IMG/VR virus record: IMGVR_UViG_3300038674_000192
Location: 1-42,674 of that record
DNA length: 42,674 nt
Source: a virus
Taxonomy: Duplodnaviria > Caudoviricetes
Reading direction: 5' to 3' (one strand)
Every line of letters starts with the position of its first letter. Positions within the stretch are counted from its first letter, which is position 1. The notes below the pieces were generated by a model that had not been told where the DNA came from, made no database searches, and worked only from the letters and a program-made list of their open reading frames with translations. This document shows, in pieces, positions 1 to 42,674 of this stretch. The position numbers and the translations under genes are program-made.

Positions 1-267
1 TCCGCCAACTACACCAGCAAGTGGGGCGTCGAACAGGCCACCGGCTGTATGTGGCTGTGGGGCAGCGAATTCGGCGGTCCTTACGGCACGGCCAACACCG
101 AAGGCCGGGGCAGCACCCACAACCAAGCGTATGCGGTGGTCTTTGGCGGCTACTGGGGCAGTGCGGCCAATGCTGGCTCGCGGTGCTCGAACTGGACCTA
201 CGCGCCGTCGTACTCGGACAACTTCATCGGCGCTCGCGGTCGCTGTGACCACCTGCGGCTTGTCTAG
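1..267 (+). CDS. mtd: 3' end of an Mtd-like DGR target protein (CLec-fold receptor-binding protein with variable region); 5' truncated by the window edge
   Basis: Frame 1 is open from base 1: SANYTSKWGVEQATGCMWLWGSEFGG...NTEGRGS...FGGYWGSAANAGSRCSNW...IGARGRCDHLRLV*. This closely parallels the Bordetella phage BPP-1 Mtd C-terminus (TSKWG..TGCLWTWG..FGG.W...GSR...GARGVCDHLILE) as I recall it. Confidence 0.9.
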   Translation, partial: SANYTSKWGVEQATGCMWLWGSEFGGPYGTANTEGRGSTHNQAYAVVFGGYWGSAANAGSRCSNWTYAPSYSDNFIGARGRCDHLRLV

Positions 268-284
268 GGCCGCGAAAGCGGCCC
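227..284 (+). promoter_or_regulatory. DGR homing signals: GC-rich element, IMH and downstream hairpin/cruciform
   Basis: TCGGCGCTCGCGGTCGCTGTGACCACCTG at the end of the VR, then GGGCCGC-GAAA-GCGGCCC (267-284; 7-bp stem, GAAA loop) immediately after the stop codon, as in BPP-1-type DGRs. Confidence 0.85.
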
Positions 285-299
285 GCTAGGGAAAGCAAG

Positions 300-510
300 A
301 TGATCCACCGGGACGAAACGGCAAGCGCCAAGCAACTGGCAATCGTCGAGAAATTCGAGGCGTTTATCAATTACGCCTATCCCATCGCGCAAAACATCCC
401 GCGCAAGCATGGTATCGCGCGGGATGCCTTCCTCACTGCGATGTTTTCCCAGGTGGACCTTTTCATTGTCGCGGGCAAGTCCGGGCAGGCATCGCGGCTT
501 TATGCTGCTG
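300..510 (+). pseudogene. avd: DGR accessory variability determinant Avd, truncated after ~70 aa (the ORF runs on out of frame to 635)
   Basis: IVEKFEAFINYAYPIAQNIPRKHGIARDAFL...QVDLFIVAGKSGQASRLYAA matches the BPP-1 Avd N-half (YPIAQSIPRKHG...LFIVAGKSNQVSKLYAAD). Similarity stops abruptly at 510. Confidence 0.9.
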
Positions 511-696
511 CGCCGCCAAAGCGTGGTGCGCGCGCGGCGCAAGATCAGAAGTTACCTCGCCAACGGCAAGGGGCTGGCGCTGCGGCGCTTCCTCGCCAGT
601 TGGCGCGGCCACGCCCGCTGGGCGGACAGCCATAATCTCGTCACCAGTCTGGAAAGGGAAATTCGCCATGCTGCCCCCGATCAACACCCGTGCTGA
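504..696 (+). pseudogene. brt: C-terminal remnant (~60 aa) of the DGR reverse transcriptase
   Basis: LLRRQSVVRARRKI...LRRFLASWRGHARWADSHNL matches the Brt C-terminus (LLRKSSVKRAKRK...RFLASWSGHAQWADTHNL). No YxDD catalytic core is present. Confidence 0.88.
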
Positions 697-991
697 CCTG
701 GACGCGCTCGTCGGCACCCCGGAGCACGCTGCGTTCATGGGCTACCTGCGCGGCACCATGACCCGGCGCGTCAATGCCGCCGTCTATCCCGACCAGTACG
801 ACAGCAGCTTGCAGCCGGGCGACGAAGGCTACGTCGCGCCCGACTGGCAGGCGGTGGAAGACCTGTCGGTCATCGAGCGGTTCGGCTTCACCAAGGACGA
901 GATGCTGGCTTCGGCCACCGGCGCGGCGGTGGTCGGCAACGTCAACGTCACCTGGGTCGCCCCGGGCACGATCCTCGGGGCAGTGTCATGA
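668..991 (+). CDS. Small hypothetical protein downstream of the DGR RT, apparently fused to a tail-protein C-terminus
   Basis: Overlaps the RT stop. The INTRADLDAL.GTPEHA.F...EDLS.I.RFGF core is followed by GAAVVGNVNVTWVAPGTILGAVS, which resembles ends of glycine-rich receptor-binding proteins. Confidence 0.6.
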   Translation: MLPPINTRADLDALVGTPEHAAFMGYLRGTMTRRVNAAVYPDQYDSSLQPGDEGYVAPDWQAVEDLSVIERFGFTKDEMLASATGAAVVGNVNVTWVAPGTILGAVS

Positions 992-1143
992 CCGACCCCA
1001 AAACCCCGCCGTGTCCGACTCCGGCGTTCGCGGCGCAACGCCGCCGGTATCCGGACGGCTGCCACCTTGCCGAGGACGCGAGCCGCGACGCCGCTGACGC
1101 AGAGACCGCGATCGGCGGCCGTTTTCAACAGATGGGGGGATGA
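988..1143 (+). CDS. Small hypothetical protein (51 aa, MTDPKTPPCP...FQQMGG)
   Basis: ATGA overlap with the upstream stop; ends immediately before the next ATG at 1144. Below the ORF-track size cut-off. Confidence 0.4.
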   Translation: MTDPKTPPCPTPAFAAQRRRYPDGCHLAEDASRDAADAETAIGGRFQQMGG

Positions 1144-1530
1144 ATGGGACCGGATATGCAGGAGCCGGGGCAGTCGCTGTGGCAGACCTTCGCGGTCGGC
1201 ATCGGCGGCATGCTGCCGGTCGCGGCGCTCGCCCGCGTGCTCTACCACTACCGCCTGGTGCGGATCGGCAGCCGCCGGTTCTGGTCGCGGGAATTGCTGT
1301 GGGAAGCGTCGTTCATCACCCCGCCTGCCGATGCCAACTACATCGTGCATGCCACTTGCGGCGGTTACAACACGGTCAACGGCGCGTATATGGCCATTGG
1401 CCCGAGCGGAGGCTCTCCGGGGACGTACAAGTTGACGACCGATGGGTTCCCGCTGCGGGCAATGAATGGTGCAAACGCCCTGACAGACGTGAACACCATC
1501 TGCGTCACAGTGTGGAAGGTGCCGTCGTGA
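1144..1530 (+). CDS. Chimeric ORF: holin-like N-terminus fused to a tail-fibre C-terminal domain
   Basis: The first ~54 aa (LPVAALARVL...RRFWSRELLWE) parallel the 2038-2418 protein (VPVAMLARLL...RKFWSTELWWE). The remainder (SFITPPADANYIVHATC...ICVTVW) resembles tail-fibre tip domains. Confidence 0.55.
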   Translation: MGPDMQEPGQSLWQTFAVGIGGMLPVAALARVLYHYRLVRIGSRRFWSRELLWEASFITPPADANYIVHATCGGYNTVNGAYMAIGPSGGSPGTYKLTTDGFPLRAMNGANALTDVNTICVTVWKVPS

Positions 1531-2015
1531 TGATCTGGATCGAAGCTATGGTTGGTGCGTCCTTGATCGGGGCACATGTTGCGCTGTCCGCGTTCCTGGG
1601 AGGACTGTGGCGTCGCATCAAGGGAAGTCACGGCGGCGGCCTTATTGCCAGTCTGACTTTCGCGCCGCTGTGTTTGCTTGTCACGGGGCCGACGCTGAGT
1701 GTGAGTGTTCTCGCCTGGCTCTTGGCCAGCCTGGGCGTTGGCATCTCCTCGACGCTTTTCCTGTTGGTCGAAGCCAACAACGGCGGTGACGGGAACCCCG
1801 CCAGGCGTTTTGGGTGGTTTGGCTCTGAGTATGTCAAATACCAGCAGGCTCCGGGAAATGTGAAGCCCCTGGTGTTGTTTGGAAAGACGCTTGTGGCCAG
1901 GGGGGCCTGGACGGAGATCGGCGAACTTGGGCTTGGGGCGCGCTGGTTTGGCGCGATGGCCGGGGTAGCTGATCTGGTCGTGGCCTTGTATTTTGCGGCC
2001 AAAGTTCTGTTCTAA
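1530..2015 (+). CDS. Hypothetical multi-pass membrane protein
   Basis: ATG overlaps the upstream TGA; several long hydrophobic segments. Confidence 0.6.
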   Translation: MIWIEAMVGASLIGAHVALSAFLGGLWRRIKGSHGGGLIASLTFAPLCLLVTGPTLSVSVLAWLLASLGVGISSTLFLLVEANNGGDGNPARRFGWFGSEYVKYQQAPGNVKPLVLFGKTLVARGAWTEIGELGLGARWFGAMAGVADLVVALYFAAKVLF

Positions 2016-2037
2016 TATCTGTGAGGAGTGGGGGAGC

Positions 2038-2418
2038 ATGCTTCAGGACGCGCCGGACCCCTTGATCGCTTTCCGATCCGTCGTAACGGGCGTCACCGGG
2101 CTTGTCCCTGTGGCCATGCTCGCGCGTCTTCTCCAGCGGCATCAGGAGGCGCAAATGGATCGCCGCAAATTCTGGTCTACGGAATTGTGGTGGGAGTTCC
2201 CAACCGCAATTCTCTCGGCTATCATCGGATACGGTATTGCTCTGTTCTTGAGGCAGTACATGCCGATTAGTGTGGCCACCTCTCCGGATGAGTTCAATGT
2301 CGTGTCCAACGCCATCGTTGGCGTGTGTTCTTGGGTTGGCCCGAAGGGAATGACTGCGATGATCTGGCGGCTGGTGTCGGCGTACTCGCCGAAGAAGGGC
2401 GGTGGCCATGAACGCTGA
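2038..2418 (+). CDS. Holin-like membrane protein (LydA-like)
   Basis: SD GGGGAG; RRKFWSTELWWEFPTAILSAIIG motif; 2-3 hydrophobic helices; basic C-terminus. Confidence 0.6.
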   Translation: MLQDAPDPLIAFRSVVTGVTGLVPVAMLARLLQRHQEAQMDRRKFWSTELWWEFPTAILSAIIGYGIALFLRQYMPISVATSPDEFNVVSNAIVGVCSWVGPKGMTAMIWRLVSAYSPKKGGGHER

Positions 2419-2725
2419 TCGCTCCGGTCAGGAACTCGCGGCCGACGTGAAGGCGCTGAACGATCTCATGGCCTCGCGTGGCTGGGCTATCGTTTGCGAT
2501 GTGATCAACGCCAGTCTGGTGAAGGCGGCCATGGAGATGGCCAGCGACCCTCGCCTGGAGGTGTCCGAGTATCACTATCGACGCGGGGCGATGTTCGCGA
2601 CTGCCGGGCTTCTGGATATCCCGCAGAAGCTGAAGGCCCCCATCGAGAACGAGATGTATATGAAATTGGCCGCCGAACAGGAAAAGGCCGCCCGGTCGGA
2701 GTCCGCCAAGGCTGATCCGACGTAA
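2408..2725 (+). CDS. Small head-module protein upstream of the scaffold
   Basis: L..LMASRGW...YRRGA pattern typical of small podovirus genes located between portal and scaffold. Confidence 0.55.
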   Translation: MNADRSGQELAADVKALNDLMASRGWAIVCDVINASLVKAAMEMASDPRLEVSEYHYRRGAMFATAGLLDIPQKLKAPIENEMYMKLAAEQEKAARSESAKADPT

Positions 2726-2740
2726 CATGAGGACTGAAAC

Positions 2741-3808
2741 ATGCCGAACCCGCTTGAGGAAATGGTCGCCAGTGCGATGGGTGGCGGGGCCGCTCCCGCC
2801 GCAGCTGCTCCTGCTGCTGCTGCCGCTCCTGCCCAGCTTCCCCCCGATGCTCCCGCCCCGCAGGATCGTCCGACCCCGGCCACTGGCCAGGAAGTCGCGG
2901 CCGTTGCCGGAGCGCCGCAGACCGAAGACAAGGTGGCTGCCGAAACTCCCCTGATGTACGACGTGGATTTCGGCGACGGCAAGAAGCGCCAGCTGACGCC
3001 CGCGCAAATCCGCGCGACCTTCGAGCGCTATGCGGACATGAACTACCAGCACTCGCAGATGAAGCCGATCCTCGACGTGATCCGGCCGCTGGTTGACCAG
3101 GGCGCGTCTCCGGAGAAGGTGGCCCAGGCGCTGATGGGCAGTCTCAAGGCGATGGCCGAACAGCCGGTCACGTCCAAGGACACCAACCCGGAGGTCCAGT
3201 CTGGCCAGGTCAATCCGGACCAGTTCAAGTACATGAACATGTCTCCGGATGAGTGGGACGATGCGCTCAAGTCCTGGGAAACCGATAACTCGGCGGCGAT
3301 CCCGCCGGGCTATCGCGAGGCCGCCCAGCACATCAACCTCCTCACCGACCAGGTGGCCCAGCTGTCGCAGATGGTGCAGCAACTGATGGGGCGCAACATG
3401 GGCCAGCTCGACGCCACCAAGCAGGTGGCCAACGACGCCAAGTCGCAGCGCGTCAGCGCTATCAAGGAGCGGGTTATCAATAATCTCAATGCCGTGCAGT
3501 CCGAACTTGGCTTGCCGGATGAAGAAGGTCCGCAGTTCATGAAGTTCGCCCAGGAGCGTGGGTACTCCCTGGAGGACTTCATCAACAAGGACTTCCTGTC
3601 GATGGTGGCCAAGGATTACGTGAACGCGCGCAACGCTCCCGAGGCCGACCGCCTGCGGCAGATTGCCGAGCGCCGGAGTGCGATCTCCGGCTCGCTTGGC
3701 CCGGCCCCCGGTGCGGCTGCGGCGACCCAGGCCCCGGCTGCCGCTCCCTCGCCGCTTGATGAAATGGCCGCGATGATCCAGCAGCGCCGTTCGGTCGGGC
3801 GGATGTAA
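2741..3808 (+). CDS. Putative capsid scaffolding protein
   Basis: Ala/Pro-rich disordered ends and a helical acidic core; lies directly upstream of the major capsid gene. Confidence 0.65.
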   Translation: MPNPLEEMVASAMGGGAAPAAAAPAAAAAPAQLPPDAPAPQDRPTPATGQEVAAVAGAPQTEDKVAAETPLMYDVDFGDGKKRQLTPAQIRATFERYADMNYQHSQMKPILDVIRPLVDQGASPEKVAQALMGSLKAMAEQPVTSKDTNPEVQSGQVNPDQFKYMNMSPDEWDDALKSWETDNSAAIPPGYREAAQHINLLTDQVAQLSQMVQQLMGRNMGQLDATKQVANDAKSQRVSAIKERVINNLNAVQSELGLPDEEGPQFMKFAQERGYSLEDFINKDFLSMVAKDYVNARNAPEADRLRQIAERRSAISGSLGPAPGAAAATQAPAAAPSPLDEMAAMIQQRRSVGRM

Positions 3809-3825
3809 GTCAACCGAAGTTGAGT

Positions 3826-3862
3826 AGAATAACGGCCACCCATAGGGTGGCCGTTATTCTTT
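3826..3862 (+). terminator. 16-bp perfect hairpin after the scaffold gene
   Basis: AGAATAACGGCCACCC-ATA-GGGTGGCCGTTATTCT-TT. Confidence 0.7.
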
Positions 3863-4078
3863 GGCCATTGACACAATCGCATGTATGTGGGAAAACAAGT
3901 CAGCGATAACGCCATCATCGCCGCACTATAGGGACGCTACGGCCTCCCTCCAGCCGCGCTTGAGGCGCTTAAGCGTTTTTTGGCCAAGATGTCAGCATTG
4001 GGTGTGATTGTCCCCCATTAGACAAACCGGCCTGAACCGTGAAAGTGCAACCTCATCTCGCAAACGTAGGAGAGCATT

Positions 4079-5257
4079 ATGCCCCTTCTTGGCTTGCGCG
4101 GTACTGGTCAGTTCGGCGTTGACCTGCGCCCGACCAACTATCGCGAACTCTATACCCTGCTGGAACCGAACGGCACCGCGCCCCTGAACGCTGTCCTGGC
4201 CATGACCCAGGCCGAGCCGACCGACGACCCGAAGTACAACAACTTCCGGGACGAGCTGCCGGATCGTAAGCTGAAGATCGTGAAGACCGGCGGCTACACC
4301 GCCTCCGACACCACTCTCCAGCTGGTCGCCGACGCCTCGGTGGCCTACGTGCTCAAGGGTTCGGTGATCGTCAACGCCGCGACCGGCGAAGTGATGCATG
4401 CGACCGCTGACGCCAACGTCGGCGCGAGCACCATCTCCGTCACCCGCAACATCGGCTCGACTTCCTTCACCATCGCGGACGGCGCTGACCTGTTCATCGC
4501 TGGCTTCGCGGCGGCCGAAGGTTCGGGTGCCCCCTCGGCCGTGTCCTTCGACCCGACCGTGGACTACAACTACACGCAGATTTTCAAGACCCCCTTCACC
4601 GTGACCAACACCCTCGACGCGACCTACCGCCGTACCGGCAACGCGCTCCAGGAGTATCGCGAGAAGGCCCTGAAGCTGCACATGTCCGACATCGAGCGCG
4701 CGATGCTGTTCGGCAAGCGTTCCGAGGTCAACGGCTCGACCGCCCAGCCGCTGCGCTTCACGGGTGGCCTGTCCACGATGATCCCGAACGTGATCGACGT
4801 GAGCACTTTCAGCTCGCCGAACGTGATGACCGAGAAGCAGTTCGACCGCTCGCTGATCGAGAACATCTTCGCCTTCGGCTCCAAGCAGAAGATCGCCTGG
4901 GTCGGCGCGACGGTGGCCGCGAACCTGATGGAAATCGGCAAGAACCGCTGGGCTCCCCAGCAGATTGACGACGCCTACGGTGTCGCCTTCACCCGCTATA
5001 CCACCTTCGCGGGCGACCTGATGGTGTACGTCCATCCGCAGTTCCGGCAAATCCCGGGCATGGCTTCTGCGGCCGTGATCGTGGACCTGCCGTACCTCCG
5101 GTATCGCTACCTCCAGGGTCGTGACACCACCCTGATCGAGAACATTCAGGGGACCGACGAGGACTGCAAGAAGCATCAGTACCTCACCGAGTGTGGTCTG
5201 GAAATGCTTCAGGCGAAGGTGCATACGCTGATCAAGGGCTGGACGAAGGTTTCCTAA
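4079..5257 (+). CDS. Major capsid protein (DUF5309/SU10-like, HK97 fold)
   Basis: 392 aa, strong SD (AGGAG), strongly biased codons. Motifs NYTQIF, DIERAMLFG, RFTGG, HPQF and YLTECGLE. Confidence 0.85.
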   Translation: MPLLGLRGTGQFGVDLRPTNYRELYTLLEPNGTAPLNAVLAMTQAEPTDDPKYNNFRDELPDRKLKIVKTGGYTASDTTLQLVADASVAYVLKGSVIVNAATGEVMHATADANVGASTISVTRNIGSTSFTIADGADLFIAGFAAAEGSGAPSAVSFDPTVDYNYTQIFKTPFTVTNTLDATYRRTGNALQEYREKALKLHMSDIERAMLFGKRSEVNGSTAQPLRFTGGLSTMIPNVIDVSTFSSPNVMTEKQFDRSLIENIFAFGSKQKIAWVGATVAANLMEIGKNRWAPQQIDDAYGVAFTRYTTFAGDLMVYVHPQFRQIPGMASAAVIVDLPYLRYRYLQGRDTTLIENIQGTDEDCKKHQYLTECGLEMLQAKVHTLIKGWTKVS

Positions 5258-5279
5258 CCTTCCGGCCCTGAACAGGGTG

Positions 5280-5319
5280 ACGGGGCCAAGGGTGGTAAAA
5301 TCCCCTTGGCCCCGTTTTA
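5280..5319 (+). terminator. Rho-independent terminator after the major capsid gene
   Basis: ACGGGGCCAAGGG...CCCTTGGCCCCGT followed by TTT. Confidence 0.8.
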
Positions 5320-5340
5320 CAATCAACCAAGGAGAACCTC

Positions 5341-5829
5341 ATGCCCCGCACCCCTGGCCGCTTCAAGAAGATGGACCCGCGCCCCGAAATCGTCCTCCAG
5401 GACGAGCTTCGCAACGCTGCATCGCCCGCTGACATCGAGGCGACGGCTGCGGCCATTACCGAGGCGCACGCCGAAGAGCTTGCTCGTGGCCTGTCCGCCG
5501 GGAACACCGCAGCCGATGGCCGTGATAACGAGCCCGTGATCGACGTGGCCTCCGTGCTGGCCGTGACCAACGACGAGATCACTGTTGCCGACGCCGATCT
5601 TGCCGTGGCCAAGGCGACCAAGGTCAAGCGGGAGTCCGGTACTGTGGTGTACGTGAGCCGCGACAAGGAGCCCGCCACCTTCGATATTCTGCTGGACCCC
5701 GACGAGCCGCCGATCCGTGGCATGGTCCTGGCCAACGGCAAGCTGTCGTTCCGTGTGCCGAAGATGTTGGCCGCCCGGTTCGAGCGCCATCACATGGTCG
5801 TCACCGGCCGCCTGATCTGCGTGGAGTAA
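5341..5829 (+). CDS. Hypothetical virion-module protein
   Basis: SD AAGGAG; typical codon usage; position after the capsid gene. Confidence 0.7.
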   Translation: MPRTPGRFKKMDPRPEIVLQDELRNAASPADIEATAAAITEAHAEELARGLSAGNTAADGRDNEPVIDVASVLAVTNDEITVADADLAVAKATKVKRESGTVVYVSRDKEPATFDILLDPDEPPIRGMVLANGKLSFRVPKMLAARFERHHMVVTGRLICVE

Positions 5830-5833
5830 ACCC

Positions 5834-6346
5834 ATGGACGCCAAGGCGCAGGCAACTTCGGTCAGCAACCCGCATATCTCGGAGTCGTTCTCTCCGCTGG
5901 AGACGCTGATCATGTCTGCGCTTCGGCGTTACGGCACTGTCTCCGCCGCGACGATTTCGGCGGATGTCGCTCTGATGATGCTCGAATTCGCCAACAACGT
6001 GGTCGAGGACATCCGGTCCCATCCGTATTGGGATGGCACGCCCATCGAGTATTACATCAGCCTGACGGATCGCCGGAACATCCCGGACGAGATCGTCGTC
6101 GCTGGCATGCTCAGTTACTTCTGTCTCCAGCAGCAGTCGAGCAAGGCTCAAATCTTTGGGCCGACCTACTATCGGCGCACCAATCAAATCCTCTACAACC
6201 GGCTCTACGGCAACAAGCGCCTTGAGATCAACGTCAAGGACCGTAGTCCGAACAGCGATGCGTCGCTGTCCGACCTTCTGGCCTCCGGGCTTCAGGTTGG
6301 CGGGCCGTTCGTTTCCGGGACGCCGAGTGATGGGGGTAGCGAATAA
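5834..6346 (+). CDS. Putative head-tail adaptor
   Basis: 170-aa helical protein (LIMSALRRYG...) immediately before the nozzle-like gene; call from synteny. Confidence 0.55.
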   Translation: MDAKAQATSVSNPHISESFSPLETLIMSALRRYGTVSAATISADVALMMLEFANNVVEDIRSHPYWDGTPIEYYISLTDRRNIPDEIVVAGMLSYFCLQQQSSKAQIFGPTYYRRTNQILYNRLYGNKRLEINVKDRSPNSDASLSDLLASGLQVGGPFVSGTPSDGGSE

Positions 6347-7872
6347 TGCCTGTCGCCCCGAGCGGATATCGCACCAAGGCGTTCGCCTACGAGGAGTTCA
6401 TGGGACTTGATGTGTCCCGTGATCGGTATGCGCTGGACACTGGCCAGAAGCAACACCTGGTCCGGATGGAAGGCGGGTATTGCGATCCGCGTGGGACGAT
6501 CATCCGTGATCATGGTGTTTTCAAGCGTGGTTCCGAGAACCAGCCCATCGAGCATATCGCGTTCTATGGCCGTGATCTGGCCTGTTATGTCCGTCGCGAT
6601 GGCGGTGGTCTGTCGCTGTGTGCCGAGAACTCTGGCCAGCTTCTGGTCGATCCCGAGGTGTTCCCGGTCAGTTCCGTCGTGTCTTCCACTGTTTTCAACG
6701 GCAAGGTTCTGTTCGCTTCGGCCGACCAGCCGATGCGGGTGTTCGATGGCGTGAAGTTCACCAACAACACGTCCGAGCTTGACCCGCGCGCGGCCTACGT
6801 GACTGCTGTCCAGCGCCGCCTGGCGATTGCCGGTATTCCTGGGCGGCCGACCGAAATCTGGTTGTCGCGTGTGGACAACGAGAACGTCATGCCCGAGGAC
6901 GACAAGAACAATAAGGAAGTGACGCGGGCGGCGTTTATTGACATTCGGAACATCATCGCAACTGCCGATGAGGTGAAGGGCCTCGGCGTGTTCGAAACGA
7001 ACCGATTGGCCATCTTCACCAATGACCAGGTTGTGATCTACGCCATTGACCCGAGTTATGAACGCTGGGGTTTGGATGACAAGGCCAACGTTCGGATTGG
7101 CACGATCAGCCATAACACCATTCGCCAGGCTGGCACCGACTTGATTTTCTGTTCCCGCGTCGGCGTTCATAGCCTCAAGCGCTCCGATGCCAATGGCACC
7201 ACGATCTATTCGGTGCCGATGTCCACCAAGGTCGAGGACATGTATCGGCGTTTCGTGAACGGTGTCGAGCGCCCCGAGCAGATCAACGCGGTTTTCGACC
7301 AGGACAACCAGCAGTACCACGTATTCTTCCCGCAGGCTGGCGGAGTGATTTCCTACCGCCTGACCCTTACGCTCAATCCGTTTGAGGATGGCGAGCACAA
7401 GTGGAGCACGTCGGCGTTCCTGAACGCACGCTGCGGTGCCCAGCTTGGTGGTGTGACTCTGTTCGGTACGCACGGCGGCGTGTATCAGATCGCACAGAAA
7501 TATCAGTATAGCGACCCGTCCATTCACAAGAAGCTCGGCATCATCCAGCCAGACTTTGTGGCCGAGACGCCTGTCCTGTGGCACGGGACGCTCACCGAAA
7601 ACAAACATACCGCCTCTCTTGTCTTGCAGGCCACTGGCCAAGGTGAGATTATTATCGAGGCTTTTGATGAGAAGAACCGAAGCCTGTGGGCCAAGACTGT
7701 GGCTCTTGATGAAGAAGGCGTAGACGGGAACTTTTCGGCTGTTGCACTTCCTGAGCAGTACGAAATTCCGTTCGAACACCAGTATCGTGGTGTGTGGTTG
7801 AGGTTCACCGGGAAGTCCAAGGGCATCATCAAGATCATTGGTTTTGCTGTGATCGTGAGGAAAGAACAATGA
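6346..7872 (+). CDS. Tail nozzle/tubular protein B-like beta-propeller
   Basis: 508 aa, beta-rich, with F.GLD at the N-terminus and a RLAIAG...IWLS..D pattern; podovirus synteny. Confidence 0.65.
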   Translation: MPVAPSGYRTKAFAYEEFMGLDVSRDRYALDTGQKQHLVRMEGGYCDPRGTIIRDHGVFKRGSENQPIEHIAFYGRDLACYVRRDGGGLSLCAENSGQLLVDPEVFPVSSVVSSTVFNGKVLFASADQPMRVFDGVKFTNNTSELDPRAAYVTAVQRRLAIAGIPGRPTEIWLSRVDNENVMPEDDKNNKEVTRAAFIDIRNIIATADEVKGLGVFETNRLAIFTNDQVVIYAIDPSYERWGLDDKANVRIGTISHNTIRQAGTDLIFCSRVGVHSLKRSDANGTTIYSVPMSTKVEDMYRRFVNGVERPEQINAVFDQDNQQYHVFFPQAGGVISYRLTLTLNPFEDGEHKWSTSAFLNARCGAQLGGVTLFGTHGGVYQIAQKYQYSDPSIHKKLGIIQPDFVAETPVLWHGTLTENKHTASLVLQATGQGEIIIEAFDEKNRSLWAKTVALDEEGVDGNFSAVALPEQYEIPFEHQYRGVWLRFTGKSKGIIKIIGFAVIVRKEQ

Positions 7873-9410
7873 GCCGTCTTCGCCAGCAGTATCCGCACGC
7901 TTACTCGACTTCCGCGAACATCAATACGGAATTCGAGCACCTCTTCCGTTACATCAATTCTGCGGAGTTCGGCAATCACACCATCGCTGAACTTCTCGGG
8001 ACGTTGTTCGACGCCGAAGGCAATTTCGATGGTCCCATCGAAATGCGCTTTGATACTGTCGATGGCCTGGCTTATCGGATTGGCCAGTACGACGACGCTG
8101 AGAAGGGCTGGCTCAAGCTCGCCGCCGTTGAAGATGTGCGTGGTCCGTCTGGCCAGAACGTCGGCACTATTGAGGGGCCGTTTTTCTACGGCCGGGTGGA
8201 CATGGTTCCCCCCAATGGGGCGACCAGTGTGTCGTATACGTTCGACGCCGCTGTGGAAGATGTGGTGGTCTATCACAATGGTTTGATGCTGCCGGAGTCC
8301 AAATACACCGCCTCTGCGACCGACAGCCTCATCACCTTCTCCGATATCACGTTCAACGGCACCGACACTGTGACGGTTTACGCTGTGCGCGCACAGTCGG
8401 TGTCGAACTATCGGCGTATGGACTTTGTGGCCGCTGCTGGCCAGGCGCTGTTCCCGTTTCCGCACACTGTGGACGAGCGTCTGATGGTCCTGCGTAACGG
8501 CATCCTTCAGCGCTATGGCGGCAGCTACGACTACCTGAACGATCCTGGTTCTGGTTCGGTGGTGTTTACCGCTCCCTTGGCCAGTGGTGAGGGCGTGACC
8601 GTTCTGACCGTCGAGAACCTTGCGCAGAAGCGGGTCGCCGGTCTGATGTTCGAGGACGAGTACACCGACGCCCAGGGGTTCATCCGCTGGAACAAGTTGT
8701 CTGTGGCCGATGGGCAAATCCCCTCTGCCAAGGTTCTCGGCCTCGCCAATCTGATCAACCATGGGGCTAGGATCACCGTATCGGCAACGACTCCGGTCAA
8801 CCCCTCGGTCAACGATCTCTGGATCAACACGGCGGTTATGCCGAACCAGATGAACTTCTTCGACGGTACGCGCTTCATTCCGACCAGCCCGGAAAGCTCG
8901 CTGCCGCCGTTCCAGACTTCCAACGCCAATCAGTACCTGCGGGTCAACGGCACCGGCACGGCGATGGAGTGGGGTGCTATCGACTTCTCGGCGCTGATCC
9001 CGAAGACCTGGCGTGGCGCTGCGAATGGCGTGGCCAGTCTCGATGGCGAGGGGCGTATTCCGAATAACCAGCTGCCGGACATCTTCTCGACGAACATGAT
9101 CCCGTTCTGGCTGTCGAGCACGGTGTCCAACAGCACGTACCTGGTGCAGCGGCTCTACAAGACGACCGTTCGTATCGACGGCGTGACCGCCAAACTCGCG
9201 GCGGGAACTTGTAACCTCCAGTTGTCGGTCGATGGCGTGCCGGTCGGTACGTCGATTGCGGTGTCCACTACCGCCAACGACGTGACGCTGAACCCGGTGA
9301 TCGAGATCAACGGCAACAACTCGTCGCGACGCCTGGAGCTGGTCGTGACCTCGGCGAGCAGCGCCACTGGCCTTGAAGTCTCCTTGGCCATGGCGACGGT
9401 TTCGGCCTAA
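7869..9410 (+). CDS. Tail fibre / fibre-adaptor structural protein
   Basis: N-terminal INTEFEHL anchor; repeated V..NG beta-domains; DLWIN and AANGVASLDGEGRIP motifs typical of fibres. Confidence 0.65.
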   Translation: MSRLRQQYPHAYSTSANINTEFEHLFRYINSAEFGNHTIAELLGTLFDAEGNFDGPIEMRFDTVDGLAYRIGQYDDAEKGWLKLAAVEDVRGPSGQNVGTIEGPFFYGRVDMVPPNGATSVSYTFDAAVEDVVVYHNGLMLPESKYTASATDSLITFSDITFNGTDTVTVYAVRAQSVSNYRRMDFVAAAGQALFPFPHTVDERLMVLRNGILQRYGGSYDYLNDPGSGSVVFTAPLASGEGVTVLTVENLAQKRVAGLMFEDEYTDAQGFIRWNKLSVADGQIPSAKVLGLANLINHGARITVSATTPVNPSVNDLWINTAVMPNQMNFFDGTRFIPTSPESSLPPFQTSNANQYLRVNGTGTAMEWGAIDFSALIPKTWRGAANGVASLDGEGRIPNNQLPDIFSTNMIPFWLSSTVSNSTYLVQRLYKTTVRIDGVTAKLAAGTCNLQLSVDGVPVGTSIAVSTTANDVTLNPVIEINGNNSSRRLELVVTSASSATGLEVSLAMATVSA

Positions 9411-9429
9411 CGCAAGGGAGTGTGCTGAT

Positions 9430-10284
9430 ATGGGCAAGGGTATTTCTCGGGCGGCTCTGCCGTTGGCCCTCGCGGTTGTCGGCTCTGTGCTTGCCCCTGG
9501 CATCGGTACGGCTCTCGGCTCCGCCATCTCGGGGACGGCGGGCACGTCGCTGGGCGGCGCTCTTGGCGGTCTGGCCGAGGGTGTCAGTGCCGGGGCGCTC
9601 GGCGCTGGCATCGGCTCTGCGGCCGGTACGAAAATTCAGGGCGGGACGTGGGGGCAGTCGTTGCTTTCTGGTGTCGGTTCGTACCTTGGCTCCGAGCTGA
9701 TGGGCGGCGCGACTGGTGCGGAAGGCGCTGGTGGCGATGAGCTCTTCGATGTGTTTCCCAGCGCAGCCGACTATGGGGCGGCCACGGCTGGTCAGAGCAG
9801 TGGCTTGCTCGGGAGTTCGGTTGGCTCGATCATCCCGTCTTCGATTTCGAGCGTTCTTCCGAATGCGATCACTGACGCAGCGGCGACCACCACGCTCGGC
9901 AACATCCTGGGGTCCACGATCGGCAGCACGATTGGCGAAGGGGTGGGGACGATGATCGACCCGCCGATGCTGAACGGCGCGCAGGTGGACCTGGGTGGCA
10001 CGCAGGCGCAGTCGAATATTGGCAACGCCTGGCTGCCGGACCAGGGTTCGCCTATTGTCAATTCGCTCACCGAGGAGCAGGCCAAGGCGTCCAACAATCA
10101 GATTGGCTACAGCCAGACGCAGATTGGCTACAGCCAGACGGTTCCTGGTGGCGTCAACTACCTGATGCCGATTACCAACAAGGACACTGGTTCTGTTGAC
10201 TTTGGTTCGTTCTCGCCGACGAGCTATGGCAATCAGCAGACCCGCAATCGTCGTAACACCTGGGGCAGCTTGGCGATCTTCTAA
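9430..10284 (+). CDS. Gly-rich internal virion (ejection/pilot) protein
   Basis: Hydrophobic glycine-zipper N-terminus; located between tail and core genes. Confidence 0.6.
   Translation: MGKGISRAALPLALAVVGSVLAPGIGTALGSAISGTAGTSLGGALGGLAEGVSAGALGAGIGSAAGTKIQGGTWGQSLLSGVGSYLGSELMGGATGAEGAGGDELFDVFPSAADYGAATAGQSSGLLGSSVGSIIPSSISSVLPNAITDAAATTTLGNILGSTIGSTIGEGVGTMIDPPMLNGAQVDLGGTQAQSNIGNAWLPDQGSPIVNSLTEEQAKASNNQIGYSQTQIGYSQTVPGGVNYLMPITNKDTGSVDFGSFSPTSYGNQQTRNRRNTWGSLAIF
10099..10140 (+). repeat. Exact 21-bp tandem duplication (QIGYSQT x2)
   Basis: CAGATTGGCTACAGCCAGACG x2, in frame. Confidence 0.95.
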
Positions 10285-10285
10285 G

Positions 10286-10741
10286 ATGCAGACGATCCGC
10301 AAGATGACTGTGACCGATATTGTCCCCTGCATCCCGTTGGCCAAGCGGATGGCCAGCGAGGACTGGTACGAGGGGTATCCGTTTGAGTACGCCCGCACTT
10401 ATGCGGTGGGCGCGCTCTACTGTCAGGCGGATGAGAACTTCGCGATGGTGGCTGAGGAGGATGGCGAGATCATCGGCTTCTTCTTTGGCGAGTTGGTTGA
10501 GTACCCATTCTCCAGCAAGCAGGCCGCCCAGGAAATGGCGATGTATGTGGTGCCGGAGAAGCGTGGTGGGACGATCCCGTTGCGGTTCATGCGGGCGTTC
10601 GAGAAGTGGGCGCGGGACAATCACGCCTATGAGATCATGTTCTCGCCGTCCATGTCGCACCGGGATTGGCAGATGTTCGACAAGATGTGCCTGCGCCTTG
10701 GCTTCAGCCGTACCGGCGCTGTCTATCGGAGGAAGCTGTAA
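10286..10741 (+). CDS. GNAT-family acetyltransferase in the virion module
   Basis: IRKMT..D, VAEEDGEIIGF, YVVPEKRGG, RLGF motifs. Confidence 0.8.
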   Translation: MQTIRKMTVTDIVPCIPLAKRMASEDWYEGYPFEYARTYAVGALYCQADENFAMVAEEDGEIIGFFFGELVEYPFSSKQAAQEMAMYVVPEKRGGTIPLRFMRAFEKWARDNHAYEIMFSPSMSHRDWQMFDKMCLRLGFSRTGAVYRRKL

Positions 10742-11352
10742 TGGGTAAGAAGGCGAAGAATCAGAAAGCCCCGTCGTACACCTATGACGCCTACGACGAT
10801 CAGGGAAACATGCTGGGCAAAGCGACCTTCGGTGGCACGCTTTCGGATGGCTACGTCTACGACGCCTCTCCGGATGGCACTCGGGCGCGCTATGCCTACA
10901 TAAACGGGAAGCTGGTGCGCCAGGCCGGTAGCTACTACTACACCGATGACGGGCAGTCGATGTGGCTGACCGATAACCCGCAGACCGGGACGTCGATGAG
11001 CTTCGGTGATGGTGACAAGCGGTATGCCTACGATGGTCAGAAGTTCGTTGGTGCGGCCAACGGCATGGACTTTGGCACCGCTCTGCTGTTGTCCGTCATG
11101 ACCGGCAAGGCCCTGCCCCCGCCGCAGGCTGTTGGGAAGCTCGGTGGGACGCTCGGTGGGAATTCTTCCGGCGACCCCACTGGCGTCCTCGGTGGCACTG
11201 GCCAGGTGGATGTGGCGGCCATTCCGCAGGACGTGACGTTCCAGCTTCCGGTGTTGAACCGGGACGGGGCTACCTCGTATAATCCCGCTCACCAGTTGTC
11301 GTCGCGCCTGGACCGGCGCTCCGGCTGGGCTGGCAGCATTCTCGGAGTGTAA
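10741..11352 (+). CDS. Hypothetical internal virion protein
   Basis: TAATG coupling to the GNAT gene; Tyr/Gly/Asp-rich. Confidence 0.65.
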   Translation: MGKKAKNQKAPSYTYDAYDDQGNMLGKATFGGTLSDGYVYDASPDGTRARYAYINGKLVRQAGSYYYTDDGQSMWLTDNPQTGTSMSFGDGDKRYAYDGQKFVGAANGMDFGTALLLSVMTGKALPPPQAVGKLGGTLGGNSSGDPTGVLGGTGQVDVAAIPQDVTFQLPVLNRDGATSYNPAHQLSSRLDRRSGWAGSILGV

Positions 11353-11355
11353 TCC

Positions 11356-12153
11356 ATGGGATGGGGCAACATTCTCGGCACGACGATTGGGTCCGTGACT
11401 GGCGGTAACGCTGCTGGTCTTGGCACTCTTGGCAGCATGTTCGATCTGTACGGTACGTATTCTGCGCAGAACTCCGCCCGCCAGGATGCCAAGGACGCGT
11501 TGGCGCTTCAGCAGGCCATCGCCAAGAGCCAGATCGGCCTGGCCAACCAGGCGTATGCCGATGACAGTGCGGTGCGAAACCGGGTTCTGGATCGCTCCAA
11601 TGCGCTGGCCCAGGCTCTCGGAACTGCGTACCAGGGCATGGGGTCTGCGTACACCGTTACGCCGCAGGCAGTCGAAGCCGAGGCCGCCAATCGCTACGGC
11701 CTCTATGAACAGGCTGTGAACGACGCGTTTTCCAAGGCGGGCTCCCAGGGGATCGCCGACCGGATCAACAGCGGCATGGACATGTCCACCTACGACATCA
11801 TGTCGCGGGCGGAGCTGGGCGACCGGGCTTCGACGGCGTTGATGCAGGCGCGCCAGCAGGCGTACACCGATGCGCTGTCGTACATGACCGGCCTTCAGTC
11901 GGCTGATGCGGCTGGGCGCAACCAGACTTTCAACGAACTCAACACGGTCTACGGCACCCCGGCGACGCTCGATGCGTCTGTCTACGGTGGCGGCGCTCAG
12001 GGCATCAACTACAGCAAGCTCGGGATGACCAATTCGGCGTCCCTGTCGCAGCTGCTGAACAGCAATGCCAACAAGCTGGATACGTCGCTCGGCACCCAGC
12101 TTGAAGACTTCAAGGACAAGTACCTGCCGAACCTCATCAACATGCTGAAGTGA
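11356..12153 (+). CDS. Internal virion/ejection protein
   Basis: Gly-rich N-terminus followed by an Ala/Gln-rich helical body. Confidence 0.65.
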   Translation: MGWGNILGTTIGSVTGGNAAGLGTLGSMFDLYGTYSAQNSARQDAKDALALQQAIAKSQIGLANQAYADDSAVRNRVLDRSNALAQALGTAYQGMGSAYTVTPQAVEAEAANRYGLYEQAVNDAFSKAGSQGIADRINSGMDMSTYDIMSRAELGDRASTALMQARQQAYTDALSYMTGLQSADAAGRNQTFNELNTVYGTPATLDASVYGGGAQGINYSKLGMTNSASLSQLLNSNANKLDTSLGTQLEDFKDKYLPNLINMLK

Positions 12154-12162
12154 GGCTGAACC

Positions 12163-14007
12163 ATGGGGCTCGCTGATCTCTACGCCGGAATGGGCGGCAT
12201 CACGGATGGCATGCAGGTGTCGGAAGACCGGCAGGCCTCGACGCGCCTGAAGAACATGCAGGCGATGCAGACCTACATGGCGATGTTCCCGGATGCCACG
12301 CCGGATCAGTTCTACGCCTACGTGGACAAGGTGGCCGGTGGCGACAATTGGGAGCGTGGGCAGCTGCCGACGCAGGAGATTTTCCAGAGTTTCGCGGATG
12401 CGCAGGAGCGTCGGCGCGTCAAGGAGAAACTTCTGGCGACCCAGGAAGACATCAAGACCCAGCTTCAGAAGGAAAGCCTGTTTACCAATTCGGCGCTGAA
12501 GGCGGCGGAGTTCGCGGCCAACCCGGATGAGTACCGGGATATGCTGCTGGCCTCGGTCGGCCCGGAGCTGGCTGACGAAGCGCGCAAGCGCCTGGACATC
12601 AACGGGGCGGCCAACGACTACAACATGATGCGCGACCACCTGGCCAACAAGTACGCCAAGGAACTCTCTGACATGGGTGTCCATGACGCCGCTGGTGTGC
12701 AGGCGTTTCTTGGCCCGGCGCGCAAGGGCCTGTCTGGCAAGGTGACGCAGCTGGTGGAGAGTGCGTACCAGGACAAGGCATTCCAGATGATGCTCCAGGA
12801 GCGCAATTCGATGATGACCTTCATGAGGGAGGTCGATCCGCGCAGCAACCCGATTGTTGCCCAGGCGTTGATCCAGGGGCAGGACATCGAGCAGACGATT
12901 GCCCCGATGGCCAAGCTCTACCGGATGAGCGACGCCCAGGTTAAGGAGGTCGCGGATTTCGTGAAGTCGCAGACCGAGGCGATCAACCGGGTGGCAGCGG
13001 TCAAGACCGGCGATGCGGTGGCGGGCGATCTGGCGAAGATCTTCACCGACAACATCGAGAAGTACAACAAACTCGCTCAGTCTACGTTTGCTACTGACAG
13101 CGTGTGGACTGGTGCGGGCCTGTCCAAGTCGCAGTTGGGTGCGGCAAAGGTTCTCGGCAACAAGCTGATCACCGATGGCTACGCGATCCAAGACCCGATG
13201 ATGGCGGTCGGCGCTGTCAAGATGGCCATTGAAGGTAAGATCGGCAAGGACAGCGCGTCGATTGCCAGCGCTGCCGGGTTGCGCAAAGCTGATCCGTTGG
13301 CCATCCAGCAGATGGCCAAGGACACTGCGGCGGCCAAGTACACCCCGCGCCCCTATGAGATGTTCCGAATGAAGCTCAATGATGCGGCGACGAATGCGGA
13401 TGCCGCGCTGATGGACGCGAACAATCTCTTCGCCGATGGGGCGCTGCCTGATGAGGCGCAGTTCAAGCTGTCGCTCGGGAAGGCGCAGCGTCAGGTTGAC
13501 ACGATGCTGACCGACGTGGCGATGCTGACCAACCATCCGGAAATCGCAACTGATGAAAAGGCGGCCGATGTTCGTCTGATGTTGGACCGCGCCAACAATC
13601 TCCAGGCGCAGATCAATATGCAGGTCAATGAGTATCAGCGGCGCAAGGCGATTGGTGGCAAGCCGAAGACCCCCACCAACAGCGGCATGACCTTGGACGA
13701 CGGCCAGGCGATTGCCAATCAGCAGACGGCGGCAGCGCAGCAGGCGAAGCAAGACCTTGGGAATGCCCAGGGTGAACTTCTGTCCTTCTTGCAGGACGCG
13801 CAGCAGCGTGGCGCGTGGGCGTGGAACGATGACGTGCTTTATGGCGTGATCAATACCACGGCCAATGACATTGTGGCCCGCTACCCTGGCTCCGGGCTGA
13901 CTCCGCAGCTGGTGCGCGAGTACCTGACCAAGCAGCTTCGGTTGATGCGGATGACCCAGGGCAATCCGCCCGGCCAGACGCGGGTACTCCAGCCCCGTCG
14001 CAGGTAA
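12163..14007 (+). CDS. Internal virion protein (T7 gp15-like position)
   Basis: 614-aa helical Ala/Gln-rich protein preceding the giant core protein. Confidence 0.6.
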   Translation: MGLADLYAGMGGITDGMQVSEDRQASTRLKNMQAMQTYMAMFPDATPDQFYAYVDKVAGGDNWERGQLPTQEIFQSFADAQERRRVKEKLLATQEDIKTQLQKESLFTNSALKAAEFAANPDEYRDMLLASVGPELADEARKRLDINGAANDYNMMRDHLANKYAKELSDMGVHDAAGVQAFLGPARKGLSGKVTQLVESAYQDKAFQMMLQERNSMMTFMREVDPRSNPIVAQALIQGQDIEQTIAPMAKLYRMSDAQVKEVADFVKSQTEAINRVAAVKTGDAVAGDLAKIFTDNIEKYNKLAQSTFATDSVWTGAGLSKSQLGAAKVLGNKLITDGYAIQDPMMAVGAVKMAIEGKIGKDSASIASAAGLRKADPLAIQQMAKDTAAAKYTPRPYEMFRMKLNDAATNADAALMDANNLFADGALPDEAQFKLSLGKAQRQVDTMLTDVAMLTNHPEIATDEKAADVRLMLDRANNLQAQINMQVNEYQRRKAIGGKPKTPTNSGMTLDDGQAIANQQTAAAQQAKQDLGNAQGELLSFLQDAQQRGAWAWNDDVLYGVINTTANDIVARYPGSGLTPQLVREYLTKQLRLMRMTQGNPPGQTRVLQPRRR

Positions 14008-14024
14008 TCCTTATAAGAACCTCC

Positions 14025-14088
14025 TGGACATGAAGTATACGTGAGGACATAATGGCCACGGTGGCAATACCACCGTGGCCTTCTTCTT
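14025..14088 (+). promoter_or_regulatory. Sigma70-like promoter abutting a terminator hairpin upstream of the giant gene
   Basis: TGGACA(14025)-17 bp-CATAAT(14048), then GGCCACGGTGG-CAATA-CCACCGTGGCC-TTCTTCTT. Confidence 0.55.
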
Positions 14089-14109
14089 GCGGAAACTGGA
14101 GTACCGCTT

Positions 14110-17100
14110 ATGGCTGATAATACCGGCATGCTCGGCGCTGCGCCGCTGTCCACTGCTTCCGAGGAAACCCGGTCTTTCCTCAATGCGCCAGCCCCCGCTC
14201 AGTCGTTTGGGTACGCCGATAATCCTGGCGTTCATACCCTTTCCGACGCCGGGTTCCTCTCCGATCTCCGCGAATACTACAAGGGTCGAGACAACAAGTC
14301 CTTCCTTAGCGACGAGGAAGCGCTCGACTATTACTACAATGACCGCAACTGGCGTAACCTGAACACCGTGTCCATGACCAAGGACATGGCCAACAGCTTC
14401 TCCGACAGCCCGCGTCAGCGCGAACTCCTTGCTAAGCTCGAAAAAGTTTACCAGGCCCTGCCGTCCTTCTACGAAGAAGAGGGACGCGGTATGAAGGCGC
14501 TCGGCGACATTGCCCCGGCGGTACTGGCCGACCCGCTCAATCTGGTCGGTTTTGGCTCTGCGGGCGCAGCGACCAAGGCTGCGATGATGGCGGGCAAGGG
14601 TGTTGCTGGTACGGCGGTGCGCGCTGCCGCCTCCGGTGCCCTGCGTGAAGGCGCTGCCAACGCGCTGGTGTCTGGTGTCCAGTCCGGCATTGAGCAGGAG
14701 CGCGATATCGGCCTTGGCCTTCAGGGCGAGTTCTCCGGATGGCAGATGGCCATTGATACGCTGGCGGGTGGCATTCTCGGCGGCCTGATGGGCGGTGTGT
14801 TCGCGGGCGGCGGCGGCATCTATAATTTCCTGAAGGAGCGTAAGGCGCTTGCGTCGTGGCCGGATGTCCGGGCGATGTTGATCCAGCGCCTGATGGAAGA
14901 CACCAATCTCTCGGCGGCACAGAAAAAGGAAATGGTGTCCTCGATCCGTGACATGGATACCATGTATACGGCCCAGGACATGGGGTCCGAGGAGACGCTG
15001 AAGGCCCCCGGCGAAGCGCTGGCGGGCGAGATCAACGCGAAGGCCCAGGCCAAGGCGCGCGCCGCTGACTTCGCCAATGGTCCCGAGGAGCCCGAGCTTG
15101 ACCTCCGTGGCGGGGCCGGTGAGAAGCCGACCGTCGATGACTACCAGGTGCGGATTGATACTTCTCTGTCGTTTCTCAAGAAAGAGATCGACCGGGTTCT
15201 TTCCAAGACCGATGCGTCCGGGACGCTGAGCCCGGAGAACCAGGCCGAGCTGGTCGAGCTGACCCAGCGACACGCCACGATGGAGCGGCTGGCCAACTTC
15301 GACCAGGAGATGGCTGGCCTCGACGCTGCGATGGCCGAGGCGACCGGACCTGGCGAGGAGGCCGCCAAAAAGCGCACGCAGATCATGCTTGAGCAGCGGC
15401 GTCTGGTGGCTCTGCGCGAGCGGATGCTGACCGCCGCCAAGTCGGGCCAGGGCGATCTGGACGCGTTCGTCGGCGAGTTGCCCCTTGGCATGCCCGGTGA
15501 GGCCAAAGCTGAGGCCCCGCAGCCGAAGGCCAGCGAAGTCACCCCCGAGCCTGCTCCGAAAACGCAGGAGCCGGAGGCCGCCGCCCCCGCCCCTGAACCT
15601 GTCGCCGAACCCGCGCCCGAGGCCCCCGTCGTCGAAGCCGCCCCGGCCGAGCCTGCCACTCCGACCGCTGCCCTGGCCGGGCATGCGGCTGGGGTGAAGG
15701 CGCTTGTCGATATGGGGTACGACGAACCTGCCGCCAAGAAAGCCGTGCGTGCCATGCGCAAGGGCAAGAAGGGCGCTGAAGCCGACCAGGCGATGAACCA
15801 GGCCATCTCCGACCTCGGTAAGCGGGAGGCCATTGGCGATCAGCTGGACAAGGTTCTGGATCAGCTGTCCACCCACGTTGGCGAAGACGCGCTCCTCAAC
15901 GAAGACTTCGTGATCCAGGTTCTGTCCGGCCTCGACAATGGCAAGGACATGATCGCGCTGTATCGTGCCTCGCGTAAGGCCGCGATGGAAGCCGAGCCGC
16001 AGAGTGTCGACAGCGTGATTGACGACTTCATGCGCCGCAACGGCATCAAGCCGCTGGAGGAGTCGAGGGAGGAGGACACTGACCCGATCCTGCGTGCGAT
16101 CCAGGCCGCGCAAAAGAAGCAGAGGGCCCAGCAGCGGGCGATCCAGGAGAACCGCTTCCTGAAGGGTGCCGAGGCGATCTTCGCTGGGCGTCGCTATAAG
16201 GCTGCGCTGTCGCCGGAGGACTATGCGGCCCTGGTCAATGAGGGCCGGGTTGCGGCGCTGCGCTTCGAGAAGCAGGGCGTCGCGATTTCCGATAAGTCGC
16301 GTCTGGCCCTGGTCGAGCAGTTCATGGACGAACGCTTGAACTTCTACAAGGAGCGTGCGGCGAAGCGCGCCAATGACACCGGGCCGCTGCGTAAGGGCGG
16401 GACCGAGCCGAGCCGCGCTGGCCAGGACGTTCCGGACGCCGATGACCCGAATGCGCTCCGTAATCCCGACCGCCTGCCCAAGTCTGTCGGCCGTCTCCAG
16501 AACATCCTTCGCAAGTGGGGTCCGATTGGCGGCGTCTCGCAGAACGTCTCGCCGTCCGAGTTCGGCAACCTTGGCCAGATCAGGGCTGAAGCGAACCTGA
16601 AGAAGTTGCGTTACGGTGGTAAGCCGATCTCGCCGATGAAGTTTGTCACGGACAAGCGCATCGAGACGGCTGACGGCAAGACCCTCTCGCGTGGCGCGAC
16701 GGTCTGGTACGACCCGCAGTCGGACAAGGTGTACGCCAACTCCGCCGCCATCTTCGGGCCGCGCGCCGAAGCCGCCCGTGTTGCCCGGAACACTTCGGCT
16801 GGGACGACCCCTGCGGCAACGGCCCCCTCGGCTGGAACCCCTGCGGCAACGGTTCCCCCGGCTGCTCAGTCTCCGAAGCTGTCGGCGGCTGCCGATGCTC
16901 TGCGTCAGCTTGGTTTGAGCGACGCGCAGATTGCGGCTGCGGTCAAGGCGCTCAGCGCTATTGAGCCGGAGGCCGCTGCCGCTCCGGTCAAGGAGGCCGC
17001 TGCCGCTCCGGTCAAGGGGACCCCTGTGCCCGTGCCGGAGGGTCGCCGTCTGGCGATCCGCAACAAGGACACGGGTGCGGTCCGCATTATGTCCGATGGC

Positions 17101-20100
17101 CAGCTGCGTTCCGGTAGTGGGCCGGAAGCGATGATGGGGAAGTGGCCCGCCGACAACGTGGAAGTTGGCCACGTCGCCGAGGGGCTGCGGAGTGACGGCC
17201 CGGCGTCGCGTGAGAGCTTCCGTCTTATCGGCGATGAAGCCCCGGCCAAGCCCGCTCCGGATACGCCGCCCCGCGAGCTGCCGTCGTTTGCCTCGATCCA
17301 GCACGAGCCGGTCGTGGTGGATGGCGTCAGCATGCCGCTGATGTCGGCGATTGCCGAACGCTTCAACCTTCTGGCCAGCACGCCGCGCACTGTCGCGGAC
17401 ATAAACAAGGTCATCGACCGCTTGCGGAAGCTCGATGCGGCGATCCCGGCGTTCCGTCGCCCGACCCAGGAAGTATCGGCCGCGCGTCAGCAGTTGGTTG
17501 ATATCTTCATGCGTATCGACCCGGATGAGGCGGCGGCTGCCGTGGACTTCCTGCGCCGCACCGGGGCGAATGAGGCGGCCCCGATTTTTGGGACGCAGAC
17601 CAACCATGGATCGGTCGGGTCGTTCATCGTCGACCCTAATTCCCCGGCGTTCAACCAGATCAACATCTCGCAAAACGCCTACAGCAACAAGCTGATGCCG
17701 CCGTGGAGCCCGTCCGTCTCGACGCTGCATCACGAGTACGGCCATTGGGCGTTTGAGAACGTCCTGACGACTGAAGACCGGATCAAGTTCCTTGAAGCGA
17801 TCCGCGACAACTACGGTCGTGCGGACGGCAGCATCGACCTTGAAGCGATGCGCGGCAATCTGGCCAAGAAGATCAACGACACGTCCATGCGTAATGCCAG
17901 CGACAGGTACCTGTCTCCGCATGAGTTCTTTGCCAACCAGTTCCAGCAGTGGATGGTGTCCAGCAAGCAGATGCCGGGGGCCGAGACGCTGTTCGAGAAG
18001 ATCGCGCAGTTCCTCAATGGGTTGTTCCGCAGGTTCTTCGACAACGGGCTGGTGGACAAGGAGTTCGATGACATCTTCAAGAAGCTCCTGCCGGAGCCGG
18101 TGGCGGATGCCATCGACATCAATGGCGGGAAACTTCCGAGCAGTGCCGAAGGGAAGGCGCTCTACCAGACCTACTCGCGCCTGGACAATGGCCGTGTCGA
18201 GTTCGAGAAGACCATGAACCTTTATGACCCTGGCCTTTTGGCCGAACGGGGCATCGCGTTCCTGCGCGATCTTACGGCCATGCGCCGCGACCTGGGGGCC
18301 GCGTTTACCCAGGAAGTCGATCAGGGTTTGGCGCGTGCGGCCAACGTCCTGCGCCAGTACCGTGAGGGTACGGTGAATGCGGACCCGCGCATCACGAACG
18401 CCCGCAAGCTGCTTGATGGCATGGCCGTCACCAAAGAACACGAGGATATGGCCGCTCGGCTGATGGACGATTTCCTCTCCGACCCGGATAGCTTCGTCTC
18501 CATTGGCGATGAGGTCGCCCTCGACGGTGAGGCGGTCAAGGTGACGCGGGAAAATCTGCGTCGGGTTGCCAATGAAACGGACTACACGGTGGTTCCGGCC
18601 GAAGTGCAGACGCTGCTCTGGTCGCAGATCGGGGGGGCCGAGTTCCCGTTCAATGTGCTGAGGGCGGGCCAGGATATTCTGGCCGCCGTCAACACCATGA
18701 AGACTCACCTCAAGGACGGGTTCCGTCTGGTCGAGAACGCGAACCCGGTCAACCCCGAGAACCCGATTGGGATGTTCGAGTTGCCGCATGGCACCGAGGA
18801 CAAGGCACCCTACCTGGTGCGTCGCTACAGCGATCTCAACTACATCATGGAGCGGCTTGACGGCATCCTTGAAAACCCGGATGTGATGGCCACCCATGCC
18901 CTGGTCGAACTGGCCAACATGATGAACGGCATCTCTGGTGTCGTCGTGGCTGGCGTCAAGAAGTCCTACATTGCGGGTGGCCTGCGCCAGCTGCGGAAGG
19001 GCAACTTCAAGGTGGTGGAGCGGGCCGCCCAGGACGTTCGCCGGGTGTATGACCTTCTGTCGGACATCGCTCCTGACTGGAAGCCCGGTGACTCCGCCGA
19101 TGGCCTGTCCGCCGTGACCACCCTGGATGCGTTGGCCCCGGAGCAGCGAGCCGAGTTCGATGATGTGGTGAAGTCGCTGCGTCAGTCTGCGAGTGATCTC
19201 CAGGAGCGTATCCCGTCTGTGTGGAAGCAGGCCAATCGTTTGAGCGGGTCGGCGCTGGCGAAGCGCTATGCCGCCGCTTCGGTCGCGCAGAAGAAGAAGG
19301 CGATGAAGACCGAGCGCGTGCATCGCAAGGCCGAGGCCACGGTCAAGACGCCGAAGAACGAAGCCCCGCCGAAGCGCGAGGGCCGCGCTCCGCGCTCGAC
19401 CGATGCCGCGCCGATGCAGATGAGCGACGACAATCTGATTGAAGAACTGATGCGGGTGTCTACGAAGACCGACCGTGGCCGCCAGCTGGCCTTCGAGTTG
19501 GTGCGTCGTAAGAACGCGATCCCTGGGTTTGACCCTGAGACTGCCGTGGCCAATGTGCCGCCCGAGTACCTGATGTTGCGTGGCAAGGACCTCCAGGCCA
19601 AGTACGTCGAGGCGATGAACAACGGCGACGAGGCCACGCTTGCCGGTCTGCGCGGCGAAGTGCTGCGCCGTGCGCTGAAGCGTGAAGGCGTGATTGGCCT
19701 GGCGACCAACACGACCAAGCGCGTCGGCGATGCGATCCTTCGGGAAACCACCGAGAACGGTGGTGTTGCCATGTTCGATGGCATCCCGCGCAAGGCCCCG
19801 GCTTTCGTGCGCGAAATCCTGATGAACATGACGCACCGCGACCCGGTGAAAATGAGCGCCTTCCGGACCATCGTCTATCGCGCTCTGAGCCTGTCCGGCA
19901 TCGGCCGCGAACAGCCGATGACCTACGGCATGCTCTACAAGATGGTCGGAAATCCGTTGCCGCCGCAGCTGGCCAGCGGGGATGTCGCCGCTGATCTTTC
20001 CGACCCGGCGTTCAACGCCCTGCGTACCCATCTGCGCAAGGTGGTGAGTGGCATTGACGACGCCAACAGCGTGAAGATGTCGGTGTCTTCGCTTGCCGAA

Positions 20101-23100
20101 TTCATGCTGCGCACGCCCTACTTCGAGCCGCGTGAGGAGGCCGCGATCCTTGAGGGGCTCCGTGCCTGGAACGAGGGCCTTGGCCTCAAGACCCCGGTTG
20201 ACCAGTTCCATGCCAACGCCTGGTTTGCTGAGCAGTTTGGGCTTGGCTTCACCAATCCGTTTGTGGCCAAGGACACGGCTTCTCGCGGCCGCACCATGGG
20301 GACTTGGTTCTCGCCGGAGCTGGAAGCGATTGGTCGGAAGATGACCGATGGCATCGCCTACATGCTGAACGGCAAGATCGGCGACCCGGCCGCGCGCGCG
20401 CAGATCAAGCACCTGGTGGACTACGGCGACATGTTCGCTCATGTGGCCGGGACTGCCCGCCCCGACGTGATGTCTCCTGCCCAGGTCTACATGGACAAGG
20501 CCGTTGGGCGTGGGTACGTGAACCCGGCTCGGGAAGGCCGCATCCATGCGTTCACGGGCGGCGACACCACGCCGAAATACATGGCGCTGATGGATCAGAA
20601 GGTTGACCCGACCGATGTGGACGCGCGGCTGAACCGTAGCACCTTTGGCGACTATGGCCCCGGCGTTTACGTGAGCGACGACCTGGCGAGCGCGATCAAG
20701 TCGCATGTTCTGCCGACCCCTGAAGAAGTGAACCGCATGATCGCGGCTGCCGGGATCGAAGAACGGGAAGCGGATGAGGTCCGCCGTCTGATGGCGGAGC
20801 GCAATTCTCTCCGCTTCAGCAAGATCGGGCTGCGGGAGGTTGACTTCCTGGATCGCAATGCTGCGGACATTCGGGCGCTCGGCGTGGCGTTCTCGCCGAA
20901 TGTGATCAACGTGTACGCACGGGCGCTGAACCGTTTCGATGGGAACTCTCCGCTCGCCGCCAAGGATATGCGCCTGCTGGCCGGGCATATCGCCGAACAC
21001 TACGGGACCGACCCCGAGGAGGCGCTTGCGATCATCGCGAAGCATGCGGCGGAGCCCGGCTATGATGCCGTGCTGAAGACTGTCGAAGACGTGCGCACCA
21101 ACATGGGCTTCACCAGCAACCCGGCGAACACCACGCTCCAGACGGTGAACACGGTGCTGCGCAACGCTGGCTTCGATGCGATTGCCGTGACGCCGGAAAG
21201 CTCCGGGGCACCGCAGTTGGTGTTGATCGGTGGTCCGGAAGATGCGCCGCCCCAGCTGTGGGGAACGAGCCAGGTCAAGCACTCCAATGCCGCATGGTTC
21301 GACCCGGATGAGATTGGCCTCCTTGCCGAAAGCCTTGAGCGTGACGAGCGGCCTCTGGCCGACATCGTTCTCGGCATGGGCGACAAGAAGCGTGGGGCCG
21401 ATGCGCCTGCGGTTCTTGCCCAGGCGGCAGAATACATGGGCGCGTCGCCCGAGGTTGCCGACCTGATCCGGCTGACCCCGAAGATCGGCGAGCGTGCCAT
21501 GGCGCAGTCCAACACGTCGCAGGTGCAGCGTGCCCTGGATGTGGCCAAGAAGTTCAACCCGGCCAATATTATCCGGGCCAACTCCGAACGCCTCCGTGAA
21601 TACGGGGCCAACTGGCTGGCCGACAAGATCAAGCCGCTCGATGGCGCGGGGATGTTCGAGAAGCACAGCGAAGCCCTGGGTGGCAAGCTGATCCCGCTGG
21701 TGGAGATGCTGCATAAGCTGCCGGATGCCACGCTTGGGCTGAAGCGGTGGGCCTACAGCCTGAAGCCGTTCGGCAAAATCCCGCAGCCGGAAAGCCACAA
21801 GCGGATCGTTCGGTCCCTGCGTGGCGAGGACGTTGCCCTGTCCGAGCAGGAACAGGCTGTGGCCAGCGCCGTGCGCAAGCAGTTGCGCACCGAGCTTGAT
21901 GGGCTGCGCAAGGCTGGCGTGTCGGTTGGCGATGTTGGCCAGGACTACCTTCCGCAAATCCATAAGGCCGAAGCGTTGCAGCGTGATCGTGAACGCGCCC
22001 GCCGTGCGTATGCGGACTACTTCAAGAAGGAGGCCGAGGTCTTCCGTGGTGAACGGCTGGCCGACGATGAAGCGTTGTTCAAGGCGGACGAGTGGATCGA
22101 CAACGTGCTGATGGACGACGGTGTGATGATCGCGCCGAAGGGAACTCGGCGCGGGGTGCAGACCGACCACATCGACTATCAGCGCATGATGCGGCTGCAT
22201 GAGCGTGATCCGCAGACCGGCAAGCTGGTGTTCGCCAAGGAGCTTGAGGCCCTGGACGACTTCCTGGAGGATAACCTCGAAGCCATCCTGGCCAAATACT
22301 TCGACGGCTCGACCCGGCGCATGGAGTTCGAGGGGAAGTTCGGCGCGGGCAACCACGCCTACTACGACTACACCCACGTCGCGCAGTTCGGTTTCGACGG
22401 AGCCGTTGACCTCCTGTCCACCGACCGCCTGCTGCGGACCCGGTACAACCGCTTGATCGAGGATGGCAACGTCGAGACGGTTGGCAAGCAGCTGACTAAG
22501 ATGAAGTCGTTGAACTACGACCAGGCGCGCGAGGCCATGTCCAAGGCGTATTCGCTGCTTGGCCAGGACGACATCGAAGGGGCTCGGAAGGTGCTGATGG
22601 ACGCTGCCCCGCCGCAGCCCAACGGTGATATGCGCACCTGGGCGAAGCGTGTGGATGCGATCCTTGGCGCGCTCAAGGACTTCCCCGAGGCAGGCGAGCG
22701 TGGCGGGCTCAACGCGTCGCAGATCGAGTTCGCGGATGGGACGTTCCGCGCGGTGCAGCGTAAGCCGATTGGCACGGGTGCGTTCTACGAAAACGCGCGC
22801 AAGGTCAGCCGGTGGCTGCGCAACTTCAACTCGGTAACGCTTCTGAGCTTCACGGCTCTCACCAGCTTCACCGACGTTGCTCTGCCGCTGATCTGGTCCG
22901 GAGACTTCAAGGCGTTTGCTAAGGGGATCGGAGCGTGGGCGCGCAACGAGCGCTTCGCTGACGGCACCTCCTATCGGGAGGCCCTGCGTTCCACGGGCAT
23001 CGCCATGGAGAACTTCGTCTTCGACCGCATGCACATGCTGTACGGCGGCGAAGGCAGCCGTGCCACCCAGGCGTTCTTCAACGCGACGATGCTGACGCCG

Positions 23101-24111
23101 TGGACTAACCTGATGCGCGAGTTGTCCGGCTCTGTGGCGATCCAGGCGTTCCGGGCTGAACAGGCGCGGGCGTTGGCCAGTGGTAAGAACAGCAAAGCGT
23201 ACCGCCAGGCGCGTAAGCGTCTGGCCCACTACGGGCTCGAACACTTCATCGATGATCCGAATGCCAAGCGTATTGATGATCCGGCTTTGTTGGACCCGAA
23301 GATGGGTGATTACCAGCTGCGTCAGGCGGTGATCAAGTTTGCCAACGAGACGATCTTCACTCCGAACAGCGATGATGTGCCGCTGTGGGCGCAAACGCCG
23401 CTTGGTCAGGTGGCGTTCCAGTTGAAGTCGTACCCGATGATGATGCATCGCATGGTGTGGGGTGAGAACGGCATCCTGCCCCGCTTCAAGCATGGCGTCA
23501 TGGACGGCAATATGCGTGACGTGATGCCGCTGATCCTGATGCTGACGATTGGCACTGGCTGGGCGATGAGCGTCAACGCGGCCAAGGATATCGTTCAGGC
23601 GCGCGGCGGCGATGATGAGCAGTCGCATGCGGTGCGTGATCGCAAGATCAGCAAGATCGCTGAGCAGTTCGGCTTCAACCCGACGATCCATGGCGATGTG
23701 GACAACTTCCTGGGTTGGTACGCTGAGGGGTTCATGCTGATGGGCGGCCTCGGTGTTCTCGCTGACATCCTGTACCAGTCGGCGCAACAGGTGGACAATG
23801 GGGCGTGGGGCTTCCAGCGTACCATGTCCACGATCTTCGGGCCGTCTGTCGGCATCGCGTCCGGTGCCTTCAACGTAGTCGGCGGTGCGGCACATGCCGC
23901 GATCAGCGACGACGGCACCAACTTCCGTGAACGGACTGCGGCGCGAGAAGTGGCGCAGCGTATTCCGGTGCTCGGGGCCATCCGCTCTCCGCGTGAGAAG
24001 GCGGTTGATCTTGTGGCCGGTGAGCAGGCCAGCAAGAAAAGCGGCGGCTCCGGTGGCTTTGGCGGGGGCTTCGGCTCTGGCTTCGGCGGCGGCTTCGGGA
24101 AGGGTATGTGA
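14110..24111 (+). CDS. Giant (3333 aa) polyvalent internal virion protein with zincin peptidase, ART-like and T7 gp16-like C-terminal regions
   Basis: HHEYGH (~17730) with downstream HEFFA; YGPGVYV (~20650) with GFDAI...SQVK...FDP (~21170-21300); C-terminal N..LLS..LTSFTD and QLKSY pattern. Confidence 0.8.
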   Translation: MADNTGMLGAAPLSTASEETRSFLNAPAPAQSFGYADNPGVHTLSDAGFLSDLREYYKGRDNKSFLSDEEALDYYYNDRNWRNLNTVSMTKDMANSFSDSPRQRELLAKLEKVYQALPSFYEEEGRGMKALGDIAPAVLADPLNLVGFGSAGAATKAAMMAGKGVAGTAVRAAASGALREGAANALVSGVQSGIEQERDIGLGLQGEFSGWQMAIDTLAGGILGGLMGGVFAGGGGIYNFLKERKALASWPDVRAMLIQRLMEDTNLSAAQKKEMVSSIRDMDTMYTAQDMGSEETLKAPGEALAGEINAKAQAKARAADFANGPEEPELDLRGGAGEKPTVDDYQVRIDTSLSFLKKEIDRVLSKTDASGTLSPENQAELVELTQRHATMERLANFDQEMAGLDAAMAEATGPGEEAAKKRTQIMLEQRRLVALRERMLTAAKSGQGDLDAFVGELPLGMPGEAKAEAPQPKASEVTPEPAPKTQEPEAAAPAPEPVAEPAPEAPVVEAAPAEPATPTAALAGHAAGVKALVDMGYDEPAAKKAVRAMRKGKKGAEADQAMNQAISDLGKREAIGDQLDKVLDQLSTHVGEDALLNEDFVIQVLSGLDNGKDMIALYRASRKAAMEAEPQSVDSVIDDFMRRNGIKPLEESREEDTDPILRAIQAAQKKQRAQQRAIQENRFLKGAEAIFAGRRYKAALSPEDYAALVNEGRVAALRFEKQGVAISDKSRLALVEQFMDERLNFYKERAAKRANDTGPLRKGGTEPSRAGQDVPDADDPNALRNPDRLPKSVGRLQNILRKWGPIGGVSQNVSPSEFGNLGQIRAEANLKKLRYGGKPISPMKFVTDKRIETADGKTLSRGATVWYDPQSDKVYANSAAIFGPRAEAARVARNTSAGTTPAATAPSAGTPAATVPPAAQSPKLSAAADALRQLGLSDAQIAAAVKALSAIEPEAAAAPVKEAAAAPVKGTPVPVPEGRRLAIRNKDTGAVRIMSDGQLRSGSGPEAMMGKWPADNVEVGHVAEGLRSDGPASRESFRLIGDEAPAKPAPDTPPRELPSFASIQHEPVVVDGVSMPLMSAIAERFNLLASTPRTVADINKVIDRLRKLDAAIPAFRRPTQEVSAARQQLVDIFMRIDPDEAAAAVDFLRRTGANEAAPIFGTQTNHGSVGSFIVDPNSPAFNQINISQNAYSNKLMPPWSPSVSTLHHEYGHWAFENVLTTEDRIKFLEAIRDNYGRADGSIDLEAMRGNLAKKINDTSMRNASDRYLSPHEFFANQFQQWMVSSKQMPGAETLFEKIAQFLNGLFRRFFDNGLVDKEFDDIFKKLLPEPVADAIDINGGKLPSSAEGKALYQTYSRLDNGRVEFEKTMNLYDPGLLAERGIAFLRDLTAMRRDLGAAFTQEVDQGLARAANVLRQYREGTVNADPRITNARKLLDGMAVTKEHEDMAARLMDDFLSDPDSFVSIGDEVALDGEAVKVTRENLRRVANETDYTVVPAEVQTLLWSQIGGAEFPFNVLRAGQDILAAVNTMKTHLKDGFRLVENANPVNPENPIGMFELPHGTEDKAPYLVRRYSDLNYIMERLDGILENPDVMATHALVELANMMNGISGVVVAGVKKSYIAGGLRQLRKGNFKVVERAAQDVRRVYDLLSDIAPDWKPGDSADGLSAVTTLDALAPEQRAEFDDVVKSLRQSASDLQERIPSVWKQANRLSGSALAKRYAAASVAQKKKAMKTERVHRKAEATVKTPKNEAPPKREGRAPRSTDAAPMQMSDDNLIEELMRVSTKTDRGRQLAFELVRRKNAIPGFDPETAVANVPPEYLMLRGKDLQAKYVEAMNNGDEATLAGLRGEVLRRALKREGVIGLATNTTKRVGDAILRETTENGGVAMFDGIPRKAPAFVREILMNMTHRDPVKMSAFRTIVYRALSLSGIGREQPMTYGMLYKMVGNPLPPQLASGDVAADLSDPAFNALRTHLRKVVSGIDDANSVKMSVSSLAEFMLRTPYFEPREEAAILEGLRAWNEGLGLKTPVDQFHANAWFAEQFGLGFTNPFVAKDTASRGRTMGTWFSPELEAIGRKMTDGIAYMLNGKIGDPAARAQIKHLVDYGDMFAHVAGTARPDVMSPAQVYMDKAVGRGYVNPAREGRIHAFTGGDTTPKYMALMDQKVDPTDVDARLNRSTFGDYGPGVYVSDDLASAIKSHVLPTPEEVNRMIAAAGIEEREADEVRRLMAERNSLRFSKIGLREVDFLDRNAADIRALGVAFSPNVINVYARALNRFDGNSPLAAKDMRLLAGHIAEHYGTDPEEALAIIAKHAAEPGYDAVLKTVEDVRTNMGFTSNPANTTLQTVNTVLRNAGFDAIAVTPESSGAPQLVLIGGPEDAPPQLWGTSQVKHSNAAWFDPDEIGLLAESLERDERPLADIVLGMGDKKRGADAPAVLAQAAEYMGASPEVADLIRLTPKIGERAMAQSNTSQVQRALDVAKKFNPANIIRANSERLREYGANWLADKIKPLDGAGMFEKHSEALGGKLIPLVEMLHKLPDATLGLKRWAYSLKPFGKIPQPESHKRIVRSLRGEDVALSEQEQAVASAVRKQLRTELDGLRKAGVSVGDVGQDYLPQIHKAEALQRDRERARRAYADYFKKEAEVFRGERLADDEALFKADEWIDNVLMDDGVMIAPKGTRRGVQTDHIDYQRMMRLHERDPQTGKLVFAKELEALDDFLEDNLEAILAKYFDGSTRRMEFEGKFGAGNHAYYDYTHVAQFGFDGAVDLLSTDRLLRTRYNRLIEDGNVETVGKQLTKMKSLNYDQAREAMSKAYSLLGQDDIEGARKVLMDAAPPQPNGDMRTWAKRVDAILGALKDFPEAGERGGLNASQIEFADGTFRAVQRKPIGTGAFYENARKVSRWLRNFNSVTLLSFTALTSFTDVALPLIWSGDFKAFAKGIGAWARNERFADGTSYREALRSTGIAMENFVFDRMHMLYGGEGSRATQAFFNATMLTPWTNLMRELSGSVAIQAFRAEQARALASGKNSKAYRQARKRLAHYGLEHFIDDPNAKRIDDPALLDPKMGDYQLRQAVIKFANETIFTPNSDDVPLWAQTPLGQVAFQLKSYPMMMHRMVWGENGILPRFKHGVMDGNMRDVMPLILMLTIGTGWAMSVNAAKDIVQARGGDDEQSHAVRDRKISKIAEQFGFNPTIHGDVDNFLGWYAEGFMLMGGLGVLADILYQSAQQVDNGAWGFQRTMSTIFGPSVGIASGAFNVVGGAAHAAISDDGTNFRERTAAREVAQRIPVLGAIRSPREKAVDLVAGEQASKKSGGSGGFGGGFGSGFGGGFGKGM
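16968..17017 (+). repeat. 24-bp tandem duplication (EAAAAPVK x2) in a linker of the giant protein
   Basis: GGAGGCCGCTGCCGCTCCGGTCAA x2. A degenerate SAGT(T)PAAT duplication also lies at ~16795-16860. Confidence 0.9.
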
Positions 24112-24692
24112 TGGCCAAGAGCGTTAGCCAGTTGTGTGCCGAGCTTCTTCGTCGGGAAGGTGGGTTCACCATGGACAAGGCAGACACCGCCCACTACGGG
24201 GCAGCGTCCAACAAACCTGGGGCAAAGTGGGATTGCTACGGCACTAACATGGGCGTGACCCAGGCCACGCTCTCGGATTGGCTCGGGCGGCAGGCTACGA
24301 TTGATGAGGTGCGCACGCTCGATGAGGAGACGGCGCGTCACATCTACGAAACCCGCTACTACTATGCCCCGCGCTTCGATAAGTTGCCGGAGCGCATCCA
24401 GCCGCAGATGTTCGACATCGGCGTGAACTCCGGGCCGAAGCGGGCCAACCTGATGCTCCAGGGGATCATCAACGCCGCTGGCTTTGGGCCTGTCGATGTG
24501 GATGGTGTACTCGGGCCACAGACGTTGCGACAGGCATTCTTGGCGGAGGAACAGATGGGGCCGTTCCTGAGCAACGCTCTGGTGGAGGAACGCAAGGCGT
24601 TCTACCGCAGGCTCATCGACGGCAACCCGGCAAACGCCAAGTTCGAGCGTGGCTGGATGGCCAGGGCAGAAGAATTCAGGGAGGCGATCTGA
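24111..24692 (+). CDS. Endolysin, glycosyl hydrolase family 108 with C-terminal peptidoglycan-binding domain
   Basis: REGGF, TNMGVT, FDIGVNSG, VDGVLGPQT and KFERGWMAR motifs. Confidence 0.9.
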   Translation: MAKSVSQLCAELLRREGGFTMDKADTAHYGAASNKPGAKWDCYGTNMGVTQATLSDWLGRQATIDEVRTLDEETARHIYETRYYYAPRFDKLPERIQPQMFDIGVNSGPKRANLMLQGIINAAGFGPVDVDGVLGPQTLRQAFLAEEQMGPFLSNALVEERKAFYRRLIDGNPANAKFERGWMARAEEFREAI

Positions 24693-25234
24693 TGGGCGCT
24701 TTGGCTGGTATCCTGGGCGCGCTGCCGGGGATTGGGAACTTTGCCAAGATCATCCTTGGAAACCGCGAAGCCAGGGATGCGGCGGCGGCCAACTTCGACG
24801 CTTCGGTGGCCAATGAGTTCGGGGCCGAGTTCGGATACCGTGAGAACCGGACGTGGTGGGATAGCCTGATCGACGGGATCAACCGTATCCCCCGGCCGTT
24901 CTTCGCGATTGGCTTTGGCTACATCGTGTTGATCTGGCCTGCCTGGGATATGGTCGGGTTCGTGGACTACATGCGGGCGATCTCGGTTGTTCCCGAGGGG
25001 TTCTGGTATGTCCTGCTGACGGTGGTGTTCTTCTTCTTCGGCGGGAGGATGCAGGTGGAGGGCAAAACTTTCCGCATGTCCAAAGACCAACAGACCATGG
25101 CGCAGACGTTGATCTCCGAAAACAAGGAGGAGGCCAAAATGGACGATGACGAATACGCCAAGGCCATGGCCTCCCCTGAACCGTTGTCGAACGAAGCTAT
25201 CCTTGAGTGGAAGCGTAGGCAGTCACGGCAATGA
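24692..25234 (+). CDS. Holin, GTA 3TM family
   Basis: AEF....RTWWDSLIDGINRIPRP, VPEGFW.L...V.FFFGGR motifs; coupled to the endolysin. Confidence 0.85.
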   Translation: MGALAGILGALPGIGNFAKIILGNREARDAAAANFDASVANEFGAEFGYRENRTWWDSLIDGINRIPRPFFAIGFGYIVLIWPAWDMVGFVDYMRAISVVPEGFWYVLLTVVFFFFGGRMQVEGKTFRMSKDQQTMAQTLISENKEEAKMDDDEYAKAMASPEPLSNEAILEWKRRQSRQ

Positions 25235-25454
25235 TCCGGCGCACGAGGTCGGCGCGATCCCGCTCGATTTCCTTTGCCGCAGTCAAGCGGCGGTCGCGGT
25301 CGCGAATATGCATTACCTGCTTGGCCTGACGCATCAGGTCGTTCCACTCGTCGCGCAGGAACCTCGGCGCGGCGAACAGTTCCTGCGGCGGCTTGCCCAA
25401 AATACCCCACACGCGACGCTCGTCGTCACTCACCATTCCCTGTTCATCAGGCAT
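25197..25454 (-). CDS. Hypothetical protein
   Basis: ATG overlaps the end of the Cas4-like gene; last gene of the leftward operon. Confidence 0.5.
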   Translation of the reverse strand: MPDEQGMVSDDERRVWGILGKPPQELFAAPRFLRDEWNDLMRQAKQVMHIRDRDRRLTAAKEIERDRADLVRRIIAVTAYASTQG

Positions 25455-26316
25455 TTTTCGCCTCCGGCTTGAAGTGTTCGTAGTGTTCGCAGGGCTCGAT
25501 GCATTCGGGGTGCGAGTCATCGAATGGGCTGGACACGCTACCCCCGACAGAATGGGCACAAGCCCACAACCCATCCGCACGGGCATACGCATAACGGCAA
25601 GTCGTGCAGGTTTTCTTGTAGACCTCACCTCCATGACAGAAGGGCTTGCGCGAGCACATCCGGCACCGGAAGAACTCGGGGTCATCGCTGATCCGCACCG
25701 GACGCTGCGTCATGATGTTGGCCGAACGCACACACTGGTAGGCATAGCGAAAGGGATCGTAGTCAACCACCTCCGCCCACACGTCACTATTGTCCTTGTC
25801 GTAGAAAACAAAGACGGTCTTCAGCAAGTTATCGCAAAGACGACCGCTGCCAAGCTTGTTGCTCATACCCATCATCATTTGGCACTGTTCATAATACTCG
25901 GGGTGCGTATCTTTCAGGCCGCGCTTTTTGGTTTTCTGGAACTCAGAGTCCTTCATAGACTTGCATTCGAGGAGAAACCGCTGGCCATCAATCACGAGCA
26001 CACCATCCGCATGTGCTTTGATGTGGCCACCCATGTCTTCCCAGGTCCATTGGCCATCGGTGTCGGGGTCAACCGCGTACACGATGATGTCGGTGCGGCG
26101 GAGGATGTCCACCAGGACATCCTCGATGTGCTTCCCGAGGTCGAAGATACGCAGGAACCGCGCCTTGAATTCGACAGGGTATCCTCTGAGTCCGTAGGCC
26201 ACGTTGGCGTCGCACTCATGGCCAATCGAGGAGCCGCCGATGTATTCACGAGGAGGCTCGGTGCGGGTGCCCGTGGCCTCCTCGATCTGCTCAACAACAA
26301 ACTTCGCAACGTCCAT
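25447..26316 (-). CDS. Cas4-like PD-(D/E)XK exonuclease with Fe-S cysteines
   Basis: YIGGSSIGHEC, HADG, LECKS, QCQ, CRMC.....C, plus an extra C-terminal Cys cluster. Confidence 0.8.
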   Translation of the reverse strand: MDVAKFVVEQIEEATGTRTEPPREYIGGSSIGHECDANVAYGLRGYPVEFKARFLRIFDLGKHIEDVLVDILRRTDIIVYAVDPDTDGQWTWEDMGGHIKAHADGVLVIDGQRFLLECKSMKDSEFQKTKKRGLKDTHPEYYEQCQMMMGMSNKLGSGRLCDNLLKTVFVFYDKDNSDVWAEVVDYDPFRYAYQCVRSANIMTQRPVRISDDPEFFRCRMCSRKPFCHGGEVYKKTCTTCRYAYARADGLWACAHSVGGSVSSPFDDSHPECIEPCEHYEHFKPEAKNA

Positions 26317-26627
26317 CAAGCGGTACTCTCACTCATGCTCTCGGCCATGGCCAACCGGCGGTCGATCTCGGCGGCGATCAGAGCGCCAGCCTTGACCAGA
26401 TGGCGGATTTCGTCCACGTCGTTCGGCTTCCACCATTCCCGCGACCACGGCCACATCGGCGGCACGAACTCGTCACTGGAGCGCGCATCATCACCGAACA
26501 GCGCGTAGGACATCGCGGCAAGAACCAGTTCGCCCCGATCAAACAGGGCGTCGTGTTCGGCGGTCCACCCCTCGCCATTGATCTGGCGCTGGCGTTCCTG
26601 GGCAATCAGTTTGGTTGCTTCCGTCAT
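26316..26627 (-). CDS. Conserved phage hypothetical protein
   Basis: ERQRQI..EGWT.EHD, WPW..EWWKP and LVKAGALIAAEI motifs, common in phages. Confidence 0.8.
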   Translation of the reverse strand: MTEATKLIAQERQRQINGEGWTAEHDALFDRGELVLAAMSYALFGDDARSSDEFVPPMWPWSREWWKPNDVDEIRHLVKAGALIAAEIDRRLAMAESMSESTA

Positions 26628-26643
26628 GTTGTTTCCCCTTGAG

Positions 26644-26672
26644 AAAAAAAGGGGCGGCGCAGGGCCGCCCCT
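26644..26672 (-). terminator. Rho-independent terminator after the SSB gene
   Basis: On the minus strand GGGGCGGC-loop-GCCGCCCC-TTTTTTT. Confidence 0.8.
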
Positions 26673-26680
26673 CCATGGCC

Positions 26681-27223
26681 TTAGAACGGGATGTCGTCGT
26701 CAAGCGCGGTGCGCGCGGCACCCGTGCTGGCAGCGGCCGGAGCGGCGGCGGGCACACGGCTCGCCGGGGTCGGCATCTTGTCGAAGTCCTCGGTCGGGAA
26801 GAACGCGCCGAACGAACGCACCTCGGAGCCATTGCGCTCGTTGCCGTCAGCGTCCTTGTAGGGGGCATCGTTGACCAGCACGCCGACCTTGAGGCCAACC
26901 AACGAGCCCACGTCGCCAGGACGATCCGGGTTCGGATGCTTCGCGAAGGTGAGGAGCGACTTCAGCTTGTCGCGGCCATAGGCCACGCTGTCCTGGTGGC
27001 CCTTGGTGCTGTGGTTGGTGTGAACCATGATGTAGTCCACGATATCGCCGTGGCCATCCACGTCGATGAACCGGACTTCCAGCTGCTTCGACTGGTTGTC
27101 TTTGGTCGAGGTGATCTTGGCGCTCTCGATCTTGCAGATGTACTTGCCAGCCCGCAGACGCGAGGACGCCTTCGAGAGCTTGTTGCCGCCCAGGTCGAGA
27201 TTGGCAAAGGACCACGTTTCCAT
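26681..27223 (-). CDS. Single-stranded DNA-binding protein (DUF669-like)
   Basis: AGKY.C.I pattern and acidic DDDIPF C-terminus. Confidence 0.8.
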   Translation of the reverse strand: METWSFANLDLGGNKLSKASSRLRAGKYICKIESAKITSTKDNQSKQLEVRFIDVDGHGDIVDYIMVHTNHSTKGHQDSVAYGRDKLKSLLTFAKHPNPDRPGDVGSLVGLKVGVLVNDAPYKDADGNERNGSEVRSFGAFFPTEDFDKMPTPASRVPAAAPAAASTGAARTALDDDIPF

Positions 27224-27235
27224 GTGAATTCTCCG

Positions 27236-28057
27236 TTAGGCGTTGGTTTTGGAAAGGTTCCACTCCGCAGGCGTCATGTCCATGCGGCGCAGAATGTCGG
27301 TCACGTCACCAGTCAATTCGACGGGCTGGAAACGTTCGGTGTAGGGGGTGCGCAGCTTGCCGTGCCAGCCGCCCACCTGCTCAGTATAGATGCGGCGTTC
27401 GATGATCGGATTGTTCCGGGCCACATCGTCGTCGGCGTAGCGCGTCAGACGTTCGCCGCACAACACGTTGTCGAAGATGCCGGGGATTTGGCGCATCGCT
27501 TTCTGCCCATGCAGCATGGGCCAGTAGTGGATGCTGCCGTTGTCGTCCTTCTCCTCCTTGGCCAATGCCGTGATGATGACATGCATAGGCATGTCGCGAA
27601 TGTATTTGCACGCGCCAACCAGCGCTGCGTTGTAGTCGTTCCACGCGCCGAAGCCATCGGCGTTTTTCTTGTTCTCAGCGATCCGCTTCTCCTCATACAC
27701 ACGGTCGTAGTGGGCCATGCAGAGGTCGGAGGCTTCGGTGAGGCTGTCGAGCATGACCCACTTGTAGCCACACGTCAGGAACTCAGGGGACAGCATATCG
27801 CGGATGATGCCCTTGAAAGAGAAAACCCCATCTTCGTAAGAATGCTTCCCGTCCCACGAAGAAAAGTGGAGGTAGTCGATGTCCTGATCCGAAATCGAGG
27901 ACAGGCCACCTTCGCCGGAAATGATGAAACCGTTGCCGTACATCTTCTTGTAATACTTGGCCTGCGTAGTCTTCCCGAAGCCGTGGGTCGCGTAGAGCAA
28001 GGTCTTGCGAGCTTCGGTGATGGAGGCTGCGTTGGTCTTCCGAGGATCAAAAGGCAT
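27236..28057 (-). CDS. Sak4-like AAA_24 ATPase recombinase
   Basis: KTLLYATHGFGKTT (Walker A), EGGL, VMLDSLTE (Walker B). Confidence 0.8.
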   Translation of the reverse strand: MPFDPRKTNAASITEARKTLLYATHGFGKTTQAKYYKKMYGNGFIISGEGGLSSISDQDIDYLHFSSWDGKHSYEDGVFSFKGIIRDMLSPEFLTCGYKWVMLDSLTEASDLCMAHYDRVYEEKRIAENKKNADGFGAWNDYNAALVGACKYIRDMPMHVIITALAKEEKDDNGSIHYWPMLHGQKAMRQIPGIFDNVLCGERLTRYADDDVARNNPIIERRIYTEQVGGWHGKLRTPYTERFQPVELTGDVTDILRRMDMTPAEWNLSKTNA

Positions 28058-28071
28058 TCGGTGCTCCGGGG

Positions 28072-28467
28072 TTAGGACTTGGCTTTGACTTTGATGGTAG
28101 TCACCGCCTCACAAGACGCGCTCTTGATAAACTCCTCGGCGAGAGGGTCGGCGCTCTTATCCAGTTTGGTGGCGCGAACCACAACATCTATGAAGTCGGG
28201 CAACTCGGGAAGAGGCGGAAGGAGGGACGTAATCGTCGTCTTATCCCAGGAACGCTTGATGCGATCTTGGATAATGGCTTCATGAGTCGGGGAGGAGGTG
28301 AGCACGTCGCCGCTGGTGTAGCCGGTCGGAACGTGGGCCATGATGGCGTTGGCAATGCTCTTGAGCTTTTCCTTGTGGAACTCCATGGCGGCCTCTTCCG
28401 CCACGTAGTCACTAAGCAACTGAGAAAGCTCGTCTTTCTCACTGGTTTCCCAGTCAATTTCGATCAT
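28072..28467 (-). CDS. Hypothetical protein, first gene of the recombination operon
   Basis: ATG with SD AAGGGG; coiled-coil N-terminus. Confidence 0.65.
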   Translation of the reverse strand: MIEIDWETSEKDELSQLLSDYVAEEAAMEFHKEKLKSIANAIMAHVPTGYTSGDVLTSSPTHEAIIQDRIKRSWDKTTITSLLPPLPELPDFIDVVVRATKLDKSADPLAEEFIKSASCEAVTTIKVKAKS

Positions 28468-28513
28468 TTTGTGTCCCCTTGAGAGCCGGGTTTGCGGCTG
28501 CCTCGATGGGTTT

Positions 28514-28542
28514 GGTGTATCGGAAAGCAGACATAGCGTCAA
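28514..28542 (-). promoter_or_regulatory. Leftward sigma70-like promoter overlapped by an operator-like box
   Basis: TTGACG-17 bp-TACACC on the minus strand; TGT-N12-ACA at 28516-28533. Confidence 0.55.
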
Positions 28543-28569
28543 CAAGATTGTTGTGGTGATCGACGGGAT

Positions 28570-28591
28570 GGTGTAGTTTTTTTGCTACACC
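28570..28591. promoter_or_regulatory. Palindromic operator-like site upstream of the Cro-like gene
   Basis: GGTGTAG-N8-CTACACC. Confidence 0.6.
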
Positions 28592-28620
28592 CAAAATCTG
28601 ACCATTGGACAGAGGCCCGA

Positions 28621-28833
28621 ATGTCGCAGTATCGTTTTAACGCACGACGGCTGATCCTAGATTTGGGGGGGTGCTCTAAGGTCGCCGAGATTGCCGGGGT
28701 CGTTCGCTCCACGCCGTACAAGTGGCAACAGACCGGCAACATCGGAACGGACAATTTGTGTACGATCCTCGAATGGTGTGCCCGCAACAAGGTGAAACTT
28801 GACGTGGGGCAGTACTTCGAGAGGGTCCGGTAA
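28621..28833 (+). CDS. Cro-like helix-turn-helix protein
   Basis: 70 aa; LGGCSKVAEIAGVVRSTPYKWQQTG.I HTH pattern. Confidence 0.75.
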   Translation: MSQYRFNARRLILDLGGCSKVAEIAGVVRSTPYKWQQTGNIGTDNLCTILEWCARNKVKLDVGQYFERVR

Positions 28834-28869
28834 CAGCACACACGCACAACACAACGGGCCTAAAGCAAA

Positions 28870-30852
28870 ATGGAAGAACTCAAGATAACTGACCCGCAGG
28901 TGCTGCAAGACAGCATCTACAACGAGGCGACGCGTTACATCGACAACGGGTGGTCCATCATCCCGCTTGCCCGTGATACTCGCAAGCCTCTTGTCTCCTG
29001 GGAAGTCTATCAGTCTCGTCAGCCCACCGCCGAAGAACTGGAGCGGTGGTTTTCTTTGTGGCCAAACATGAACATCGGTCTGGTGTGCGGCGCGGTGTCA
29101 GGGGTGGTCGTCCTTGACTGCGACAACGCCGAGGCCATGGCTTTTGCGGCCGAGCGTGGTTTGACTTCGCCGTTCGCGGTTCGTACCAAGCGCGGCGTTC
29201 ACTACTACTTCCGCCACCCGATGGACGGGAACCGCTACGGCAACCACGCCGGAGCGAACCCCGGTAGCGATTGGCCGAAGGTTCCGGGGCTCGACTTCCG
29301 GGGCGACGGTGGGTTCGTGGTGCTGCCGCCGTCCGTGCGGATGGACCCCAACACCGGGGAGCCGTGCTTCCAATACGCATGGGAGCCGCGCTACCTCGAT
29401 TGGGACGACTGCGCGGTGTGGAAGGGTGCGCCGCAGCGCGTCAACAACATCGTCAATCTCGACGGGTCTGAGTTCTGCTTCGATGACCTCGACCTTGGCA
29501 TGTGGCGCGCCAAGCATCCCGCCGAATATCTGTCGGTATGGGACAAAACCCGCATGCTCACCGAGGAGCGGGGGTTGATTGACGAGGGCGAAGGGCGCAA
29601 CGCGCTGCTCTGCGACTTCGCCAGCGAAGAAATCATGCGGGGGCTCTCGGGCTTCGAGTTGCGGGCGCGCTGCCTGGTCTTCCAGAACACGTTCTTCCGT
29701 GTTCCCCTGGGCGACCGCGAGTTCGAGCGCACCATTCAGAGTATGGAAGCGGCGGAGCGGCGCAATCATCCTGAGCGCTTCGATGCGCTTGGCCACTACA
29801 TCTACCATAGGGAGCCGCTGACTGCGCCGCAGCTTGAGCCCGAAGTGCAGCTGGCCACCGAACAGAAGGCCAAACTCACCCCTTTCTTCCCTCGGGATGC
29901 GGCCGTCGTTCGGTCTGCGATCCCCGATAAGTTCCTGATCGAACCGATCCTCGCGCCCGCCAGCATCACGGCGATCTTTGGCTACACCGGCCACGGGAAG
30001 TCGCTCGTGGTGCAGGGGCTGATGTGGGCGCTGGCCAACGGGGCGCGTGAGTTTGGTCCCTACCGTATCGACGCTGCGGCGCGGGTGCTCTACTTCGATT
30101 GGGAGAACGGGGCACGCACGATCTGCGACCGCGCCGAGATGTTCAATCGGATGATCGGTGATCCGGGGGAGAACCTTGGCATCTGGTCGCCCGCCCTGCT
30201 CACCGACGAGAGCATCAACATGCACACCAATGAGGGCATCATCCGCTTCTCGGAGTGGACGATTGACTTCAAGCCCGACGTGGTGGTGCTCGATACCGTG
30301 CGCGCTGCGTGGCCTGGGCTCGAAGAAAACAAAGCCGAGGCATGGACGGCGGTCAACCAGCTGGCCTTGCGCCTGCGTAATGCCGGGATCGCCGTGGTGA
30401 TCCTGCACCACGCCAACAAGCCGAACGCCGAAGGGCTCGGCCGGGAGGCCGGAAGCGCGAACCAGCTGTCCAATGTCGAATTGCAGTTGCGCGTGACGCA
30501 GCTGTTTAAGGACGAGGAAGTGGCCAAGGCCAAGGCCGGGAAGTACGACGCGGGGGTTTGGGATCGGCTGTCTCGCAAGGCCGTTGCTCTCGATCCCGAC
30601 AGTCATCTTGTGGCCGCGTTCGAGATCAGCACAGGTAAAGTTCGTAGTCGCAACGACAATCTTTCGGACAGGACCAATATCGGCTACGCTGAGCGTACTA
30701 CCGATGGGACGATGTTCGTGGTTTCCGACATGTCCAAGCGCCAATGGGCGCTTACGGCATTGATCGAAGAAGGCCGGTCCATCGAAACGATTGCGTCTAC
30801 TCTTGGCGTGAGTACGCGCGTGGTGAAAGATTGGTGCTTCGGAGGGAAGTGA
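28870..30852 (+). CDS. Prim-Pol primase fused to an AAA_25/RecA-like helicase
   Basis: WSIIPL..KP, NIGLVCG, VLDCD, GVHYYF, DFRGDGGFVVLPPS; Walker A GYTGHGKS, Walker B VVLD, ILHH; C-terminal HTH. Confidence 0.9.
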   Translation: MEELKITDPQVLQDSIYNEATRYIDNGWSIIPLARDTRKPLVSWEVYQSRQPTAEELERWFSLWPNMNIGLVCGAVSGVVVLDCDNAEAMAFAAERGLTSPFAVRTKRGVHYYFRHPMDGNRYGNHAGANPGSDWPKVPGLDFRGDGGFVVLPPSVRMDPNTGEPCFQYAWEPRYLDWDDCAVWKGAPQRVNNIVNLDGSEFCFDDLDLGMWRAKHPAEYLSVWDKTRMLTEERGLIDEGEGRNALLCDFASEEIMRGLSGFELRARCLVFQNTFFRVPLGDREFERTIQSMEAAERRNHPERFDALGHYIYHREPLTAPQLEPEVQLATEQKAKLTPFFPRDAAVVRSAIPDKFLIEPILAPASITAIFGYTGHGKSLVVQGLMWALANGAREFGPYRIDAAARVLYFDWENGARTICDRAEMFNRMIGDPGENLGIWSPALLTDESINMHTNEGIIRFSEWTIDFKPDVVVLDTVRAAWPGLEENKAEAWTAVNQLALRLRNAGIAVVILHHANKPNAEGLGREAGSANQLSNVELQLRVTQLFKDEEVAKAKAGKYDAGVWDRLSRKAVALDPDSHLVAAFEISTGKVRSRNDNLSDRTNIGYAERTTDGTMFVVSDMSKRQWALTALIEEGRSIETIASTLGVSTRVVKDWCFGGK

Positions 30853-31265
30853 TGGCGGCGAAGAACGGGCGTGGCATGAAGGCCAAGGGCGCGGCATATG
30901 AACGCGAGTTGGCCGACTTCTTCAACGACAATGTGTTCTGCGGGGAGAAGCGCTGCGCCCGTGCGCCGCTGTCTGGCGGCGGGTCCGTCAACATGGTTGC
31001 GGGTGGGGCCGATCTGATCGGCCCGCCTGGGCTGTTCGTTGAGGCCAAGCGCGTGGAGAAGCTGGCGTGGCGCGAAGCCCTGGCGCAAGCGGAGGGGAAT
31101 GCGACGACGCGAAAGACGCCGGACGCGCCTATCGTCATCACTCGGAAAAGTCGGGAACCGATCCATGAGAGCGTTGTCGTGCTCCGCCTGGATCGGTTCC
31201 TGCCGTTCTATGAGGCGTGGCTTCGGGAGATGGGGTACATCAAGCCCCTGACCATCATCCCTTGA
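30852..31265 (+). CDS. PD-(D/E)XK Holliday junction resolvase-like nuclease
   Basis: KGAAYERELA...GADL...VEAKRVE motifs. Confidence 0.75.
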   Translation: MAAKNGRGMKAKGAAYERELADFFNDNVFCGEKRCARAPLSGGGSVNMVAGGADLIGPPGLFVEAKRVEKLAWREALAQAEGNATTRKTPDAPIVITRKSREPIHESVVVLRLDRFLPFYEAWLREMGYIKPLTIIP

Positions 31266-32004
31266 GCGCGTTGAGGTCGCTCCGGAGCTTGCTGTAGCGC
31301 TCGTCTTCCTGGGCCACCAGCGCCGTGATCAACTTGCGCAGGCTGTCCACTTCCGTGAGGAAGTGTTTGTGCTGTTCTTCGGCCTGCTCCTGCAAAGCCA
31401 CGACCGCAGCCGTGATTTTGATCGGCCCGAACATCGCTTCACGCAACGTCACCAGCGCAGCAATGGACAGGCCAGACTCACTGGCCACCCGTTCGTCCGA
31501 GTAGTCGTTGAGGTACATCCCCTTCTCGATGTGGAAATGATCTTCGAGAAGGCCATAGGCTTTGCGCCGGGCTTCACGCGACTTGTCGGTCGGCATAAGA
31601 ACCTCGGTATAGGAAGGGGCGGGAGATTCCCCAACGACCGCAATGCGTTCCTTGAGGACGGGCGTATTGTCGATGACGCTGATCGGGTCCATGGATGGGG
31701 CCTTTTCTTGTTCGATGTGAATGACGTTGTTATCGGTGGCGACCTTGGCCAGCTTCTTGGCGCGACGTTCGGATCGCTTCAGTTCCAGACAGGCGGGGCA
31801 AAGCGCCATCTTACCCTCACCCTCTATGAGCCATCCCTTGTTCATGGCAAACTTGGCCACCACACTCGGCGGGAAGTGTTTGCGTGCCGGGATAACGAAG
31901 GTGTTTGTGCACTCACTGCACGTAACCTCCACAACTGGCTGATCCCGCAGATTGATCTTCTGTGACGATAGCCGGAATTGTCCCGTGTAAAGTTCCTTAG
32001 CCAT
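31255..32004 (-). CDS. Hypothetical protein with Zn-ribbon and possible HTH, translationally coupled to the integrase
   Basis: CSEC...GW...CPAC; YSDERVA..SGL.......RE.MFGP; start overlaps the integrase stop. Confidence 0.7.
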   Translation of the reverse strand: MAKELYTGQFRLSSQKINLRDQPVVEVTCSECTNTFVIPARKHFPPSVVAKFAMNKGWLIEGEGKMALCPACLELKRSERRAKKLAKVATDNNVIHIEQEKAPSMDPISVIDNTPVLKERIAVVGESPAPSYTEVLMPTDKSREARRKAYGLLEDHFHIEKGMYLNDYSDERVASESGLSIAALVTLREAMFGPIKITAAVVALQEQAEEQHKHFLTEVDSLRKLITALVAQEDERYSKLRSDLNALKG

Positions 32005-33017
32005 CACTCCTCCATTGCTGCTGTGAGTTGAGCCGGACCGATGTGCGCATACCGCATCACCATCCGGAGGGTGCTGTGGCCCAACAGTTTGGCCACAACA
32101 TCGAGTTGTTCGCCGCGTTCACGGAGCCGTGTCGCGAACGTGTGTCGGCAGTCGTAGGGAACAAAGCCAGAGACACCCGCTTTGTCCATGATCTCGGACC
32201 AGTCCTTGCCGAGACGATAGCCGCCACGGTAGTCGATCCCTTCGGTGGCAGGCCAGGGTGTTCCATCGGCCCGAAGGAACACCTGCTCTTTCACATGAGC
32301 CAGCGAAGTCAGTTCGTCAATCAGACGAGGGCGCAGCGGCACGGTACGCACCCGCAAGGAACCGCCCTTGAACGAAGACAGCGTAACTACACCCGTAGTC
32401 AGATTGAGGTCACGCCACGTCAAGGCACACGCCTCACCGGGGCGGGCACCCGTCATGAACAGGAACATGACCAGCGGCCGCAGGTACGCATGCGGCCCAG
32501 AGCACGCCTGGATAATCGCCCGCTCCTCTTCGACCGTGGCAAAGCGGAAACGTTCCTCTTCGACGGGAAGCTCAGGAACGTAGGGAACCTTATCGATCCA
32601 CTCACATTTGAATGCATGGTTCAGCATCGCACGCACGGGAACCAGCGCCCGCCGAATGGAGTTCGCCTTCAATCCCACCAATGCCGTTGAGACATACGCT
32701 GTGATGATGGCATTCGTAATGTCAGAGACATACCGAACATTGGCCGTGGCCAGAAAGTCCATGAAGCGGTTGAGATATCCTCGGGTGTTGGCGTCAAGCC
32801 CGGATGGCCTTGTGGCATAAGCGTGCGCCGCCGCTTCCACAGTTGTACGAGTATATCGCGATGGAGAAATGGCCTCGCGATAGATCGTGCTGAGAAAATC
32901 TTCGGCAAGGCGTTTGTTGGACTTGGTTGCTTCAAGGCCAGTGCTTCGGCATATGCGCTTTCCGCCGACGCTTCCGGACACATACCAGACCTTTCCGCGC
33001 TTCTTTACTGAAATCAT
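32004..33017 (-). CDS. int: Tyrosine integrase/recombinase
   Basis: TGARPGE, YDCRHTFAT (H-x-x-R variant), LLGHS, RYAH; N-terminal arm-binding-like KRGKVWY...RSTG. Confidence 0.92.
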   Translation of the reverse strand: MISVKKRGKVWYVSGSVGGKRICRSTGLEATKSNKRLAEDFLSTIYREAISPSRYTRTTVEAAAHAYATRPSGLDANTRGYLNRFMDFLATANVRYVSDITNAIITAYVSTALVGLKANSIRRALVPVRAMLNHAFKCEWIDKVPYVPELPVEEERFRFATVEEERAIIQACSGPHAYLRPLVMFLFMTGARPGEACALTWRDLNLTTGVVTLSSFKGGSLRVRTVPLRPRLIDELTSLAHVKEQVFLRADGTPWPATEGIDYRGGYRLGKDWSEIMDKAGVSGFVPYDCRHTFATRLRERGEQLDVVAKLLGHSTLRMVMRYAHIGPAQLTAAMEE

Positions 33018-33029
33018 ATTGCACCCCCT

Positions 33030-33058
33030 TTGACAAACACAACGACAGATGTTAGATA
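33030..33058 (+). promoter_or_regulatory. Sigma70-like promoter divergent from the integrase
   Basis: TTGACA(33030)-17 bp-TAGATA(33053), with an extended -10 TG at 33050-33051. Confidence 0.65.
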
Positions 33059-33063
33059 GGACG

Positions 33064-33126
33064 TACCGTTGTGTTGTGCCCAAACAATGCGGCTGGCCGG
33101 GAAACCGGCCAGCCGTTTGTTGTTTG
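33064..33126 (+). ncRNA. Putative trans-acting sRNA with a 5' GU-rich seed
   Basis: Lies between a promoter and a terminator with no plausible CDS. The seed CCGTTGTGTTGTGC (33066-33079) is complementary to leaders of several phage genes. Confidence 0.55.
33090..33126 (+). terminator. Rho-independent terminator (possibly bidirectional)
   Basis: CGGCTGGCCGG-GAAA-CCGGCCAGCCG-TTTGTTGTTTG; the T-tract is better on the plus strand. Confidence 0.85.
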
Positions 33127-33129
33127 TCG

Positions 33130-33756
33130 TTAGTCGATGAAGCTCATGATCGGGTGCATCTGCGACGCTTCATCCGGGCCGGAGCGATAGTAGCTGCGAT
33201 GCAGCGTGCGACGCACCAGGTCTTCGACCTGCATCATGTCGTATTCGGTCGGGATGATCCGGCGCGCGTTCAGGGCCAGGACCATCTGCTGCGCGACTTC
33301 CCTGGCCACCTGGGCGAGATACTGGCCATGGACCTGCACGAAACCACCATCGGGGAACGGCAGCGCCTGCTCTTCGGGGCCGTAGATCGGATGCTTCGGC
33401 GCGGTCTTGCCGTCTTCGGCGTCCTGCGCAAAGGGCTGCGGAACGTACATCTTGTCGGCCAGGTAGGCGTTGTCCTGCGGCAAGCCGTACAAGTCGCGCG
33501 CTTCGTCGCGCACGATACGGTCACGATGGCAACGCACCTCCGAGGCCGGAATGTTGGCCATACGATCATGGTACGGCGACAGCGACGGGGTGCCGATCTG
33601 AATGGTGGTGCGGCGACCGTACCCGCTGTAAGACCCGTAGTCGTAGCCGAGCGGGCGGCCGACACTGCGCGGCTTCGGGGTGTGGAAGTTCTCCGAGAGT
33701 TCCTTCGAGGTGATCTCCCGGATAGCTTTGGGGTCTTTGTCGAATTCGTTGCTCAT
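33130..33756 (-). CDS. Hypothetical protein
   Basis: ATG with SD AGGAG; typical codon usage. Confidence 0.65.
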   Translation of the reverse strand: MSNEFDKDPKAIREITSKELSENFHTPKPRSVGRPLGYDYGSYSGYGRRTTIQIGTPSLSPYHDRMANIPASEVRCHRDRIVRDEARDLYGLPQDNAYLADKMYVPQPFAQDAEDGKTAPKHPIYGPEEQALPFPDGGFVQVHGQYLAQVAREVAQQMVLALNARRIIPTEYDMMQVEDLVRRTLHRSYYRSGPDEASQMHPIMSFID

Positions 33757-33845
33757 GTTGTGCTCCTGTTGTGTGTGTTCGTTATTCAGTCGGCAGGCCA
33801 AGGATCGACCTGAGTTCGTTACGTATCTCCCATGAAAGCGTGAGT

Positions 33846-33868
33846 GGAGGCGGGCATTGCCCGCCTCC
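33846..33868. terminator. Intergenic hairpin
   Basis: GGAGGCGGGC-ATT-GCCCGCCTCC just after the lipoprotein stop; no clear U-tract. Confidence 0.5.
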
Positions 33869-33875
33869 TGTCGGG

Positions 33876-34283
33876 CTACTTCACCTGCACGTCGATGTTG
33901 GGCAGGATCGTCGCCGGGCGGAACATCACCCGGTAGTGGTAGGTGCTCACGTCCACGGCGTCCACCTGCTCCACGAAGTAGGTCACGTTGTCCGAGAGGC
34001 CGAGAAAGTGTTTCTTGAACTGGCCACGGGCGGTCTTGCAGGTCACGGTGATCTCGCCGCTCTTGTCGGTGTTACCGAGGGCGCAAAGACCCTCGATGGT
34101 CAGCATGTAGCTGTCCGTGATGCCGTTGTAGAACACGATCCGGCGGGGCACCTCGAAGTTGTCGGCGGCTTGGCTCAGGTTGCGGCTGGCCACGTCGGCA
34201 GCCTTCTCGCAGCCGGTCGCCATCGTGGCCAGGATCGCCAGCAACGACATGAGCATCAGGAAGCCCGGGCGAAACATCGTCAT
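33876..34283 (-). CDS. Conserved phage lipoprotein
   Basis: Signal peptide with lipobox ATG-C; ADVASRNLS.AADNFEV.RRIVFYNGIT and KKHFLGLSDNVTYFVEQ motifs. Confidence 0.8.
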   Translation of the reverse strand: MTMFRPGFLMLMSLLAILATMATGCEKAADVASRNLSQAADNFEVPRRIVFYNGITDSYMLTIEGLCALGNTDKSGEITVTCKTARGQFKKHFLGLSDNVTYFVEQVDAVDVSTYHYRVMFRPATILPNIDVQVK

Positions 34284-34285
34284 CT

Positions 34286-34623
34286 TCAGTCTCCGTTGTG
34301 TTGGTTCAGTTCGACGCCGGTCACGGAAATGCCACCATCGGGTTTGCCCCGCATGCTGACCTTCACCGTCGAGAGGGGACCCTCTGGAACCGGCATGTCC
34401 CGAAGGATATTGTTGAGTTTGGCGATCAGCCGCATGTGGTTGATCGTCTGATCGGCCGACGCCTGGGTCAGCAACACCGCACCACACCAGGGGCAGACCT
34501 TGCCGACGTGGCCAGAACGTCGGCCTCGGTCTTCACATCGACCTCCTCACTGTAGTTGCATCCGGGCTCATCGCAGACGAGAGCCCGGATGGAGAACTCA
34601 GCGCCCATCTTATTCGGTTCCAT
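34286..34623 (-). pseudogene. Frameshifted Zn-finger protein (CDEPGC...CPWCG)
   Basis: MEPNK...LVCDEPGCNY...DVLA continues as HVGKVCPWCGAVLLTQ in another frame. One base appears to be missing at ~34510. Confidence 0.65.
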
Positions 34624-35089
34624 TGTCTTGACCTCCGTTTCCATGTTCATTGTCGCGCCGCTTGAAGAAAGCCTCAGCCTTCTCACAATCCTCCGTATAG
34701 AGGCGCTTGGAGAACGCCACATCTTCCGAAAGACTGGCGTCCTGTTCCGAAAGACTGGCGTCCTGATATTCGTTGACGGCACGAAGGATAGCGCCGGTCA
34801 ACGTCTGCGACCGCCGCTCGGCAACCGTAAGTACATTGATGTACCTTCCGTGCATGTCCTTGAGGCGAACGTACAGGTCTTTGACCTCCTCCTGATACTT
34901 ATCGGCCAGCGCGCAATACTTGGCCGAAATCTTCTCGACCTCATCGGCGTGCTGGAGGCGCATTTTTTTGCTGGCCACAGCCAACTCGTTGTACGAGCAG
35001 CGCAGGTTCACCAGGAAACCAAACCCGATCAGCAGGCCGAGCAACAGGCCAAGAAAACCGGCGGCCACAGCGATACCCATTTCTTCCAC
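34610..35089 (-). CDS. Hypothetical membrane-anchored coiled-coil protein
   Basis: N-terminal TM helix; contains an exact 21-bp duplication at 34724-34765 (QDASLSE x2). Confidence 0.65.
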   Translation of the reverse strand: MEEMGIAVAAGFLGLLLGLLIGFGFLVNLRCSYNELAVASKKMRLQHADEVEKISAKYCALADKYQEEVKDLYVRLKDMHGRYINVLTVAERRSQTLTGAILRAVNEYQDASLSEQDASLSEDVAFSKRLYTEDCEKAEAFFKRRDNEHGNGGQDNGTE

Positions 35090-35097
35090 TTCTCACC

Positions 35098-37053
35098 TCA
35101 CATGCTGGTGACGGCGATCAGGTCGCCGTTGTCGGCCATATACCTGTCACCGAGGATCATCTTGCCGATCTGGTCGAGGACGTTCTTGGACAGGTCATCC
35201 AGGTCTTCAAGCACGACGTACTTCGGATAGAACTGCTTCACCGCATCGCTGTTGATGCCGATGCCGATGATGTGCGTGCCGCTCTTGGCGATGTCCGCGA
35301 CCACGTTGCGAAGATGCTGGTACAGATGCTTGGTTCCATAGCTGCACCACGACGCCGGGAAACCGTCCGACAGAACCAGCATGATTTTCTTCGGTTCGGG
35401 CCGAGAGGCCAGCCGCGCGTAGGCGTAAAGCAGGGCCTCACTGTCGCTGTTGTCGCCGCCGGAACAGGACGAGATCGCTCCCATTGCCGTGTGCGCTTCC
35501 CGCAGGCGCTCGCCATAGTCCTTGAACACGTACATGTCCAGCGGAGACCACCGAGAATACTCGTGGTCGGCGTTGCTTTCGTCATTCACGAACTTCTCGA
35601 CCATCTTGTCCACATGGCCAGAGCGATTGCAGAAACCGAGAACCTCGTAGGCGATGCCGGTCTTATCCAGCGCTTCGCACAGACAGATCGCCGCCTGCTC
35701 GGCCAACTGCACCTTGGGACCGCTCATCGACCCCGACAGATCGATCAGCATCGAGATCGCCGTATTGAGAGCCGGAGCCTCACGCCGCTCCTTGAACACG
35801 GTCGGGACGCCGGTCACGGCGGCGACCAGACGCTTGCTGTCCAGACGCCCGTACTCCTTACTACCGTCCCACTCACGCCGCTGCTTGGCCTGGATCGCGC
35901 GCTCCAGCTTGCGCCGCATGACGCCGACCTTGCCGCCAGTCTTGGCCACGATGTTGGCGTACCGCTCACGTCCGCTGCCATGCTGAAGGCGAAGGCCAAA
36001 CGTGTAGTCACGCCAATCGTAGGCGAGGTACTTCCCACGAACATCCTTGCGGGTGTGCCACTTGTCGGACGCTCGGGTGATGGGGCGATACACCTTGTCC
36101 CCCGAGCCGAGCATGCCGCCGAGCGCATGTTCCAGGTTCAGGTCCACGGCGAACGGCTCGACCGTGGCAGAGGGCGGCGCGCCGTCTTCGGTGTCGTATC
36201 CCGACTTCGCGCCGTGACCGCCCTGGGTCTTGTCGGCGTTCGGATCGCCATCGGGGCGGCGGTTCAAATCGGCCGTACCACCACCGCCATCACCCGCGAC
36301 GGGCTGCTGTTCCTGGTCCTTCTCGTCTTCATCGCCATTGAGATCGTCATTGAGGATTTCCTTGACGATGGTCTTGGCAATGTCGATCACGTCGCTGGTG
36401 CCGGGCTTGCCGTCGTAGACGTGCTGGCCGTTCTCCTCACGGCCGACTTCACCGCGAGCCAGGCTGACCATCTTCGCCCACCGCTCGGCCTTGGCGCGCA
36501 GCTTCGGGTCGAGCTTGGCAATGGCCTCGTCCAGGGCCTCGCTGTTGTAGCCCATCGCCTTGCGGCCCATCCACGTCGTGGCCAGCGGGGCGAGTCGTTC
36601 GGTGTCGGACCACACCGACTCGTCCTTGCCGTGCGTGTCCATGAAGTGACGGATCACCTGATCGGTGGTTGCGACCAGGTTCTTCTGCGCACCCGGATAC
36701 GCATCGGTGGTGATCTTCTCGATGCGCAGGTCTTCGAGGGCGTTGATGGTGGTAGCCAGAAGGTGGTTCTCGGCCTTGGTAGCCTTCTCCTTCTCGCGCT
36801 CGAACAACGGCATGTCGGTGTGCTTGATGTGCGCAGCCTCATGATCCACATAGCCGCGCGACACCATCACCTGGCCATGGGTCAGGGTCTTGTTGTGGTC
36901 GAGAGACGGAAAGACGATGGTGTTGCCGACCGTGCCCGCCTGATCGCCCTGGAAGATAACATTCACGGTGCCGTCACGGCCAAAGGTGCGAGCCGTCTCG
37001 CGCACCTCATGCTCGAACAGCGCCGGAGAGTTGGCGTTGAAAACTTTGTTCAT
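35098..37053 (-). CDS. cobT: CobT-like protein: N-terminal HExxH metallopeptidase-like domain plus C-terminal vWA domain
   Basis: DHEAAH...NALEDLRIE; GRLDSKRL; MIDAS IDLSGSM; LSDGFP. Confidence 0.8.
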   Translation of the reverse strand: MNKVFNANSPALFEHEVRETARTFGRDGTVNVIFQGDQAGTVGNTIVFPSLDHNKTLTHGQVMVSRGYVDHEAAHIKHTDMPLFEREKEKATKAENHLLATTINALEDLRIEKITTDAYPGAQKNLVATTDQVIRHFMDTHGKDESVWSDTERLAPLATTWMGRKAMGYNSEALDEAIAKLDPKLRAKAERWAKMVSLARGEVGREENGQHVYDGKPGTSDVIDIAKTIVKEILNDDLNGDEDEKDQEQQPVAGDGGGGTADLNRRPDGDPNADKTQGGHGAKSGYDTEDGAPPSATVEPFAVDLNLEHALGGMLGSGDKVYRPITRASDKWHTRKDVRGKYLAYDWRDYTFGLRLQHGSGRERYANIVAKTGGKVGVMRRKLERAIQAKQRREWDGSKEYGRLDSKRLVAAVTGVPTVFKERREAPALNTAISMLIDLSGSMSGPKVQLAEQAAICLCEALDKTGIAYEVLGFCNRSGHVDKMVEKFVNDESNADHEYSRWSPLDMYVFKDYGERLREAHTAMGAISSCSGGDNSDSEALLYAYARLASRPEPKKIMLVLSDGFPASWCSYGTKHLYQHLRNVVADIAKSGTHIIGIGINSDAVKQFYPKYVVLEDLDDLSKNVLDQIGKMILGDRYMADNGDLIAVTSM

Positions 37054-37111
37054 GTCATGACTCCGTTGTGTGATGTGAGGGGGAGGCAGCGCCTCCCCCC
37101 CCCGCCGGATA

Positions 37112-39172
37112 TTACGCCGCCTTCATGCAGCGGTCGGCAAGGCCCTTGATCGTCTGGCAGTCCTGCGGGCTGGCTTTCGACAGGATCGTGGTTTCGAGAG
37201 CCAGCTCGACCGCCGTGGCCACGTCGCCCGTCACCTTGTGGAAGAACACGAAACCTTCGGCGGCGGTGATGACGCCACGCGGCGAGCAGGTCTGGTAGAT
37301 GCTGCCGTTGATGAACGCCGCCCGGATTTCGGTGGCGAGGTTGGCGAGGTTCTCGGCCACGTTGGCGGGGATCAGCGGCACCACGTCCTGCACCAACTTG
37401 GCTTCCTCGTCGGGCTTCATGTACTCGAACTCGATCCACACCGTGAAGCGGTCGAGGAACGCCGACGACTGCGGCCGAGCGCCCTGATACGCCCCCATGT
37501 CGTCGCCCTGGCCACGGGTGTTGTCGGTGGCCACCATGCGGAACATCGGGCACGGGTGAACCACCCGGCCGCCGTCTTCCGACAGGAGCAGGCCCTTGTC
37601 TTCGAGCGCCCGCTGGAACACGTACATCACCTCGGGACGGCCGAAGGACACCTCGTCACAGCACAGCACCGCGCCGATACCGCCGAGGGTCATGGCGGTC
37701 GGCAGAATGCCTTCCACGAACTTGGACACGGTGTTGCCGCTGTCGTCCGTAACCAGGGTGTCACGGCCGATCAGGTCCATGCGGGTGATCTCGGAGTCGA
37801 GATTGACTCGCATGAACATGTAGCCGAGGCGGGCGCAGACCTGTTCCACGAACGTCGTCTTGCCGGTGCCGGTGTGGCCATGCAGCCACGCCTTCTTGTT
37901 CTCCCGCATGGCGAACAGGAACTGGAGCAGCTTGCGCGGCTGGAAACGATAGTTCGGATCGAGCAGCGGAACGTGCGGGTTCGGACCGCTCCACTGAATG
38001 GTCGGAACCTCGAATTCCAGGGCGCGGGTCTTCCGCCCGTTCGGACCACGGAAGATGTCCGACGCCTTGACCATCACGATCTTGCCCTCGGGCATCTCGC
38101 CGGACGCCGCGACCTCGGTCGGCATGGGAACCACGGTGCTCGCCGCCAGCTTGAGGCGCTCGACTTCACGCTCCAGGCTGGTGGCCGTCGCCGTCGCCGA
38201 CTTGATCATGTCCAGGATCGCTTCCATCGACTGCACCTTGCCATCGGTGGCCTGCTGAAGCGTGGCGTTGAGGATCGCAGAGAACTCGGGGCGAACGCTG
38301 ATCGTCGGGGCGACGGGCTCAGCCGACGCCGCCGGTTCGGTCGTGGCCGGGGCGTTCGTGTAGTATTCGAGGTGGCTGCTGGCCACGGTACTGGCCACGA
38401 CCCTGCCGCCATCGGTGGCGGGGAGCTTGTGGAACTCGGGGTTCTGATCCGAGAGTTCCATGAGCATCGAGGCCACGCCGTCCTTCTGCTGGTCGTTCAC
38501 GAGTTCGCAGATGTGACCGATGATGGTGGCGCGCTCGTTCTTGGCAATGTCGTCATCGCTGTCCGAGACGGACGAAGCGTACTTGGACTTGCCGAGTTCG
38601 TCGTCGCCAGCGGCGGAGCCCGCGCGGATCACCTGGATACGCTGGGCGGTCAGGATCGAGAACGCATTGACGGCATCGACAACTTTGGCCATTTCGTGGG
38701 TAACTCCCGTTGTGGTGGTCGCGGTCGAGTGGACCGCAGAAGGGGTGTGGACGGTGGTCTTGCCCGCCGCCACGAGTTCGTGATGAATGTCTTTCTGGAC
38801 GAGCGGGTCTTTCACCCAACCCCCATCCGGATTGTCCCAAGCGGCGAAGACCGTCGCTTGGTTAGCGATGTTGACGCCCAGCTGCAACTCGCCCTTGGCA
38901 TCGGTAGCGCTCAGCCTGATGTTCTTGAGCGCCTCGAAGGTAGCGGACATCGACTGAGAACCAGAAACGATAGCGAACAGGGCGCGCGGCGAGATCAGGT
39001 CGCGAAACCCCGATTGGGTGGGCGTGGCGTTCCGCACGACAGAACTGTCGGAGACATTCACCACCTGAGCGAAGTACGTGGTGGGGAAGCCTCCGGCCTT
39101 CATCATGCGGCCAAACGCCTTCCGCATGACGGAACGCTTTTGCGCCGCCGAGAGTGTTTTGAAACTCAGCAT
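37112..39172 (-). CDS. cobS: CobS-like MoxR AAA+ ATPase with a long N-terminal extension
   Basis: GHTGTGKT, RVNLDSEITRMDLIG, CDE, FRMVATDNTRGQGD, FLDRF, SPR motifs. Confidence 0.85.
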   Translation of the reverse strand: MLSFKTLSAAQKRSVMRKAFGRMMKAGGFPTTYFAQVVNVSDSSVVRNATPTQSGFRDLISPRALFAIVSGSQSMSATFEALKNIRLSATDAKGELQLGVNIANQATVFAAWDNPDGGWVKDPLVQKDIHHELVAAGKTTVHTPSAVHSTATTTTGVTHEMAKVVDAVNAFSILTAQRIQVIRAGSAAGDDELGKSKYASSVSDSDDDIAKNERATIIGHICELVNDQQKDGVASMLMELSDQNPEFHKLPATDGGRVVASTVASSHLEYYTNAPATTEPAASAEPVAPTISVRPEFSAILNATLQQATDGKVQSMEAILDMIKSATATATSLEREVERLKLAASTVVPMPTEVAASGEMPEGKIVMVKASDIFRGPNGRKTRALEFEVPTIQWSGPNPHVPLLDPNYRFQPRKLLQFLFAMRENKKAWLHGHTGTGKTTFVEQVCARLGYMFMRVNLDSEITRMDLIGRDTLVTDDSGNTVSKFVEGILPTAMTLGGIGAVLCCDEVSFGRPEVMYVFQRALEDKGLLLSEDGGRVVHPCPMFRMVATDNTRGQGDDMGAYQGARPQSSAFLDRFTVWIEFEYMKPDEEAKLVQDVVPLIPANVAENLANLATEIRAAFINGSIYQTCSPRGVITAAEGFVFFHKVTGDVATAVELALETTILSKASPQDCQTIKGLADRCMKAA

Positions 39173-39189
39173 GTTGACTCCGTGTGTTG

Positions 39190-39217
39190 TGGCCAGCACT
39201 AGATGTAGTGCTGGCCA
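39190..39217. other. Hairpin in the cobS leader
   Basis: TGGCCAGCACTA-GATG-TAGTGCTGGCCA, adjacent to a CACAAC motif. Confidence 0.6.
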
Positions 39218-39226
39218 TCCGTGCGG

Positions 39227-39955
39227 TTACTTGGAGGGCTCGTTGGTTTCGGTGACGCCGCGCGCCGCCATGCTGGCCTTGATGACGTCGATGGCCTCGT
39301 TGGACAGGACCGAGAGTTCGGTGCCGGTGGTGCAGATATCGGCGGCGACGGTCTTCGCCTCGGGCCACACCTCCACGACCTTCTCGAAGGTACGACTGGT
39401 GGAGATCAGGGTGGCGAGGGCGCGGCGAAGCGTCTCCTTCTGCCTGGCCACGGCTTCTTCCGCAGCGGTATGTTCCAGCCGGGCCTCACGATACGCCGTG
39501 TACAGCTTGTACTCCTCGTCGGAAAGGCCGATGGGGCGGTCGTCCGGCGTGATGAAGGGGTACTCGTTGTCCTCGCGCTTGACCCGGCGCTCCATGCCGT
39601 CGATCACCTTGGTCACGCGGCCGCAGAGTTCGTGAATGCGGGTCGGGGAATTGATGTCGTCATCAATGGCCGAGAAGCGTTCGTACCTGTTCCGGTCGTC
39701 CAGGTTGGCCAGATAGACGAACGTGGAGATGTTGGCGCGCCGCCACTTCTTGAGCACAGCGAGTTCCTCGGGCGGGCAGCGCGCGGCGATCTTCTTCTGG
39801 ATCAGGTCGTACATGGTCTTGTACTTGGCGATCACGTCCACCACGGACGCGTCGAGCCGGGCCTGGATGGCCGGATCGACCGGGGTGTCGTCTATGACGC
39901 GCCTGGCCAGGGAGCAGAGGATGTCGCGCTTCTCGTTATTCAGACGGGTAGCCAT
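39227..39955 (-). CDS. Nmad5-like (nucleotide-modification-associated domain 5) protein
   Basis: N-terminal RLNNEKR and C-terminal RTFEKVVEVWPEA pattern. Confidence 0.65.
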   Translation of the reverse strand: MATRLNNEKRDILCSLARRVIDDTPVDPAIQARLDASVVDVIAKYKTMYDLIQKKIAARCPPEELAVLKKWRRANISTFVYLANLDDRNRYERFSAIDDDINSPTRIHELCGRVTKVIDGMERRVKREDNEYPFITPDDRPIGLSDEEYKLYTAYREARLEHTAAEEAVARQKETLRRALATLISTSRTFEKVVEVWPEAKTVAADICTTGTELSVLSNEAIDVIKASMAARGVTETNEPSK

Positions 39956-39993
39956 GATGTGTTCTCCGTTGTGTGTGTTGTGGTGTTGTGGTC

Positions 39994-40734
39994 TTAGGCG
40001 TGACCCGCCGGGGTCATAGCACTGAGGTCGGCGTCGTCATTGCCGGTGGCGGTGCCTTCGCCTTTCGGCTCGGCGGTCCGCTGGATAATCTCCGAGATGT
40101 TGTCGGGCAGGCTAGAGACGAATCCATTGGCGTAGCCGATGGTGTCGCCCACCACCTCGTCGGCCATCTCCTTGAACGCGGCGGAGTCGAGGTCGATGTT
40201 CCTGGCCACGGCCATCGACGCCAGCATCCACGAGATCAGCGAACCAATGAACGCGGTCAGCTTATCGTTGTCGCCGGTCCAGTCCTCACTGGTCAGCATG
40301 CGGGAGGCGATCAGCTGCACCATCACCGAGAGGTCGGTCATGTCGTCCGCCTGGGGCACGAACACCTCGGGGAACGTCAGCTTCTGCATCTCGGCGACGT
40401 GTTCGGGGCCGATAGCGAAGGCCGACACGGGCACGGTGCCGCTGTTCTGTGCGTGCCTCCAGAACCTGTCGGCGGCACGGAACACATCGCTCAGGGTCGT
40501 GTTCGCGAAGTTCGGGGCGAGCTTGTGGTCGGCCGAGAACATCATTATCGACCAGCTCGCGAAGACGGCGTAGCCCGCCAGCTGCGTCATGGCCCTCCGC
40601 ACGTCCTGGAGCGGTGCGCCCTTGCCGCCGGAGGTGAGCGCATCGGCCAGGCCAGCGAAGACCTTGGCCACTTCGTAGGTGGCCTTGATCGTCTCCTCCA
40701 ACGCATGCTCGTTGATCGGCTCCTTCTTGGTCAT
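39994..40734 (-). CDS. Hypothetical protein
   Basis: SD AAGGA; typical codon usage. Confidence 0.7.
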   Translation of the reverse strand: MTKKEPINEHALEETIKATYEVAKVFAGLADALTSGGKGAPLQDVRRAMTQLAGYAVFASWSIMMFSADHKLAPNFANTTLSDVFRAADRFWRHAQNSGTVPVSAFAIGPEHVAEMQKLTFPEVFVPQADDMTDLSVMVQLIASRMLTSEDWTGDNDKLTAFIGSLISWMLASMAVARNIDLDSAAFKEMADEVVGDTIGYANGFVSSLPDNISEIIQRTAEPKGEGTATGNDDADLSAMTPAGHA

Positions 40735-40821
40735 CGTGAAATCCTTTTGCGTTGCGGTGTTGTGCTTGAGCCCCGCCGTCAGGTCACGGCGAGGCCATCG
40801 GTTGTTGGGACCGCTGCCCTA

Positions 40822-41469
40822 CTACCCCTTATTCCCTTCGGGAATAATGTCTGCGTGGGGCGCACCCGCTATGCCTGCACGGTTGGCGTAGACGAAAGCC
40901 GTGATGGTCGTCTCGCCCTTCCTGTCCGGGATGGTGTGGCATTCGATGCGCACGTACTCGGGCTTGCCCGGCAGCTTGGCCAGCAACTCGCCGTACTCGG
41001 ACTCGACCACCTTGTGGATGGCCGCTTCCAACTCGTCGGTGCCGAGCACGAACAGGAAGTCGAAGTCACGCGCCCGCAGCTTGGCCTCGTCGTAGAGGGT
41101 CTTCGCGAACGCACGGCTGACTTCGGCCTGGGACAGATTGGACGGCGCAGCGCAGATCATCCTGTGGTCGCCCTTGTCCTGCACGTTGCCGGTGAGAAAA
41201 CAGATGACTCGCAGGAAGATGATGAACGCCTTGGCCAGCATCACCTTGATACCGAACCTATCGTCCCGCACCCGGATCGGCAACACGCCACGGGTCAGGC
41301 CGAGCCTGAGCAGCGCCCGCACGCCGTGGTGCATGGACACGTACATCCAAGCGAAGACGGCCATGTAGAAGACCGAGAACACCATCACCGTGAGGTGTTC
41401 CTTGGCCGTCCAGTTCGGCAGGTGCAGGCCAAAGAAGCCGAGCACGCCGGAGAAGAACTCGTACACCAT
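40822..41469 (-). CDS. Hypothetical membrane protein
   Basis: ATG 8 nt after the upstream stop with SD GAGGGGG; N-terminal hydrophobic helices. Confidence 0.6.
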   Translation of the reverse strand: MVYEFFSGVLGFFGLHLPNWTAKEHLTVMVFSVFYMAVFAWMYVSMHHGVRALLRLGLTRGVLPIRVRDDRFGIKVMLAKAFIIFLRVICFLTGNVQDKGDHRMICAAPSNLSQAEVSRAFAKTLYDEAKLRARDFDFLFVLGTDELEAAIHKVVESEYGELLAKLPGKPEYVRIECHTIPDRKGETTITAFVYANRAGIAGAPHADIIPEGNKG

Positions 41470-41477
41470 GATATGTG

Positions 41478-42071
41478 TTACCCCCTCTTGATAGCGATCA
41501 TGCCGAGGTGAGCGGCGGTGATCAGGTTGATGTCTTTGAACACGTCCTTGGCCACCAGGTTGGCCATGTAGCCAACGATATCGGTGGTCATCTGGCCAAC
41601 GTCCTTGATCTTGGCGGCGTCCACCCGGATGCCGATCCACCCGGTCTTCCAGGCGTCGGGCTTTTCGAGCGCGACGCTCCCCCGATCCTCGCCGCTGGCC
41701 TTGACCCACAGGTCGGCGTTTTCCAGGCCGAAGGAAATCTTGGCAATGTCGCTGAGGAACCCCTCGTTGCCGAGGATCACGTCCGCCAAGGCCATGATGC
41801 CTTCGGCTGGCACGTCCGACACCGCCCCGCCCCCGAACAGGGGCTCCAGCCTGTCATCGCCACGGAACAGCGGGAGGAGCGGCATGATCCTCTCACCATC
41901 GTCCGAGATGTAGCAGACCACCATCCGCTGCACGCCGCCGACCAGCATCGGCACCATCGCCAACCGCTGTTGTTCGCACCGACGCAGGGCCTCGACCGCC
42001 GAAGCCATCCACGCAAACGGACCAATCTCGGGGTCCGGAACCGGGTGCGACGCGGGCACATGTTCTTCCAT
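41478..42071 (-). CDS. Hypothetical protein, first gene of the leftward accessory operon
   Basis: SD AAGGAG. Confidence 0.7.
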   Translation of the reverse strand: MEEHVPASHPVPDPEIGPFAWMASAVEALRRCEQQRLAMVPMLVGGVQRMVVCYISDDGERIMPLLPLFRGDDRLEPLFGGGAVSDVPAEGIMALADVILGNEGFLSDIAKISFGLENADLWVKASGEDRGSVALEKPDAWKTGWIGIRVDAAKIKDVGQMTTDIVGYMANLVAKDVFKDINLITAAHLGMIAIKRG

Positions 42072-42096
42072 TGTTCGTCTCCTTTTTGCGACGTGA

Positions 42097-42114
42097 TGTA
42101 TGTTTTATCAGACA
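42097..42114. promoter_or_regulatory. Third TGT-N12-ACA operator-like box
   Basis: TGTATGTTTTATCAGACA compared with TGTATCGGAAAGCAGACA at 28516. Confidence 0.5.
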
Positions 42115-42238
42115 CTCATACCCAATGTGGAGCCCCCAAAGCGTGACATAAAAGCCACACTCGGGTGGTTATCCACAAAAAAATGCAGAGAAATGGGCCA
42201 AATGAAAATAAACCCTATTGGTGAGCCCATAAAATCGC

Positions 42239-42267
42239 TTGACACGCAGGTTTTGGCACGGTACTAG
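42239..42267 (+). promoter_or_regulatory. Sigma70-like promoter
   Basis: TTGACA-17 bp-TACTAG. Confidence 0.55.
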
Positions 42268-42273
42268 CTGTTT

Positions 42274-42445
42274 ATGGAGATGGAGATGAGACGTGAGGGA
42301 TGCGGAGCAATCCCGAACGATCCAGACCCAAAGCCGTAGCGCAGGATCGAGCCAGTGGCTCGATACAAGCGGTGTCCGAGACCTTCCGAACCATACCCAC
42401 ACCGTTTCAGGTTCAGCTGCCGCGAAGCGAAAGCAGCTGAACCCT
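42274..42445 (+). ncRNA. Putative structured non-coding RNA
   Basis: Four consecutive stems downstream of a promoter in a region with no credible CDS. Confidence 0.35.
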
Positions 42446-42674
42446 CCGTAAATCACCAGCAATGAAATCCACAAATCGAAACTTACTAATCATTCACTAC
42501 ATACTCTTCTGGTTCTAAGCACCCGTGCGTCCATTTCCCAACGCACATGTTACACAGTAACACTTCCCCTCCGCATAACCCCCGCATCTCTCCCCTTCTC
42601 TCCGCATTGTCCCCGGGCCTTCGCCCCGGCCGCTTCGGGCCGGGCTTCGGCAATCTTCCGCCTCCTCCGCTTCC

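Follow-up and report, generated by a model that had tools for sequence, protein, structure and literature searches.

C4 RNA, of about 77 nt, controls an antirepressor operon under the C1 protein, and lambda OOP acts against cII. GcvB silences ACA enhancer elements through a GU-rich seed (PMC3879156). C4 of P1 and P7 is a three-stem RNA, the product of RNase P, which serves lysogeny and immunity by occluding a ribosome-binding site and whose specificity resides in a few variable nucleotides (PMC5320573). The CI RNA of P4 keeps replication genes off in the lysogen; it is processed from the operon that it controls, through premature termination at seqA/seqC (PMC4825925). P22 sar, lambda OOP and aQ, and 24B_1 of Phi24B act on phage switch genes, with one target each and mostly in cis, and the available part of the source describes no pairing with a shared leader repeat (PMC12197685); the long RNA STnc6030 of BTP1 works in exclusion and is antisense in cis (PMC7067206). 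Finally, the SAS of Cluster K phages is an asymmetric repeat found before the start codons of non-structural genes, with one 13-bp consensus throughout the cluster and, in four of the phages, a single reversed copy not tied to a gene start; the available text identifies no RNA partner for it (PMC3203893). In the literature covered, some of it in part and with most subscription journals outside it, the targets of phage RNAs are a single phage gene, a single operon or genes of the host, and neither the RNA considered here nor any phage sRNA with many targets among its own leaders is described.

The locus analyzed here, next to the integrase gene (int) of a phage, is predicted to encode an RNA that shares features with each of these systems. 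Like GcvB, it would set an unpaired GU-rich seed against CA- or ACA-rich elements just upstream of many SDs (PMC3879156), but it is encoded by a phage, is only about 60 nt long and is aimed at its own genome; moreover, the phage seed is not conserved and changes with the leader repeat of each phage, and the GcvB covariance model gave no match. Like C4, it would be a phage RNA of lysogeny or immunity that occludes ribosome-binding sites; unlike C4, it is a predicted primary transcript with one terminator hairpin and seven dispersed targets, and neither the three-stem fold nor an Rfam match to the C4 family was found. With P4 CI it would share the role of keeping replication genes off in the lysogen. 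However, the unit has its own divergent promoter, its sites are the ribosome-binding regions of separate genes, and it lies antisense to the operon rather than inside the controlled leader, between seqA and seqC and on the same strand; a seqA-like inverted copy is present in the int-strand leader. The repeat differs from SAS in being specific to each genome and in having a reversed copy with a promoter and a terminator. Rfam gave no match at gathering score for the units scanned, only four weak hairpin matches far below it.

The phage and the unit beside int

The window, that is, the whole stretch analyzed, is a virus record of 42,674 nt, with 61% GC and 74% complete. Judged by its sequence, the phage is temperate and of the CRP-810 type: core gene homology and the conserved order cobS-cobT-...-int are both found, and Roseobacter phage CRP-810 is the nearest phage by capsid (60%) and primase (43%). 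A close relative at the protein level was not found (best primase, 45%); relatives of the integrase reach at most 39% identity, apart from one fragment at 98%, and a scan for the integrase locus returned nothing. The primase is identical in a contig of 58,152 nt on record, and about 15 kb of the genome lie outside the window, by synteny probably the terminase, portal and tail-fibre region. Wastewater contigs contain near-identical strains, known from assembled contigs whose source runs, labelled RNA-Seq, are probably DNA. Phages of this family mostly carry an integrase, CRP-810 itself integrating at tRNA-Thr, and LuxR is encoded by CRP-810 as well as by 107 of 251 related genomes; a term search of the available text of the family paper did not find the word 'repressor', nor is an RNA mentioned there (PMC11288001). 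The window differs from CRP-810 in having no LuxR gene before int.

The plus strand carries the structural genes and, later, a Cro-like gene (28621), the primase-helicase gene and rusA; there is a leftward sak4-ssb-cas4 operon, and a minus-strand operon running from 42071 to 33130 contains cobS and cobT and is followed by a gap of 112 nt and then by int (33017-32004). The features at this gap, with the Cro-like gene, are:

28621..28833, plus strand: Cro-like HTH gene before the primase gene, conserved in the family
32004..33017, minus strand: tyrosine integrase gene; its read-through mRNA, if any, would overlap the RNA in antisense
33030..33058, plus strand: sigma-70-type promoter, TTGACA-17-(TG)n-TAGATA, divergent from int
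33036..33044, plus strand: 9-bp inverted copy of the seed in the promoter spacer, a possible operator half-site
33065..33125, plus strand: predicted small RNA of about 60 nt, with +1 placed at A33065 by prediction
33066..33079, plus strand: GU-rich seed, predicted single-stranded (unpaired probability about 0.7-0.9)
33090..33126, plus strand: intrinsic terminator, an 11-bp stem (33090-33115) with a GAAA loop, and a U-tract

Minor observations concern other parts of the window. An Avd gene of a diversity-generating retroelement lies at 1-660, after the tail-fibre-like end, and no reverse transcriptase follows it within the window. A second plus-strand promoter, TTGACA-17-TACTAG, lies in 42239-42500, divergent from the early operon and with no credible gene there; it could possibly serve a non-coding RNA or the missing terminase region. 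Contigs from two wastewater strains diverge from the window at 33821-33823, suggesting, from the sequences compared, that DNA between the lipoprotein gene and its neighbour starting at 33756 has been inserted or replaced. The Atlas returned no function for the genes at 31995 and 33756, attP was not located in the window, and a tRNA-Met call within the capsid gene was set aside as probably false. The gene caller placed some starts wrongly (window int, cobS of G004, primase of G019), which affects single cells of the comparisons below.

The sequence-only reading had placed the promoter, the seed and the 11-bp terminator correctly, and all of the coordinates were found again. The −35 element TTGACA lies at 33030-35 and the −10 element TAGATA at 33053-58, separated by a 17-nt spacer that ends in TGT. 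The −10 element is without a T at −7, and a stock promoter scan missed it because that scan demands this T; −10 elements without it are common in alphaproteobacteria (PMC7703639). The tail of the terminator reads TTTGTTGTTTG. The RNA is predicted to fold into the single terminator hairpin preceded by the unpaired 5′ seed, and the pair of promoter and closely following terminator is the only one in the window, both strands having been scanned. At the level of sequence, the locus thus has what is looked for in an sRNA gene, its own promoter and an intrinsic terminator in an intergenic region, as well as a seed, predicted to be unpaired, complementary to several translation-initiation regions.

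The −35, −10 and seed are identical in all four wastewater strains, with one change in the spacer, and the terminator tail is altered in one of them. In one strain the unit carries 1 change over 97 nt and its flank 22 over 264 nt (p 0.013); pooled across the four strains, constraint on the unit is not significant (p 0.09). The GAAA loop of the terminator, part of the original description, is present in the window but reads TTTC in two of the four strains, through a micro-inversion of the hairpin at 33101-33104; the loop, therefore, does not fix the strand. The hairpin itself scores as a terminator on the minus strand too, more weakly.

Read on the minus strand, the seed is itself one of the leader repeats, 48-61 nt upstream of the start of int, and it sits after a hairpin, as the cobS and cobT sites do. 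Consequently, the 14/14 match described below cannot by itself separate an antisense RNA from a repeated sense element. The repeats might work on the mRNA strand only, as ACA enhancers or protein-bound start-associated sequences, the seed being no more than the int or luxR leader copy and the divergent promoter incidental. The sense orientation of the seed in the minus-strand operon speaks for this, as do the enhancement of translation by ACA motifs (PMC3879156), the CA-rich leaders that phages lacking a unit also have, and the copy in relative G019, which is situated in the luxR leader. Against it, no start codon follows the copy in the window, int being 48 nt away, and none follows in G003, where ATA stands at the position of ATG; the scan of related loci, given below, bears further on this point.

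The inverted copy in the spacer, which had escaped the sequence-only reading, has counterparts in two relatives, G004 (10 bp) and G035 (7 bp), where an inverted repeat of like kind joins spacer and transcript. One might accordingly see the repeats as DNA sites, either stoperator-like sites for a repressor or arm sites for Int, with an inverted pair around the promoter. The repeats are indeed asymmetric, intergenic and oriented with transcription, inverted copies occur at 33036-44 and 33067-75 with a degenerate third in the tail, and within the window int borders no intergenic gap other than the one that holds the unit. The copies, however, vary by insertions of 1-4 nt, overlap the SD or AUG and occur in hairpin loops, and the tail copy is mutated in one strain. 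There is no gap-free consensus of fixed length, as stoperators would have, bulges and register differing between copies. Moreover, the record of a provirus that carries a unit, G012, ends at the 3′ end of int, so that att probably lies on the far side of int. We regard DNA sites of this kind as an extremely unlikely explanation.

Leader sites of the window seed

The sites complementary to the seed, all of which were found again where the sequence-only reading had put them, are the following:

28844..28857, plus strand: site in the primase-helicase leader, 14/14, 12 nt before the ATG at 28870, without a clear SD
33756..33774, minus strand: two sites flanking the SD of the gene starting at 33756, one of 8 nt and one of 9 nt with a bulge
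34293..34303, minus strand: site in the leader of a lipoprotein-like gene, 11 nt, covering the first GG of the SD
37063..37071, minus strand: site in the cobT leader, 9 nt, covering the GG of the SD
39180..39191, minus strand: site in the cobS leader, 12 nt with one bulge (9 perfect)
39966..39990, minus strand: repeated sites (9 nt) in the leader of an Nmad5-like gene
40757..40765, minus strand: site in the leader of the gene starting at 40734, 9 nt

Four of these sites cover the first GG of the SD, all contain ACA triplets, and the 8-nt site of the gene starting at 33756 extends to the A of its ATG. The primase leader may, in the place of a clear SD, depend on its CA tract. The lipoprotein-like gene (33876-34286) matches PF25682 and phrog_478, the latter labelled as recombination directionality factor.

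The matches exceed what chance would give. Perfect complements of at least 9 nt occur in 6 of its 42 leaders and in 1 of 916 leaders taken from 17 related genomes or loci, several of them equally CA-rich (Fisher 3e-8), and none of 2000 dinucleotide shuffles of the seed reached six leaders. Matches of at least 8 nt are found at 7 of the 22 non-structural genes and at none of the 20 structural genes of the window; cro, sak4 and rusA also have no site. By raw duplex energy the primase is first and cobS second among the 42 leaders, the lipoprotein-like gene fifth and the other four 8th-11th; two structural genes come third and fourth, above five of the seven targets. Raw duplex energies, which do not include accessibility, separate cognate from non-cognate poorly.

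Units and seeds in related phages

Loci of the family were gathered via capsid, primase, cobS and LuxR, and the gap upstream of luxR/int was read. A blind scan for a promoter, a short body, a hairpin and a U-tract within 1300 nt upstream of int returned, among 66 non-redundant loci, 5 units on the antisense strand and 0 on the sense strand. These are the units of the window, G004, L329/G035, L391 and L416; all five have matches of at least 8 nt to leaders of their own genome. The background of the scan is 4 in 930 windows, with two of the five units among the four. Six further units (G003, G012, G019, G033, G034 and L386) were recognized by eye or by a looser scan, so that a divergent promoter, a GU-rich seed and a terminator upstream of luxR/int are found at 11 of the 66 loci, in 9 lineages. 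The other 55 int loci, that of CRP-810 among them, show no unit.

A promoter scoring at least 7/12 is present on the seed strand in 10 of the 11 carriers; the exception is G003, which lacks a clear −35, and the promoter of G012 is weak. The U-tract lies solely on the seed side in G003, G004, G035, L416 and L391 and mainly so in G033; the window and G012 have one on either side, and those of G019, G034 and L386 are weak. The unit of G019 overlaps the luxR leader. Between +1 and terminator, G004 and G035, with 68% LuxR identity, differ at only 2 places.

The sequence-only reading had looked to covariation of seed and target in related phages, and syntenic units with such covariation were found: the seeds differ between phages and each matches the leader repeat of its own genome, in a set partly chosen by eye. 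The seed of G003 pairs over 13 nt across the spacer and the AU of the cobS start; those of G004 and G035 pair over 10-13 nt with int and with an HTH-like gene after int, that of G035 also with cobS and luxR; and that of G012 pairs over 10-13 nt of its CACGGAGAC repeat. The G019 seed pairs over 13 nt with cobS and the G034 seed over 12 nt with int. G033 and L416 have separate seeds, one for the cob genes and another for int, and L391 and L386 display an 8-nt seed in a hairpin loop. The sites in the carriers lie over the SD or the AUG, and in G003 and L416 the pairing at the AUG includes G-U pairs. When targets are counted by orthologue, 8 of 11 carriers have a site at cobS, 5 at cobT and 5 at int (four lineages); the primase is a perfect-match target in only one of eight examinable carriers, the window.

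In a matrix of RNAs against cognate and non-cognate genomes for the 9 lineages, permutation gave p 8e-6 (8 nt) and 1e-4 (9 nt), falling to 7e-5 and 7e-4 without the window and to 0.01 and 0.035 without the window, G012 and G019, values that flatter the case, since leader matches were part of the reason why six of the 11 units were picked by eye. Only 5 of the 9 RNAs score highest in their row with the cognate genome, because several seeds share GUGUGU. The most frequently repeated leader 9-mer is the complement of the seed in 8 of 11 carriers; in seven non-carriers examined, the top 9-mers occur in only 2-3 leaders and are mostly SD-like. CA-rich leaders as such are common in non-carriers too, for example in G002. 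Such covariation is in favour of an antisense RNA that has many targets and acts at ribosome-binding sites.

For a repeat that works on the mRNA strand only, the bias of promoter and U-tract in the 66 loci, antisense in five and sense in none, and the near restriction of specific repeats to carriers are difficult to accommodate, and we consider this explanation very unlikely. The unit very probably encodes a base-pairing RNA, and on sequence grounds these RNAs likely form a new sRNA family, by which phages silence early genes of their own via a leader repeat that evolves together with the seed.

Several observations on the relatives may be recorded here. A longer GU-rich antisense stretch upstream of luxR in G015 (C1:4100-4270), with partial matches to its own cobT leader, is a possible twelfth unit, excluded from all counts as too uncertain. 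Short promoter-terminator units antisense to the primase lie between primase and rusA in CRP-810 (L003:14452-14495) and in G001 (C1:9278-9318); no leader matches were found for either. In marine relatives without a unit (L142, L145, L156, L160, L164, L166, L201, L205 and L216), a short ORF of about 40-60 codons with an S..W..PP-like motif, possibly a leader peptide, lies between promoter and luxR. In G033, a small gene after int (L418:17948-18199) encodes a SutA RNA-polymerase-binding domain (PF20661, E 8e-12). Searched as exact DNA patterns, the unit had 0 matches in metagenome and viral contigs; a degenerate pattern of promoter plus seed had 44 viral matches, near none of which was there a gene of the family, and these were taken as chance.

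Place of the RNA in lysogeny

The sequence-only reading cast the RNA as a lysogeny repressor acting in place of a CI protein. Against this, 9 of the 11 carriers keep a LuxR-type HTH gene beside int, 55 of 66 loci of the family show no unit, the window seed has no site at cro, sak4, rusA or the structural genes, and the primase is a perfect-match target in one of eight examinable carriers. Some findings do agree with a main role in the window phage: LuxR, although before int in 45 of 66 family loci, was not found in the window; the interval from cro to the leftward operon contains no CI gene; the primase is a perfect-match target only here, and the best target; and G033, a complete carrier, is without LuxR and shows no CI-type Pfam match among 42 small proteins. 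Among the proteins of the 42.7-kb window, a search found no repressor family, a Cro-like HTH being present and about 15 kb lying outside. Those 15 kb weigh against such a role, however, as does the absence from G033 of a perfect primase site. Moreover, many of the loci without a unit have no LuxR either, and a dyad often surrounds their int promoter; thus the family has other control, perhaps the Cro-like protein and its dyad. That the RNA is the main repressor of the window phage seems to us rather unlikely, and that it is the main or only one, replacing a protein and with the seed setting the specificity of immunity, unlikely. A broader proposal, that the lineage runs lysogeny by RNA, the seed reading a drifting, genome-specific leader barcode that defines immunity groups and the RNA being the main repressor in LuxR-less phages, with the primase captured as a target, is doubtful.

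The dyad GGTGTAG-N8-CTACACC lies at 28570-28591, before the Cro-like gene. Related dyads of the type GTGTA...TACAC occur at the cro and luxR/int promoters, in CRP-810 and in marine relatives, and the dyad is likely a family operator. The homologue of the Cro-like gene in G033 matches YdaS below the cut-off.

We propose, with the balance of probability modestly on this side, that the RNA of about 60 nt blocks translation of seven early genes through their CA-rich leader repeat and so helps to keep the prophage silent. A host sigma-70-type promoter beside int would make the RNA, whose unpaired, GU-rich 5′ seed would pair with the repeat at the seven ribosome-binding regions, possibly with the help of Hfq; pairing would then block the 30S subunit at the SD, the start codon or the ACA enhancers, as for GcvB. 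There being no luxR between the RNA gene and int in the window, the RNA overlaps any int read-through mRNA, and int may be a cis-antisense target here; the relatives would target int in trans. More speculatively, the inverted repeat across the −10 in the window, G004 and G035 might let a protein switch the RNA off at induction.

The time at which the RNA would act is a separate matter. The same RNA and pairing could serve as a timer of the lytic cycle that shuts early genes and int after infection, opposing integration much as lambda OOP opposes cII. Int is targeted in 5 of 11 carriers and luxR in G035, and silencing these genes could equally favour lysis, for which reason this alternative keeps some weight; the targets are, in addition, mostly accessory early genes and not switch genes. 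Against it, the best target in the window is the replication primase-helicase, the unit belongs to the int module, and its promoter, being of host type, would need no phage factors to be active in the lysogen. We judge a lytic timer improbable. For these same three reasons action in the lysogen is favoured, and the RNA may act mainly there, adding a second layer of control to that of a Cro-like or LuxR-type protein, a conclusion that we hold with slight preference.

If this is correct, one phage RNA with a self-regulon marked by a repeat would represent a new way to silence a prophage or to time an infection, and its specificity could be read from the sequence as a code, in a widespread family for which the present analysis found no repressor of the CI type. 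The same logic, an RNA that reads a barcode of leaders, may explain the SAS of Cluster K; and wherever unexplained start-associated repeats occur in other phages, a lone reversed copy, if transcribed, may be the RNA partner. In Adephagia (JF704105), the lone reversed SAS, between gp92 and gp93 (L437:30640-30720), lies in the loop of a long plus-strand hairpin, a placement that resembles the loop-displayed seeds of L391 and L386, and it may be the RNA partner for the 16 forward copies in the stretch.
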